Below, one piece after another: positions 1 through 64,000 of a stretch of 64,000 bases of DNA. Origin of the DNA: Chloroflexota bacterium (GTDB lineage Bacteria > Chloroflexota > UBA6077 > FW602-bin22); contig SCUE01000007.1 of assembly GCA_004297775.1 (NCBI GenBank), forward strand, positions 258,861-322,860. Reading direction: 5' to 3'. Below the pieces are notes generated by a model. The model was not told the DNA's origin and ran no database searches. It saw only the letters and a program-made list of their open reading frames with translations. A program made the position numbers and the translations under genes. Within the stretch, counting starts at the first letter, position 1, and every line of letters starts with the position of its first letter.

Positions 1-1
1 G

Positions 2-541
2 CTGTACGAGCGCGACCCCGAGAGTGATGGCTATCGCGCGATTCGCGGGTTGCCGCGCGGCGCCACGCGGGCAATCGCGACGCTTGCGGACCGACGTGTG
101 TTGGCGGGAATCGGCTCACACGTCTATGTCCGAGCGGACGGCTGGTCGAAACTCGGCACTCTACCCCTGTCCGGCACCGGCGATCCGCCGATCGTCACGG
201 GCTTCATCTCGGTCGGCGAGGGTCCGATCCTGGTCGCGACCGATCGAGGTCTCTTTTCGTCCGAGACCTGGCGACTCGTCCCTGAATTCGCCGACCTCGC
301 CGACGTCGAGATCGGCCCGGCGACGCGCGATCCGCGCGCGAGCAACCGTCTGTTCCTGGCCGTGTCGGACGTGGCGCACGCGGTCGCGTTCGCTCGCGTC
401 GGCATCGAGTTCGGCGCCGACGTCGAGTCGGTCGCCGACGATCGGACCGCGCTCGTCATCGGCGTGCTGTTCATCGTCGGCGCGATCCTCGCGGTCGCCT
501 ACCTGACGAAGCCGAGGCCACCGGCCGCCGGCCCATCGTGA
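2..541 (+). CDS. Partial (5'-truncated) beta-propeller/BNR-like protein with C-terminal TM anchor
   Basis: Frame is open from base 2; 'ILVATDRGLFSS' blade motif; hydrophobic helix then basic residues at the C-terminus. Confidence 0.55.
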   Translation: MYERDPESDGYRAIRGLPRGATRAIATLADRRVLAGIGSHVYVRADGWSKLGTLPLSGTGDPPIVTGFISVGEGPILVATDRGLFSSETWRLVPEFADLADVEIGPATRDPRASNRLFLAVSDVAHAVAFARVGIEFGADVESVADDRTALVIGVLFIVGAILAVAYLTKPRPPAAGPS

Positions 542-593
542 CGGAGCGATTTCGCCCGGACTCAGGTGGTACGATTGCGCGCCAGATGGTGCC

Positions 594-1553
594 GTGGTGT
601 CATACGTAGCCAGAACTCGCGCGATCGCCCCGGCTGGCCGCGGATTGGCCCGACGTCGTGAGGCGGTTGCCGGAATTCTCTGGGCGTCGCCCTGGCTCCT
701 GGGGTTCTTTCTCTTCACGTTCGGTCCGATGATCGCGTCCTTATTCCTGGCGTTCACCGACTTCACGCTCTCGGACCTGTCGCCAAACTGGGTCGGATTT
801 TCCAATTTCCAGCGCGCGCTGAGCGGCAAGGACGACCTCTTCTGGTCGTCGCTGCTTCGGACGCTCCGCTACGCGATCATCACAGTCCCGCTCGGCATCG
901 GCGGCGCGCTCTTAGCGGCGATCGCATTGAACCAGGGATTGCGCCTGACAACTCTGTTCCGGACGCTCTTCTTCCTGCCGTCGCTCACACCGGTCGTCGC
1001 GTCGGCCGTCATCTGGGCTTGGCTCTACAACGCCGATTGGGGCCTGCTCAACTACATGCTGTCACTCGTCGGCATTCAAGGGCCGAAGTGGATCTCCGAT
1101 TCCGACACCGCGATGATGTCGCTGATCATCGTCGCCCTTTGGGGCATCATCGGCGGCAACGTGATGATCATCTTCCTGGCTGGCCTTCAGGGTGTGCCAC
1201 GCGAATTACACGAGGCGGCCGAGATCGATGGCGCCAACACGCTGCAGCGCTTTCGCGCCGTCACACTGCCGATGATCTCCCCGACGATCTTCTTCAATCT
1301 CGTGATCGGCATCATCGCGGCGCTGAAGGTGTTCGCCGTCGCGGTCGTGATGACGAATGGCGGACCGAGTTACTCGACGTGGTTCTTCATTCTCCACCTC
1401 TACAACAACGCATTCCAGGCCTACGACATGGGGTACGCGTCGGCGCTGGCCTGGATTTTCATGGCCGTGGTCGTCACGCTCACGGTCGTGAATCTCCGGT
1501 TTTCGAATCGGTGGGTCTACTACGAAGGAGACAACCGCAAGGATGACCGCTAG
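594..1553 (+). CDS. Carbohydrate ABC transporter permease (MalF-type)
   Basis: EAA loop 'ELHEAAEIDGA', multiple TM helices, 'MGYASALAW'. Confidence 0.95.
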   Translation: MVSYVARTRAIAPAGRGLARRREAVAGILWASPWLLGFFLFTFGPMIASLFLAFTDFTLSDLSPNWVGFSNFQRALSGKDDLFWSSLLRTLRYAIITVPLGIGGALLAAIALNQGLRLTTLFRTLFFLPSLTPVVASAVIWAWLYNADWGLLNYMLSLVGIQGPKWISDSDTAMMSLIIVALWGIIGGNVMIIFLAGLQGVPRELHEAAEIDGANTLQRFRAVTLPMISPTIFFNLVIGIIAALKVFAVAVVMTNGGPSYSTWFFILHLYNNAFQAYDMGYASALAWIFMAVVVTLTVVNLRFSNRWVYYEGDNRKDDR

Positions 1554-2427
1554 AACCGGCGGCTTCGTTCGACCACTCGTCCTGTACGGCATTCTGATCG
1601 TGGCGTCGATCGCATTCATGATTCCATTCGTCTTCGCGGTTGGAACATCGCTGAAGCCGTTCCACCTGCTGCACGTATTTCCACCGCTCCTCCTTCCTCC
1701 GCTCGACGAGGCTCAATTCAGCAACTACTGGCGCATTTTCAACGTTCCGTATGTACCGTTCACGTCGTTTTATGTGAATACAGTCATCATCACCCTCGCG
1801 TCGATGCTTGGCGCAGTGCTCACCGGTACGGCGTCGGCCTACGGGTTCGCGCGATTCCGATGGCCGGGGCGCGACTTCTTTTTCGGCGTCCTCCTGGCGA
1901 CCCTCGTGCTGCCCGAGGAAGTCGTGATTATTCCGAAGTTCCTGATGTTTCACCTGATTCCGGATGCCCTCTTCGGCAAGACCTGGATCGACACGTGGTG
2001 GCCGCTGATCGTCCCGTCCTGGTTCGGGGGAGGCGCGTTCGCCGTGTTCCTACTCCGCCAGTTCTTCATGCAGATTCCGCGTGAATTGGACGAGGCCGCC
2101 GTCATCGATGGCGCGAACACGTGGGACATCTTCTGGAGCATCATCATTCCGCTCTCGAAGCCGGCTCTGGCGACCGTCGCGATCTTCTCCTTCCTGGGCC
2201 ACTGGAACGACTTCATTCACCCGCTCATTTACCTCAACTCGACCGAAATGTTCCCGCTTTCGGTCGGCTTGCGCTGGTTCCAGCAGCAGCCGACGGATCC
2301 GATCGAGCCACGCGAGAACCTGTTGATGGCTGCCTCGGTCCTGATGATTACGCCCGCGCTGCTCATCTTCTTCTCGATGCAGCGCTACTTCGTCCGCGGA
2401 ATCGTCATGACTGGAATCAAGGGCTGA
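1543..2427 (+). CDS. Carbohydrate ABC transporter permease (MalG-type)
   Basis: 'ELDEAAVIDGA', 'WNDF', C-terminal 'QRYFVRGIVMTGIKG'. Confidence 0.95.
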   Translation: MTARTGGFVRPLVLYGILIVASIAFMIPFVFAVGTSLKPFHLLHVFPPLLLPPLDEAQFSNYWRIFNVPYVPFTSFYVNTVIITLASMLGAVLTGTASAYGFARFRWPGRDFFFGVLLATLVLPEEVVIIPKFLMFHLIPDALFGKTWIDTWWPLIVPSWFGGGAFAVFLLRQFFMQIPRELDEAAVIDGANTWDIFWSIIIPLSKPALATVAIFSFLGHWNDFIHPLIYLNSTEMFPLSVGLRWFQQQPTDPIEPRENLLMAASVLMITPALLIFFSMQRYFVRGIVMTGIKG

Positions 2428-2488
2428 TCGATCCGCGCGATCGAGTATCCCTGGCGAGCGTTCCATCGAGGGGGCTAAGGTCAGCGCC

Positions 2489-3160
2489 ATGGCAATGATT
2501 TCGGAACGCGATCGGGAATACATCCGCCAGCATTTCGCCGAGAAGTTGACTGACGACGTCACCCTCGAGCTGTACACGCGACCCAAGCCACGCCTGCACG
2601 TCCCCGGTCGTGAGGCGTGCCTGTACTGCGCGGAGACGCGACAACTCGTCGAGGAGGTCGCGGATCTTTCCGATCGCGTCAACGTGGTCGTTCACGACGT
2701 GCTGGAGGAACCGAACGCCCTGGCCGATGCCGGAATCAGCGAGATTCCAGCCCTGGTGTTCAAGGGCAAGAACAAGGGAACGGTCCGATATTTCGGGATA
2801 CCGGCCGGCAACGAGTTCCGGAACCTGATCGACAATATCGTCGGTGTCGCCTCGGGCGAGAGCGGACTATCACTCGAGACCGAGGCCGCGCTGGCGACGC
2901 TCGCAAAGGATGTCCATCTACGCGTCTTCGTCACGCCCACCTGACCCCACTGTCCAGGGGTGGCCAGTCTGGCCCACCGAATGGCGATCGCCAGCGAACG
3001 CGTCACGGCCGATGTCATTGAGGCGAACGAATTCGCCGATCTATCGGATCGCTACGCCGTGCAAGGCGTGCCGAAGATTGTGATCAACGATCGGCGCCAG
3101 ATCGTTGGCTCCCGACCCGAAGCTGCCTTTCTGGCGGAGGTCCTCGCGGCGGTCGAGTAG
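2489..3160 (+). CDS. Selenocysteine-containing protein disulfide oxidoreductase (two thioredoxin folds, AhpF-NTD/PDO-like), Sec at TGA 2942-2944
   Basis: ORFs 2489-2944 and 2960-3160 share a frame; readthrough gives FVTPT-U-PHCP; N-terminal CLYC; cis-Pro loops 'IPAL' and 'VPKI'. Confidence 0.9.
2959..2978 (+). promoter_or_regulatory. Putative bacterial SECIS hairpin
   Basis: GGTGGCC-AGTCT-GGCCCACC stem-loop with one bulged C, starting 14 nt after the UGA; loop resembles the E. coli fdhF SECIS loop AGGUCU. Confidence 0.75.
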
Positions 3161-3195
3161 ACTGTCGCGAGCCTTCATTCAGGAGACAAGACGAC

Positions 3196-4416
3196 GTGAC
3201 AACGACGCGCGCGGTTGATTTCCGGACACTTCTCTCGACCCGAGCGCAGATCGGCCAGACCGCGCGCGGCACGATCGCCTCGACGACCCGCACCGTCCTC
3301 ACCCCGCTCTACGAGTTCGGCGGCGGGCGCCCCGACCCCGGCTCGTTCCCCTATGACGGCTTGGTTGACGCGACGGCCCGCATGATGAAGGAGGAGGGCG
3401 CCGACGCCCTCACTTACGGCGACGCCCTCGGCTACGCCGGCTTGCGCGACCTCGTGTGCCACAAGTACGAGCTCTTCGAGGGTCTCAAGGTCGAGCGCGA
3501 CAACATCCTGATCTCGAATGGTTCCAGCCACGCGCTCTCACTCGCGATCAGCGCGTTCGTCGACACCGGCGATCCGATGATCTGCGAGTCGCCGACTTTC
3601 TCGGGCACGCTGTCCACGATTCGACGGCATGGCCCGGAAGTGATCGGCGTCCCGGTCGACCGCGAGGGCATCGACACAAATGCGCTGCGGGAGAGGCTGG
3701 AAGCGTTGTGGCGAGCCGGCCGGCGATGCAAGCTCATCTACACGATCGTCAACTTCCAGAATCCTTCCGGTCCGACGATGACGATGCGGCGACGCCACGA
3801 GCTGCTGGCGCTGGCCCGCGAGTACGAGACTATGATCCTCGAGGACGACGCTTACGGCGAACTCCGCTTCGAGGGTGAGCAGCATCCATCGCTCTACGCG
3901 CTGGATGACTCCGGCTCCGTCATCCGGTCTGGCACCCTGTCGAAGATCCTCGGCGCGGGCGTCCGCCTCGGCTGGCTCTGCGCACCGAAGGATCTGGTCC
4001 CGGTCATGAACAGCTTCAACTTCGGTGGCGGCGTCAATCCGTTCATGTCTCGTGTGGCGACCTACTATATGCGCGACCACATGCCGTCGCACGTCGCGCT
4101 GCTGGTCGACGTCTATCGCAACAAGCGCGATGCAATGCGCCGTGGCCTTCTCGAAACGCTCGAAGGCACCGACGCGGACGTGAATAAGCCGGAGGGCGGC
4201 TTCTTCCTCTGGATCAAGCTGCCGACCGGGACCGATCGCGAGAAGCTCGCGACGCTCGCCGCCGAGGCGCGCGTTCAGTACGTTCCCGGCGGGTCGTTCT
4301 ACCCGAACGGGGGCGGCGAACGGTACATCCGGCTCGCCTACAGCTACGAGTCGGTCGAGAAGTGCTATGAGGGCGCGCGCTTGCTCGGCAACGCTATTCG
4401 CGGCGCGATGAGCTAG
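3196..4416 (+). CDS. PLP-dependent class I aminotransferase (LysN/MocR-enzyme-like)
   Basis: 'NFQNPSG', 'EDDAY', PLP-lysine motif 'GTLSKILGAGVRLGW'; RBS AGGAG. Confidence 0.92.
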   Translation: MTTTRAVDFRTLLSTRAQIGQTARGTIASTTRTVLTPLYEFGGGRPDPGSFPYDGLVDATARMMKEEGADALTYGDALGYAGLRDLVCHKYELFEGLKVERDNILISNGSSHALSLAISAFVDTGDPMICESPTFSGTLSTIRRHGPEVIGVPVDREGIDTNALRERLEALWRAGRRCKLIYTIVNFQNPSGPTMTMRRRHELLALAREYETMILEDDAYGELRFEGEQHPSLYALDDSGSVIRSGTLSKILGAGVRLGWLCAPKDLVPVMNSFNFGGGVNPFMSRVATYYMRDHMPSHVALLVDVYRNKRDAMRRGLLETLEGTDADVNKPEGGFFLWIKLPTGTDREKLATLAAEARVQYVPGGSFYPNGGGERYIRLAYSYESVEKCYEGARLLGNAIRGAMS

Positions 4417-4889
4417 ACGCCAAGCACCTGGATCACGATTTCGCGCGGGCGGGGGCCGTCGAGTTCGACGAAGAACACACGCTGCCACCGCCCGAGTTGC
4501 AGGTCGCCGCCGACAATTGGAATGCATTCGCTCGCGCCGACCATCAGGCGCTGACAATGAGCGTGTCCGTTGACGCGCTCGTTCGGCTCGACATTGACCG
4601 TTCGGACGGTGAGGTCGTCGTGCATGTAGGCGCGGCCACGCGGCGCAAACTCTTCGAGCCGGCGGCGCAAGTCCTCCAGTAGGAGGGGCTCGGCCTCATT
4701 GATCATGACGCCGGCCGTCGTGTGCGACGCGTAGACAATTGCCATTCCGTCGCGAACGCCGGAATCGCGCGCGAGCGCCTCGACATCGGCGGTCACGTCG
4801 ATGAAGTCGGTCGGACGAACGGACAGCACCGGGATTCGACGCGACCGCGTCTGGAATGCCGCCATCGACCGCGTGCTCGCCTCAGTCAT
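4413..4889 (-). CDS. yjbQ: YjbQ/UPF0047 family protein
   Basis: 'HTTAG..INE', 'NGHAH', 'LGRWQRVFFVELDGPRPR'. Confidence 0.9.
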   Translation of the reverse strand: MTEASTRSMAAFQTRSRRIPVLSVRPTDFIDVTADVEALARDSGVRDGMAIVYASHTTAGVMINEAEPLLLEDLRRRLEEFAPRGRAYMHDDLTVRTVNVEPNERVNGHAHCQRLMVGASECIPIVGGDLQLGRWQRVFFVELDGPRPREIVIQVLGV

Positions 4890-6216
4890 ACACCATCATC
4901 TCCAGTGGAACGTGGGAATTGCCGAACTCGCCTTCGATCAGCGCCACCAGCACTGCGCCCGCGCCGACCGCGCCACACAGGACAATCACGGCGCCGCCGG
5001 CGATCGGAATGCCCAGCAATGAACCGACCAACGCGCCGCCAACCAGCGTTGCCCGCGTCATGGATCCATCCCGCCGGATCGCCCGAAGCGCCCAGCGTCC
5101 GATCAGCATGCTGACGGCCGACGACCCCAGCCACCAGGCGAGCGCTAACGCCAGGGCCAGCAGACCCGCCAGCGGCGCACCGATCAGGCTGAGGCCAAGT
5201 GGAACGATCAGAAGCGGTCCGCACGATAGGCCGACCAGACCAACCAGCGACGATCCGCCCGGGGCGCCACGCAGCGTCGCCGCCGCCAAAACGACGATCC
5301 ACGGCACGACTGTGACCGCCGCGATCGCCAGAAGCAGTCCGGCCGCGGCACCGAGAAGCGTCAGGCGAATCCGGGCCAGGGCGGTGTTGGCGAGATTCGC
5401 GTCGGCGCCGAAGGCGTTGCCCGTCCACCGGAGTTCCTGCCCGGCAACGTTGCCGTGCACGACCGCGCCATCGGCCCGTAGGACCCTTCCGGACAGGGCG
5501 ACGACGTCGCGTTCGGCGATCGCGGTCGGCCCGAGGTAGATATTGCCTCCGACCGTCACGATGTCGTCGGTCGACCGCGCGTGAATCCGCGCATCACCCC
5601 ACACGACCATCAACGGCGCGCGAGTAGTTCCCTCGATGTCAGCATCGCCGCCGACGACCAGAAGCGTTCGATCAAGTGACTCACCGTACGGAACGTTGAA
5701 TCGACCGAGATGGACCGTCCCGCGACCAAGCGCCATCAACGGCACGAGGCTTGCCCCGAAGACGACCAGCGCCATCAACGTCACCAGGACGCGGCGACTT
5801 TCGAGCGGACCAGAACCGCGCGCTTCGCCGGTCGATGTCAGACGGTGCGAACGCGCCCGCATCGAGTGGTGCGCGCCAATCACGATCGCCGCCAGGACGA
5901 TCGCGGCGCTCGCCCCGGGAAGCCAATCAAGGTTCAAGTCGCCGACGATCTGGCGGCCGATGTTGGACGACACCGACTGCCCGATGACCGCCCACGAAAC
6001 GGCGCGGACGGCGGCTCGTGCGCTCGTGGCGCCATAGGCGGGCAACGCGGAAGCGCCGATCGATGCCGCGATGAGAGCCGCCAGAATCGCGAACGCCGGT
6101 CGAGACGCTCCGGCCACGAAGCGTCGGCGCTGCCGTGTGGAATCGGCCGCCGGCAGTCGTTCCAGGACGCTTCGAGTGAATCCGTCAGCGACCCGATCGT
6201 CGTTAGGCCGTGTCAT
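4882..6216 (-). CDS. Membrane protein with a bactofilin-like beta-helix segment; probable anti-sigma or partner of the upstream ECF sigma
   Basis: N-terminal 'DGFTRSVLERL' anti-sigma-like linker; repeats VVGGDADI/VVWGDARI/TVGGNIYL/ALSGRVL; C-terminal TM bundle; overlaps the sigma gene. Confidence 0.7.
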   Translation of the reverse strand: MTRPNDDRVADGFTRSVLERLPAADSTRQRRRFVAGASRPAFAILAALIAASIGASALPAYGATSARAAVRAVSWAVIGQSVSSNIGRQIVGDLNLDWLPGASAAIVLAAIVIGAHHSMRARSHRLTSTGEARGSGPLESRRVLVTLMALVVFGASLVPLMALGRGTVHLGRFNVPYGESLDRTLLVVGGDADIEGTTRAPLMVVWGDARIHARSTDDIVTVGGNIYLGPTAIAERDVVALSGRVLRADGAVVHGNVAGQELRWTGNAFGADANLANTALARIRLTLLGAAAGLLLAIAAVTVVPWIVVLAAATLRGAPGGSSLVGLVGLSCGPLLIVPLGLSLIGAPLAGLLALALALAWWLGSSAVSMLIGRWALRAIRRDGSMTRATLVGGALVGSLLGIPIAGGAVIVLCGAVGAGAVLVALIEGEFGNSHVPLEMMVYD

Positions 6217-6766
6217 GGGCGGCCCTCCGTTCGGTGAGCGCGACGCCAATCATCTGGCGCGCCCGATACAGGCGCACTTTCACCGCCGCGAGCGAAACCT
6301 CGGTCGCCCGCGCGATCTCCTCGTAGGAAAGCTCGTGCCAATGGCGCAAAATAAGGACTTCGCGGTACTTGCCCGGCAATCCCGCGACGAGTTGGCGAAT
6401 CGTGTCATCTCGCTCGCGCATCAGCGCGGACACCTCGGGACCATCCTCAGTGTTGGCGCGCTCGGCGTGTGCAAACGCCTCATCGAGCGCGCCGACACGC
6501 CAATCTCGGCTGCGCAGCGCGCGGAAGCAGACGTTCTGAGCGATCGTCGCGATCCAGGTGTAGAAGCGAAAGCGCGAATCGTACGAATCGAGCGACACGT
6601 AGGCGCGAACAAAGGCATCCTGGGCCGCGTCTTCCGCATCACTGGTGTTTCGGAGGATTCGCCCTGTCAGACGCAAAACGGCGTCCTTATACCGATCGAC
6701 CAGCACGCCATACGCCGCATGCTCGCCGCGGCGGGCGCGCACAATCAACTCCTGGTCATCCAGCAT
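6203..6766 (-). CDS. ECF RNA polymerase sigma factor (SigW-like)
   Basis: 'DAEDAAQDAFVRAY', 'FYTWIATIA', region 4 'LSYEEIA...VKVRLYRAR'; start may be 6766, 6775 or 6790. Confidence 0.93.
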   Translation of the reverse strand: MLDDQELIVRARRGEHAAYGVLVDRYKDAVLRLTGRILRNTSDAEDAAQDAFVRAYVSLDSYDSRFRFYTWIATIAQNVCFRALRSRDWRVGALDEAFAHAERANTEDGPEVSALMRERDDTIRQLVAGLPGKYREVLILRHWHELSYEEIARATEVSLAAVKVRLYRARQMIGVALTERRAAHDTA

Positions 6767-6775
6767 TCGCGTCAT

Positions 6776-6803
6776 GTAGTCCACGGACATCGAGGAAGTT
6801 ACG
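6776..6803 (-). promoter_or_regulatory. Possible autoregulatory ECF promoter
   Basis: CGTAAC-N16-GACTAC directly upstream of the sigma gene; similar to SigX/SigW-type AAC-N16-CG(A/T). Confidence 0.4.
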
Positions 6804-6813
6804 CGATTCCTCT

Positions 6814-8007
6814 CTACCGGCTGGCGGAGCGCCCAGGCTGACGCACGCGGTACAGAGCATCCGCGACGACGTGCGCGTCGGCGTCGCTCAACTCGCGAAC
6901 GTCGATTCGCGCGGTCCACGGATCGAACCCCGGCATGATCGCGACCGGCGGATCCCCGGCCAGCAAGCGCGCGCAGAGATCCGCCGCGGTCACGCCCTCA
7001 TCCCGATCGAGCGTGAGGTGGACAGTCGGAAACGCTCGGCCCAGATGATCGCGCGCGACGAACTCGACCTCGGCGTCGGGCAACGCGACTAGTTGATCGT
7101 GCAGCCAGACCGTGCGCCGTTCGGCCGCGCGCCCGGCGGCGCGATGATCGCGCGCGACCCAGTGCTCGATCGCCGCGACGAGGCCGATCATCTCTTCCTT
7201 GCTCACTTTGCAGACACGGCCGATGCCCTGGGTCGGCGACGCTTGCGCGCGCGCCGCCGCGATGAGGTCGGCTCGGCCGGTCAGGAAACCCGATCCCTGG
7301 GGACCGCGCAGACCCTTTCCGCCGCTGAACGCGACGAGATCGGCGCCCGCGTCGGTGAATCGATGCAGGTTCTCGGGCGGCGGCAGCGTATTCGACGCGT
7401 CGATCAGGATCGGCACGCCATGGCGCCGAGCCAGGCCGATCACCTCCTCGGGCGACGGCGCATCCGGCGGATCGACGCCCATCCAGTAGATACCGACCGT
7501 CTCGGGAGTGATCGCCGCGTCGATGTCGTCGAGCGTCACGCCACTCGCGGTGCCAACCTCATCGAAGACGCCGCCGGCGCCACGCACCGCGTGCGCGTAG
7601 CCGTGATGGGTGAACTCTTCACCATCCGCGACACGCCGCTCCATCCGGCGAGCGACCCAGCGATGCTTCATCCCACGCGTATCCGGCAGCCGCGCCGATA
7701 GCACCGGATGTCCATTTGTCATGACCGCGGCCGCGCCGACCATCAACCCGGCGGCGCATCCGGACACGATGTAGCTCGCCTGGCCGTGCGTGTGGTGCGA
7801 AATCCGATCCGACGCCGCGTCAAGCAACTGTCCGACATCGACGTACGCGTCGACCGCCCGACGCATCGCGTCGGCGACCACCGGAAGGATCGATGCGCCC
7901 CCGAACCTGGTCCAGTGACACGTCGCGTTGATGACGCGACGCACGCCAAGCGCGGCGTACACATCGATCTCATCCCCGAGCACGGTCGCCGGCGCCAGGA
8001 GTTCCAT
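6814..8007 (-). CDS. SelA-like/DgaE-family PLP-dependent enzyme
   Basis: 'RRVINAT', 'FSGGKGLRGPQGSG', 'IGRVCKVSKEE'; lacks the SelA N-terminal tRNA-binding domain. Confidence 0.85.
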   Translation of the reverse strand: MELLAPATVLGDEIDVYAALGVRRVINATCHWTRFGGASILPVVADAMRRAVDAYVDVGQLLDAASDRISHHTHGQASYIVSGCAAGLMVGAAAVMTNGHPVLSARLPDTRGMKHRWVARRMERRVADGEEFTHHGYAHAVRGAGGVFDEVGTASGVTLDDIDAAITPETVGIYWMGVDPPDAPSPEEVIGLARRHGVPILIDASNTLPPPENLHRFTDAGADLVAFSGGKGLRGPQGSGFLTGRADLIAAARAQASPTQGIGRVCKVSKEEMIGLVAAIEHWVARDHRAAGRAAERRTVWLHDQLVALPDAEVEFVARDHLGRAFPTVHLTLDRDEGVTAADLCARLLAGDPPVAIMPGFDPWTARIDVRELSDADAHVVADALYRVRQPGRSASR

Positions 8008-8061
8008 CGCTCTTCCTCCGAATCGGGCGGCACTGCGCGCCGCGCGCCGTAGGATAGTGGC

Positions 8062-8913
8062 CTATTCGCTCGGACGATTCCGGCGGAAGAACTCCTCGAC
8101 GCCGCGAACGACATCCTCGGCTGGCGGCAAGGGCTCGATAGGCCGTGCACTCGCTTGGTCGTCGGGCGCGGCGCTCGCCTCGCTCGCGGATGACGACTTC
8201 TGGTCCGACTTCGCGATCGCCCGCGTCACCTGCTTCTCGAACGCGATCGCGGCGTCGTCGAGCTCGGCCAGATCAAGCTCCAGCTCGATCACATCACTGA
8301 TGACACGGAGAATCGCCGCGCACGCCTTCGGATTCGGCATCGCACCCGTGTAGTGCGGAATTGCCGCCCAGACGCTCAGGCACGGAATGTCCTGCCGAGC
8401 CATCTCGTCGGCGATCGCCGAGTGGATACTCGTCGGTCCCTCGTAGCCGCTCAACTGCACGCCGAGAGCTTCCAATCGGGCGCGCAGCTCCGGCGTGGTT
8501 GCGAACCCGGTCAGGAAGACCGGGCCAGTATGCGGGACGCTCGCCAGAAACGCGCCAATGAGAATGACCGGAGCCGCGCCGCCTTTCTCGCGCCACGCCG
8601 TGGCCACGCGCTGCGCGAACGACCGCCAGCGCAGCTGTGGCTCGGGACCAAGGAGGACCAGCGCATCGCGGGCGCCGCCCGAAGCCACCATCAGCGCCAG
8701 CGATGGCCACTGGATCCGGCGGTCGCCATCCGAGCCAACGCGCACCCAGGGCCGCGTCTCGGTGAGAACGAAGAACTCTTCGGGGTCGAATTCGATCTCG
8801 CGACGCGTGTCACGCTTCTGAATCAAGAAGGCAGCCGTCGTCGTAGCGACGCTGCTGGCGTCGCCCCAACCACTGAACGCCGCGACGAGATAGGGATCCG
8901 TCCAACGATCCAC
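8062..8913 (-). CDS. PAC2 (proteasome assembly chaperone) family protein
   Basis: 'AAFSGWGDA', 'GPEPQLRW', 'VPHT', 'YEGPT', 'WAAIPHY...PNPKA'. Confidence 0.9.
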   Translation of the reverse strand: MDRWTDPYLVAAFSGWGDASSVATTTAAFLIQKRDTRREIEFDPEEFFVLTETRPWVRVGSDGDRRIQWPSLALMVASGGARDALVLLGPEPQLRWRSFAQRVATAWREKGGAAPVILIGAFLASVPHTGPVFLTGFATTPELRARLEALGVQLSGYEGPTSIHSAIADEMARQDIPCLSVWAAIPHYTGAMPNPKACAAILRVISDVIELELDLAELDDAAIAFEKQVTRAIAKSDQKSSSASEASAAPDDQASARPIEPLPPAEDVVRGVEEFFRRNRPSE

Positions 8914-8970
8914 GATACAGACGATACCGCATTTCGACCCTTCTCGCGAAAGATCGCGGGCGTTGGCCGA

Positions 8971-10491
8971 TTAGTCGCGGAGCACGTACAGCGGCGCAAC
9001 CAACTGATCGATCGGCGCATAGTCATCGGTCAATCGAACGGCGTCGGGATCGCCCGCGGCCCGTTCGATCTCCTCAACGCGTGCCGATCCAAACCGGGCT
9101 CCGGGTATTTCCGGAATCGTCTCCACGCGATCGAAAGGGCCGAAATCGATCGGACGCCCGCTCCCGACGATGACGAGAGTCTCGATGCGCGTCGATTCCG
9201 GGGGGCCCCACCGTAGAGCGTACGTGTACGGAAACACTGTGGCGATGGTGGCGACGAACGAGCGCGCGATCGCGCCGTGGCGGCGCGGTTGATCGATCAC
9301 ATTCGACACGTACATCGCATTCGGCGCCATGCGAGCTTTGAGGACGCGAAGGAACTCGATTGTCGTCAGGTGCCATGGCATGGCCAGGTCATTGAACGCG
9401 TCCGCGTACACGATGTCGAATGCGTCAACTCCCGTCCAATCCGAGAGGACCGCGCGCGCATCGCCATGCCGCGTGATGATTCGCGTGTCTCGGCGAAGGC
9501 CAAAGCGTCGGTGACTGATCTCCGTCAGCACCGGATCGATTTCGATGGCATAGACGATCGCGGACGGATAGACGTCCTCGATGTACCGCGGGAAACCGTA
9601 AGCGCCCGCGCCGACGACCAGCGCCCGGAAATTCGGGTTATCGCGAGCGACGACCGCGGTGAGATCTCCGTATGCGCGCAGGTAGCTGAAGCTAAGGCGC
9701 TTCGGGTCGAAGAGCGAGATACGGCTGTGGCTGAGGTGATCGAGCCACAGCGTCAACGTCGGGCCCGCGCCAGCATCGACATCCTGCTCGTCGATGCGAA
9801 CGCAGTAGTACGCGGTTTCATAGTCGCAGGGCGTCCGACGAATCGCATCGACCGCACTTACACCGCCGACGACGGCGCAAGCCGCGATCGCCGCGACCAG
9901 ACGCCGCGAGCCGGCCGTGAATGCTCCGGCCACCGCGACCGCGAGCGCGATCGCGGCGCCGACTGCGACAGTTTCCCGCGCGCCGATTGTCGGTACGAGC
10001 CAGAATCCGGACACGAACGTGCCCGCGAGTCCGCCCATCGTCGAAGCGGCGTAGATCGCGCCAATCGATATGCCGACGCCGTCGGCTGTCCGCACCGTCG
10101 CCGCGGCGGCGAGCGGAATGACGGCGCCGAGCACGATCGACGCCGGAAGCAATGCCACCGCGTCGACGGTGAAGAGACGCGCCAGGATCGGCGTATCTCG
10201 CCACCAACCCATCTCGGTGACGTGATCGGCGACCGCAACCGAGACGCACATGAGGCACGCGCCCAGAGCGAGAGATCCGGACAGGCCGAAAACAGGCGAC
10301 ATGCCTCGTGGCAGCGTGCCACCGACCCACGCGCCGATTGCCAGTCCTGAGAGGACGAGCCCAAGCGTCGCGGTCCAGGTGTAGAGCGAGGCGCCGAGCG
10401 CTGGCGCCAGAATCCTGGGCGCCGCGACTTCGAGCGACAGCAGCGCGAAACTGGCGATCGCGGTATGTGCGAGCACGAGAAAACGGCTCAT
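8971..10491 (-). CDS. Fused membrane (MFS-like)/spermidine synthase-like protein
   Basis: N-terminal TM helices 'LEVAAPRILAPALG'; 'GAGAY', 'EIDP', 'DAF', 'LTDDYAPID'. Confidence 0.88.
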   Translation of the reverse strand: MSRFLVLAHTAIASFALLSLEVAAPRILAPALGASLYTWTATLGLVLSGLAIGAWVGGTLPRGMSPVFGLSGSLALGACLMCVSVAVADHVTEMGWWRDTPILARLFTVDAVALLPASIVLGAVIPLAAAATVRTADGVGISIGAIYAASTMGGLAGTFVSGFWLVPTIGARETVAVGAAIALAVAVAGAFTAGSRRLVAAIAACAVVGGVSAVDAIRRTPCDYETAYYCVRIDEQDVDAGAGPTLTLWLDHLSHSRISLFDPKRLSFSYLRAYGDLTAVVARDNPNFRALVVGAGAYGFPRYIEDVYPSAIVYAIEIDPVLTEISHRRFGLRRDTRIITRHGDARAVLSDWTGVDAFDIVYADAFNDLAMPWHLTTIEFLRVLKARMAPNAMYVSNVIDQPRRHGAIARSFVATIATVFPYTYALRWGPPESTRIETLVIVGSGRPIDFGPFDRVETIPEIPGARFGSARVEEIERAAGDPDAVRLTDDYAPIDQLVAPLYVLRD

Positions 10492-10613
10492 TGCGCGGCG
10501 CCGCCCGAACCAATCTTGTAGTCGGCGGCAACAATCAGGCGATTCAACGTGACACGCTCCACGCAAAGCGCGTATGATGCGCAAACCACAAATGCTCAGG
10601 AGGAATTGAGCGC

Positions 10614-12158
10614 GTGTTTGACCTTAGCAAGCTCATCAGCCGTCGAGCCGTGTTGTCCGGCTCCCTAGTGGCGGTCGGCGCTGTCGCGGCCGCGTGTGCC
10701 GCACCTGCCCCGACCGCGACGCCGGTGCCGGCAAAACCGGCCGAGGCGCCAAAACCAGCGGCACCGGCCGCCGCCGCCCCGGCGCCAGCGCCGACCAAGC
10801 CAGCCGAGGCCCCGAAGCCAGCGGCGCCGGCCGCCCCGGCGCCCGCGCCCACCAAGCCAGCCGCGGCACCGGCCGCCGCCGCGCCGGCGGCCGCCAAGCC
10901 CGCGATCGAGCTTCGTATTCACGACTGGGAGCAGGATCCGGAGGACAAGTTCTTTGGTCCCGTGTTCAAGAAGTTCGAAGAAGAGCATCCCGGTGTGAAA
11001 GTCAAGCGCGAGTGGTTCCCGCGCGGCGACATGCACACCAAGCAGCTCGCCCTCGCCGCGACGAACACGCTCGGTGATACCGTCCGCATCAACGTCGCCG
11101 TTCTGACCAAGGAACTCGTCAACAAGAACGTCCTGGCGTCGGTGACCCCCTTCATCAACAAGGACACGAAGTGGAACCAGAACGACCAGAAGCAGTTCTG
11201 GCCTGGCAACATCGCCAACTACATGATGAAGGGTGAGCAGTGGGGCTACCCGGTCGTCGGTCATCCCGGCTGCGTTCAATACTTCGTGAACCTCGATCAC
11301 GCCGAGAAGCAGGGTGTCAAACTGCCGACGGCTGACGGCAAGTGGACAATCGACGAGGCGGTCGCCGCCTCCCAGAAACTCCAAGTGTCGTCCGGCGGTC
11401 GCGTCACTGTGTACGGCGTTCAGCCGTGCCTCGGCGGCGAGGGCGCGGTCGGTATGATGCGAATGTTTGGTGGAGACTACTACAACGAGGAAGGCACCAA
11501 GGCCCTCGTTAGTACGCCCGAGTCGATCAAGGGCATCGAGTGGATCGCCGATCTGTTTCAGAAGCACAAGGTTGCGATCCCGCTTGAGGCCAAAGCTGAT
11601 GCTCAGCAGGTCTTTCCCGGAGGAACCGTCGCGATGACGGTGTTGACATCGTTCGCGGCTGGCGGCGCATTTCCCCGCACGGTCGGGCCGTCGGCTGGCG
11701 GCGGGAAGTTCAAGTGGGCTGTTCTGCCTCCTCCCGTTGGACCGTCCGGCAAAAGGGAAACGCAGGTTTCGTCCGATGGCTACGGTCTATCCAAGCAGTC
11801 CAAGAACCCGGACGTTGCCTGGGACATGGTTAAGCTCTACGTTGGTCGAGAGCTTGGCTTCAATCGGTTCAAGCTCGCCCTCGGAAGCCCGGGTAGCCGG
11901 TACGACATCTGGGGCTCCCCGGAATTCAAGAAGGAGTTCCCGACACTTGGTGGATTGATCTGGGACACGCTCGTCGATCCGGCGAAGAACCCGCCACTTC
12001 GACCGTGGAACCATCCGGCGAATGGGCGCTACTTCGAGACCGATACCGCGATCAACAACATCCTGCAGAGCGTCTGGATCGGCACCAAGAAGCCGGCTGA
12101 GGCGGCGGCCGAGGCTCAGAAGGCCGCGCAGGAAATCATGGACAAGCCCGGAGCGTAG
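10614..12158 (+). CDS. Sugar ABC transporter substrate-binding lipoprotein (Tat signal)
   Basis: 'SRRAVL' twin-Arg, lipobox 'AAAC', Pro/Ala linker, 'FEEEHPGVKV'; RBS AGGAGG; TATGAT at 10573-10578. Confidence 0.92.
   Translation: MFDLSKLISRRAVLSGSLVAVGAVAAACAAPAPTATPVPAKPAEAPKPAAPAAAAPAPAPTKPAEAPKPAAPAAPAPAPTKPAAAPAAAAPAAAKPAIELRIHDWEQDPEDKFFGPVFKKFEEEHPGVKVKREWFPRGDMHTKQLALAATNTLGDTVRINVAVLTKELVNKNVLASVTPFINKDTKWNQNDQKQFWPGNIANYMMKGEQWGYPVVGHPGCVQYFVNLDHAEKQGVKLPTADGKWTIDEAVAASQKLQVSSGGRVTVYGVQPCLGGEGAVGMMRMFGGDYYNEEGTKALVSTPESIKGIEWIADLFQKHKVAIPLEAKADAQQVFPGGTVAMTVLTSFAAGGAFPRTVGPSAGGGKFKWAVLPPPVGPSGKRETQVSSDGYGLSKQSKNPDVAWDMVKLYVGRELGFNRFKLALGSPGSRYDIWGSPEFKKEFPTLGGLIWDTLVDPAKNPPLRPWNHPANGRYFETDTAINNILQSVWIGTKKPAEAAAEAQKAAQEIMDKPGA
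10701..10902 (+). repeat. Imperfect tandem coding repeat (KPAEAPKPAAPAA...PAPT), about 2.5 copies
   Basis: Visible in both DNA and protein. Confidence 0.8.
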
Positions 12159-12182
12159 CTAAGCGCGGGCCTGTCGAGCGCA

Positions 12183-12219
12183 GATCGAACGCCGGAGCCA
12201 CAAGTCCCGGCGTTCGATC
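12183..12219 (+). terminator. Intercistronic stem-loop after the binding-protein gene
   Basis: Perfect 13-bp inverted repeat GATCGAACGCCGG/CCGGCGTTCGATC with 11-nt loop; no U tract. Confidence 0.7.
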
Positions 12220-12244
12220 CATTATCAGGGTTTGAGGTTTGTCG

Positions 12245-13210
12245 ATGGGTGGGACCTCCGGTATTGTCACCATGGCATCAAGTCGAGCGAAGGGCTCCAG
12301 CCTCGCCCGGCAGGACGCGATCGTGGCGTACGTGTTCCTGGCGCCGTGGATCATCGGGTTCGCCGTTTTCGTCGCCGGACCAATGATCGCGGCGATCTAC
12401 CTCAGCCTGAACTCTTACAGCATCACCAAACCGCCGGTGTTCATCGGCATCGACAATTTCACGCGCATGTTCACCGTCGACCCATTGTTCTGGCCGTCAC
12501 TCGGTCGCACGGCGATTTGGGCGGGTTCGTATGTCCCGCTGGCGATCATCGGCTCACTCATGACGGCCGTCCTGCTCAATCAAGGAATGAAGGGGACGAC
12601 CATCTACCGGACGATCTTCTTCCTGCCGCACCTGACCCCGATCGTCGCCAGTATCTTCATCTGGACGTGGCTGCTGCACCCGAGGTTCGGATTCGTCAAC
12701 GAGATGATCTGGCAGGTCACGTACAACCTGACCGGCACGGGAGTCGAGGGGCCGGGTTGGTTCGGTAGCACCGACTGGGCTATCCCCTCGCTGATCCTGG
12801 TGGCGTTGTGGGGCGCGATCGGCGGCAATGGAATGCTCATCTTCCTGGCCGGCCTCCAGGGCGTTTCCAAGGAACTCTATGAAGTCGCCGAGATTGATGG
12901 CGCCAACATTATCCAAAGATTCTGGAATATCACCTTGCCGATGATTTCGCCGACGCTATTGTTCAACTTGGTGCTCGGTCTCATCGGCGCCTTGCAGTCG
13001 TTCGCAAACGCCTTCATCGCGACCGAAGGCGGTCCGGCCTACGCGACGTGGTTCTTCGCGCTCCACATCTACGCCAACGCATTCTCATACGGCGAGTACG
13101 GCTACGCCAGCGCACTGGCGCTGTTCTTCTTCTTGATTGTTGTCGGCCTCACCTATGCGAATTTCCGGTTCTCGACCCGCTGGGTTCATTACGGCGGGGA
13201 GGTCAACTGA
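12245..13210 (+). CDS. Carbohydrate ABC transporter permease (MalF-type)
   Basis: 'ELYEVAEIDGA', 'YGYASALA'; start approximate. Confidence 0.95.
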   Translation: MGGTSGIVTMASSRAKGSSLARQDAIVAYVFLAPWIIGFAVFVAGPMIAAIYLSLNSYSITKPPVFIGIDNFTRMFTVDPLFWPSLGRTAIWAGSYVPLAIIGSLMTAVLLNQGMKGTTIYRTIFFLPHLTPIVASIFIWTWLLHPRFGFVNEMIWQVTYNLTGTGVEGPGWFGSTDWAIPSLILVALWGAIGGNGMLIFLAGLQGVSKELYEVAEIDGANIIQRFWNITLPMISPTLLFNLVLGLIGALQSFANAFIATEGGPAYATWFFALHIYANAFSYGEYGYASALALFFFLIVVGLTYANFRFSTRWVHYGGEVN

Positions 13211-13211
13211 C

Positions 13212-14108
13212 GTGAGCGCCTCCTTCGCGGAGAACCGCCTCGGGACGATTCGGAATCGCCACGCCTGGTACAATTGGTTCGCGTCGCGGGCCGGGCTCCA
13301 CACGATCGCCATCTTGCTGTCAATAACTCTCATGATCCCCTTCGGCTGGACCTTGATCAGTTCGCTCAAGCCGGTTGAGGAAATTCGGCTGCTGCCACCC
13401 CAGTTATGGCCTTCCGAACTGAAGTGGAGCAACTACCCGGCCGTCTTCAACGTCAAGTTGTTCCCATTCTGGGTGCGCAACACGACGATCGTCGCCGTGC
13501 TGGCGACGATCGGAACCGTGTTCACGGCGATGTTCGCCGGCTATGCGTTCGCGCGCTTCCGGTTCCCGGGCCGCGCACCAATGTTCGCCCTGACCCTGAG
13601 CACGATGATGCTCCCCGACGCGGTGACTCTGATTCCTCGCTACCTTCTGTACTACCAGTTGGGGTGGCTCGATACCTTCTACCCATTGATCGTGCCGTTC
13701 TTCTTCGGCGGCGGTGCCTTCTACATCTTCCTCTTCCGGCAATTCTTCATGACAATTCCGCTCGACATGGATGAAGCGGCGAAGATCGACGGCGCGAACC
13801 AGTTGCAGATTCTCCTGTTCGTCGTGTTGCCGCTCGCATTGCCCGTCCTGGCGACGGTCGGCATCATCGCGTTCATCGCTCACTACGACTCCTTCATTTT
13901 CCCGTTGATCATCCTGAATACGCGCGAATTGTTCACGCTCGCCATCGGCATTCGGTTCTTCTCAATTCTGCCCACTCAGGACGCCGCGCCACAGGATCAC
14001 ATTCTTCTCGCAATGTCGGTGATGATGACCACGCCGATGATCGTCCTCTTCTTCCTCGGCCAGCGTTACTTCGTCCGAGGCGTCGTCATGTCGGGAATCA
14101 AGGGGTAA
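13212..14108 (+). CDS. Carbohydrate ABC transporter permease (MalG-type)
   Basis: 'DMDEAAKIDGA', C-terminal 'QRYFVRGVVMSGIKG'; GTG start right after the previous stop. Confidence 0.95.
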   Translation: MSASFAENRLGTIRNRHAWYNWFASRAGLHTIAILLSITLMIPFGWTLISSLKPVEEIRLLPPQLWPSELKWSNYPAVFNVKLFPFWVRNTTIVAVLATIGTVFTAMFAGYAFARFRFPGRAPMFALTLSTMMLPDAVTLIPRYLLYYQLGWLDTFYPLIVPFFFGGGAFYIFLFRQFFMTIPLDMDEAAKIDGANQLQILLFVVLPLALPVLATVGIIAFIAHYDSFIFPLIILNTRELFTLAIGIRFFSILPTQDAAPQDHILLAMSVMMTTPMIVLFFLGQRYFVRGVVMSGIKG

Positions 14109-14114
14109 TAACGA

Positions 14115-15026
14115 ATGAAGCTCGCGATTGGCACCGGCGTCGCGTTTCGCGATCACATGGCGGACCTGTATACGAATCCGGCCGCCGCGGTTTCACGCCT
14201 GAAGTGGTGGCAATCGAAGGGCGTCGAGGGCGTCGTCTTCTACGATGCGTTGCCGGACTTCTATCGAACGCCGGTCGCCCAATTCCGGAACGTCAAGAAG
14301 GTTCTGGACGACCTCGGCATCCCGGTCGCCGCGTTCAACACACTCCGCAAGAGCGTGTTTATGCCCGAGCTCGCGGCACAGGAAGAGAAGCGGCTCTACC
14401 ACTGCCTCGAAGTCTGCGACATCCTTCGTCCGGCGATCGTCGACGTAAACGTGAACGTGCCAATCCCCGACGGAATGGATCCGATGGCCTTCGCCGCCCG
14501 CCCGATCTATCGCGGCGCGTTCGCCAGCGCGGAATCGATCGCGCGCGCGGCCGCGATCCTGAAGCCGTTCACGCAGGCATGCGGCAAGATCGGCGCTGAA
14601 CTGAGCATCGAGCTCCACGACGACGGTATCCACGACACGGCCGACGGTTGCCTACGGTTGATTGCCGCGATCGACGAGCCGAATGTCGGCGCGAACCCCG
14701 ACGTCGGCAACTGGTATCGCGTGCCCTATCAGCACCCCGACTCGTGGCGCGACCAGATCGTGAAACTCGCGCCGAAGACGAACTACTGGGAAGTCAAGAA
14801 CTACAAGCGCTTCCTGGCCCCGAGCGACAACCGCGCCTATAGCTGGAACGTCGGTCTCGACGAGGGCGACATCGATTTTCGCGATGCCGCCGTCATCATC
14901 TGGCGGGCCGGTTTCCGCGGCTGGGTGTGCTCCGAGGGTGGGAACGGCGACATCATCTGGTCGAACGTTCGCTACCTCGAGTACATGCGCTGGATCCTGA
15001 AGGAGTGGATTCCGGCCTTCGGGTAA
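14115..15026 (+). CDS. Sugar phosphate isomerase/epimerase (xylose-isomerase-like TIM barrel)
   Basis: 'SIELHD', 'NPDVGN', 'LDEGDIDF', 'GFRGWVCSE'. Confidence 0.85.
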   Translation: MKLAIGTGVAFRDHMADLYTNPAAAVSRLKWWQSKGVEGVVFYDALPDFYRTPVAQFRNVKKVLDDLGIPVAAFNTLRKSVFMPELAAQEEKRLYHCLEVCDILRPAIVDVNVNVPIPDGMDPMAFAARPIYRGAFASAESIARAAAILKPFTQACGKIGAELSIELHDDGIHDTADGCLRLIAAIDEPNVGANPDVGNWYRVPYQHPDSWRDQIVKLAPKTNYWEVKNYKRFLAPSDNRAYSWNVGLDEGDIDFRDAAVIIWRAGFRGWVCSEGGNGDIIWSNVRYLEYMRWILKEWIPAFG

Positions 15027-15045
15027 GCCTTGGCGAAACAATTCG

Positions 15046-15513
15046 CTACGCCGAGACAGCTCCGGCCATCGCGACCCTGAACTCATCCGGTAGACGTATC
15101 GGCCGTCCGCGCACGACATCGACGAACGCGATCGTTTGGATGGAGTGCGCATAGACCCGTCCGCCATCGCCGACGAACTCCGACTCGATCAAGGCCGATG
15201 CGCGCGCCCTGGACGTAGCCCAGACCTTCCCCTCGACCACGTCGCCAAATCGAAGCGGCACGCGGTAGTCGATCTCGATGCGAACGAGCACCGGCGATAT
15301 CCCACGGGCGATGCAATCCTCGAAGGACAGCCAGCGCGCCATCCAGAGCGTCCGCAAATCTTCCAACCACCGGATGTACACCGCGTTATTGACGATGCCC
15401 GCCACGTCGATGTCATATCCGGCCACGCGAAACCGGGTCACGAGCGCGGCGTGATCGGCGCCATCCCGGCCGCGACGGCTCTCCCAGCGCGTGCCGGCCC
15501 AGTCGATCGGCAT
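15046..15513 (-). CDS. Acyl-CoA thioesterase (4HBT/YbgC hotdog fold)
   Basis: 'YDIDVAGIVNNAVYIRWLEDLR'; TAATG coupling to hisC. Confidence 0.88.
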   Translation of the reverse strand: MPIDWAGTRWESRRGRDGADHAALVTRFRVAGYDIDVAGIVNNAVYIRWLEDLRTLWMARWLSFEDCIARGISPVLVRIEIDYRVPLRFGDVVEGKVWATSRARASALIESEFVGDGGRVYAHSIQTIAFVDVVRGRPIRLPDEFRVAMAGAVSA

Positions 15514-16613
15514 TACGCGATCGTGGCGAGCGCGGCGACGAACCGATCGTTCTCTTCGGGCAGACGCGTCGTCACCCGGAGGCATCCTGCCAGACCCGGC
15601 TTCGAACTCACATCGCGCGGCACGAGGCCGTGGCGGAGCAGCGCTGCGACGGCCGCCCCTGGGTCGCGGAAGCGAGCAAGCAGGAAGTTGGTGGCACTCG
15701 GATAGACCCGTTCCGTGCGAACTCGAAGCAGATCGGCGAACCGGACCTTCTCCGCCAGGATCGCGGCCACGCGCGCTCGCATCGTCGCCTGGTCGCGCAG
15801 CGCGGCCGCCGCCAGAGTCACCGACATGGTCCCGACGCTGTTCGGCGGCCGAACGCGATTCAGAACGCCGGCCATCTCGCTCGACACCAATGCGTAGCCA
15901 ACGCGCAAACCCGCCATCGAGAACGCCTTCGACAATGTTCGGACGGCGACGACGTGCGGAAAGCGGGCGATCTCGGTTGCGACCGTCGAACCACAGAACT
16001 CGAAGTACGCCTCGTCGACGATGACAGGACAGGACACGCTCTTGGCGATCCGAACGAGATCCTCCGCCGCAATCAGATTGCCGGTCGGATTGTTCGGATT
16101 GCAGAGGAGGACCAGGTCGGCGTTTCCAGCCGCGCGAATGATCCCATCGATATCCCGTGAGAGATCCGGACCGTCGTCGATCGCGACGAGCGTGCCGCCG
16201 TACATTTCGGTCAGCACGCCGTACATGGTGTAGCTGGGTCGCGATGTGACGACCCTTCGTCCGGCCTCGACAAACGACTTGACGATCATGTCGATGATTT
16301 CGTCGGCCCCGCAGCCGACGATGATCTGCCCGGCGGGGAATCCCGTGTAGCCGACGAGTTCGTCGACCACGGCCTGGTACGACGTGTCCGGATATTCGTT
16401 GAGCGGCATGTGCTCGGCGAAGCCGACCAGACTGGCGGCTACGTTCGTCGGCGCGAAGGGAGACGTATTGGTATCGAAGCGCACGATGCGATCGAGCGGG
16501 ACGCCGTAGGTACTCGCTACCTGCGCCGACGACATCTCCCAGGCGTATGGCTCGAGGTTGGCGACCGCGCCGCGCACGTGACGCAGCCAGGATCGCGCGT
16601 CGGTCGCTGGCAC
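15513..16613 (-). CDS. hisC: Histidinol-phosphate aminotransferase
   Basis: 'GCGADEII', 'CNPNNPTG', 'VDEAY', 'RTLSKAFSMAGLRVGY'. Confidence 0.9.
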   Translation of the reverse strand: MPATDARSWLRHVRGAVANLEPYAWEMSSAQVASTYGVPLDRIVRFDTNTSPFAPTNVAASLVGFAEHMPLNEYPDTSYQAVVDELVGYTGFPAGQIIVGCGADEIIDMIVKSFVEAGRRVVTSRPSYTMYGVLTEMYGGTLVAIDDGPDLSRDIDGIIRAAGNADLVLLCNPNNPTGNLIAAEDLVRIAKSVSCPVIVDEAYFEFCGSTVATEIARFPHVVAVRTLSKAFSMAGLRVGYALVSSEMAGVLNRVRPPNSVGTMSVTLAAAALRDQATMRARVAAILAEKVRFADLLRVRTERVYPSATNFLLARFRDPGAAVAALLRHGLVPRDVSSKPGLAGCLRVTTRLPEENDRFVAALATIA

Positions 16614-16621
16614 GGCGCCTG

Positions 16622-17749
16622 TTATAGCGCTTGTCGCGCGAGCGCCAACAGCCTCTCGCCGTCGACTGCCTGAACGCCGTCGCTGGCGAGCATCGCCAAA
16701 GCGTCGCTGACCGCGCTTGAACGCTCGGACTCGCGCGCCGAAGGCGGGCGTTGTTCGCCCACCGGCACCAAGAGAGCGAGCGTCGCCGTGATTATGTCAA
16801 ATACGTCGCCGGCAAGTGAACTCCGGTGACGCTCGCGCCGATCGTCGGCAATCGCCGCCGCGAGGTCGGAGATCGCGCCGGGATCGCCAGCTCGCCAGCG
16901 CGGGATCTGGTATCGCGCGATCTTGGCTCGCATCGCACCGGGGTGTACCTTCGACCGCGGCGCGACGACCGCCGCAAGCGCACCCGGGGGACTGAGGCGA
17001 CTGCCGGACAATCCAGCCACGGCAAGCAGGTTCGCGGTCATCAGTGCCGCGCGAGCCTCCCCGTTGGAGCGATCGTCAACCACATTCTGGGCGTGGCGCG
17101 TAACCAGACCGATCGCCGCGCGCAGAAGGGGGCGCGCGTAGGGCGGTGTCCCGGGATGAAACAACCCGTCGAGCGCCTCGCAGAGAAGCCACGCCGCCGC
17201 TGGCCCGACCGCGTGGGTTCCGCCGATCGCGAGGACATCCGGATCGAATACCAGAAGATCCGGCCGGCGGCCGCGCCGAATCGTCAGATGGCGCGCCGCG
17301 GAAGACTCCTTCACCCACACCCGGTCGGTCGCCTCGACGCCGGTTCCAGCCGTGGTCGGGGCGGCGATGAAAAGGCCGGCTGCGCCATCATCGTCTCGTG
17401 AAACCCCGGCCGCCAGTCGGCCACGATCCGTGACCGCGCCGCCGCCGATGGCGAGAATCGTGTCGTAGTCTCCGTCACGCCGCATGCGACGGAGGTCGTC
17501 AAGGTCGTTCGGCGTCGCGAGTCCCGGGTGGCACGTTTCGATGTGCGCAATTAGGCCGGCGGCCGACAGCGTGTCGCGCATTGGCGCCGAAAGCGCGGCA
17601 CTGACACCACCATCGAGCAGGACGAGAACCCGCCACCCACCCCGTTCAGCGATGGCTGTGCCGAGCCGACCAACGGCGCCCGGTGCGAAGAGAAAGCCTT
17701 CGCTCGGCAGGCGAAGCTCGAAAGCAGTGCTCGCGTCGAAGGGAGTCAT
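16622..17749 (-). CDS. Divergent iron-containing alcohol dehydrogenase-fold protein
   Basis: 'AIGGGAVTD', 'PTTAGTGVEAT'; metal-binding His residues not evident. Confidence 0.75.
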   Translation of the reverse strand: MTPFDASTAFELRLPSEGFLFAPGAVGRLGTAIAERGGWRVLVLLDGGVSAALSAPMRDTLSAAGLIAHIETCHPGLATPNDLDDLRRMRRDGDYDTILAIGGGAVTDRGRLAAGVSRDDDGAAGLFIAAPTTAGTGVEATDRVWVKESSAARHLTIRRGRRPDLLVFDPDVLAIGGTHAVGPAAAWLLCEALDGLFHPGTPPYARPLLRAAIGLVTRHAQNVVDDRSNGEARAALMTANLLAVAGLSGSRLSPPGALAAVVAPRSKVHPGAMRAKIARYQIPRWRAGDPGAISDLAAAIADDRRERHRSSLAGDVFDIITATLALLVPVGEQRPPSARESERSSAVSDALAMLASDGVQAVDGERLLALARQAL

Positions 17750-17791
17750 CAGAGATATCGGTCGATCATCGTCGATCGATCCGTCGCCCGA

Positions 17792-18814
17792 CTAGCCGCC
17801 GATCTGGGACATCGACCTCGATGCGCGATGAAACGCGGGTCCCTCGTTGATGTGGTGCTTTAGTTCCTTGTGGCCGACCGCGCGTTGAATGATCTCCGCC
17901 AGTTGCCAATCCTCGGCGCCGTCGCGCATCGGCCCGCGAAGATCCCACTCATCAATGGAGAATAAACAGGTGCGAATCTGGCCATCGGCCGTGATGCGCA
18001 ATCGATCGCACGTCGAGCAGAATGGCTCGCTGACCGGATTGATGAATCCGATCTCCCCGATTCCATCGGCGAATCGATAGACGCGCGAGGTCGAACTCGG
18101 GTCGACCGAGACCGGCGCCAGCGGCTTCCAGGCGTGAATCATCTCGTAGATCTCGCGCCCGGCCAGGACTTGATCCCTCTGCCAGTTGCCGTCGGCGTCG
18201 AGCGGCATGAACTCGATGAATCGCACGACGTACTGCTTGCGTCGCGCCAGTTCCGCGAACGGAATCACCTCGTCCTCGGTGAATCCACGCATCGCGACGG
18301 CGTTCACCTTGATCGGCCGAATCGTCGGGTGTCGCTCCAGTTCTTCGAGTCCTTCCAGAACCTGATGAAGGCAATCCCGGCGCGTTATCCGATGGAACTT
18401 GTCGCGCACCAGTGAATCGAGCGACACGTTGATTCGCGTCAGGCCCGCGTCCGCCAGCGGGCCGGCCAGTTCCTTCAGGCGAAAACCGTTCGTCGTCAGG
18501 CTGAGGCTCTGCAAGCCTTCATCGAGGAGCGGGTTCAATCGTCGAATGAGATCTGGCAGACCGGCGCGCACGGTCGGCTCGCCGCCGGTCAATCGAATGC
18601 CGCGGATTCCCATCTTCACGAACAGTCCGGCCACGCGCACGATCTCGTCGACCGTGAGGACCTTGTCGTTCTTCAACCAGCGAAGGCCCTCTTCCGGCAT
18701 GCAATACACACATCGGAAATTGCAGCGATCTGTAATCGAGATACGCAGGTCGCCCATCTGGCGCCCGTATGAATCAACCAGATGCGCCGGTATCACCGGC
18801 GTCGCGAGCGCCAT
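17792..18814 (-). CDS. moaA: GTP 3',8-cyclase (molybdenum cofactor biosynthesis)
   Basis: CNFRCVYC radical-SAM motif, C-terminal CxxC-x13-C, terminal 'MSQIGG'. Confidence 0.96.
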   Translation of the reverse strand: MALATPVIPAHLVDSYGRQMGDLRISITDRCNFRCVYCMPEEGLRWLKNDKVLTVDEIVRVAGLFVKMGIRGIRLTGGEPTVRAGLPDLIRRLNPLLDEGLQSLSLTTNGFRLKELAGPLADAGLTRINVSLDSLVRDKFHRITRRDCLHQVLEGLEELERHPTIRPIKVNAVAMRGFTEDEVIPFAELARRKQYVVRFIEFMPLDADGNWQRDQVLAGREIYEMIHAWKPLAPVSVDPSSTSRVYRFADGIGEIGFINPVSEPFCSTCDRLRITADGQIRTCLFSIDEWDLRGPMRDGAEDWQLAEIIQRAVGHKELKHHINEGPAFHRASRSMSQIGG

Positions 18815-18897
18815 GGGCGGGTAGTCTACCATGAGGCCTCGTTCCTAACCCCATTTTAGAAAGAAACGGCTTTCGAAAGCCACGGAGCACAGGACAC

Positions 18898-19590
18898 ATG
18901 AGCAAGCGCGCAATGGCGATCGTCGCGCACTGCGACGACATCGAATTCGGCTGCGCCGGCACGATCGCGACGTGGGTTCGCGATGGCTACGAGGTGATGT
19001 ACGTCATCTGCACCGACAGTTCGAAGGGCAGCGAGGACCCGAACATCGGCCGGGATCAACTGGTGGAGCTGCGTGAGGCCGAGCAGCGGGCGTCGGCGAA
19101 GATCGTCGGCGTTTCGGAGATCGTGTTTCTGCCGTACGCTGATGGCGACCTGCGCGATGACGACTCGCTGCGCAGGGATCTCTGCCGCTTGATCCGATCC
19201 TGGAAACCGGAGCGGGTCATCACCTTCGATCCGTCGATGCGCTGGTCCCCCGGCGGCTACGTCAACCATCCGGATCACATCGCGGTCGGAAATGCCGCGC
19301 TCACAGCCGTCTATCCATTTGCGAGGAACCGTCCGACCTATCCCGAGCTGCTTGCGGAGGGGCTCGAGCCGTTCACAGTCAGCGAGCTCTGGATGTACTC
19401 GTTCGGCGATCCCAATCGCTGGGTCGACATCTCGTCGACGATCGACCTCAAGATCGCGGCCCTCCGCGCCCACGCGAGCCAGATGAAGACATGGGACCCG
19501 GAACCGATGGTGCGCGCCTGGGCGAAGCGCGGCGGGGCGGGACAACTGATCGACGCCGCCGAGACTTTTCGGGTGCTGAAACTCGACTGA
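18898..19590 (+). CDS. PIG-L/LmbE family deacetylase
   Basis: 'AHCDDIEFG', 'NHPDH', 'AHASQ'. Confidence 0.9.
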   Translation: MSKRAMAIVAHCDDIEFGCAGTIATWVRDGYEVMYVICTDSSKGSEDPNIGRDQLVELREAEQRASAKIVGVSEIVFLPYADGDLRDDDSLRRDLCRLIRSWKPERVITFDPSMRWSPGGYVNHPDHIAVGNAALTAVYPFARNRPTYPELLAEGLEPFTVSELWMYSFGDPNRWVDISSTIDLKIAALRAHASQMKTWDPEPMVRAWAKRGGAGQLIDAAETFRVLKLD

Positions 19591-19600
19591 TCGGCCACGC

Positions 19601-20200
19601 GTGGATGAGAGGGGGCGAGCCTTCGGTTGCCTCGTCGAACACACCCAGCGATGCCGCCTCTGCGCAACGATGGACGGGCGGCGACGGGTCCTCTCCCGAC
19701 TCAACGGACCGATCGACGCGGCGGCGATCTTCGTGGCCGAGGCGCCGGGACGGCTCGGAGCGGACCGGACTGGTGTGCCGCTATCCGGCGATCAGACGGC
19801 CCGCAACTTCGACTGGCTGTTATCTCGAGCCGGCCTCACCCGCGACGACGTCTTCATCACGAACGCGGTGCTCTGTAATCCGCGCGACGCAGCCGGGAAC
19901 AATCGGCCGCCGACTCGGTCCGAAATCGCGCGCTGCCGCGAACATCTCGCCGCGACTCTCGCGATCGTAAGAGCTCCCCTCGTCGTCGCACTCGGATCGG
20001 CCGCGCTGACCGCGCTCGACGCGATCGAAGGCCACGATCTGCGCCTCGCGCGCGACGTGGGCCGCCCGGTCGCGTGGCAGGAGCGCCGGCTGGTCGCGCT
20101 CTACCATCCCGGACCGCGCGCGCGCGTCCATCGCCCGGTGAGCGATCAGGAAGCCGACTTCGAAGCTCTCGGAACTACAATTCGCGAAAGCGGTTGGTGA
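19601..20200 (+). CDS. Uracil-DNA glycosylase, family 4/5-like
   Basis: CxxC, 'AEAPG', 'TNAVLCNP', 'YHPG'. Confidence 0.88.
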   Translation: MDERGRAFGCLVEHTQRCRLCATMDGRRRVLSRLNGPIDAAAIFVAEAPGRLGADRTGVPLSGDQTARNFDWLLSRAGLTRDDVFITNAVLCNPRDAAGNNRPPTRSEIARCREHLAATLAIVRAPLVVALGSAALTALDAIEGHDLRLARDVGRPVAWQERRLVALYHPGPRARVHRPVSDQEADFEALGTTIRESGW

Positions 20201-20577
20201 TCAAGGGGATACCGTACCTACAGTTGGCGGTTGAACACTGGTCAATCGCGCTCGAGTTCTATCGCGATCTGCTCGGGTTGCCGATCGAACAGGTACTCGA
20301 ATCGGAGCAGTGGGTTGCGTTTGATCTGGCTGGGGCGAAGCTCGTGATTTACGGCGGCGGTATCGGATCGGATCGCCCGAAGGGATGGGATCGAAACGCC
20401 TTCATCCCGAACGTCGAATGCGATGAGATCGAGGCGACCGTCGCCGAACTGGTGCGCCGGGGCGTGCCCTTTGTCGCGCCGCTGGCGATTCGTCCCGACG
20501 GATACAAGGTAGCCACCTGCGTCGATCCGGAAGGCAATCGAATTCAACTCTTCGAGTGGACAAGGACTAATGAGTAA
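20197..20577 (+). CDS. VOC/glyoxalase family protein
   Basis: 'EFYRDLLGL', 'DPEGNRIQL'; GTGA overlap with the previous gene. Confidence 0.88.
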   Translation: MIKGIPYLQLAVEHWSIALEFYRDLLGLPIEQVLESEQWVAFDLAGAKLVIYGGGIGSDRPKGWDRNAFIPNVECDEIEATVAELVRRGVPFVAPLAIRPDGYKVATCVDPEGNRIQLFEWTRTNE

Positions 20578-21505
20578 CGACAGCCGCAACATCATCATTC
20601 TTGGCTCGGGGCCGGCTGGCCTGACGGCCGCGATCTACGCGTCGCGGGCGGCATTGGAGCCGCTTGTCATCGCGGGCGCACAGTCCGGCGGCCAACTCAT
20701 GCTGACCTCCGAGGTCGAGAACTACCCGGGCTTCCCGGAAGGCGTCGAAGGGCCGGAGCTGATGCGTCGGTTTCGCGAGCAGGCGGAGAAGTTCGGCGCC
20801 GAGTTCATCGACGACGACGCCGTTTCGGTCGATTTCCAGAAACGCCCGTTCGAAGTCACGACATCGGGCGGCACGCGCCGCGGCCAGGCGGTCATCATCG
20901 CGACCGGGGCATCGGCAATCTGGCTCGGTCTCGAATCGGAAACGCGTCTGCGCGGTCGAGGTGTTTCGAGTTGCGCCACCTGCGATGGATTCTTCTTCCG
21001 GGGCAAGGAACTGGTCGTCGTCGGAGGCGGCGACACCGCGATGGAAGAGGCGACCTTCCTGACGCGCTTCGCGACCAAAGTCACGATCGTGCATCGCCGC
21101 GACGCGCTTCGCGCGTCGAAGATCATGCAGGATCGCGCGATGAAGGATCCCAAGATCTCCTTCATCTGGGACAGCGAGATCGTCGAAGTCCTCGGCAAGG
21201 ACAGCGTCGAGGGAGTGAAACTTCGTAATGTTCGCACCGGCGCACGGCGCGACTTCGACACTGGCGGTGTCTTCCTGGCGATCGGCTACCGGCCGAACAC
21301 CGATTTCCTCACGGGCCAAATCGCCCTCAACGAGAAGGGGTACATCGTGCCACTTGCCGACACGGAGACGCAGACGAACATCCCCGGAGTCTTCGTGGCC
21401 GGTGACGTCGAGGACTTCCATTATCGTCAGGCCGTAACCGCGGCCGGCGCCGGTTGCAAAGCCGCGCTCGACGCCGAGCGGTATCTGGCGTCACTCGAAG
21501 ACTAA
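20570..21505 (+). CDS. trxB: Thioredoxin-disulfide reductase
   Basis: 'GSGPAG', 'CATCDG', 'GGGDTAMEEA', 'HRRD', 'YRQAVTAAG'. Confidence 0.97.
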   Translation: MSNDSRNIIILGSGPAGLTAAIYASRAALEPLVIAGAQSGGQLMLTSEVENYPGFPEGVEGPELMRRFREQAEKFGAEFIDDDAVSVDFQKRPFEVTTSGGTRRGQAVIIATGASAIWLGLESETRLRGRGVSSCATCDGFFFRGKELVVVGGGDTAMEEATFLTRFATKVTIVHRRDALRASKIMQDRAMKDPKISFIWDSEIVEVLGKDSVEGVKLRNVRTGARRDFDTGGVFLAIGYRPNTDFLTGQIALNEKGYIVPLADTETQTNIPGVFVAGDVEDFHYRQAVTAAGAGCKAALDAERYLASLED

Positions 21506-21549
21506 CTCGACATTCCTGGGGGCGCGGGCATCTTGCCCGCTATATCGAC

Positions 21550-21936
21550 TCATTCGGGCACGTAGGCGATCGCGTCGAACGACACCGGTGATCGCGCCGC
21601 CGGAACGGTAACGAGCGAACGTGCCGGTCGCGGCTCGTTTGCGAAATATTGCGTGTACACCTCGTTGATCGTCGCGAAATCGGCCATGTCGCGAATGTAG
21701 AGCGTCACCTTCAGCACCTGATCGAGTGACGACCCGCCAGCCTCGACGATCGCCTTGATGTTTTCGAGCGCGTTGCGCGTCGCGGCGCGGACGTCGCCTT
21801 CTGGCGCCGCGCCATGGGCAGGATTCGACGTCGGCACGGACGCGGTGAAAATGAGTCGATCCCACCGGACGCCCTGGCTGTACGGTCCGATCGGCGCGGC
21901 CGCGCGATTGGTCGAGATGGCAACTTTCTGGCTCAT
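21550..21936 (-). CDS. RidA/YjgF family protein
   Basis: 'APIGPYSQ', 'INEVY', 'PARS'. Confidence 0.9.
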   Translation of the reverse strand: MSQKVAISTNRAAAPIGPYSQGVRWDRLIFTASVPTSNPAHGAAPEGDVRAATRNALENIKAIVEAGGSSLDQVLKVTLYIRDMADFATINEVYTQYFANEPRPARSLVTVPAARSPVSFDAIAYVPE

Positions 21937-21938
21937 GA

Positions 21939-23006
21939 TTACCCCCGTAAATTCACGACGATCTTGAGCGTTTCGGCCTTGGCGGTTTCGAGCCTCAGGA
22001 ATCCATCTTCGACGACTCGATCGAGCCCAATGCGATGCGAAATGATCGCCTCGGCCCGGACGCGGCCGTCGCCGAGGAGGCGCACGGCGGCGCGGAAATC
22101 CTCGTCGTAGACGTGCGCCAGCGACCCAATCACCTCGATCTCGGGCGCAACGATCGCCTGGGTTACGTTGATCGGCGTGGGCGTCGAATTCAGGCCGATC
22201 ACGACCACGCGACCACCACGGCGGACCAGCGACGTCGCGTAGACCCAGGTGCCGGGACCGCCGGCGCATTCGATGACGACATCGGGTCCAACTCCGCCGG
22301 TCACACGTCGTAATTCATCGGCCACGTCATCAAGCGTCGGGTCGAGGACCGCCGACGCGCCCAACTGGCGAGCCAGTTCCTTCCGCGCCGGTGAGCGCTC
22401 GACGACGAACACCTCGCCGGCGCCACCGGCGCGAGCCGCCTGCATCGCCAGGAGGCCCACCGCGCCAGCCCCAACGATGGCAACGCTCTCGCCCAGCGCC
22501 ATGCGCGACCGGCGGACCGCTCGCACCGCCACCGCCAGCGGCTCGGCCAACGCCGCGCCGGCATCACTGACGCCCTCCGGCGCGCGTTCGCACATCGCGG
22601 CCGGAACCGCGCAGTACTCGGCCAACCCGCCGTCGCCGGCCAGGCCGAGCGCGGCCATGTGCTCGCAAAGATGCACCTGATGGCGACGGCACCAGTAGCA
22701 GGCGCCACAGTACAGCACGACATCCGGCGCGACTCGATCGCCAATCGCGAAGCTCCGCACGTTGCGGCCCACGGCGACGACCTCGCCGGCGAATTCGTGA
22801 CCCATGATCACGGGGGCCTTCTTGCCGGTCAGAGGGTTTGGTTCCGCGACCGGCACCCAGATCGGACCCTCGCGATACTCCTCCAGATCGGTGCCGCAGA
22901 TGCCGCAGTAAGCGACGCGAATGACCACATCGTCAGGGCCAGGTGTCGGGTCCGGGACCGTCTCGACACGGATGTCGTCGCGCGCGTGCCATCGAGCCGC
23001 TTTCAC
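21939..23006 (-). CDS. Zn-dependent dehydrogenase (2,3-butanediol/sorbitol DH-like)
   Basis: 'GICGTD', 'GHEF', four-Cys structural Zn site, 'GAGAVG'. Confidence 0.92.
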   Translation of the reverse strand: MKAARWHARDDIRVETVPDPTPGPDDVVIRVAYCGICGTDLEEYREGPIWVPVAEPNPLTGKKAPVIMGHEFAGEVVAVGRNVRSFAIGDRVAPDVVLYCGACYWCRRHQVHLCEHMAALGLAGDGGLAEYCAVPAAMCERAPEGVSDAGAALAEPLAVAVRAVRRSRMALGESVAIVGAGAVGLLAMQAARAGGAGEVFVVERSPARKELARQLGASAVLDPTLDDVADELRRVTGGVGPDVVIECAGGPGTWVYATSLVRRGGRVVVIGLNSTPTPINVTQAIVAPEIEVIGSLAHVYDEDFRAAVRLLGDGRVRAEAIISHRIGLDRVVEDGFLRLETAKAETLKIVVNLRG

Positions 23007-23147
23007 CGAGTCCTCCGGCCCGACAGGATATCAGTCCTCAGCTTGATTTCGGCGACCGTCGAGGCGGGTCTGCCGTGCCTGTTCGTGCCACGGCCCGTGG
23101 CAGTTCTCTGGCCGGTGGTCAGAGTTCTGGCGCGGCGCGACAGGGAA

Positions 23148-23966
23148 TCAGTCTCGGCGGAAGATCCTTGTCAACCAGGACCAGGTCGACGCGGACTCGG
23201 GCGGCGCGGCGAGCGCGCGCAATTGGTCGGTCGTCGACTTCAACTGTGCCTGTGAGTATCCGAGTTGCATCGCGAGCTTCATGCGTTCGTCCTGAAGCCG
23301 CTCGATCTCGGAGATCGCCTGCTCCAATCGAGCGCTCAGGGCGCCGATCGCAGTCGTGGCCACTTCGACGGTCGCCTTCGAATGCGCGATCTCGATTGCG
23401 AGATCGTCCTGGACAGCCAGCGGTCCCGGCAATGCGTCAGCCGAATCGGCGCCATCGTCGTCGCCAGCGGCCAGAATTGCGCCCAGTACCGAAGTCAGCT
23501 GGTTGACTTCAGCTTCGGTCGCTTCTGACTCCGGCCGAGCAGCCTCGACCGTGCGGCGCGCCGCGACCTCCGGGTTCACAGTTACCGCATCCAACTCCGG
23601 CGCGCCCTCACGGGGCACAATCGGCGATTCCGACGCTTCTCCCGCCCGGGAATTCCCCGCGAGCGCCTGCTCGCCTCGGCCAGACGCCACGACAGAGGCC
23701 TGCACCGCGCCGGCGATCGGGCCGAGCCGACCACCGAACTCATCGGCCGGAATGTCGATCGGTGACTTGATTTCCTTGTGACCGTGGCCGTTCCCGTTGC
23801 CGTGGGCATCCTCGGCCGCCGCGACATTCAACAGCGAACTCAGGTCGATCAGCCAGTCGTCGCCGGCCCGTTCGGCGTCGACACGCCCGGCCAGAATCCA
23901 TTTTTCGATCGTCTCCGGACTACGCCCGGTCGCGAGGACGGCATCCTCGACGATCAGTCTTGCCAT
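23148..23966 (-). CDS. HTH_17/excisionase-like DNA-binding protein with coiled coil and C-terminal amphipathic helix
   Basis: 'VEDAVLATGRSPETIEKWILAGRVDAER..WLID'; heptads near the C-terminus; 'WSWLTRIFRRD'. Confidence 0.7.
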   Translation of the reverse strand: MARLIVEDAVLATGRSPETIEKWILAGRVDAERAGDDWLIDLSSLLNVAAAEDAHGNGNGHGHKEIKSPIDIPADEFGGRLGPIAGAVQASVVASGRGEQALAGNSRAGEASESPIVPREGAPELDAVTVNPEVAARRTVEAARPESEATEAEVNQLTSVLGAILAAGDDDGADSADALPGPLAVQDDLAIEIAHSKATVEVATTAIGALSARLEQAISEIERLQDERMKLAMQLGYSQAQLKSTTDQLRALAAPPESASTWSWLTRIFRRD

Positions 23967-24034
23967 AACGTCGGAATGATAGGGGACGGCCGGCTTAAAT
24001 CCTTGTAAGAAGGCCCCCGTATAATCGGATCGGG

Positions 24035-24769
24035 ATGTCCGTAGGCGCGGCCGAGCGCCGGATTCTGATCGTGGATGACGAGCCAAACCTCGTCGACGCG
24101 GTCCGGATCTGGCTCGAGATGGAAGGCTTTCTCGTCGTCTCGGCAATCACCGGCCGCGAGGCGTTGGAGAAGGTCCGCGACCTGCTACCCGATCTGATCA
24201 TCCTCGACGTGATGATGCCGGGTATGGACGGGTTCGAGACCCTGCGCGAACTGCGCAAGATCTCATCCGTTCCGGTCATTATGTTGACCGCCCGCGCGGA
24301 AGAGGATGACCGGGTCCGCGGACTCAAGCTGGGCGCCGATGATTACGTCGCAAAGCCTTTCTCGCAGCGTGAGCTCGCGTCGCGCGTTCAGGCGGTCCTC
24401 CGGCGGGCCGAGGCGCCGCCGCTGATCGCGAAGACCGACGTGCGCGTCGATGACGATCTCACGATCGATTTCAGTCGCGCCGAGGTACATCTACGCGGCG
24501 AGCGAGTGCAGCTCACGCCGACCGAGTACCGCCTCCTCTACCACCTGGCCAGCAATCCCGGACGCGTGCTGCCCAACGAGTCGATCCTGGCCAAGGTCTG
24601 GGGAATGGAGTACCGCGAAGAGGAACACTACGTCCGCCTTTACGTGAACTACCTCCGCCAGAAGATCGAGCCGGACCCATCTCATCCGAAGTATGTTCTG
24701 ACCGAGCGAGGTCTCGGCTATCGGTTCGTCGATTTTCGTCAGCCGGGCCGCGCGGCGGGTCGCCGGTGA
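24035..24769 (+). CDS. OmpR-family response regulator
   Basis: 'VDDE', 'LDVMMP', '[10 protein letters not shown]', winged helix 'LTPTEY...TERGLGY'. Confidence 0.96.
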
Positions 24770-26502
24770 GCGCCGACCTCGAAATCCCCGCCTATCTCGA
24801 GCACGCGCTGGCTGGCCTGCGAGACGCGTCCGAGGTCGGCCCGACACTGAACGGACTGCTCTCGGCCGTGCGCGGCTTGCTCTCGGCCGAGAGTGCCTAC
24901 ATCCTGCGCCGGCAGGGCAATGCACTGGCGCTCATGGCGGCCGACCCCCCGTCTGACACCACGGTGGCGCCGGCCGCGATCGCGGATGGCGGTTCGGAGG
25001 CGCGCGCGGTCACGACCGGGTTGACGGTGATCGATCGCGCGGCCCGATCACCCTTCGTGCCGCGTCCCGAGCTGGCTCTGGTTGCCACGCCGATCATCGT
25101 TCGTGGCGAAACGCTCGGCGTCCTGGCCGCCACCCGGCCGAGCCTGTTCGTGCCGAGCGAGGTGCGCTGGCTGCGCATCCTGGCGCAGGTGGGCGGAATC
25201 GCCCTGGAGAACGCGCGTCTGCTCGAGGCGGAGCGCCGGCGCGCGCGCTACGGCGAGACCGTCGGCGCCCTGGCCACGATCGAGCGAGTCGACGTCGGCC
25301 CATTCTGTCAGCGCATGGCCGCCGTCATCAATGACGTGATGAACGCCGACCTGACCGACGTGATGCTCAGCCGGTCGTCCGTCCCGGCCGCGACTGGCCG
25401 CGGCGCGACCCCGGCCGGCGACCGAAGTGAACTTATTCGGCTCGGCGAGGCGCGGCGTGAGGACGTGTCGATCGCAACGGGCCTTGAAAGTATCGATGTG
25501 ATGCGGGGCGGCGCGTTCGCGGCCTCGTACCTGACCAGCGCGCCCTACCGATGCGCCGATGCACGGGAGAACCCGAAGGCGCCGGCGGCGCTTCGCAACG
25601 TCGGCATTCGCTCGATTCTGGCCGTTCCGATCCCGGGCGACGATCTGGCCCAGGGTCTGCTGATCGTCGCGAGTCGGCAGCCGTCGGCCTTCGACGCGGA
25701 CGACGCGGCCTTCCTTCGGCTGATCGCCGAACGGGTCGGCCTGCTCTTGCGCCACGCCGAGGTCGAGCGCGAACGCGCCCGCACGTCCGCGCGCCAGGAG
25801 TTTCTGACGGTCGTTTCCCACGAGTTGAAGACACCGGTCGCGGTCATCAAGGCCTATACCGAAGTGCTGGAGAGACGCGGCGAGGTTGCCCGGTGGGCCG
25901 ATCGCGATCGCCAGATCGTCGATCGCATCCAGGATCAGGCCGATCGCATGCTGGCCATGATCGAGCAGTTACTCGATCTCCAGCGGCTGGAGGCTGGACG
26001 CCTCACGCTCGACCTATCGCGTTTCGAACTCGGAGATCTCGTGCGCCGTTCGATCGAAGCCATCCAGGCCACGACCACTCGGCACACGTTCGTCACGCAC
26101 GTGGACGAAGGCGTCTCGGTACGAGCCGATCGGCGGCGCATGGAGGAGGTCTTGACGAACCTGCTTGATAACGCCGTGAAGTACGCGCCCGGTGGCGGCT
26201 CGATCGCGGTGGAACTACGCCGTGAGAACTCGGACTCGATCTTGCTCAGCGTCGCCGACCAGGGCATCGGTATCGCGTCGGAGGACATCGAGCGAGTCTT
26301 CGATCGTTTCTATCAGGTCGGCGCGGGAACGTTCAGCCGCGGTCACGTTGGCCTCGGCCTGGGCCTCTACATCGTCCACGAAATCATCGAGCGGCACGGT
26401 GGCCGCGTGTGGGTCGAGTCGTCGCCCGGGCACGGATCGACGTTCTTCGCCCGACTACCGGTCGAGGCCGGGGTGATCGACGAGGTCACCGACGCGGCCT
26501 GA
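24766..26502 (+). CDS. Cytoplasmic GAF-GAF histidine kinase
   Basis: H-box 'SHELKTP', 'NLLDNAVKY', 'DQGIGI', 'GLGLGL'; two GAF-like segments; no TM helix. Confidence 0.93.
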
Positions 26503-26510
26503 CTGGATCG

Positions 26511-26551
26511 GGCCGCCGGCGGGTGAAGACTCCGACACCCTCCCGGCGGCC
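26511..26551. terminator. GC-rich hairpin between convergent genes
   Basis: GGCCGCCGG/CCGGCGGCC plus inner GGGTG/CACCC. Confidence 0.6.
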
Positions 26552-26566
26552 AACCAAGATCGGGAA

Positions 26567-27007
26567 CTACGCCGCGCTTGAGAGTACCTTGATCATGCGC
26601 GGGCGTGCCTCCGGCGATTTCGGAAGGACGATCGTCAGAACGCCGTTCTCGTACGTGACGCGCGCGTCGTCGGTATTGAAGGCCAGCGGTAGCGCCACGT
26701 CGCGGCGGAACTTCATGTGCCCGAACTCGGACCAGATGGCCTTCGCATCCTCGGGGACGGCCACCTTCACGTCACCGGAGATGGTCAGGTAACCACCTGG
26801 CTGGGCCGTCACCTGAATGTGTTCGGCGGTCGAGCCTGGAATCAATGCCTGCACGCGGTAGGCTTCGCCGTCCTCGAACACGTTGATGGGCCACGACACC
26901 GAGTCGCGACTCCACTGGGCGTCGATCGGCGCACTAAACGACGTTTCGAACAGACGATCGAAGGCATCACGAAGGGTTCCGTAGGGTCGGGGCTGCAAAC
27001 TCAGCAC
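26567..27007 (-). CDS. Hsp20/alpha-crystallin small heat shock protein
   Basis: 'FRRDVALP', 'YENGVLTIVLPK'; RBS GAGGAGG before GTG 27007. Confidence 0.93.
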   Translation of the reverse strand: MLSLQPRPYGTLRDAFDRLFETSFSAPIDAQWSRDSVSWPINVFEDGEAYRVQALIPGSTAEHIQVTAQPGGYLTISGDVKVAVPEDAKAIWSEFGHMKFRRDVALPLAFNTDDARVTYENGVLTIVLPKSPEARPRMIKVLSSAA

Positions 27008-27039
27008 GGCACATACCTCCTCATTGCGATGATGTATGT

Positions 27040-27069
27040 AATCTACCACGCTTCGTGGCACATAGTCAA
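27040..27069 (-). promoter_or_regulatory. Sigma70/SigA-type promoter of hsp20
   Basis: TTGACT-N18-TAGATT with extended TG; CCACG-N3-CGTGG inverted repeat in the spacer. Confidence 0.65.
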
Positions 27070-27090
27070 CCGTGGAATGTAAGAGTTTTG

Positions 27091-27711
27091 TTAGTCCGGA
27101 ACGAGCTCGGGGCCGCGATCCTTGTGCGCCGAGACGAACGCGCGGATGCGCACGGCGTCGAAATCGTCGAATCCGTCCAGCCATCCCCAGGCCGTCAACG
27201 TGATGCGATTCGCGACGCCAGCGTTGACGCGCGGCGCCAGGAGAACCTTCGAGCGATAGCTACCGACCAGGTCCTTCAATTGGCCAACGACCTCGGGGCA
27301 ACCCGAGGGACAGTTGTACTGAATGACTACCCCGCCATGCTCCAGGTTGTGAACGAGCTGCTCGTCCGGGAGTTCCTGCTCGTGAATGCCCCAGCGGGCC
27401 CAATCGCCGAAATGTGGACCACTCGTCGGCGGATTCGAGTTGTACGGCGCATGCGAGTCGCCACGGTTGATGTGATCTCGCCCCTGGTCGGCGTAGCTCG
27501 TCCCCTGGGCGCCGGCCGACCCGCCGGCGATCAAAGCGCTCAACGGACCGGCGGCTAGAGCGACCAACACGACGGCGATCGCCGCGACAACCCCCCAGGT
27601 GACGAGGCGGCGCGTCGCGGTTCTGCGCGCCTCCTCCTGTTGCCTTGTCCGATCCTCAGTACGCCGCTGTTCGCGTCGCTCCTTCTTGGACGGTCGAGCC
27701 TCGCCACTCAT
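27091..27711 (-). CDS. DUF3105 domain membrane-anchored protein
   Basis: 'YNSNPPTSGPH', 'VHNLEHGGVVIQY', 'LTAWG', 'GPE'. Confidence 0.9.
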   Translation of the reverse strand: MSGEARPSKKERREQRRTEDRTRQQEEARRTATRRLVTWGVVAAIAVVLVALAAGPLSALIAGGSAGAQGTSYADQGRDHINRGDSHAPYNSNPPTSGPHFGDWARWGIHEQELPDEQLVHNLEHGGVVIQYNCPSGCPEVVGQLKDLVGSYRSKVLLAPRVNAGVANRITLTAWGWLDGFDDFDAVRIRAFVSAHKDRGPELVPD

Positions 27712-28142
27712 TTCACAGTCTCCCAATCGTGTTCGCCATCGTGGCTTCCGACCATGCACAGGCAGACGTTGCCACGGGCATCGCGCGCGGTGACGAGCTT
27801 CGCACCGACCGCGCCGGCGGTTCCAGGCCGCGGCGGCGACGGACGAACTCGCGTCGAGTGCCGACACCAGATGGTACGCGGCCATACGCGTGGCACGATC
27901 TGGAAGCCGCGCGGCACCGCGATCTCGTCGACGAGGTCGCGAGCCAGACCGAGGACGCGAAGAATCTCATTCCCGTCGGTCTTCACCACGAGGGTGCCAT
28001 CCTCGGACTGCACCGGCGCGTCGGTGATGGTGTCGATTTCGAGCGGCACGTTGGGGAGGCGCTGAGCCAGCGCGGCCACGATATCGCGACACAGCGCCGC
28101 GGTCTGTTGTCGCCGATGAATACGTTCGGCCGGGTCTGTCAC
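27708..28142 (-). CDS. Hypothetical protein with Cys/His-rich C-terminus
   Basis: ATGA coupling to the DUF3105 gene; globular composition. Confidence 0.65.
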   Translation of the reverse strand: MTDPAERIHRRQQTAALCRDIVAALAQRLPNVPLEIDTITDAPVQSEDGTLVVKTDGNEILRVLGLARDLVDEIAVPRGFQIVPRVWPRTIWCRHSTRVRPSPPRPGTAGAVGAKLVTARDARGNVCLCMVGSHDGEHDWETVK

Positions 28143-28172
28143 GATCTCATCCCGATCCGCGCGAATGCCGAA

Positions 28173-28370
28173 GCGACCGAGGTCATCCCGCGGCCGGCAT
28201 CGGTGCCTCTACCGTCCTGTCCGCGGCCTGTGGCCCGGTTAGCCACCTCGCGGACTCTGAAGCCCTTACACGCGCGTCGTAGCGGTGGTCGCCAAACCAT
28301 CTGACCCGATCCGCCGAGGGCGCCGATTCGGTAGAAAATTCGGTCAGGACCTACCCCGACCTCGCGTCGC
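28173..28370 (-). ncRNA. Candidate ~200-nt structured RNA (6S-like or cis leader)
   Basis: Extended -10 TGGTATAAT at 28373-28381; terminal pairing CGAGGTC/GACCTCG; TCTACCG/CGGTAGA; GTCCGCG/CGCGGAC hairpin. Confidence 0.45.
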
Positions 28371-28415
28371 CGATTATACCATCGGTCGGAGCACGATCCC
28401 GGCAGCGGAGTTCCG

Positions 28416-29159
28416 CTAATCGCGGCGCCAGCTCATGTCGCCGACGACGATGAATGTTCTCGTCGATTCGACCGCGTCGATGGCGTGAATCTCGCGCATG
28501 ACCAAGCGATCGAGCGCGGCCTGATCGGGCACAACGAGGCGACAGATCACGTCGGTTTCGCCGTAGACGGTGCTGGCCTCGGCCACGCCGTCGATTCCAC
28601 GAAGCGCTTCGAGCACGATCTCCACTTGCTTCGCCGAAGCCTTGATCAGGACATAAGCCTGCACGGCGCCCCCTTTGCCGACTCCCACTTGTCGAACGAA
28701 CGACCTTTCACCGACGCGAAGTATCGTTGGCTGGCCGGCGATCGCGGCGGCGCGCAGCGCATCGCCAAGCACGCCGTAGATATCCCCATCATCGGGCGCG
28801 AACAACTTCAGGATCACGTCTTCCGATTCGCCGTAGACGACGCTCGCTTCGAGGACGTTGTCGTGCCGGCGCGCCAGTTCGATCACATCCTGCCAACGGC
28901 GCGCCGGAACGGCCAGGAATACGTACGCGAGGGCACGCTCGCGTCGCTCGACCATCTCGACCGCGTTCTGGACCGAGAATCCGCGACGGTGATACATCCA
29001 GATCGCTTTGATCCGGCCGGCGTCGTCGTCGGAGTAATCGCGCCGCGAGATCCGGCGCTTTTCGATCAGACGGGGATGAATGTGTCCCTGGGCCTCGAGG
29101 TAGTGGACGAATCGCTTGCTGAGTCCTTCGACACTACCAAGGACGTCGGCTAATCGCAG
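28416..29159 (-). CDS. MerR-type HTH fused to two Lrp/AsnC ligand-binding domains; probable CTG start
   Basis: Frame is open for 54 codons upstream of ATG 28997 and encodes 'RLADVLGSVEGLSKRFVHYLEAQGHIHP...RRDYSDDD'; two 'VYGExDVI' AsnC domains. Confidence 0.8.
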   Translation of the reverse strand: MRLADVLGSVEGLSKRFVHYLEAQGHIHPRLIEKRRISRRDYSDDDAGRIKAIWMYHRRGFSVQNAVEMVERRERALAYVFLAVPARRWQDVIELARRHDNVLEASVVYGESEDVILKLFAPDDGDIYGVLGDALRAAAIAGQPTILRVGERSFVRQVGVGKGGAVQAYVLIKASAKQVEIVLEALRGIDGVAEASTVYGETDVICRLVVPDQAALDRLVMREIHAIDAVESTRTFIVVGDMSWRRD

Positions 29160-29332
29160 GCGAGCTTGCCCGCGTGGGCATGATTCTCACGCTTCATCTC
29201 GTGGAAGATGATGTGCGTGGAATCGGGCGAGGCCTTCAGATGGGCAACAATCGCGTCCGTGATCGCCTGCGCGCAGGCTCGCTTCTGATCGATCGATCGG
29301 CCCTCGAACATTTCGACGATGACGTACGGCAA
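29150..29332 (-). CDS. 4-oxalocrotonate tautomerase family protein
   Basis: N-terminal catalytic Pro, 'EGRSIDQK', 60 aa; RBS AGGAGG, TTG start. Confidence 0.92.
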   Translation of the reverse strand: MPYVIVEMFEGRSIDQKRACAQAITDAIVAHLKASPDSTHIIFHEMKRENHAHAGKLACD

Positions 29333-29376
29333 TTTCCCCTCCTATTTGGCGGTTCGAGTGTATAAATTCTCACGAT

Positions 29377-29877
29377 ATGACAGACGTAACGCTCACTGAC
29401 AACGAACCAGTCGACGTGGCTCCCGCCGAACCAGCCCGCTTCTTCATCGACACCAACTGGTACGAGGGGCAGGGTCGTTCGTTCCGAGCTATGGCGCAGG
29501 GACGATTCTGCCCGGCCTGCACCGCGAAAGTTGGTTCCACCGTGGAGGATCGTGTGCCGGTCGTGGAGAAGAAATCGAACCGAGTCGTGTTCGAGACACG
29601 CGACGTGGCGTATGGCGACCAGCCGATGGCGGTCATCCGCGGCTGCTGCTCCAAGCAGCGCAATTACATCACACCAGATACGCCCTTGCTCGAGGCGGTA
29701 TTTCGCGTGTTCCTGGCGACGGGCAACCAACCGGCGACTATCGAGCGCATTCGGGAGCAGCTTGGCGATTGGATTTCGCCGCGCGACCGGCCGCACAACT
29801 ACGCGGAAGAACTCATCGCCACGCTGCTCATGCATGATCGTGGCTACGGGCTGCGGGAATTCGCACTCGTCACGTGA
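29377..29877 (+). CDS. Hypothetical protein, possible Zn-binding plus winged-helix-like C-terminus
   Basis: 'FFIDTNWY', CPAC and GCCS, 'LLEAVFRVFLATGNQP'. Confidence 0.8.
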   Translation: MTDVTLTDNEPVDVAPAEPARFFIDTNWYEGQGRSFRAMAQGRFCPACTAKVGSTVEDRVPVVEKKSNRVVFETRDVAYGDQPMAVIRGCCSKQRNYITPDTPLLEAVFRVFLATGNQPATIERIREQLGDWISPRDRPHNYAEELIATLLMHDRGYGLREFALVT

Positions 29878-29980
29878 CCCCGTGAACAGTACTTGCGGGT
29901 GATGCAGACCTAGCATACAGGGCTATTTTCCGGGTCTCGATGCACGGGTACCGTTCCTGGTATCTGGGGCGTGGAGCAAG

Positions 29981-30271
29981 TTGATGACCGAGAGTACCAG
30001 TGCGTTGCCGCACCATCATGGAGGCCGGCCGCGCCACCAACGGAACCTGATCGTGCTCGCCTCGCCGGATCGTGGCGCGTCGATCGCGCAGCGCCTCGCC
30101 GACGAAGGCTGGGACTGCCCCGATGATCCGGTCGTCATCGAGCCGCGACGGACGATTCCGGCGCGTGTCCCGATCGGGTCGATGCCGAGCCGGCCGACGT
30201 CTGACGCCGCGGCCAGTCGCGACGGGCGTGATGGGCCATGGGCGGCGGTGACGCGGTTCTTCGGGCGGTGA
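29981..30271 (+). CDS. Small hypothetical protein with C-terminal amphipathic helix
   Basis: GGAG RBS; GTGA overlap with the next gene; ends 'WAAVTRFFGR'. Confidence 0.45.
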   Translation: MMTESTSALPHHHGGRPRHQRNLIVLASPDRGASIAQRLADEGWDCPDDPVVIEPRRTIPARVPIGSMPSRPTSDAAASRDGRDGPWAAVTRFFGR

Positions 30272-32802
30272 CCGATTCGACGATTCTCCTGGGCACCGCG
30301 ATTGAGGCCGGCCACGCGACCGCGGTCGCGATCGAGTGTCGCCGCGGAGCCTGGCGCGTCTCCGCGTCCGCGCGCGCCATCGCCTCGGATCGGCGCGGCC
30401 ATCCATCGGTAAGCGACGGCATCCGCCATGCGGTTGGACTGGTCGAAGAGACTCTGCAATCCGACCTGATCGCTCGCGCGCCGCGACAAGACGTCCAGTT
30501 TCCTGGCGGGCCGCGGATATCGCTCACGACCGATTTCGGGCCTCGGATTTGGCTCCTGGCGTTTGATCGCCGGCGCGACATCGTCGCGGCGCACGACCGT
30601 TTCGCCGAAATCGATTGCACCATCGCGTTGGCGGAGCTGGTACCGTCGCGTCGTGCCCGCGCGGTCGCGGACGAAATCGTCGACCGCGTGGCCCGCGAAC
30701 CGTCGCTCGCGCCTGATGTGATTGTCGTCGTCGGATGCCGGTCGGATCGCGCGCTCACGGCGTTCTTCGATTCCCTGCGGCCGCTCTGGTCCGAAGATCG
30801 ACGACCGCGACTCGTGTTCATGGGGCGCTTACCGCGCTTGGCGTTGTCTGGCTGGACGTCCACGGCCATCAGCGACGGCGTGAAAGACATCGCGTCCGAC
30901 ACGTCCGCGCGATCGCGCGGATTGCCGATCGAGCGCTGGCTCGGAACCACCGCGGTATCGGCCGCCGCTTCGCGTCTACGTGCCGCGACGCTACTGGCGG
31001 CCGAACGTCGCGAGACAGTCATCGTGATTGATGCGGATCGAGCCGGCTGGCTCGGATGCGTATCGGTCGATCGACAAGGCAGGGCGCGCCCCCCGATCGC
31101 CCGTCGTGGCCGCGGCGCTTGGCTGTCTTCACTCCCGGAATCGATCCCCGTCGGTGATCGCGAATGCGACGACGCCGCGGCGCGCGCTCGCGTCACGTTA
31201 CGCAACCTATGGGGCGCCCTTCCGCGCAAACTCGCGTCAACGGGTCGATCGACGATCGTGGTCGTCGGAAACGTGTTGCCGGCGCTCCCGGCGGCGACGT
31301 TGACTGGCGTCGTGAACGCGGCGATCGAGCATCGCGGTTTGGTCACGATCTTCGCCGATGACGCCCACGCATTCGGCGCGATCGGCGCAGTTGCGGCCGA
31401 AGACGAAGGGATTGCCCGCGCCGCCCTTTGTGATGACGTTCTCCGACCGATCGCCTCCGTCGCGCGCCGGCCGTCGAGGCGTAGCGCCGACGCCGACTGC
31501 GTCCTCACCATGCGTCCAACCAGCGTCAGCCGATCCGGGTCCGCAACCGCCGAAGTCCGCGTCCGCGTTTCGCCAGGCCAGATCCGATCGTTTCCGATCG
31601 CCCAGGATCGCGACATCTCGATACGGCGCCGACCGTGGCACGACCCATTTGGCTGGCGCGCCGCGATCGTGACTCGAGTGCCCAGAAGTGAACTCGGTCT
31701 GATCATCGATACCCGACCCCGTGACGCGATCAGAGATCTCGGCTTCGTTCAGAAGCGCGATTCCTGGGTAGCTCCACACCAATCACACGGCCCCCGACCG
31801 ATGCGCCATCTCGGCGGCGACACGATCGCGCTTCGGCGCCGATCCTCGATTCCCTCCTCGTTTCGCCCCACGGCCCATTCGGGGATGACAGTGGACATCG
31901 GCGACCGCCTTGCATCCCCGCCGGACGATGGATTCCCGGTCGACGTCTCGCCACTGGGCGACTCCGAGGTGGCCGATGCGCATCTCGTCGCGCGCGGCGG
32001 GGAACGTGTCGTTCGCGGTCAGACGATCGCGCGCAAGAGCTCGTTCTTCGGGCTGCGCAAGACGGTCGTGCGTTCGCCGGCGACTGGCCGCCTCGAAATT
32101 GCGCCTGACCGCGCTGGAGTCCGCATCGTGCCGGACTGGCAGTGTTCGGATGCCACGGCGCATGTGTCAGGCGTCGTGGTTGGCACCGATGATGACGGGC
32201 CTGTGCTCGCTTCGGAGGCGGTGTTGTTCGATGGCGCGATCGCGCGGGGGCCGAGTTGTCACGGCCGCTTCGTCGCGGACCATACCGGCACGGCGCACCG
32301 ATCGACCCTCGAAGGCGCGATCGTCGCGGTCCGGCACCTCGACGCGCTGGTGCTCGGTAACGTAGCGCGGCGCGGAGCGGTCGGAGTCGTTGCCCGAAGC
32401 GTCGATGCTGACCTTGCCGCGCCGTTGGCCGGAAGAGACGGCACGCGCGCGATCCTCGCGCTCATCGCCAACCCGAATGACACGCTGCCCGACAGCGTGT
32501 GGGAGGCGATTCTGGCGCACGACGGCGCCATGGCAGCCATCTTGATCGATGGGCACGATGGCGCCGGTATGCTGGCAATCGAACAGCGCGGAGCCGGCCG
32601 GGCGATGCCGGGTCCGAGTTCACTCGATGTTGGCCACCGCGTCGTCGCGCACGCGGATGGGCGCACCTCGTACGGCTCAGTCGCCGCCACCTCGGTGGCT
32701 CCGCGGTCGTTCGATCAGTCGCTTGCCCCGGCCGTCGAAATCCGCGCCGATGACGGCGACACGTTCTGGGTTCCCGAAGGCTTGGTCGAACGGGTCGCCT
32801 GA
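30268..32802 (+). CDS. Degenerate glutamate mutase L (GlmL/MutL, ASKHA-like) domain fused to barrel-sandwich hybrid and SH3/KOW-like domains
   Basis: N-terminus follows the GlmL-like pattern ('...WRVSASARA...VSDGIRHAVGLVEE'); C-terminal half has 'GERVVRGQTIARKSSFFG..VRSPATG'. Confidence 0.6.
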   Translation: MTDSTILLGTAIEAGHATAVAIECRRGAWRVSASARAIASDRRGHPSVSDGIRHAVGLVEETLQSDLIARAPRQDVQFPGGPRISLTTDFGPRIWLLAFDRRRDIVAAHDRFAEIDCTIALAELVPSRRARAVADEIVDRVAREPSLAPDVIVVVGCRSDRALTAFFDSLRPLWSEDRRPRLVFMGRLPRLALSGWTSTAISDGVKDIASDTSARSRGLPIERWLGTTAVSAAASRLRAATLLAAERRETVIVIDADRAGWLGCVSVDRQGRARPPIARRGRGAWLSSLPESIPVGDRECDDAAARARVTLRNLWGALPRKLASTGRSTIVVVGNVLPALPAATLTGVVNAAIEHRGLVTIFADDAHAFGAIGAVAAEDEGIARAALCDDVLRPIASVARRPSRRSADADCVLTMRPTSVSRSGSATAEVRVRVSPGQIRSFPIAQDRDISIRRRPWHDPFGWRAAIVTRVPRSELGLIIDTRPRDAIRDLGFVQKRDSWVAPHQSHGPRPMRHLGGDTIALRRRSSIPSSFRPTAHSGMTVDIGDRLASPPDDGFPVDVSPLGDSEVADAHLVARGGERVVRGQTIARKSSFFGLRKTVVRSPATGRLEIAPDRAGVRIVPDWQCSDATAHVSGVVVGTDDDGPVLASEAVLFDGAIARGPSCHGRFVADHTGTAHRSTLEGAIVAVRHLDALVLGNVARRGAVGVVARSVDADLAAPLAGRDGTRAILALIANPNDTLPDSVWEAILAHDGAMAAILIDGHDGAGMLAIEQRGAGRAMPGPSSLDVGHRVVAHADGRTSYGSVAATSVAPRSFDQSLAPAVEIRADDGDTFWVPEGLVERVA

Positions 32803-33710
32803 CCGGCGCCGATGTCGCCGCGTTGCAGGGCGAACCAGAGATAGAAGGCGACCAAACCGCGCCACGGCATCCAAGCTTTGGCACGTAACCGCATCTCCCG
32901 CTCGTCAGGATCACTGGACAGTCCGTAGAGACGCCGCAGCGCCGCCCGCTGTCCGGCATCGCCGGCCGGAAACACATCCTGGCGGCCAAGTCCCCGCAAG
33001 AGGACGTATTCGGCCGTCCATTGACCGACGCCGCGAATCGTCGTCAACGCCGCGATCGCCGCGTTGTCACCCAGATCCCTCAGTGACGCAAAATTGAACT
33101 GCCCGTCGACGACCGCGCGAGCGATCGCCGCGACGTAGGAGGCCTTCTGTCGGCTGATCTGCAACTGGCGGGCCTCGTCGATCGTGAGCGTCGCCAATTG
33201 GCCCGGCTCGGGGAAGAGCGTATGCGGGCGTCCGAACGCGTGAACTCGGCGGCCACGCGCATCGACGAGTGCGCGCTTCATGCGCGCGGCGAATGCGATG
33301 TTGACCTGCTGGCCGAGGATCGCCCAGATCGTCGCCTCGAATGGGTCGGGGATCGTCAGCGGACGCAATCCGCGGTATTGATGAAGCAAGCGGCCGATGG
33401 CTGGATCGCGCTCGGCAATGCGGGCGACTTCGCCATCAGTCGGCACCGGCGCATCGAGGCCAAACGCGCGCGACACGATAGCGCTCGCGATGTCGAGAGC
33501 CGCCGCGTCCGCGCCCGGGCCATCAATGCTGATATCGAGACGATCCTCAAGCGGCGCGGCACGCACGACCGCGACGCCACCCGGCGCCTGAAATGCCCGG
33601 AAGTACACGCCGTCGATCACGGTCTCGACGATCGCGGAGGGCGAGGTGGCCAGATAACTGGCGACGAAATCGAACCGAAATGGTGGCGCGACCTGGATTT
33701 CGAGCCTCAT
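32715..33710 (-). CDS. alkA: DNA-3-methyladenine glycosylase II (AlkA family)
   Basis: '[13 protein letters not shown]', HhH 'IRGVGQWTA', 'FPAGD', 'PWRG'. Confidence 0.9.
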
Positions 33711-33735
33711 GGATTGGTTTATACTCGCGCCCGTC

Positions 33736-34088
33736 GTGCCAAGCGCCTACTACCCGATCTTCATTCTGGTGGCACTCAGCGCCTTCGTCATGGTCGTTGT
33801 GATGAATCTGCCGGGGATGATTGCGCCACGTCGATCCTTCCCAGGCAAGCTCACGCCGTACGAAAGTGGCATTCGACCGATCGGCCCGACCCGGCGTCGG
33901 TTCCATGTCAGCTTCCACATGATCGCAATGCTCTTCATCCTGTTCGACATCGAAGTGGTGTTCTTCTACCCATGGGCGGTCACGTTCCGGCAACTGGGTA
34001 CGTTCGGCTTCGTCGAGATGCTTGTGTTTGTCGCGCTGTTGATGGTCGGGTACGTCTACGTAGTAAAGAGGGGCGCGTTCAAATGGGA

Positions 34089-34092
<4 letters not shown>
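33736..34092 (+). CDS. nuoA: NADH-quinone oxidoreductase subunit A
   Basis: 'PYESG', '[10 protein letters not shown]', 'KRGAFKWE'; start GTG 33736 or ATG 33709. Confidence 0.95.
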
Positions 34093-34597
<505 letters not shown>

Positions 34598-34601
<4 letters not shown>

Positions 34602-35185
34602 GCGACGCTCAGACTAGCGCCCCGGACGCTCCGCCTCCGCATCCGGTGCTCGCTCGGTTGCGCGAGGCACTTGGCACAAACGCGGTGCGCGAAGAGACCG
34701 TTGGCGGTCAACTCGGCGTCCGCATCGCGGCGAACCACGCCCCGAGCGCGATGCGGGTTCTTCGGGACGATTCGACGCTTCGGTTCAGCCATCTGTCCGA
34801 TGTCACGGCGGTCGATTACCTGGAGTACGACCCGGACGGTAAGCCGGGCGAAGGCCGAACTCCGCGTTTCGATGTCGTGTACCACCTGTACTCGATTCCG
34901 CTGAACCAGCGCGTGCGCGTGAAGGTCGCTGTGGACGAGGACGGCGATCGGATCGCAAGCGTAACCGACCTCTGGCCGTCGGCGAACTGGGCCGAGCGTG
35001 AGACGTTCGACCTGTTCGGGATCGTCTTCGAAGGGCATCCCAATCTGACGCGCATCCTGACGCCCGAAGATTGGCAGGGGCACCCGCTCCGCAAGGATTA
35101 CCCGCTGATCGAAGAGGACATCGAATTCACGACCACGTTGGAGCGGCTGAACGAGGGTCCACGTTCGCGCGGCGCGGGAGGCTGA
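34598..35185 (+). CDS. nuoC: NADH-quinone oxidoreductase subunit C
   Basis: '[16 protein letters not shown]', 'GHPLRKDYP'. Confidence 0.96.
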
Positions 35186-35186
35186 C

Positions 35187-36395
35187 ATGACTGACGCCAC
35201 CCAATTGCGCGGCGCCACACTGGTTGAGGAGGACGGCCGGCTCCTTCTCAATATGGGCCCACAACATCCGGCGACTCACGGTGTTCTACGACTGGTCCTC
35301 GAGCTTGACGGCGAGATGGTGCTTTCGTGCCGACCGGTGATCGGCTACGTCCACACCGGGATCGAGAAGACCTACGAGCACAAGACGTACCTCCAGGGCG
35401 TCACGATGACGGACCGGATGGACTATCTGGCGCCGCTGTCAAACAACCTCGCCTTCGCGCTCTGCGTCGAGAAGCTGATCGGCGTCGTGCCGCCGCCCCG
35501 AGCCACGGTCGCGCGCGTGATCCTGGCCGAATTGACTCGGCTCAATTCCCACCTTGTCTGGCTCGCCACTCAGGCGCTCGATCTTGGCGCGATGAGTGTC
35601 TTCTTCTATGCGATGCGTGAGCGCGAAATGATCCTCGACATCTTCGAGGCGTGCTCTGGCCAGCGGCTTATGACGTCGTACATCCGGCCGGGCGGGCTGT
35701 ACTACGACTTGCCCGATGAATTCGCCGAGAAGGTGAACGAGATCCTGCGCGTCTTCCCGCCGAAGATCGACGAATACGAGGATCTCCTGACCGGCAACGA
35801 GCTGTGGCGCGATCGAACCGTCGGCATCGGCAAGATCGGCGCCGATGACGCGATCGCGTGGGGCTTGAGCGGCGCGTGCCTGCGCGCTTCCGGCGTGAAC
35901 TGGGACATTCGCAAGGCCGAGCCGTACTGCGGCTACGACCAGTACGAGTTCGCGGTTCCGCTTGGAACGAACGGCGATATCTTCGACCGCTACCTCTGCC
36001 GAATGCGCGAGATGCGCGAGAGTCTGAAGATCATTCGGCAGGCGCTCGCTCGGTTGCCGGACGGCGACTTCACGGCGCACGACCACAAGATTTCGTTTCC
36101 GCCGCGCTCGGAGCTCGCGACGAGCATGGAAGCGCTCATCCACCACTTCAAGTTGGCAACTGAGGGGTATCGCGTCCCGGCCGGGGAGGCATTCGTTCCG
36201 ATCGAGTCACCGCGAGGAGAGATCGGCTTCTACATCGTGGCGGACGGCAGCGGGAAACCGTACCGTGCCCACGTGCGAACGCCGAGTTTCTACAACCTCG
36301 CGGCGATCTCGAAGATGGCTGAGGGAGGCCTAGTGGCCGACCTCGTAGCCCTGATCGGAAGCCTCGACCCCGTGCTGGGAGACGTGGACCGCTAG
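35187..36395 (+). CDS. nuoD: NADH-quinone oxidoreductase subunit D
   Basis: 'NMGPQHPATHGVLRL', 'DRMDY', 'GDVDR'. Confidence 0.97.
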   Translation: MTDATQLRGATLVEEDGRLLLNMGPQHPATHGVLRLVLELDGEMVLSCRPVIGYVHTGIEKTYEHKTYLQGVTMTDRMDYLAPLSNNLAFALCVEKLIGVVPPPRATVARVILAELTRLNSHLVWLATQALDLGAMSVFFYAMREREMILDIFEACSGQRLMTSYIRPGGLYYDLPDEFAEKVNEILRVFPPKIDEYEDLLTGNELWRDRTVGIGKIGADDAIAWGLSGACLRASGVNWDIRKAEPYCGYDQYEFAVPLGTNGDIFDRYLCRMREMRESLKIIRQALARLPDGDFTAHDHKISFPPRSELATSMEALIHHFKLATEGYRVPAGEAFVPIESPRGEIGFYIVADGSGKPYRAHVRTPSFYNLAAISKMAEGGLVADLVALIGSLDPVLGDVDR

Positions 36396-36428
36396 GCTAC
36401 ACTACGCGCCCCTGGAGATTGACCGACC

Positions 36429-36974
36429 GTGCCATTGAGCGAAAAAGCGCGCGCTGAGATACAGGCCGCGATTGAAGCCTACCCGCGGCGCCGAACGGCG
36501 ATCCTGCCCGCGCTTCGAGCGGCGCAGCGCGATGTTGGTTACCTGGGTCAGGCCGAGGTCGAGGAAGTCGCGGCTCTCATGGAGCTCGACCCCAACGCGG
36601 TCTACATGCTGGTCACCTTCTACGACATGCTGTATCGAGAGAAGAGGGGTCGGTACGTTCTCGGCGTCTGCAAGAACATCTCGTGCTTTCTGCGCGGCGC
36701 GGACGACATCCTCGAACATCTGCAGAAGAAGCTCGGAGTCGGGCTGAATGAAACGACTCCCGACGAGATGTTCACGATTCGACCTTTCGAATGTCTCGCG
36801 TCGTGCGGCAGCGCCCCGGTTCTCCTTTTGAACAACGAGGAATACTGCGAGCGACTGTCGATCGAGAAGGTCGACGCGTTGATCGAAGAGTTGCGTGCGC
36901 GGCCACCCGAGGCCGCGGGCGAGCACGGCATTCCGTGGCCGGTCTTCCAGGCGGAGTTGGCCCAGAATGGCTGA
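36429..36974 (+). CDS. nuoE: NADH-quinone oxidoreductase subunit E
   Basis: 'CKNISC...ECLASC' 2Fe-2S ligands. Confidence 0.95.
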   Translation: MPLSEKARAEIQAAIEAYPRRRTAILPALRAAQRDVGYLGQAEVEEVAALMELDPNAVYMLVTFYDMLYREKRGRYVLGVCKNISCFLRGADDILEHLQKKLGVGLNETTPDEMFTIRPFECLASCGSAPVLLLNNEEYCERLSIEKVDALIEELRARPPEAAGEHGIPWPVFQAELAQNG

Positions 36975-38280
36975 GTACGAGAAGGTTCTGACCCGGAACG
37001 TGGGCGTGCCGCGCGCCTACGACATCGACGTCTACGAGTCGCGCGGCGGCTACGCCGGTCTGAAGAAGGCCCTCACTGAGTTCCAGCCGGACCAGGTGAC
37101 CGATCTGGTGAAGAACACCGGACTGCGCGGCCGCGGCGGTGCGGGATTCGCGACCGGTTTGAAGTGGTCGTTCGTGCCGAAGGGGCCAATGCAGAAGTAT
37201 CTCGTCGTCAATGGCGATGAGTCGGAGCCAGGAACATTCCACGACCGTGAGTTGCTGGAGAACGATCCGCACCAGTTGGTCGAAGGCGCGATCATCACCT
37301 GCTACGCGGTTGGCATCACGAAGGCGTTCTTCTACATCCGCGGCGAATTTGCCCTCGGATACCACCGCCTCCAGAACGCGGTGAAGCAAGCGTACGAGAA
37401 GGGATATCTCGGCAAGAATATCCTCGGCGGTGGCTTCTCCTGTGACGCGTACACCATCCAGGGCGCCGGGGCGTACATCTGCGGCGAAGAGTCGGCGTTA
37501 CTCGAGTCGCTCGAGGGGAATCGGCCAATGCCCCGTTCGCGGCCGCCATTCCCGGCGGTCGTGGGCCTCTATGCCGGTCCGACGGTTGTCAACAGCGTCG
37601 AGACGATCAGTAATATCCCGCATATCCTCGTCCGCGGCCTGGAGTGGTATACGAGCCTGGGTACCGCGCCCCGGAACACCGGGCCGTTCATCTACAGCTT
37701 GAGTGGCCATGTCAACAATCCCGGCAACCACGAAGGGCCGCTCGGCCTCACGATTGGCGAACTAGTCAATGACATCGGTGGCGGTGTCCTCGGTGGACGC
37801 ACGATGAAGGCGTTCATTCCGGGCGGTGCGTCCTCGGCCTGGTTGAAGGGCGACTGCTGGGATGTCAAGCTCGACTTCGACACGTTGGGCGGAATGAAGA
37901 CGATGCTCGGGTCCGGCGCGCAGATCGTGCTCGACGATCAGTGCTGCGTGCCGCACGCGGCGGTTCGTCTGGCCGAGTTCTACAACCACGAGTCCTGCGG
38001 GAAATGCACTCCATGCCGCGAAGGGACGCGCTGGATGGTCAAGCTCGGTCGGCGAATCATCGAAGGCTCGGCTGATTCGAAGGACATCGACACCCTGTTC
38101 CGCATCGCCGATCGGATCGGATTCGGTCCGCCGAACAAGATGACGCTCTGCGCTCTCGGCGACGCCTCGACGAGCTGTATCACGAGCACGGTTCGTCAGT
38201 GGCGCGACGAGTGGGAGTACCACGCGAAGCACGGTCGGTGCCCGACTCCAACGGGCAAGCCCGTAAACCTGGCGGTGTAG
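36967..38280 (+). CDS. nuoF: NADH-quinone oxidoreductase subunit F
   Basis: 'LRGRGGAGF', 'DESEPGT', 'YICGEE', 'ESCGKCTPCREG'. Confidence 0.97.
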   Translation: MAEYEKVLTRNVGVPRAYDIDVYESRGGYAGLKKALTEFQPDQVTDLVKNTGLRGRGGAGFATGLKWSFVPKGPMQKYLVVNGDESEPGTFHDRELLENDPHQLVEGAIITCYAVGITKAFFYIRGEFALGYHRLQNAVKQAYEKGYLGKNILGGGFSCDAYTIQGAGAYICGEESALLESLEGNRPMPRSRPPFPAVVGLYAGPTVVNSVETISNIPHILVRGLEWYTSLGTAPRNTGPFIYSLSGHVNNPGNHEGPLGLTIGELVNDIGGGVLGGRTMKAFIPGGASSAWLKGDCWDVKLDFDTLGGMKTMLGSGAQIVLDDQCCVPHAAVRLAEFYNHESCGKCTPCREGTRWMVKLGRRIIEGSADSKDIDTLFRIADRIGFGPPNKMTLCALGDASTSCITSTVRQWRDEWEYHAKHGRCPTPTGKPVNLAV

Positions 38281-38281
38281 G

Positions 38282-40618
38282 GTGGACAATCTCGTAACGC
38301 TGACAATCGACGGCAAGACCGCGCGCGTTCCGCGCGGAACTCTCCTGGTTGAAGCCGCCAAGACGGTTGGCATTCACATTCCGGTCTTCTGCTACCACGA
38401 GAAAATGAAGCCGTACGGCGCCTGCCGTATGTGCATGGTCGAGATCGCGCCGGGTCCGCCGATGCCGGGCACCGCTTGCACGACGCCCGTCGCCGAGGGA
38501 ATGGTCGTGAAGACGACATCCCCAATGGCCGTCAGCGCGCAGAAATCGACTCTCGAGTTCCTCCTTCTTAACCATCCCTTGGACTGCCCGGTCTGCGACC
38601 GCGGTGGCGAGTGTCCGCTCCAGGACAACACGTTCGGCTTCGGTGGCGCCGAGAGTCGCTACCTCGAAGAGAAGCGGCACTACGAGAAACCACTCAAGCT
38701 GTCCGACGAAGTGTTACTCGACCGCGAGCGTTGCATCCTCTGCTATCGATGCGTTCGATTCACCCGCGAGATCGCCGGTGACGAGTCTCTGACAGTCATC
38801 GAACGCGGAACGGATAGTCAGATCGGACTCGCCCCGGGGCGCACATTCGACTCGCCATTCTCCGGCAACACGATCGAGATCTGCCCGGTCGGGGCGCTGA
38901 CGAGCTCACGCTACCGCTTCGCGGCGCGGCCGTGGGACATTCGCTCGATCGCGACGGTTTGTCCGCACTGCTCCGTCGGCTGCAACGTTCGGGCCGACGT
39001 GCGGAATGGTGAGATCAAGCGATTCCTCACTCGCGACAACCCTGGGGTCGACGACGGATGGCTGTGCGACCGCGGCCGGTTCGGGTTCGGCTTTCCGTTC
39101 GACGGCGAACGACTGACGCGGCCGCTCGCGCGCAAGAACGGCCAGTTGGTGCCTGTTTCGTGGTCGGAAGCACTCGAAGCCATCCAGGCTGGAATCAGCG
39201 GCATCATCGAACAGTCGGGATCCGCCGCGGTGGCTGGACTGGCGGGATGCCAATTGACGAACGAGGACCTGTTCGCGTTTCGCCGGCTGATCCGCGAGAC
39301 GCTTGGGAGTCCGAATCTCGACCACACCATTGAACCGCATCCGGCCACGCCGCTCGGCGCGGATGCTCCGACCGGTTCAATGCAGGCGATCGAACGATCG
39401 AATGTCATCGTGCTAATCGGCGCAGACACGTTGTCCGACTGGCCGGTGCTGAATCTCCGCGTCAAGAAGGCCATCGATCGCGGCGCCAAAGTGGTCGTGC
39501 TGGGATCACAACCGCTCGACGTAAACGCGGCGCCCTACCGCGAGGTATTCGTCAACACCGGTGGCGACGATTCGGCGGTGCTGAGCGCGATCTCGCGTTT
39601 GCTCCCGGCCGAGATCGACGCGGCGCGCGAGCGACGCCGACAGGCCGCGGAAGCGGCCGCCGACCGCGCTTTTGCCGACGCCGTCAAACGCGCACACGAC
39701 GCGGCCGTGGCCAAGGCGAAGGAAGCGAACCAGGATGAGCCGGCAGCATATGCCTCGGTTGATGAAGGAGCCACCCGTTACGGTGTGAATCGGCCGGCGC
39801 CGCTGCCGGCGCCGCCCTTGCGAACGCGTGGACGCGATGCGTTGGTCGCATCATTGACCGACGCCGCCGCGCCAGGCGTTTCAGTTGACACCCTGGCATC
39901 GATGGCGCGTCTCGTCGGTGGCGGCGAGCGCGTGTCGATCCTGTATCCGCGCGAATACGGCGCTGATGCGAAGTTCCTGACCGCGGTCACGAACTTCGGA
40001 CTCCTCTGTGAAGCGTTTGGCCGCGAAGGCGCTGGAATCTTCCCGCTGGTCCGAGAGACGAACCAGCAGGGCGCGATCGACATCGGAGTAATGGCGGGCC
40101 AAGGTGGCATCGCCGGCGCCGGCCTGGTGGAAGCGATCGAGTCCGGGAAGGTCCAGGGGTTGTTTCTTGCCGGGCGCGATCTGGCCGGGGCGAACCTCGA
40201 CGCGCTCGCGAAGTTGCGGTTCCTGGTCGTGCAGGACTTCCGACTCACACAAGCGGCGGCCCGCGCGCACGTTGTGCTGCCGGGACTCACGTTTGCCGAG
40301 AAAGATGGCACCTACACGAATCTCGATCGCCGCATTCAGCGCCTGCGCGTGTGCGCGGACGCGCCCGGCGAGGCGCGTCCGGATTGGCGCATCTTCCGCG
40401 ACATCGGGAACGCATTCGGGGGCGACGCCTACGAACAGAGCGCCGAGGAGATGCTGGCGTCGATCGCCGCGTCCACACCCGACTACGCAGCCGTGACGCT
40501 CGGCAAACTCGGGTACAAGGGTGTCCAGTGGCCGTACGCGAATCCTGACGGCGCGGGTTCGAGGACCCTGCACGACGGGCGAGAGTTCGATCTTCTCCCC
40601 ATAAACGGCCTACGATGA
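38282..40618 (+). CDS. nuoG: NADH-quinone oxidoreductase subunit G
   Basis: 'HPLDCPVCDRGGEC', 'CILCYRC', N7 motif 'CPHCSVGC'. Confidence 0.96.
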   Translation: MDNLVTLTIDGKTARVPRGTLLVEAAKTVGIHIPVFCYHEKMKPYGACRMCMVEIAPGPPMPGTACTTPVAEGMVVKTTSPMAVSAQKSTLEFLLLNHPLDCPVCDRGGECPLQDNTFGFGGAESRYLEEKRHYEKPLKLSDEVLLDRERCILCYRCVRFTREIAGDESLTVIERGTDSQIGLAPGRTFDSPFSGNTIEICPVGALTSSRYRFAARPWDIRSIATVCPHCSVGCNVRADVRNGEIKRFLTRDNPGVDDGWLCDRGRFGFGFPFDGERLTRPLARKNGQLVPVSWSEALEAIQAGISGIIEQSGSAAVAGLAGCQLTNEDLFAFRRLIRETLGSPNLDHTIEPHPATPLGADAPTGSMQAIERSNVIVLIGADTLSDWPVLNLRVKKAIDRGAKVVVLGSQPLDVNAAPYREVFVNTGGDDSAVLSAISRLLPAEIDAARERRRQAAEAAADRAFADAVKRAHDAAVAKAKEANQDEPAAYASVDEGATRYGVNRPAPLPAPPLRTRGRDALVASLTDAAAPGVSVDTLASMARLVGGGERVSILYPREYGADAKFLTAVTNFGLLCEAFGREGAGIFPLVRETNQQGAIDIGVMAGQGGIAGAGLVEAIESGKVQGLFLAGRDLAGANLDALAKLRFLVVQDFRLTQAAARAHVVLPGLTFAEKDGTYTNLDRRIQRLRVCADAPGEARPDWRIFRDIGNAFGGDAYEQSAEEMLASIAASTPDYAAVTLGKLGYKGVQWPYANPDGAGSRTLHDGREFDLLPINGLR

Positions 40619-41607
40619 ACGAGTTCCTGTTTCAGGTCGCCATCTCGACGGTGAAGAGTCTCATCATCATCGTCGCGCTCTTGACAGGGTTCGCCTACAT
40701 GACGCTCTTCGAGCGGAAAGTGGCCGCCCGCATCCAGATCCGGTTTGGCCCGAATCGCGTCGGTCCCTTCGGACTGTTCCAGCCGCTGGCCGATGGGATC
40801 AAGCTCTTCTTCAAGGAAGACGTGATGCCGCGCGGCGCGGATCGATGGGTCTACCTCGCCGCGCCCTGCATTTCAGCCATGGTTGCGCTGGCGGCGTTCG
40901 CGGTCATCCCGATCGGGCCACCGATTTCGATTGCCGGGCGGCAGGTCGGGATGTATCTGTCGGACGCGGGCATCGGCATCCTGTACGTCCTGGCGGTTGG
41001 CTCGCTCGGCGTCTATGGAATCACGCTCGCGGGTTGGGCCTCGAACAACAAGTACTCGTTGCTGGGCGGCATTCGCGCGTCGGCCCAGATGATCTCGTAT
41101 GAACTGAGTCTCGGCCTTTCGATCATGGGCGTCGTGATGATCGTTGGGTCGACAAACATGACCGAGATCGTTGAGTACCAGTCGACCTGGCCGATGTTCC
41201 TGCTTCAGCCGCTCGGATTCCTGCTCTATCTGACGTCGGGCATCGCCGAAACGAATCGCGCGCCATTTGACCTGCCTGAGGCCGAATCGGAACTAGTGGC
41301 TGGGTACCACACCGAGTACAGCGGTATGAAGTTCGCGCTGTTCTACATGGCCGAATACATCAACATGATCACCGTCTCCTCCATTGCCACCACGCTTTAT
41401 CTTGGTGGCTACAAGGGCCCGATCGCGGATGGACCATGGTGGTTCCTCCTGAAGGTCGTGACGTTGCTGTTCTTCTACGTGTGGGTGCGCGCGACTTTGC
41501 CGCGATTGCGGTACGACCGTCTGATGAACTTCGGATGGCGGATCCTGCTGCCGTTGGCGCTTGTCAATGTGATGCTGACGGCGGCTGGCATTCTGGTCCT
41601 GGGTTAG
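40615..41607 (+). CDS. nuoH: NADH-quinone oxidoreductase subunit H
   Basis: 'GPNRVGP', '[12 protein letters not shown]'. Confidence 0.97.
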
Positions 41608-41622
41608 GAAGGGAGTCACGCG

Positions 41623-42096
41623 ATGGCGGGCCTAGTCGGCGATATCGGAGCCGTGGTCAAAGGCCTCGGCACCACCTTCAAGCACATCTTCCGCACACCG
41701 GTTACGTACGAGTACCCGGAGAAGCGGCGCCCGGTGCATCCGCGATTCCGCGGACGCCACAAGCTCATGCGATATGAGAACGGGCTTGAACGCTGTATCG
41801 GCTGCTCGCTCTGCGCGGCCGTCTGCCCGGCCAAGGCGATTTACGTCGAGGCCGCCGAGAACACCGACGAGGAGCGGGTCTCCCCTGGCGAACGGTACGC
41901 GGTCAAGTACGAGATCAACATGATTCGATGCATCTTCTGCGGCTACTGCCAGGAAGTGTGTCCGACCGAGGCGGTCGTGCTCGGGAACGACTACGAGCTC
42001 GCCGACTACGATCGGGCGTCTTTCATCTACACGAAAGACATGCTGCTCGTGCCGGATCCGCGCGCCATCGAAACGAAGGTCACGGCGGTCCGCTAG
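41623..42096 (+). CDS. nuoI: NADH-quinone oxidoreductase subunit I
   Basis: Two CxxCxxCxxxCP motifs. Confidence 0.97.
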
Positions 42097-42608
42097 TGGT
42101 CGATCTCGGAATCGTCTTCTTTCTGGTCGTGGCCCTAGCCGCCATCTTCTCGGCGGCCATGGTCGTGACGCTTCGGAACCCGGTCCACTGTGCGCTCTTT
42201 CTCGTGTTGACGCTCTTCTGCGTCGCGATCATGTTCCTCAGTCTGAGCGCGGAGTTTCTGGCCGCGGTTCAGGTCCTGGTGTACGCCGGTGCGATCATGG
42301 TCCTCTTCCTGTTCGTCATCACCCTCTTGAATCCGCTGCAGCCGGAGTCGCCGGATCGGCTGCGAAATCAGACTCTTTTCACCGGCGGCCTTGCGCTGAT
42401 ATTGCTCATCGAGTTCTGGTTGATCGTGCAGTCCGGGGCACTGGCGGTCCTTCCCGGCACGGCGCCAAAGCTGTCGGATGTTCCGAATATCGAGGCCCTC
42501 GGCTTGGCCCTCTTCTCCACCTACGTCGTGCCGTTCGAGGTCACCTCGATCGTGCTGCTCGTCGCAATGGTGGGGGCCGTCGTGCTCGCGCGAGGGAGGG
42601 TCCGGTGA
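42096..42608 (+). CDS. nuoJ: NADH-quinone oxidoreductase subunit J
   Basis: '[15 protein letters not shown]', 'PFE'. Confidence 0.95.
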
Positions 42609-42916
42609 TTTCCCTGGCGCCGATTTCGTACTACCTGATCCTGAGCGCGGTGCTGTTTACGATCGGCGTCGTAGGCTTCTGCGTGCGAAAGAATCCACTG
42701 GTCATGTTTATGTCGGTCGAGATCATGCTGAACGCGGCGAACCTGACGTTCGTCGCGTTTTCGCGGTATCTGAACATCATCGACGGCCAGGTGATCGTGT
42801 TCTTCATCATGGCCGTCGCGGCCGCCGAGGTCGTTGTTGGATTGGCAATCATCGTCGCGATCTTCCGCCTGCGCGCGTCGATCGACGTCGACGAAGTAAA
42901 CGCGCTTCGTGGGTAG
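42605..42916 (+). CDS. nuoK: NADH-quinone oxidoreductase subunit K
   Basis: 'EIMLNAAN', '[10 protein letters not shown]'. Confidence 0.96.
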
Positions 42917-42919
42917 GAA

Positions 42920-44830
42920 ATGACAACGACTGTCACGCTCACACTTGCCTTTCCGCTGATTGGGCTCCTGTATTGCGCCGTCCTCGGCTGGCGAGTTGGT
43001 CGCCAGTATTCCGGCATCGTGGCTACGGCCGCGATCGGCGCGTCGTTCGCGAGCGCGCTTCTGGTCCTGGCTGGAGTCCTCGGAGTACCGGAGAAAGAGC
43101 GCTTCATCGACATCGTCATTGCGCCGTGGATCAACGCGGGAAGGTTCCAGGCATCGCTGGGGTTCATCGTCGACCCGCTGTCGACTCTGATGCTCTGCGT
43201 GGTCACGGGCGTGGGGTTCCTCATTCACGTGTACGCGACCGCGTACATGCGCGATCACCACGGGCATCTCGATCCGGGCTACAACCGATTCTTCGCCTTC
43301 ATGAATCTGTTCATCCTGGCGATGCTCGTTCTCGTCCTGGCCGACAACTTCGTCCTCTTGATGGTCGGCTGGGGCGGCGTCGGCGTTTGTTCCTACTTCC
43401 TGATCGCCTTCTGGTTCGAGAAGCCGGAGAACGCGAGCGCTGGAACGAAAGCGTTCGTGGTGAACGCGATCGGTGACGTCGGCCTGTTCCTGGCCGCGTT
43501 CCTGATCTACTGGACATACGGGCGTGTCGACTACGACGGCGTGTTCAAGGCCGTGGCCGCCGGACAAGGTAGCGACGCCGTTCCGGTGATCGCGCTTCTG
43601 CTCTTGGTCGCCGCGGCCGCGAAGTCGGCGCAGTTGCCGCTCCACGTTTGGCTTCCGGATGCGATGGCCGGACCGACGCCCGTCTCGGCACTCATCCACG
43701 CGGCGACGATGGTCACCGCCGGCGTATACATCATCGCGCGCGCCCATCCGATCTACGAGCACGCTCCGGCGGTCATGGCGCTGGTTGCCGCGCTTGGCAC
43801 GATTACCGCGCTGTTCGCCGCGACGATCGCGATCACCCAGTCGAACCTGAAGCGCGTGGTGGCGTACTCGACGATCTCCCAGCTTGGCTACATGTTCGCT
43901 GGCGTTGGCGTCGGTGCATTTGGCGCGAGCATGTTCCATCTCACCACGCACGCGTTCTTCAAGGCCGTACTGTTCCTGGCCGCTGGGATCGTGATTCACG
44001 AGCTATCCGGCGAAGAAGAGATGAAGTCGATGGGTGGGCTGCGCAAGCGATTGCCATTGGTCTACTGGTGCTTCGTCATCGCCGCCGCCGCGAACGCTGG
44101 TTTTCCGCTCCTATCCGGCTTCTTCTCCAAGGATGAGATCATCGGCGCCGCGTTTTCGTCACCGACCGGGAATCCTCTGCTCGGGATGATTCTCGTAGCG
44201 ACGAGTGGGCTAACCGGTTTCTACATGTTCCGCGCCGTCGTCCTGACGTTCCACGGTCAGCCGTCGGCCGATCAAGCCAAGTTGACCGATCCAGCGAGCC
44301 ACGGTCCCTCATTCACGATGGTGTGGCCAGTCGTGCTCCTGACTCTGCTCGCGATCGTGGCCGGGCTCCCCTACGCGCAGTTTGGCGAGTTCCTTCACCC
44401 GGCGCTGACGCGGTGGGGCGGACACCCATTCGAATCGAGTGATCCGTTGTCGCCGATCGCTCTCGGCACAGCCGCGATCAGCATCCTCGGGATCGGATTC
44501 GCGCTCGCGATGTATAGCGGCGATCGGGCAATTCCACGGCAACTCGGTCGGACGTTCTCCGGCGCGCAGGCGCTCGTCAAGAACGGCTACTACATCGACG
44601 CCTTCTACGGCGCCGTGCTCGTCGCGCCCGGCCGGGTGCTCGCGCTGGTTCTCTCCGGACCGATCGATAACTGGATCATCGATGGCACCGTGAGCTTCAT
44701 CACGGCGTTCGTCCGCTGGATGGGAATCGAGCTTGGCCGCATCCAGACTGGATTTGTACGGAACTACGCCCTGGCCATCCTAGCCGGCGTCGTCATCATT
44801 CTCGGCTTCATGATGGGCGGGAGGAGTTGA
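42920..44830 (+). CDS. nuoL: NADH-quinone oxidoreductase subunit L
   Basis: 'KSAQLPLHVWLPDAMAGPTPVSALIHAATMV'. Confidence 0.97.
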   Translation: MTTTVTLTLAFPLIGLLYCAVLGWRVGRQYSGIVATAAIGASFASALLVLAGVLGVPEKERFIDIVIAPWINAGRFQASLGFIVDPLSTLMLCVVTGVGFLIHVYATAYMRDHHGHLDPGYNRFFAFMNLFILAMLVLVLADNFVLLMVGWGGVGVCSYFLIAFWFEKPENASAGTKAFVVNAIGDVGLFLAAFLIYWTYGRVDYDGVFKAVAAGQGSDAVPVIALLLLVAAAAKSAQLPLHVWLPDAMAGPTPVSALIHAATMVTAGVYIIARAHPIYEHAPAVMALVAALGTITALFAATIAITQSNLKRVVAYSTISQLGYMFAGVGVGAFGASMFHLTTHAFFKAVLFLAAGIVIHELSGEEEMKSMGGLRKRLPLVYWCFVIAAAANAGFPLLSGFFSKDEIIGAAFSSPTGNPLLGMILVATSGLTGFYMFRAVVLTFHGQPSADQAKLTDPASHGPSFTMVWPVVLLTLLAIVAGLPYAQFGEFLHPALTRWGGHPFESSDPLSPIALGTAAISILGIGFALAMYSGDRAIPRQLGRTFSGAQALVKNGYYIDAFYGAVLVAPGRVLALVLSGPIDNWIIDGTVSFITAFVRWMGIELGRIQTGFVRNYALAILAGVVIILGFMMGGRS

Positions 44831-44834
44831 TTCG

Positions 44835-46340
44835 GTGATCACAACTCTGATCGCGCTCCCGGTCATCGGCGCGCTAGCGATCCTAGTTTTTCGGTCTTCG
44901 GCATCCGCCACGCGCTGGTTGAGTCTGGCCTTCGCGCTGGCGGAGGCCGCATTGGCCGCGCTGCTGGTCCTGGGATTCGATCCGGGATCGAGTGGAGTGC
45001 AGTTCGCGGAAGCGGTCGCCTGGGTGCCAGCTCTCGGGATTCAGTACGCGGTCGGCGTCGATGGCATATCGCTCTGGATGATCGCGTTGACGGCATTTCT
45101 AGCGCCGATCGCGATCGGCGCCAGTTGGCCGCTGATGGAGGAACACGCGCGCGACTTCGGCGCGCTCCTGCTTCTGCTGACGTCCGGGCTCATCGGGGCG
45201 TTCGCCGCCACGGATATGGTGCTGTTCTTCGTCTTCTGGGAAGTGATGCTCATTCCCATGTATCTCCTGATCGGGATGCGTGGCGGCGATCGGCGCATCG
45301 GAGCGGCAATCAAGTTCTTCATATACACGGCGGTTGGCTCGCTCTTGATGCTGGCGGGGATCATTGCCCTCCACGTTCACGCGAGTTCGAAGGGAATCAA
45401 CTCGTTCGCGATCGCCGATCTCGTTCGGGCGGCCCAGGGCGGCGTACCGTTCTGGATCTTCCTCGTATTCGTCTTGGCATTCGCGATCAAGGTACCGCTG
45501 TTCCCCCTTCATACCTGGTTACCCGACGCCTACACGCAGGCCCCGCTGCCCACGCTCGTGCTCGGGACGATGCTCGTGAAGGTTGGGGCATACGGGTTCA
45601 TCCGGTTTATCTACCCGCTGTTCCCGAATGAGCTAGCCCTGAACGCGAACTGGCTGACGATCCTGGCTGTCATCGGCATCATCTACGGGGCGCTGTGCGC
45701 GATCGCTCAGCGCGACCTCGTTCGCTTGCTCGCCTATTCGTCGATTTCGCACCTGGGATTCGTCCTGCTCGGCATCCTGGCCCTGAATAGCCAGGGCGTG
45801 ATGGGCGGATTGATTCAGATGGTGAACCACAGCATCTCAGCCGGCGCCTTGTTCATCGTCGCGGCGATGATCGCGCGCCGAGTCGGCTCGACCGACATCG
45901 TCAATCTTGGCGGATTGGCGGCGCGATACCCGTTGATCGCGGCGTTCTTCCTGCTGTCGATGTTCTCATCGGCCGGGGTTCCCGGATTGAACGGTTTCGT
46001 CGGGGAGTTCTTGACGATGCTCGGCGCGTTCCAGCCGCGGCAGCGCCTCGTCGTAGTCGCCGCCGGCGGGGTCGTGCTCGGCGCGATCTATCTGGTTTGG
46101 ATGTTCCAGAGATTAATGCACGGTCGCCAGAAGACACAGACCGTGATCGATGGCCGAGACCTGACCATGCGCGAAGCGCTCGTCCTGATTCCCCTTGCGG
46201 TTGCGATGGTGTGGATCGGCGTTCGGCCGAACACGCTGCTTGGCCGCATGGAGTCTTCGGTCGCGGTCACGGTCGAACAGGCGCGGACGGCCGCGGCGCC
46301 GATACTGGCGGCGTCGTCCAACCCAACAGGGAGGCCGTAG
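44835..46340 (+). CDS. nuoM: NADH-quinone oxidoreductase subunit M
   Basis: 'FWEVMLIPMY', 'KVPLFPLHTWLPDA', 'GFVGEF'. Confidence 0.96.
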   Translation: MITTLIALPVIGALAILVFRSSASATRWLSLAFALAEAALAALLVLGFDPGSSGVQFAEAVAWVPALGIQYAVGVDGISLWMIALTAFLAPIAIGASWPLMEEHARDFGALLLLLTSGLIGAFAATDMVLFFVFWEVMLIPMYLLIGMRGGDRRIGAAIKFFIYTAVGSLLMLAGIIALHVHASSKGINSFAIADLVRAAQGGVPFWIFLVFVLAFAIKVPLFPLHTWLPDAYTQAPLPTLVLGTMLVKVGAYGFIRFIYPLFPNELALNANWLTILAVIGIIYGALCAIAQRDLVRLLAYSSISHLGFVLLGILALNSQGVMGGLIQMVNHSISAGALFIVAAMIARRVGSTDIVNLGGLAARYPLIAAFFLLSMFSSAGVPGLNGFVGEFLTMLGAFQPRQRLVVVAAGGVVLGAIYLVWMFQRLMHGRQKTQTVIDGRDLTMREALVLIPLAVAMVWIGVRPNTLLGRMESSVAVTVEQARTAAAPILAASSNPTGRP

Positions 46341-47810
46341 ATGGCCGCATCTGGATTCTCGCCACCAGCGATTGACTTCGGAGCGATGTCGCCTTCGATC
46401 GTTGTGATCGTGGCGGCGCTCGTGGTGTTGCTGGCTGGATTGTTCCTCCCGGAGCGGGCGAAAGGCACACTGGCGACCCTGTCAATCGTCGGATTGATCG
46501 GCGGCCTCGTGGCGACTCTGGTAGCCGGTCAAGCGGGCGTAACCGGCGCAAACGGGATGCTCGTCCTTGACGGATTCGCCGTGTTCATCGGCGTCATCAT
46601 TCTTGGCGCGGGCATCGTGACGGTACTCCTGTCCGATGGCTACGTTGGGCGACAGGCAATCAGCACCGGCGAGTACTACGCGCTGCTCCTGTTCGCCTGC
46701 GCGGGTATGCTGCTGGTCGTCAGCGCGGCGGATCTCATCATGATCCTGCTCGGCATCGAGATTCTTTCGATTGCGCTCTACGTCCTGGCCGGGTTTTCGC
46801 GGGGACGTGATACGAGCGAGGAGTCGGCACTCAAGTATTTCTTGCTTGGCGCGTTCTCTCTCTCATTCATGATTTATGGATCGGCCCTCCTGTTCGGCGT
46901 CGCGAAGTCGACTCGTCTGGCGACGATCGCAACCGTGCTGGCTCAGGGCGCCCGGCCAAGCCTGATCGACAGCTCGCTCGTCCTAGCGGGCGTGGCTCTG
47001 ATTCTGGTCGGCTTCGCCTTCAAACTCTCGTTCGCGCCGTTCCATATGTGGACGCCCGACGCGTATGAGGGCGCGCCGACGCCGATTACGGCATTCATGT
47101 CGGTCGCGACCAAGGCCGCCGTGTTCGCGGCGCTTCTACGCTTCCTGACCTTCGCGATTCCGACGCTTCAGCCCGAGTGGACGATGGTTCTGGCGGCGCT
47201 GGCCGTCCTGACGATGGTGATCGGCAACATTGCGGCGGTCGTGCAATCGCGGGTCAAGCGGTTGCTCGCCTATTCGTCGATTGCGCAGGCCGGCTACATC
47301 CTGATCGGCGTGCTGGCAGGAAACGCGATCGGCGGTGCCAGCGTCCTCTTCTACCTGCTGGGCTACGCCATCACCAACATCGGCGCGTTCGCGGTTCTGA
47401 TGGCGATCGGCGACGCTGGGGATTCCGACCCCGAGGTCGCGGACTTCGATGGCCTCGGGCGGCGCTCACCGTTGCTCGCGTTCGCGATGACCGTGTTCAT
47501 GCTGGGTCTGGCCGGGATTCCACTGACGGCCGGCTTCATGTCGAAGCTGTACGTCTTCACCGCCGGCGTGCAAGCCGGTTTGATCGACCTCGTCATCGTC
47601 GGCGTGATCACCAGCGCGATCGCGACGTTCTACTACCTGCGGATCGTCGTCGCGATGTATTTCCGCGGACCGGCCCCGGCGCCGATCGCGCTGCGGACGA
47701 CGGGCGCGCTGACCGGGCTGATCGTCGTCCTCGCCATCGGCACAATCGCCCTCGGTGTCCTCCCGGCCGGCCCGCTCGGGTTCGCCGCGTCGGCCGTGGC
47801 GCAGCGGTAG
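46341..47810 (+). CDS. nuoN: NADH-quinone oxidoreductase subunit N
   Basis: 'ESALKYF', 'PFHMWTPDAYEGAP', 'KRLLAYSSI'. Confidence 0.96.
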   Translation: MAASGFSPPAIDFGAMSPSIVVIVAALVVLLAGLFLPERAKGTLATLSIVGLIGGLVATLVAGQAGVTGANGMLVLDGFAVFIGVIILGAGIVTVLLSDGYVGRQAISTGEYYALLLFACAGMLLVVSAADLIMILLGIEILSIALYVLAGFSRGRDTSEESALKYFLLGAFSLSFMIYGSALLFGVAKSTRLATIATVLAQGARPSLIDSSLVLAGVALILVGFAFKLSFAPFHMWTPDAYEGAPTPITAFMSVATKAAVFAALLRFLTFAIPTLQPEWTMVLAALAVLTMVIGNIAAVVQSRVKRLLAYSSIAQAGYILIGVLAGNAIGGASVLFYLLGYAITNIGAFAVLMAIGDAGDSDPEVADFDGLGRRSPLLAFAMTVFMLGLAGIPLTAGFMSKLYVFTAGVQAGLIDLVIVGVITSAIATFYYLRIVVAMYFRGPAPAPIALRTTGALTGLIVVLAIGTIALGVLPAGPLGFAASAVAQR

Positions 47811-47861
47811 GTAGCCACCGCGCTTGTCGAGCGCGCGACGAATCGCGTGCTCGATCCCGGT

Positions 47862-48731
47862 CTACCCGGACCCGTTGTGAGTCTCCACCTCGTAGAAGCC
47901 AATATTCTCCGGCGCTTCGAGGATCGTGATCGCGACTCCCTCGGCGGCGATCGGTCCCGATGGCACGCGTCCGCCGGCCCAGCCGCCATCGGCCGTGCTT
48001 GCCGCGATCTCGAAATGCACGATCGTCATAGTCGGATCGCGTGACAATTCCTCGAGCAGCGAGACTGTCTGCGCCGAGCCGGCTGGCGCCAGCCCAGGGG
48101 GAATGATCGGCGCCCGGCGCAGGAGGGCCACGCGCAGCCGAATCGGTCCGCACGTCGCGCAGACGATCGACGCGCGCACCGCCGCGATCGTCTGCGTCTG
48201 GCGGAACGCCGCCGCAATCGTGACCTGTGCGCGGGGAGGCGTCAGCGAACGCCACAGCGTCGATGCCACGCTGTCGAATGCCCGCGATGGCGGGCCAATC
48301 GGATCTGCCTCGTCCGCGATCGCGAACGCAATATCTGGCGCCAACCAGGAGCGAGCAACAGTTCCTCCGCGCGGAACCTCCGAAATAGTCGTTGCACCAG
48401 TTTGGTCTTCGACGATCATCACGTCACGATCGCGCAATTGCGATGCCGATCCGAAGTATCGCGCGATGATGGCGCCGTTGACGTCGAGTGCCCAAGCCTC
48501 GATTGGACTGTTCCCGTCAGACGACAGGTCGAGTCGAACCTCCTCACCAGCCGTCAGCGCGACAGTCCGAACGCGGGGTTCAGCGCCATCGACGATCGTG
48601 ACTGCCGCGGAGCGAAACGATTCGTTCCGAATCGCGATCACGTTTTCAGCCGTCTGAGAGCGACAAGCCGCCGCAACCAGGAGGAGCAGCGCAACAACCG
48701 GGATTCGGCCCGGGCAATAGACCTTAACCAC
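47862..48731 (-). CDS. Hypothetical lipoprotein
   Basis: Lipobox 'LLLVAAAC'; overlaps the upstream gene by 8 nt; contains CATC. Confidence 0.6.
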   Translation of the reverse strand: MVKVYCPGRIPVVALLLLVAAACRSQTAENVIAIRNESFRSAAVTIVDGAEPRVRTVALTAGEEVRLDLSSDGNSPIEAWALDVNGAIIARYFGSASQLRDRDVMIVEDQTGATTISEVPRGGTVARSWLAPDIAFAIADEADPIGPPSRAFDSVASTLWRSLTPPRAQVTIAAAFRQTQTIAAVRASIVCATCGPIRLRVALLRRAPIIPPGLAPAGSAQTVSLLEELSRDPTMTIVHFEIAASTADGGWAGGRVPSGPIAAEGVAITILEAPENIGFYEVETHNGSG

Positions 48732-50547
48732 GATAGTGCGGCACGATCGTTCCGAAGATCGCGCTCGCCTGCAATGCTATCCCGATGGCGACGACGACGA
48801 TTGGTCCGGCAGTCGCGCGGCGACGCGGAATCCAGGCCGACAGACCCAGAGAAATCAGCATGGCAATCGGCAAGAGCGCGGGATAGAGATATCGGCCCTG
48901 CGGCCACTCATCTCCCCATAGGCCGATGATGAAAGGGCCAATCGCGACGACCGCGGTCATCCCCGCGATGGTCCCGGCAACCAGTATCCAACGTCGCGAC
49001 GCCGGATCGGTGACGAGGCGCCAGAGAACTCCAGCCGCCGCGATGGCGCCCAGGATGACACAGCCTTGGTAGACCTCGTCCGACAACAACAACACCAGCC
49101 AGCCGAAGCGGCCGATGAAACTCTGGAACGCGAACCAGACCAGGAATTGCGTTCGCGGACTATCGATGCTAGGCCAGCCGGAGAGGGACAACGCAGCGTC
49201 GAGCGCATCGACCGGCACCCCCAACGCCACGACGAGGCGCGTCAATTCGGGATGAAGCCCGTATCGGGGCACTTCGGCCGAAGCGTTGGCGAGCAGGTTC
49301 GCAAACGCCCGACCGTCCCACGTTCCCGCGTGGACCGACGGCTCACTCGCGAGCGGGAGACCACGGCGGTCGTCGGCCGCGACGACGATGCCGTCCGCCA
49401 GCAGTGTACCGCGCTCTGCCACGATGGCCACCCGGACAGCATCCGGTCCACGCGGCACGAAATGGATGCGTATCGGGCGCCAGCGATCATCCAAGATCGC
49501 GGTCGATCGCGTGGCAATTCCGCCCTGTGTAAGCTCGATACCGCCAACAGTCGACTCACCGGGCACTGATGCCCGCATCCACGCGAACGCCGTCAATCCG
49601 CGATCGCCCCCACGGACGACATCATCGCCCGCCAGGACCTGCGTCAATCGGCCGATCGATGTCGTGGCCCGGACGAGGAAAGCCCTTTCGCCAAGCAGTC
49701 CGTCGTCCGCGCGGGTCGCCGTCCCGGTCGGAGCCACCCGCCAACTGATCGGACGGCTGTCGTCCTCGGTGACCGCGACCGTGTGCACGAGAACGGCGGC
49801 GACAAACAAACACAGTACGGCGAAGGCAAGCCGGCGGCGCGAACCGTGCATGCCTACATCGGCCAGGAACGCCATGAGAACACCCGGCACGAGCGTCAGT
49901 GCGGTCCGCTTCGCGGCCACGCCGACGACCAACGCTCCGACGACAAGTAAGAGCCACGGTCGCCACGCGCGTGTACCGATCGCGATACAGATTCCGGCGA
50001 ACGCGATCGCCGCGGCGGCGTTGGCGAGATTGTCATTGTTGATCGTGCCTGTGATGAACGTGAAACCCGGCACCGTCGCGACGACATACGGCAGCACAAC
50101 ACCGGCAATGTGGTCGACGCGCGCGAGGAATCGTCCCGCGACGATTGCCGCCAGGACGACGATCAGTCCCAGCGCGACCGACCAGAGTCGCATGATCCGA
50201 ACCTGCGTGTCGATCGAATCCGCGACAAGTTGAGACAGACGGGCCGGCACGAAGTAGAAGGTCGCCGGTTGCCGACCGAGTTCCATATTGAACGCCGGAA
50301 TCGGATCACCGGTCGGTCCCGGCACGCGGAGCCCGTGACCGCGGTCGAGCATCAAGCGAGCGACGCTCTCCACCAGCGCTGGATCGCGATCGCCTGGCTG
50401 TGGAGCGCGGCCGAGCCTGGCGAGGAGTATCGCGTACTCGTAATGCGAGTTTTCGTCGGGCGCCTCGAACGACGGGACAAGCAGGAGAAACGCGACTGAG
50501 ACAGCGAGGTACAGAGCGATCGGACCGAGTGCGAGTCGCCTAGACAA
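48724..50547 (-). CDS. GT-C-like (DUF2142-type) membrane glycosyltransferase with inserted CBM-like domain
   Basis: 'APDENSHYEY' after TM1, 'INNDNL', 'QSFIGRFGW', 'QGRYLYP'; beta-rich extracellular insert. Confidence 0.75.
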   Translation of the reverse strand: MSRRLALGPIALYLAVSVAFLLLVPSFEAPDENSHYEYAILLARLGRAPQPGDRDPALVESVARLMLDRGHGLRVPGPTGDPIPAFNMELGRQPATFYFVPARLSQLVADSIDTQVRIMRLWSVALGLIVVLAAIVAGRFLARVDHIAGVVLPYVVATVPGFTFITGTINNDNLANAAAAIAFAGICIAIGTRAWRPWLLLVVGALVVGVAAKRTALTLVPGVLMAFLADVGMHGSRRRLAFAVLCLFVAAVLVHTVAVTEDDSRPISWRVAPTGTATRADDGLLGERAFLVRATTSIGRLTQVLAGDDVVRGGDRGLTAFAWMRASVPGESTVGGIELTQGGIATRSTAILDDRWRPIRIHFVPRGPDAVRVAIVAERGTLLADGIVVAADDRRGLPLASEPSVHAGTWDGRAFANLLANASAEVPRYGLHPELTRLVVALGVPVDALDAALSLSGWPSIDSPRTQFLVWFAFQSFIGRFGWLVLLLSDEVYQGCVILGAIAAAGVLWRLVTDPASRRWILVAGTIAGMTAVVAIGPFIIGLWGDEWPQGRYLYPALLPIAMLISLGLSAWIPRRRATAGPIVVVAIGIALQASAIFGTIVPHYRG

Positions 50548-52459
50548 CGCGGTCGGTTGGCACGTCCGAATGCGACGCGGATTCGATTGAAATGAGCGTC
50601 GCGCCGGGAACGACGGATTGAAGAATTAGCCTCAGGTCGCGCTCGTCCGTCTGGGCGGAAAGCGCGGCGGAAAGCGCGGCCAGGCCTCGATGTATTCCAA
50701 GTTCATCGACCGGCCCCCGACGGACGCGAATGAGCTTGGGGACTTCCGACGCCGAAGTCGTCTCATCCGCTGAGACGAGTTCCTCGTGCAGCTTCTCCCC
50801 GGGTCGCAAGCCCGTGACCTCAATGTCAATATCGCGGCCAAGCTTGAGACCGCTCAACTCGACCAGATCGCGTACAAGATCGCCTAGAACAACCGGTTCG
50901 CCCATGTCGAGTACGAACAAGTCACTGGATTCGGCGATCGCCGTGGCCTGGAGGACCAACTGGACTGCCTCGGGAATGGTCATAAAGAATCGCGTCGCGG
51001 ACGGATCGGTGACAGTGAGTGGTTCACCACGGGCCATCTGGTCCTGAAGGATCGGCACGACGCTGCCCCGGCTTCCGAGGACATTGCCAAATCGCACCGT
51101 CGCGAATACGACCTCCGGGTGGCGAACCGCTTCAACCTGGATTGCCATCTCGGCCAGACGCTTTGTTGCGCCATACACGTTCGGCGGACGCACGGCCTTG
51201 TCGGTTGAGATCAGGACCACGCGTCGGCCACCGTTCCGCGCGGCGGCCTGTGCGATCTGAAGCGTGCCGAATACGTTGACCGCGACCGCTTCATGTGGGT
51301 TCGCTTCCATCAGGACGACGTGTTTGTGAGCCGCGGTATGGAACACGATCTCAGGCCGAAATCGTGCGAAGGCGCGATCGACTGCCGGTTCGTCCTTCAC
51401 GTCCAACACCACGAGAGCCGTCGCGACCGCCGGCCAATGACGGCGAAGCTCGGTCTGGATCGACAGCAGGCTGAACTCGCCGTGACCGATGAGGACGAGT
51501 AGGCCAGGGGTGAACGTTGCGATCTGGCGACACAGTTCGCCGCCGATCGAACCGCCAGCGCCAGTAACGGCGATAGTCTTTCCGTGAATCAGGCTGCGCG
51601 GGCGGTCGAACGGCAATTCGATCTGGTCGCGCCGCAAGAGATCGCTGATTGTTACGTCACGGAACTGCTTGAGCGACGCATTCGCGGCAATGAGTTCGTA
51701 CACACCAGGCACGGTCTTCGAGGAGATGCCCGCGGCACGGCAGATGTCCCGTATCCGACGGATCGCGATGCCGCCCGCGGCCGGCATCGCGATGATGACT
51801 TCACCGACCACGTGGTCTCGCACGAGTTCGGCCAACGCATCCGTGCCGCCGAGCACGGGCACGCCGCGAATGAGCAGGCCGTGTTTGCGAACGTCATCAT
51901 CGATGAACCCAATCAGCCTGAGCCGGAGAGCGGGATTCGTCTGAAGTTCGCGGGCGACCAATGCGCCGGCATCGCCGGCTCCGACGACGAGCGCACGGAC
52001 GCTCTCATCGCCACCGCGCCCGTCGCTCTCTTTTCTTCGGATCGTCTCGGCTTCGCCAAGCACCCGTAGCGAGAATCGCCCACCGCCGATTAGCCCGATC
52101 GTGACGAACCAATCGATCGCGATGATCGCGCGGGGAAATCCTCGCGCGACATCACCAATCACCGATGCCAGCGATGGAACGATTGCGAGCGCGGTTGCGA
52201 CTGATCCGAGCGTGACCGCGGCGACCAGACCGACCATCTCCGGCGTGGACGCGTAGCGCCAGACTCGGCGATACAGGCCGAATCTTTCGAGAGCGAAGAT
52301 TGTGACCATCAGCATCGGCACCACGAACAGTCCGTACTGCCTCAACTGGTCCCAGAAATAGTCCGTGTCGAATCTCATGAGGAATGCGAGCAGATAGGCG
52401 ATCAGAATCGACGCGACGTCGAACACAACGAGGTGGCGCGATCGCAGGCGACTCATCAC
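50540..52459 (-). CDS. CapD/PglF/WbpM-type nucleotide-sugar 4,6-dehydratase
   Basis: Four TM helices, 'GAGDAG', 'TGAGGSIGGEL', 'AAHKHV', 'STDKAV', 'YGATK', 'RFGNVLGSRGS'. Confidence 0.95.
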   Translation of the reverse strand: MMSRLRSRHLVVFDVASILIAYLLAFLMRFDTDYFWDQLRQYGLFVVPMLMVTIFALERFGLYRRVWRYASTPEMVGLVAAVTLGSVATALAIVPSLASVIGDVARGFPRAIIAIDWFVTIGLIGGGRFSLRVLGEAETIRRKESDGRGGDESVRALVVGAGDAGALVARELQTNPALRLRLIGFIDDDVRKHGLLIRGVPVLGGTDALAELVRDHVVGEVIIAMPAAGGIAIRRIRDICRAAGISSKTVPGVYELIAANASLKQFRDVTISDLLRRDQIELPFDRPRSLIHGKTIAVTGAGGSIGGELCRQIATFTPGLLVLIGHGEFSLLSIQTELRRHWPAVATALVVLDVKDEPAVDRAFARFRPEIVFHTAAHKHVVLMEANPHEAVAVNVFGTLQIAQAAARNGGRRVVLISTDKAVRPPNVYGATKRLAEMAIQVEAVRHPEVVFATVRFGNVLGSRGSVVPILQDQMARGEPLTVTDPSATRFFMTIPEAVQLVLQATAIAESSDLFVLDMGEPVVLGDLVRDLVELSGLKLGRDIDIEVTGLRPGEKLHEELVSADETTSASEVPKLIRVRRGPVDELGIHRGLAALSAALSAQTDERDLRLILQSVVPGATLISIESASHSDVPTDRVV

Positions 52460-52575
52460 TGGCTCGAAGCGCCGCTCGGCCGTGCCGGCTGTTCGGACGC
52501 AGTCACGACAAACCTAGAGACAGCCGCCGCGCTGGCGATATGCGTTAAATCGCGACGTACGCGAATCTCGTTCCC

Positions 52576-54048
52576 TCACAGGTTTCCGCTCAGGCGCGGG
52601 CTCACGGGTATGAACGTTCGCAGCGTCGTTTGTCCAGTCACGACGTACATCGGCGTCGGGCCGACGGTGATCGTCACGGCGTCCCCCGAGACCTGGTAGT
52701 TCGCGGCGCCGCTGCCCTCGAAGTCGAACGCCCGAATCGAGCCACCAACCAGATCGAAGGTCGTCGTCGCCGAGGCGCCGCCGCCGCCGACCGCCCAGAG
52801 GACGGCCATCCGACCGCCACTCGTGGTCGAGAACAGATACCCCTCGACTGCGCCATCCGCATTTCCCCGAGTTGACAGTGTCGACAGGTACGTCGTCGAA
52901 CGCAGCCGCGACGTTGCCTGCTGAAGCGCGGTGTACAGGCGCTTTGCCTGGCCACTCTGATCGTACATCCCGCGCTGGACATCGCCAGACGCGTCACGCA
53001 GACCGTACCAGAGAACGGTCGAAATGTTGGCCGAAAGGGCGCGCGCCAGCAGTTTCCCGGCGTAACCGGCTTGCCACACTTGATCGGGGATAACCGACGC
53101 CGTCGAGCCATCCGCGTTTCGGACCGGCACCGCCACGCTCGCATCACTCCAGACACCGGCCTCGAGCACCATGAACGGCTTGCTGGCCAAAGTCGGGAAA
53201 CGGGCGCGGAGGTACGCCGCCTTCGCCGCGACGTCGTATCCCGTGCTATTCGCCTCCCAGCCGGGTGAAAAGACGGCGTACGCATTGAAGGCAAAGACAT
53301 CGAAGTAGCTCGCCGCGCCGGCCGCGAGCAGGCTGTCGATGAACGTGTAATTAAAGCAGCCACCCCCATTGAAGCCAGGCGCGCCCGCTCCGCCGAAATA
53401 GTCGTACGCGAAGGCACCCGGGATGATCTGTATCGCGCTGTTGTCAGCTTTCACCGCGGCATACGTCTGCGCGAGCAACGTCGCGAACTCGGATGGGACG
53501 TCGCCCCAGGCCGCGTGATTCGGCGCGGAGGCGCACGTGCCGCGGGCGTCCGGCTCCGGAGCGAGCACGATGTAACGCGCGTTGAACGGTGCCGCGCCGT
53601 ATCGCTCGACGATTCGGCGCACGAACATGATGTATCGCGAGCGAGCGCTGGCCAGGATAGGCCCCTGCGTGTCCGGCGTCGCGACTGCCCACGGCGGAGG
53701 ATTGGCGATCAACAGCACCGGTTCGAGTCCGGCGTTCACGATGTCCGTCATCGCCTGATCGACCGGCGCAATGAGGACGCCGTTGAATCCGGAATCGTTG
53801 TGCCAGATCGTTGGCTCGATGCGGTACCAGTCGATGAGAACCTGGACGCGCCCGCCACCCACCTGGCGAACCGCCTGGATGTCGGCCGACGACACGCCGT
53901 TGCTGGCGTTCCAGGCATAGAAGCCGAAGAACGTCGACGCGGCGGCCTGCGGCGCTCGCTGCGCCAGGGTCGAGGTCGATCCAAGCGCGATCACACACGC
54001 GACTAAGGTCAGTATGGAGCGTCGAAGTCGCGGCACGCGAAACCTCAC
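52576..54048 (-). CDS. Secreted GH-A clan (GH5/GH39-like) glycoside hydrolase, paralog 1
   Basis: Signal peptide; 'WYRIEP', 'PEPD', 'FDVFAFNAY', 'VLEAG'. Confidence 0.72.
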   Translation of the reverse strand: MRFRVPRLRRSILTLVACVIALGSTSTLAQRAPQAAASTFFGFYAWNASNGVSSADIQAVRQVGGGRVQVLIDWYRIEPTIWHNDSGFNGVLIAPVDQAMTDIVNAGLEPVLLIANPPPWAVATPDTQGPILASARSRYIMFVRRIVERYGAAPFNARYIVLAPEPDARGTCASAPNHAAWGDVPSEFATLLAQTYAAVKADNSAIQIIPGAFAYDYFGGAGAPGFNGGGCFNYTFIDSLLAAGAASYFDVFAFNAYAVFSPGWEANSTGYDVAAKAAYLRARFPTLASKPFMVLEAGVWSDASVAVPVRNADGSTASVIPDQVWQAGYAGKLLARALSANISTVLWYGLRDASGDVQRGMYDQSGQAKRLYTALQQATSRLRSTTYLSTLSTRGNADGAVEGYLFSTTSGGRMAVLWAVGGGGASATTTFDLVGGSIRAFDFEGSGAANYQVSGDAVTITVGPTPMYVVTGQTTLRTFIPVSPRLSGNL

Positions 54049-54108
54049 AGGGATGAAGCTGGCGTCAAATTGTCGAAGCGGTTCCGACGCGACCGCGCAA
54101 ACACACCG

Positions 54109-54849
54109 TTAGAAACACCGACGAAGCAGCGCGAGCCGGTGAGATCGCAGCGCCGGTACCATCGCCGCGATGCGGGCCAGCGTCGGTGATAGGCGCGAGA
54201 TCGTTCGCGCCAGTGGCGGCGCCAGCGTGACGCGAAATGCTCGGATGTTCCACCCCGGGAATAGCGCGCGTAGCTCCCCCGTCGTTACACCACGCGTCGC
54301 CCGGTTGAGCGGATTCCAGACGAAGTCGTAATGTAGGATCGCGCCACGCGCCGAGGTCACCCGGACCATCTCACCAGCCACCGCGCGACGAGCCGCGGGC
54401 TCCAGGATCGACGATAGCATTGTCGATTGGCAGACGAGGTCGAATGACTCCGATTGGACCGGCAGCGCGCCACCGTCGGCGACGCCCAGGTGCAGGCAGG
54501 ACGGCCGTGCTGACCCCGCCGCGCCCGCGATCCTCGGCGCGCTCAGGTCCAATCCCAGACCGAGAAGGGGCGGTCCAGCGATGGCGGTGAGCTCGCGCAG
54601 GAGTCCGCCCGACCCGCAACCGATATCCAGGACCCTCCGCCCTTCGAGCGGCATCAATCCCGATGAGGCGAGAAGAGCGCGTGTCAGCCGCAGTCGTTCG
54701 CGTCGGGCGGCCACCACATCGGGATTGCCAGCATCGTAACGGCGATCGGAGGCGTCACGGTCGCGTCTGGCGAATTCCTCGACCACACGACTACGCTCGC
54801 GAGCATCCACGTCGCCAACTGTAACGGCCGATCGCACGAAGTCGTTCAC
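54109..54849 (-). CDS. Class I SAM-dependent methyltransferase
   Basis: 'VLDIGCGSG', 'GLDLS', 'SFDLV'. Confidence 0.9.
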   Translation of the reverse strand: MNDFVRSAVTVGDVDARERSRVVEEFARRDRDASDRRYDAGNPDVVAARRERLRLTRALLASSGLMPLEGRRVLDIGCGSGGLLRELTAIAGPPLLGLGLDLSAPRIAGAAGSARPSCLHLGVADGGALPVQSESFDLVCQSTMLSSILEPAARRAVAGEMVRVTSARGAILHYDFVWNPLNRATRGVTTGELRALFPGWNIRAFRVTLAPPLARTISRLSPTLARIAAMVPALRSHRLALLRRCF

Positions 54850-54875
54850 GACCCAACCAGGGAGAACATCGTTTT

Positions 54876-56759
54876 ATGTCACGTCTTCGATTCATCAGCC
54901 TCGTCGCCCTGATCGTCGCGATCGCCTCAGCGTGTGGCGCGGTCGCGATTTCCACGCCGACAGTCGCCGCCGATCTTGGATCGATCGGGCGGGGCGGTGT
55001 CGTCCCGGCGCAAGCCACCCGCGCCATCGTGCCCGTCCAAGGGGCACAGGGCGCCACGACCACGACCAGCAACGCGGCGCCGCCGTCCGCGGTTCCGATT
55101 ACGACGGTCGCATCAACTCCGCCGCCGAGCGCCGCAATGCCCACGATTGGTGCGACCGACCCCGAACCGATCGTTGCGGCAACTGCGACCGCCCGGAGCG
55201 TCGCCGCGCCGACTACCACGGCAGAAACCGTGGTTGGCGCGGCAACGCCTCAGATCAGCGGCTCCACCGCAACGATCGCGGCCACCACGCCGGTTGCGGC
55301 CGCGCCGAGCGGCGCCGTCCCAACCCCGGCGACAATCGGCGCGGCCGGCTCGTCGGGAACCTCTGCGTCCGGCTCCGGCTCGACGGCTGGCGAAGGCGCC
55401 CTGCCAGACTGCCCGCGCGGCTCCCGGTTCGGTTTCTACGCCTGGGGAGGCGGGTCGCTGATTCCGACGAATGAAATCGCCGCGGCGCGTCAGGTCTGCG
55501 CCGGGTTCGCTCAGGTCGCCGTCGAGTGGGGCCAGATCGAGTTCGCCGAGGGGTACAACGACGCTTACTTTGGCAAACCAGCCGGCTTCGACTCGTCACG
55601 CATCGCCCACTATGACTCGAACCTCCTCTCCCTTGTTGAAGCTGGAATGGAGCCGATCCTGTTGATCAGCGGTCCGCCGGCGTGGGCACTCGTGACGCCT
55701 GAAACGCAGGGGCCGCTGCTCCCGGACAAGGTCGCGAAATACGCCGACTTCGTCAAGCGGATCGCCCAGCGGTACGCCACGCCACCGTACAACGTGCGCT
55801 ACATCGTCCTGTGGCCGGAGCCGGACCATCGCGGCACGCTGCCGAGCGGCTGTGCAAATGTTTCGGCGACTCACCGCGCCTGGGGTGACGCTCCAGGCGA
55901 CTTCGCGGCAATGCTGCGGCAGGTCTACCCGTCGGTCAAGGCGGCCAGACCGAACGTGAGCCTCATCCTGGGTGCCCTGGCGTACGACAACTGGGGCGGC
56001 GCCGATCGCCCCACGTTCAATGGCGGCCAGTGCGGCACATTCAATTTCAAGTTTCTCGACGACGTGATCGCCGCCGGCGGAATCGACTACTTTGACGTCT
56101 TCGCGTTCAATGCCTACGGCGTTTTCGCGCCGGGGTGGGAACAGAATGCGTCCGGCTATGATACCGTGGCGAAGGCGAACTTCCTAGCCGCCAAGTTCCC
56201 GCGCTTGCGCGAGAAGCCGTGGGTAGTGCTTGAGGCGGGCATCTGGAGCACCGGTCCGGAGTTGCCTCAGCGCCTCCCGAACGGCCAGATCGCCTATGTT
56301 GCGCCGACCACGACCTGGCAGGCCAGCTACCCGGCCAAACTTTTCGCGCGGGGCGTCGCCAGTGACCTGAAAGCCGTTCTCTGGTATGGCCTGCGCGACG
56401 ATGAGTACGACGTTGCGCGAGGCATCGCGGACGGTCAGATGCAGCCGAAGCCGGTCATGACGGCGTTTCGGGCCGCGACGCTCAACCTCAGCGGGGTGAC
56501 GTATCTCGGTGGCCTGCCCGATGGCGCCACGCTATCCGGCACGGCCGAAGGCTACCGATTCCGTCGATCCGACGGTGGCTCGATCGCCGTTGCCTGGGCG
56601 ATTGGCGACGCCGCCTCGACCGCGCGAGTCACAATCGATCTCGGCACGGGCGGACATCGAGTTCTGGATGTGAACGGCGACCCGATCGCGGGCGTCGCCG
56701 CGACCGGGCCAGTCACGCTCGACGTGACGGCGGCGCCGGTGTACGTCCTCTCGTCGTAG
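54876..56759 (+). CDS. GH-A clan hydrolase paralog 2 with long Ala/Thr/Pro linker, possible lipoprotein
   Basis: 'IASAC' lipobox-like; low-complexity linker; 'WPEPD', 'FDVFAFNAY', 'VLEAG'. Confidence 0.72.
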   Translation: MSRLRFISLVALIVAIASACGAVAISTPTVAADLGSIGRGGVVPAQATRAIVPVQGAQGATTTTSNAAPPSAVPITTVASTPPPSAAMPTIGATDPEPIVAATATARSVAAPTTTAETVVGAATPQISGSTATIAATTPVAAAPSGAVPTPATIGAAGSSGTSASGSGSTAGEGALPDCPRGSRFGFYAWGGGSLIPTNEIAAARQVCAGFAQVAVEWGQIEFAEGYNDAYFGKPAGFDSSRIAHYDSNLLSLVEAGMEPILLISGPPAWALVTPETQGPLLPDKVAKYADFVKRIAQRYATPPYNVRYIVLWPEPDHRGTLPSGCANVSATHRAWGDAPGDFAAMLRQVYPSVKAARPNVSLILGALAYDNWGGADRPTFNGGQCGTFNFKFLDDVIAAGGIDYFDVFAFNAYGVFAPGWEQNASGYDTVAKANFLAAKFPRLREKPWVVLEAGIWSTGPELPQRLPNGQIAYVAPTTTWQASYPAKLFARGVASDLKAVLWYGLRDDEYDVARGIADGQMQPKPVMTAFRAATLNLSGVTYLGGLPDGATLSGTAEGYRFRRSDGGSIAVAWAIGDAASTARVTIDLGTGGHRVLDVNGDPIAGVAATGPVTLDVTAAPVYVLSS

Positions 56760-56786
56760 GCGCCGCCGGTCGCCGGAGTCGCCTAC
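56756..56786. terminator. Hairpin spanning two convergent stop codons
   Basis: GTAGGCG...CGCCTAC with inner CCGG-TCG-CCGG. Confidence 0.45.
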
Positions 56787-58318
56787 GCTCCCGAAAACCG
56801 CGGCGCAAGTGGCGCCCGAAGTCGCGATGTGAACGTCACGGGCGGAAACGTCGGCGTGGGAGTCGGCGCGGTTGCGCCCTCGATGTAGATTGGCGTGAAG
56901 CCAATCGTCGCCTGGACGACACCGGACCCCACGCTCGAGATCGCCACCGACTGTCCGAGCGCGTCCGTGATCGCCACGGCGCTGCCGGTCACGCGGATAG
57001 TCGCAGTCTCGCTCGGGCCATAGACCGACCACGCGACGACCATGCGACTGCCGTCTGCCTTCGTGAAGGCGCGCGCCTCGATCCGACCCGATACCGTCGC
57101 GACCTCACTTGGCACGCCCGCGTAGGTTGCGCCACTCAGTTTCGATGTCATTCGCCGCATCGCGTCGGCGGCCGGCTTCTCCACCCCAGTCGTCCGCCAC
57201 CAGCCACGATGGCCATCCGGATCGGTCAGGCTCGACGGAGCCTCGTAGTCGTCGATGAGGTACCAGAAGATGCCCTTGAGATCGGCTGCCAATCCACGTG
57301 CGTACAACTGAACGAGATAGGCTGCCTGCTCGTTCTCGCCTGGGATGTATGTGCCAGTTGAGTTATCTGCCTTGACGTAGTAGTGGGTCCCAGGCCCCGA
57401 GGCACCGCAGCAACTCCACATACCACCTTCCAAGATGACGAGCGGCTTCGACACGCCGCGATTCGCCATCACGGAGCGAATATGGGCCGCCTTCGCCACG
57501 ATATCGAATCCGGCACTCGGGTTGTCTCGCTCCCATCCGGTCGAAAAGACGGAGTACGCGTTGAAGGCCAGCCAGTCGAAGTACTCGCCGCCGCTATTTA
57601 TCAGGACGTTGTCGAGGAAGCGATAGACGAAGCTTCCCCCGGTGTTGAATCCCGGACCATCGGACGTGCGGAAGTTGTCGAACGCAAGCGACCCCATGAT
57701 CACGGTCGCACCCGGATCGATCGCCTTGATCGCCGGGTAGGTCGCGCGCAGCATTTCGGCAAACTTGACTGGATCGTCACCCCACGCTTCACGACCAGCA
57801 TACGCCGGGTTAACCGCGGTGTTTCCGAAATCCGGCTCGCCCCACAGTTCCCAGTGCTTGACATTGAAAGTCGGAACCGACCAACGGCGAACCAGGTTCG
57901 ACACGAACTCGACGTACGACGTTACCTTGCTAGTGAAGAGCGGTCCCCTCGGTCGGCTGGCCGCCCATGTCGGTGCACTGCTGATGAAGACGATCGGCGT
58001 CAGCCCGCTCGCCTTGAGGTCAACAAGACGCTGATCGTATTCGGCCAGCTTCTGGGTCCAGACCATGCTCGACGTGCCGTGAAGGTCCGGTACGTTCTCG
58101 AGTTGTTCCCACTCGACGTACATGCGAACAGCCTTGACCCCGACGCCGGCGATTCGTCCAGCCTTGCTCGCGTTCTCAGATCCGCCGTACGTGCCGAAAT
58201 ACACGCCGGTCGCCGAACCGACGGCGGACGCGCTCCGTGGCGCCGTCAGCGATGGGATCGCCAAGCCAACCAGGAACAGAACCAGGACAGCCAAAAGCAA
58301 TGGTCGCAACATCCTCAC
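56783..58318 (-). CDS. Secreted GH-A clan hydrolase paralog 3
   Basis: Signal peptide; 'WELWGEPD', 'FDWLAFNAY', 'ILEGG'; PT linker and C-terminal tail. Confidence 0.75.
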   Translation of the reverse strand: MRMLRPLLLAVLVLFLVGLAIPSLTAPRSASAVGSATGVYFGTYGGSENASKAGRIAGVGVKAVRMYVEWEQLENVPDLHGTSSMVWTQKLAEYDQRLVDLKASGLTPIVFISSAPTWAASRPRGPLFTSKVTSYVEFVSNLVRRWSVPTFNVKHWELWGEPDFGNTAVNPAYAGREAWGDDPVKFAEMLRATYPAIKAIDPGATVIMGSLAFDNFRTSDGPGFNTGGSFVYRFLDNVLINSGGEYFDWLAFNAYSVFSTGWERDNPSAGFDIVAKAAHIRSVMANRGVSKPLVILEGGMWSCCGASGPGTHYYVKADNSTGTYIPGENEQAAYLVQLYARGLAADLKGIFWYLIDDYEAPSSLTDPDGHRGWWRTTGVEKPAADAMRRMTSKLSGATYAGVPSEVATVSGRIEARAFTKADGSRMVVAWSVYGPSETATIRVTGSAVAITDALGQSVAISSVGSGVVQATIGFTPIYIEGATAPTPTPTFPPVTFTSRLRAPLAPRFSGA

Positions 58319-58373
58319 CCTCCACCCATCAGACCGTCAAACGACTGGACCAACTAAACGTAACGAATAGGGA

Positions 58374-58401
58374 GTCGGCGCGTCACCCACGGCGCGCCGA
58401 C
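58374..58401 (-). terminator. Hairpin after the FdhF-like gene
   Basis: GTCGGCGCG/CGCGCCGAC 9-bp stem, extendable by ATAGGGA/TCCCTAT. Confidence 0.55.
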
Positions 58402-58409
58402 AAAAGTCC

Positions 58410-61394
58410 CTATCGGTTGAGACGAGACGTTGTCAGAATCGGCAGAGTGAGGAATCCGCCGGTCTGCGACTTCGCCGCCGACTTCGGCGCCGGACCGGCC
58501 AGACGCTCGAGTCGCACCGCAACCGACTTGAGGGTCCCACCGGCGCGGCCGTCAACGAGGTGATTGATTGGCTGTTCGCGATGGTGGATCGGCACGAAGA
58601 CCTGACCGGCCAGCAATTCAGACGAGAGCTTGACGCGCATCTCGACGCGCCCGTGCGCAGACTCGATCGCGACGAGATCGCCCGCGCCGATGCCCAGGCG
58701 CAAGGCGTCATCGCTGTTCACGCTCGCCTCGACATCGCCCCACATCTTCGTCAACCCGCGCGACCGGCTCGAAATCGCGCCGGTGTTCCAGAGGGCACTG
58801 CGACCGGTCACAGCCAGGAATGGATGCTTGTCGGATGTCGCAGTGCCGTCGTCGACGTACGCGGCTGGCGCAAGCCGGGCCCTCCCCGACTCGAAGCCGC
58901 GCGTGTAGAACGTCGACGCGCCCGCGTCATCGCGATCCGCAACCGGCCACTGAAGGCCATCGACGCCGAGCCGATCGTGCGACACGCCGCCGTAGATTGG
59001 CACCACCCGGCTGATCTCATCCATCACGTCGGAAGGAGTGGAGTAGCCGAACTGCCGATCGCCCCAGGCCGAGTCGACGGCCACCCGGCGACCGATAGCC
59101 GCGACGATCTGCCAGTCCGGGCGGCTCTGCCCGACAGGGCGCTGCGCCGCGTTCACTTTCTGGACACGTCGCTCGGTGTTTGTGAACGTGCCGTCCTTCT
59201 CCATCGCCGACGCGGCCGGGAGCACGATGCTTGCCAAGGCCGCTGTTTCGGTCGGGAAGATGTCCTGGACAATCAGGAGTTCGAGCTTCGCCAGCGCCGC
59301 GCGTACGCGGTCCGTGTTCGGCAGCGATCGCGCCGGATTTGACCCCATCACATAGAGCGCTCGAATCGCACCACTCTCGATGCGATCGATCATGGTGTCG
59401 AGATCGGCGCCAGCCGTCGTCGGCAGGTCTGACTGCCACGCCGCGCCGAGCGCCGCGCGGGCGCCAACGTCATCGACGGATCGGTATCCGGGCAAGAGAT
59501 CGGGCACGCATCCCATATCAACCGCGCCGAGCGTGTTGTTCTGACCCGTCAGTGGCACGATTCCGGCGGCGTGCTTACCGATCTGGCCGGTCGAAACCGC
59601 CAGGTTCGCGATTGCCCGAACAGCGTTCTCGCCGTTGGCATACTGCGTGATCCCGGAGGCGTACACAACGACCGACGAGTTCGTGGCCGGCGACTGTCCC
59701 GGCCAGACGACCTCGCCCCAGAGCGAACTCGGAATCGGATAGCGCTTGTCAGTCCCGCCCGAGGCGTATAACCGCGCCGCAATCTCGATGTCGGCCTGGG
59801 GAACGCCCGTGATCCGCCCGACCTCTGCCAGTGAGAACGGCGCAAGCGATGCGACCAGCGCGTCGAAGCCCTCGGCCCGCGCCTCGATGAAGTCGCGCGC
59901 GACCAGACCCTCATCAACGATGACGCGCAACATGCCGTTCAGCAACGCCGCGTCCGTGCCCGGACGCGGGCGCAAATGCAGCGACGCCAGCCGCGACATC
60001 TCGGTCGCCCGTGGATCGATCAGGATCATACGCCCGCCGTGACGCGTGACGCGCTTGACCCAGAACGACAGGACCGGGTGGGTCTCGACCGTGTGCGATC
60101 CGATGACCATGACACAGCCAGCGTCCTCGATATCGCGCGCCGGTACCGTCGGACCGGCTGATCCGAACGCGGCCATCAAGGCTCGCACGGTCGGCGCGTA
60201 GCAGTAGCGCGCGGTCGGATCATCGATGTTGTTCGTGCCGATCGCCGCACGCGCCAACTTCTGGAAGAGGTACGACTCCTCATTGGTGGTCTTGCCCGAG
60301 CCGATGAATCCGATCGCGTCTGGACCGTGCGCCTCACGAATCGCCGTCAGGCCGTTGCCGACCGCGTCCAGAGCCTCGTCCCACGTCGCCTCACGCAAGG
60401 TGCCGTCGCGGCCGATCTGGGGAACACGCAGTCGGTCCTTGTGCTGCGCGTAGTCGTAGGCGAATTGCCCGCGCACGCAAAGGTTATCGTGATTCGATGC
60501 CCCATCCTTGTCCGCCATGACGTTCGCCAGACGGCCCTGAGCGGTGTTGAGGAACATCGAGCACCCAACTCCGCAGTACGTGCAGACCGAAGGCGTCGTC
60601 TTCTCCGTCGGCGCGGTGGCGTACTTCGAGTCCGTCTTCATGAGCGCGCCAGTTGGGCAGACGACCGCGCAACGGCCGCAGTAGATGCAGCCGGACTCCG
60701 TGAGCGGCTTCTCGAAATCGACCGCGATCGACACATCCATTCCGCGATGCGCCAGACCGAGCGCTGACACCCCGATGACTTCGTCGCACACGCGGACGCA
60801 GCGCGCGCAATAGATGCAGTAGTCGGGGTACCGTTCGACGAACGGGTTCGAGCGCTCCGGTTCGCCGATCCGACGAGGGTTGAAGAAGCGTTGCTCGCGC
60901 CACTGTATGAAATCGACGACGCGCTGCAGTTCGCAGTTCTTGTTACGCGGGCAGGTCACGCAGCGATCCGTGACGACGTCATCGCGCTGGCAGACCACGA
61001 ACGGACCGCATCGCTCCATGCGCGGGCAATTGAGACACCGATCCGGATGGTCTGAAAGGAGAACCTCGAGCACGCCGCGTTGATGTTGTCGTGCGAGCGC
61101 GCTGTTCGTCTTCACGACCATCCCATCGCGGGCCACGATCGTGCAGGCGGTCTCCAGGCCGTGCATTTTCTCGACTTCCACGAGACACATGCGGCACCCC
61201 GCAAAAGGCGTCAGGTCGTGGTAGTCGCAGAGGTGCGGAATGTAGATTCCTGCCTCGATTGCAGCGTGGAGCACCGTCTTCCCGGACGGCGTCGTCACGG
61301 TCTGGCCGTCGATCGTCAGAGTGATTGTGCGCACGGCCGGTTTCTCATCCGCCGACGTGTGGAGCGACAGCCGCGGGGGAATCTCGATCGCCAT
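58410..61394 (-). CDS. Molybdopterin oxidoreductase alpha subunit (FdhF/NuoG-like) with N-terminal Fe-S domains
   Basis: 2Fe-2S 'C..GCRMC..C', His/Cys cluster motif, two ferredoxin motifs, 'CTYCGVGC', 'QDIF', 'EKDGTFTNTERR'. Confidence 0.9.
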   Translation of the reverse strand: MAIEIPPRLSLHTSADEKPAVRTITLTIDGQTVTTPSGKTVLHAAIEAGIYIPHLCDYHDLTPFAGCRMCLVEVEKMHGLETACTIVARDGMVVKTNSALARQHQRGVLEVLLSDHPDRCLNCPRMERCGPFVVCQRDDVVTDRCVTCPRNKNCELQRVVDFIQWREQRFFNPRRIGEPERSNPFVERYPDYCIYCARCVRVCDEVIGVSALGLAHRGMDVSIAVDFEKPLTESGCIYCGRCAVVCPTGALMKTDSKYATAPTEKTTPSVCTYCGVGCSMFLNTAQGRLANVMADKDGASNHDNLCVRGQFAYDYAQHKDRLRVPQIGRDGTLREATWDEALDAVGNGLTAIREAHGPDAIGFIGSGKTTNEESYLFQKLARAAIGTNNIDDPTARYCYAPTVRALMAAFGSAGPTVPARDIEDAGCVMVIGSHTVETHPVLSFWVKRVTRHGGRMILIDPRATEMSRLASLHLRPRPGTDAALLNGMLRVIVDEGLVARDFIEARAEGFDALVASLAPFSLAEVGRITGVPQADIEIAARLYASGGTDKRYPIPSSLWGEVVWPGQSPATNSSVVVYASGITQYANGENAVRAIANLAVSTGQIGKHAAGIVPLTGQNNTLGAVDMGCVPDLLPGYRSVDDVGARAALGAAWQSDLPTTAGADLDTMIDRIESGAIRALYVMGSNPARSLPNTDRVRAALAKLELLIVQDIFPTETAALASIVLPAASAMEKDGTFTNTERRVQKVNAAQRPVGQSRPDWQIVAAIGRRVAVDSAWGDRQFGYSTPSDVMDEISRVVPIYGGVSHDRLGVDGLQWPVADRDDAGASTFYTRGFESGRARLAPAAYVDDGTATSDKHPFLAVTGRSALWNTGAISSRSRGLTKMWGDVEASVNSDDALRLGIGAGDLVAIESAHGRVEMRVKLSSELLAGQVFVPIHHREQPINHLVDGRAGGTLKSVAVRLERLAGPAPKSAAKSQTGGFLTLPILTTSRLNR

Positions 61395-61408
61395 CAGACC
61401 TGCCTTAC

Positions 61409-63163
61409 TTAGACGCTGATCTTCAGGATGCGCGCGTCGTCGAGACGCGCCGGGTTCGCGCCGTGGATGAGACGCTCGCACACCCCCGTCGGACAGCGAC
61501 GATCGAGGATATGGGACTCAAGTTCCTCGCGGAAATGGTCGACCAGACTGACCGCCGGAACCGGCGCCGCCTGACCGAGACCGCACAGGGTCGTTTCGAT
61601 CATCACCGGTCCGAGCCAGCGAATCGTCTCCAGATCTTCGATCTGCCCTTCGCCACGGGACATGCGCGTGAAGATGTCGGTCAGGCGCGCGGTGCCGAGC
61701 CGACAGGTCGTGCATCGTGTGCACGACTCGGTCGAATTGAACTGCATCATGTAGCGTCCGAGATCGACCACGCAGGTCTTGTCGTCGAACACGACCAGAC
61801 CGCCCGACCCAAGCACCGTACCGGCCGCGGCGCAATCTTCATTCGACATCGCTATGTCAAGTTGGCTCGCTGGCATCGCCGCGCCGGTCGGTCCGGCCGG
61901 TTGCGCGAACTTGAAACCGTGCCCGTCGCGCATGCCGCCACAGATGTCGAAAACGATCGTCCGAAGCGTCGTGCCAAACGCGACCTCGATCAGGCCGCCA
62001 CGTTTGATGTGCCCGCTCGGCGCAAAGAGTTTGGTCCCGGTGCTGCGCTTCGTGCCGATCTTCGCGAACTCCGAACCGCCGATCGACAGGATGATCGGGA
62101 CGTTCGCGTACGTCTCGACGTTATTCATGTTCGTCGGCTTTGCCCAGACGCCCTTCTCGGCCGAACGAACCAGCTTCGGCCGCGGCATTCCGCGCTTGCC
62201 TTCCAGCGAACTCATCATCGCCGAGGACTCACCGACCGCGTAGGAACCGGCGCCAAAGCGCATCTCGAGGTCGAGGGAAAAATCCGTACCCAGAATATTC
62301 TTGCCGGCGAGACCGACCTCATACATCTGAGCGATTGCGTGACGTGCCCGCGCCGCCGCCAGAGGATGCTCGCCGCCCACGTACACGTAGCCCTTGTCGA
62401 CGCCGATCGCGAAACCAGCGATCAGCATCCCTTCGAGCACGAGGTGCGGATCCGACTCGAGGATGCGCCGATCCTTGTAGATCGCCGGCTCACCTTCCTC
62501 GGCGTTGCAGAACATGTATTTCGGTCGTGCCGGGCTCTTCCGGGCCGTCTCCCACTTTCGCGCGGTCGGGAATGCCGCGCCGCCGCGACCGACGAGGCCC
62601 GATGTGGTCACCTCGGCGAAGATGTCGTCGGGCGACATCGATGTCAGCGCACGCGTGAACTGCGCATACGCGCCGTTGGCGATCGAGTGCTCGATATTGC
62701 CTGGATCGACGATACCGTGAAGCCGCATGACGTGCCGCATCTGCGGCCGAATGAACGGCAGGCTGTCAAATGTCGGAATTCCGTCCACGGGCGAATCGGA
62801 CCGCGCCGCCACCGCCCAATCCTTCCGATGGCGACCCGCCACTATGACACTGTCAAGGAGTTCCGACGCGCGCGCCGCGTGGACATCCGAATAGAGGACG
62901 CGCGGACCACCCGGCAACTGGACCTCGACGACCGGCTCGAGATGGCACATCCCCGAGCAGCCGACGGTTTCGAGGGAAATGGTGAGGCCGCGCCGCGATG
63001 CCTCGCGCCGAAGCGCGTCGAGCGTGTCTTCCGCGCCCACGGCAATTCCGCAACCGGCGAATTGCACGATGACGCGCGGCGCCGACGACGTCTCGAGCGC
63101 ACGCCAATTGCCCTCGGCGCGCGACCGCAACGCTTCGAACGCGGCCCGAGGTTCTCCGCTCAC
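61409..63163 (-). CDS. NuoF/HydB-like flavoprotein with N-terminal thioredoxin-like 2Fe-2S domain
   Basis: 'GRGGAAFP', 'NAEEGEP', 'NNVET', 'ESCTRCTTC...LCGLG'; N-terminal 'GCG...GCSGMC'. Confidence 0.9.
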   Translation of the reverse strand: MSGEPRAAFEALRSRAEGNWRALETSSAPRVIVQFAGCGIAVGAEDTLDALRREASRRGLTISLETVGCSGMCHLEPVVEVQLPGGPRVLYSDVHAARASELLDSVIVAGRHRKDWAVAARSDSPVDGIPTFDSLPFIRPQMRHVMRLHGIVDPGNIEHSIANGAYAQFTRALTSMSPDDIFAEVTTSGLVGRGGAAFPTARKWETARKSPARPKYMFCNAEEGEPAIYKDRRILESDPHLVLEGMLIAGFAIGVDKGYVYVGGEHPLAAARARHAIAQMYEVGLAGKNILGTDFSLDLEMRFGAGSYAVGESSAMMSSLEGKRGMPRPKLVRSAEKGVWAKPTNMNNVETYANVPIILSIGGSEFAKIGTKRSTGTKLFAPSGHIKRGGLIEVAFGTTLRTIVFDICGGMRDGHGFKFAQPAGPTGAAMPASQLDIAMSNEDCAAAGTVLGSGGLVVFDDKTCVVDLGRYMMQFNSTESCTRCTTCRLGTARLTDIFTRMSRGEGQIEDLETIRWLGPVMIETTLCGLGQAAPVPAVSLVDHFREELESHILDRRCPTGVCERLIHGANPARLDDARILKISV

Positions 63164-63690
63164 GCCTGGCCTCCGTCGGAGTGGTGGACGGCGGCGGACA
63201 GCAGCTGGCGGGCGTCGCCGGCGCGCAGTCGCCCCCGTACCCGGTGATTGAATGCCGCGACCGGGGCATGCATGCAGATACCAAGGCAGGCCGAAGTCTT
63301 GATGGAGTACCGCATGTCGCGCCGCGTGTCGCCGACACTGATTCCAGTCTCTTCCTCGATCTCGGCCAGCAACCCCGGACCGCCGTCAACTCGGCAGGCC
63401 GGACCGGCGCAGACCACGACGTTAACGTCCGCCGGCGGCTCGGTCGAGAGCTCGTGGTAATAGGTGACGACAGCGTACACGGACGGCGGCGTCGTGCGGA
63501 GGAAGTCGCTGATGACGCGCACGGTATTCTCGGAAACCCATCCGTATCGCCCCTGAGCCTCGTGCAAGATCGGCAGGATCGCGCCTTCGACATCGTGATA
63601 GCGTTCGAGAATCGGCCAGAAGTCGGACCGGATCTGCTCATACGTCGCGGTTCGCCGATCGAATGGCAGAGTCGGGGCCGAATTCGCCAC
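63160..63690 (-). CDS. NuoE/HydC-like 2Fe-2S subunit
   Basis: 'LHEAQGRYGWV', 'CAGPAC...ACLGIC'; RBS GAGGAGG. Confidence 0.9.
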   Translation of the reverse strand: MANSAPTLPFDRRTATYEQIRSDFWPILERYHDVEGAILPILHEAQGRYGWVSENTVRVISDFLRTTPPSVYAVVTYYHELSTEPPADVNVVVCAGPACRVDGGPGLLAEIEEETGISVGDTRRDMRYSIKTSACLGICMHAPVAAFNHRVRGRLRAGDARQLLSAAVHHSDGGQA

Positions 63691-63700
63691 GATAGCCTCC

Positions 63701-64000
63701 TCAGTTCGCAATCGCGGCGGCGAACGCCGAGAGATCGAGGTGTCGGGCCGCAAGCGCGTGAATGACCTCGACCTTGTCGGCGTGCCGGAATCGCGTCGCC
63801 CGCAGAAACGCACTCACTCGATCGAGAGTTTCGACGGCCTCGGCTTCGACACACACGATCGGTACGCCCTCAACCTCGGCGCGCTCCAGCACGACCGGGT
63901 CGGGAGTCACGCCGCCGGTCGCGACGATGCACTGGCACGGTGTCCCCAGCGCCGCCAACTGGACATCAATCCGATTTCCGCCGCAGACGACCGCCTTGCG
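63701..64000 (-). CDS. Partial DRTGG-domain protein (Pta N-terminal-like), 5' end outside the window
   Basis: 'KAVVCGGNRIDVQLAAL...CIVATGG...VPIV'. Confidence 0.8.
   Translation of the reverse strand, partial: RKAVVCGGNRIDVQLAALGTPCQCIVATGGVTPDPVVLERAEVEGVPIVCVEAEAVETLDRVSAFLRATRFRHADKVEVIHALAARHLDLSAFAAAIAN

Follow-up and report, generated by a model that had tools for sequence, protein, structure and literature searches.

A stop codon inside a protein disulfide oxidoreductase gene of a Chloroflexota bacterium is almost certainly decoded as selenocysteine

Introduction

Does the TGA codon that interrupts a redox-enzyme gene in an uncultured Chloroflexota lineage end the protein, or does it encode a residue of the active site? 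The gene lies in a 64,000-nucleotide stretch of DNA, which is referred to here as the window. Its reading frame opens with ATG at 2489, meets a TGA at 2942-2944 and ends with TAG at 3158-3160. Translated with the TGA as selenocysteine (Sec, U), it gives 223 residues with two redox motifs, CLYC at positions 44-47 and TPT-U152-PHC155. Our comparative sequence analysis indicates that the stop codon is almost certainly decoded as Sec, which would yield a full-length enzyme. The gene is a real, ordinary addition to a catalogued selenoprotein family, TIGR02187. Its main features are listed here.

2489..3160, + strand: gene of a 223-residue protein disulfide oxidoreductase (PDO, TIGR02187) with two thioredoxin folds and one Sec codon predicted to be read through
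2618..2629, + strand: N-terminal redox motif C44-L-Y-C47, aligned to the N-terminal CQYC of the P. furiosus PDO
2942..2944, + strand: predicted UGA Sec codon, U152 of the C-terminal U-P-H-C155; TGA or Cys in homologs
2959..2978, + strand: candidate bacterial SECIS hairpin within the coding sequence, with a 5-bp core at 2962-2974 and a G-U-C loop 22 nt past the UGA
3196..4416, + strand: PLP-dependent aminotransferase (class I/II, MocR-like core), 35 nt downstream of the PDO gene

Results

Annotation and gene neighbourhood

The original prediction remarked that annotation pipelines often split such genes, and the NCBI nr entry is indeed the 151-residue product, as are the NCBI and Logan entries; our look-up of the full form had C in place of U and was blind to U-bearing records. 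An annotation fix is in order: the 151-residue database protein is without the C-terminal catalytic site. The window neighbours (an ABC permease upstream, the PLP aminotransferase downstream, and YjbQ) are conserved within the family only, the aminotransferase being kept in just three same-family genomes. A scan of 2000-4600 for promoters and terminators found none, and no RNA data set is listed among the sequencing runs that hold the gene. The window also encodes a PAC2-family protein (8062-8913, − strand). Three same-family genomes and eight other Sec loci of one related family likewise have a PAC2 homolog close to the PDO gene, probably a case of shared gene order.

Family membership and fold

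The read-through protein matches the TIGR02187 model (PDO_seleno_TRX) with 238.8 bits against a cut-off of 185, over residues 6-220, and it is the only protein of the genome to score above that cut-off. The motifs required by the family are all present: an N-terminal CxxC, a C-terminal (C/U)PxC, and Pro87 and Pro195 of the two folds. An AlphaFold2 model based on 43 aligned sequences (pLDDT 95.6) consists of two tandem thioredoxin folds, and Foldseek superimposes it on the P. furiosus PDO (1a8l) with a TM-score of 0.90 and an rmsd of 1.8. Because the match covers residues 6-220 and the model contains both folds, a score over the curated cut-off is sensible for the read-through product only. Across the 43 aligned rows P87, P153, C155 and P195 are invariant, and the column of U152 always holds either Cys or TGA. 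In the alignment with Cys-containing PDOs, U152 falls on the leading Cys of the C-terminal CPYC in the P. furiosus and P. horikoshii proteins, the very place where the original prediction had put the TGA, namely the first Cys of a second CxxC. An AhpF identity (an N-terminal domain plus a TrxR-like domain, about 520 residues) was considered and rejected: the protein has 223 residues with the stop at 3160, and it scores far below the cut-offs of TIGR03140 (60 bits versus 503) and TIGR03143 (86 bits versus 688).

Conservation of the TGA codon

We searched 61 genomes (the host and 60 relatives; matches with E up to 1e-20) and found a homolog in 31 of them, 36 copies in total. A single TGA occupies the site in 30 copies from 29 genomes, and the other six have Cys. 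The TGA copies in relatives share 41-74% protein identity with the window protein, and Cys is the sole alternative. The N-terminal CLYC-site motif is kept in 27 of the 30 Sec copies. In a wider scan, confined to the best 80 of 441 confirmed loci, 49 had U and 31 had C; among these 80, U copies extend beyond Chloroflexota to Blastocatellia, Rokubacteria and others. Forms with Sec at both sites were absent from all 116 copies. Four genomes (G010, G018, G022 and G025; loci L059-L062) carry both a Sec PDO and a separate Cys paralog, and G053 has two Sec copies (L049 and L058).

Could the TGA nevertheless be a true stop, marking a split or decaying gene that leaves a 151-residue N-terminal piece and perhaps a 66-residue restart from GTG 2960? 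Such a restart frame does exist, the nr entry is the short product, and TGA is the commonest stop in this genome, ending 917 of 1958 coding-like ORFs, with RF2 present and over its cut-off. These points are outweighed by the conservation of the codon as TGA in 30 copies, the most distant at 41% identity, all of which keep an intact fold downstream and a frame free of further stops. The 66-residue product would be without UxxC. We consider a true stop very improbable.

A sequencing or assembly error hiding a TGC or TGT is a legitimate worry for a metagenome bin (96% complete, 7% contaminated), yet 28 further genomes contribute 29 more copies with the TGA. Contigs of public runs bear on it as well, the codon being checkable in X1 and X3. 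X1 has 0 differences over 901 bases and is possibly the source itself. X3 has 41 differences over 2471-3299 with no A>C or A>T anywhere, so its codon is neither TGC nor TGT. The TGC or TGT at 2942 that the original prediction had named as the sign of a misassembly thus occurs in none of the 30 TGA copies and in neither contig, and an error of this kind is next to impossible. Both the family match and this codon conservation support the initial proposal of a single 223-residue Sec enzyme with CLYC and UPHC sites.

The SECIS hairpin

A hairpin with an AGUCU loop had been proposed to begin 14 nt past the UGA; its position and loop are confirmed, AGUCU corresponding to an A-U closing pair around a GUC loop. 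The bacterial SECIS consensus, as given in a 2026 review (PMC13188914), comprises a loop of 3-9 nt, a stem of 4-16 bp, G in the first two loop positions (N1-G-[G/U]-N-N2), a distance of 16-37 nt from the UGA and a minimum free energy of −7.5 kcal/mol or lower. Compared with it by hand, the hairpin has the loop A-G-U-C-U at 21-22 nt from the UGA, an 8-bp stem, and an energy of −11.6 kcal/mol for +13..+39 (−6.2 for the 5-bp core alone). In one of five segments tried (2942-2990) the minimum-energy fold is a different structure, and against shuffled sequences the energy is unremarkable in all five (z from 0.00 to about −1.1); excess stability over chance is no criterion of the published model.

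What lifts the hairpin above chance is comparative, codon-level evidence. Among relatives, the 13-nt core is found at the same distance from the UGA in 30/30 Sec copies and in 0/6 Cys copies. The combination of UGA, 17 nt and the motif occurs once in the 4.0-Mb genome, and the motif alone 28 times. Of 69 four-fold-degenerate columns, the three with the least variable third positions are those of the stem residues 158, 159 and 162. Residue 160 is Ser or Arg, encoded exclusively by AGT (9) or AGG (21), and AGG is otherwise rare in these genes (19 of 383 Arg codons); both the Ser/Arg and the Leu/Met/Val swaps preserve the letters of the hairpin. With the peptide fixed, synonymous codons would by chance give the core in 0.6-1.7% of genes, figures that cannot be multiplied across relatives, which are not independent. 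Synonymous sites past the codon are constrained in TGA copies only, which is a further argument against a true stop.

The association extends to the wider set, where, within the best 80 of 441 loci, the exact core is present in 33/49 U and 0/31 C copies. After removal of duplicates (13 rows dropped from 116 copies, leaving 67 Sec and 36 Cys) we built a quick tree. A G-(G/U)-N tri-loop closed by four pairs is found in 55/67 Sec and 0/36 Cys copies, this strict core being absent from 12/67 Sec copies; with a relaxed tri-loop core the counts are 56/67 and 6/36. An independent-pairs test of the relaxed core against Sec gave about 3.7 of 5 pairs with the association and 0.1 against, five pairs being too few for significance. 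Two Cys copies, L046 (G048) and L063 (G058), branch from within the Sec copies of the quick tree and have no SECIS core. They are probable Sec-to-Cys reversions with SECIS decay; no selA or selB was found in one of the hosts (80% complete), and the other keeps both. Taken together, these patterns make a strong case that the SECIS element is under selection in the Sec copies.

Selenocysteine machinery

Sec decoding requires selA, selB, selC and selD, a check proposed at the outset, and all four are present in the genome, over their cut-offs.

contig C12:26039: selA, 553 bits
contig C19:102260, the window's contig: selB, 296.7 bits
contig C24:137307: selC (tRNA-Sec), 74.4 bits, anticodon UCA, 97 nt
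contig C24:170823: selD, 394 bits, itself interrupted by an in-frame TGA

The same data bear on a different decoding of UGA, as Trp or Gly across the whole genome, or as Cys. Cysteine insertion at Sec UGA codons does occur under selenium limitation, a point in favour of a Cys reading for which nothing direct is seen in this genome. Genome-wide recoding is contradicted by TGA ending about half of the genes and by an RF2 over its cut-off; moreover, the sole UCA-anticodon tRNA at default stringency is the 97-nt tRNA-Sec, and the aligned column holds nothing but Cys or TGA. Recoding of either type is accordingly extremely unlikely.

Sec copies occur in 29 genomes, the host included, and 26 of these have a selB that scores over its cut-off. 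As selB is common in the set overall (52/61), its co-occurrence with Sec is only weakly discriminating. Neither selA nor selB was found in two of the 29 Sec-copy genomes, G009 (88% complete) and G053 (85%), and in G022 (76%) selA is present with selB under cut-off; incompleteness may explain these cases. G048 (80% complete), which has only a Cys copy, likewise yielded neither gene.

The window gene is one of at least nine candidates in this genome with a UGA at a Sec motif. Eight others are listed here, each with a possible SECIS-like hairpin.

C2:80305, − strand: FdhA with in-frame UGA, over family cut-off
C12:185515, − strand: SelW/Rdx CxxU with in-frame UGA, over family cut-off
C30:13360, + strand: TxxU BCP with in-frame UGA, below family cut-off
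C7:177298, + strand: Prx-like UxxC with in-frame UGA, below cut-off
C5:132830, + strand, and C7:160892, − strand: DsbA/DsbG-like UxxC with in-frame UGA, both below cut-off
C6:145029, + strand: UGSC protein with in-frame UGA, below cut-off
C24:170853, + strand: in-frame UGA of SelD

The genome-wide Sec scan served as a source of leads only: it is noisy, it missed both the window gene and selD, and of its 112 candidates 17 were picked by hand, 12 of which proved to be adjacent genes or matched nothing. A SelA-like PLP enzyme lies in the window itself (6814-8007, − strand). It is of the DgaE / TIGR01437 type, below cut-offs, and scores 35.8 bits with the selA model; although easily confused with selA, it was rejected as such, the true selA being on C12. 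Two further SelA-like paralogs are on contigs C3 and C4.

Discussion

Proposed mechanism

We picture the protein as a cytoplasmic thiol-disulfide oxidoreductase of the PDO type, with Sec as the attacking residue of the C-terminal site. SelB, carrying GTP and Sec-tRNA, would bind the SECIS loop, which lies within the reading frame 22 nt downstream of the UGA, and thereby place Sec152, a step that we strongly infer. Insertion would compete with RF2, and a truncated product of 151 residues is to be expected when selenium is short. By analogy with Cys PDOs, the Sec152 selenolate would attack the substrate disulfide and Cys155 would resolve the intermediate, leaving a selenenylsulfide. The latter would be re-reduced by NADPH through a TrxB-type reductase. 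The N-terminal CLYC site may be auxiliary, contributing isomerase activity or serving as an electron relay.

Reductant and physiological role

Thiol-disulfide oxidoreductase activity with a thioredoxin reductase as reductant is predicted from Cys homologs. The window contains a candidate for the latter.

20570..21505, + strand: thioredoxin reductase TrxB with a CATC motif; TIGR01292 396.2 bits, cut-off 343.45

The genome has three full-length TrxB-like genes, of which only this one is over the TIGR01292 cut-off, and two classical thioredoxins. The original prediction had suggested that it might reduce the Sec enzyme. The idea is biochemically plausible and finds no backing in genomic linkage: the two genes are 17 kb apart, and a TrxB occurs in the flanks (up to 5-8 kb) of just 3 of 83 homolog loci, all of them Cys forms. 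No sel genes were found in these flanks either (0/83 loci). In the draft assemblies G001-G003 the best TrxB is on a contig other than that of the PDO. The window TrxB is our best guess by elimination only: the C7 protein is fused to a glutaredoxin and has a neighbouring thioredoxin of its own, within an island that resembles those for metal resistance, and the C6 gene is downstream of the UGSC gene. We therefore regard this housekeeping enzyme, with modest confidence, as the most likely NADPH-linked reductant.

The two other TrxB-like genes are at C7:161528 and C6:146400. Island L144 (C7:158500-166000) encodes a MerA-like reductase with a metal-binding N-terminus, an ArsR-like regulator, a thioredoxin and the glutaredoxin-TrxB fusion, along with a UxxC DsbG-like selenoprotein candidate, a CcdA-like membrane protein and a methyltransferase; gene names beyond the Pfam and NCBIfam matches were read off the sequence. 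At L145 (C6:144738-147326) a UGSC-family gene split at a UGA is directly followed by the TrxB-like gene, possibly a dedicated reductase of the UGSC selenoprotein.

According to PMC7465337 and PMC7278568, the C-terminal site of SsPDO has the thiol-transferase activity, and an NADPH/TrxR/PDO system regenerates Bcp peroxiredoxins. The most likely role of the Sec PDO would be to stand in for thioredoxin, recycling peroxidases of the BCP/Prx type and protein disulfides in general. BCP genes of this genome lie at C19:238746, C6:54404 and, in the TxxU form, C30:13240. Gene neighbours at other loci hint at a peroxiredoxin substrate. At 3 of 7 Rokubacteria-clade loci a UGA-bearing Prx gene is located just downstream of the Sec PDO. 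Eight loci of one related family have an AhpC/TSA-domain gene divergent from the PDO (two were checked with Pfam). At the Rokubacteria loci L115 (5660-6140), L118 and L127 (1960-2360), a Sec PDO without the N-terminal CxxC is followed by a Prx-like gene with T-G-G-U or T-P-G-U. Whether a peroxiredoxin is a main substrate is, in our estimate, an even call.

Sec decoding may be right and the role still different. The enzyme's main activity might be PDI-like, with disulfide isomerisation or chaperoning in the cytoplasm, or its electrons might come from a reductase other than the window TrxB. Cys PDOs are described as oxidases, reductases and isomerases in vitro in PMC1188242, and isomerase activity is said to need both sites in PMC7465337; the window copy has both. 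Two additional full-length TrxB-like genes and two thioredoxins are available in the genome. The C7 reductase is a poor candidate, being fused to Grx and accompanied in its island by a Trx of its own. Isomerase activity is in any case not the family-wide function of the Sec form, because the N-terminal CxxC is lost in 15/67 Sec copies. We hold such a role or partner to be a serious, if less probable, option, and retain the TrxB-reduced thioredoxin substitute as the working model.

The loss of the N-terminal site is itself uneven. It affects 15/67 Sec versus 1/36 Cys copies (that Cys copy being beside a Sec copy) in about six events. The independent-pairs test of Sec against this loss is null, with five pairs, about two with the association, one against and two uninformative. 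It is conceivable, though unlikely, that the Sec PDO of non-thermophiles is shifting from a two-site isomerase to a one-site reductase, similar to the AhpF N-terminal domain, that feeds Sec-peroxiredoxins in a Sec-to-Sec relay. Such a relay would fit the UGA-bearing Prx genes of the Rokubacteria-clade loci and the unlinked TxxU BCP of the present genome. The window copy itself retains both sites.

Comparison with known systems

The TIGR02187 UxxC family is catalogued as a predicted, not experimentally verified, selenoprotein (PMC13188914) and was represented by two genomes in 2006 (PMC1794560), which bears out the initial statement that PDO-like proteins are known as UxxC selenoproteins. The window protein shares with that family a score over the cut-off, a single Sec, the UxxC arrangement and a bacterial SECIS. 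We found no difference of kind; what differs is the host, an uncultured Chloroflexota lineage, and the truncated public annotation. Our search of the literature, mostly outside subscription journals and leaving supplements aside, found no experimental study of a Sec-containing PDO. Its SECIS is of the consensus type and close Sec/Cys pairs number in the dozens, which would make this gene convenient for a first verification of the family and for asking what Sec contributes to a two-site PDO.

PMC1188242 and PMC7465337 present PDOs as exclusive to thermophiles. By contrast, the homologs found here come from bins of Chloroflexota, Blastocatellia and Rokubacteria, a comparison by taxon and not by growth temperature. 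Whereas the older picture is one of Cys PDOs of thermophiles, in these Chloroflexota the Sec form is apparently the usual one, occurring in 29 of the 31 homolog-bearing genomes.

The AhpF N-terminal domain (1zyn, 5h29, 6il7) has the same double-thioredoxin fold (TM 0.79-0.84) and uses its C-terminal redox motif only. The window protein, in contrast, stands alone, with no fused reductase and with two redox motifs. Closest in structure are the Cys-type PDOs of P. furiosus (1a8l), P. horikoshii (1j08), A. aeolicus (2ayt/2ywm) and A. pernix (2hls), together with the biochemically studied SsPDO. The window protein aligns with Cys PDOs over the full length and has the same two fused thioredoxin folds and two redox motifs (E 1e-37 and TM 0.86-0.90 for the structurally solved ones). 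It differs from them in a nine-residue insert before the N-terminal CxxC and in Sec replacing the first Cys of the C-terminal motif.
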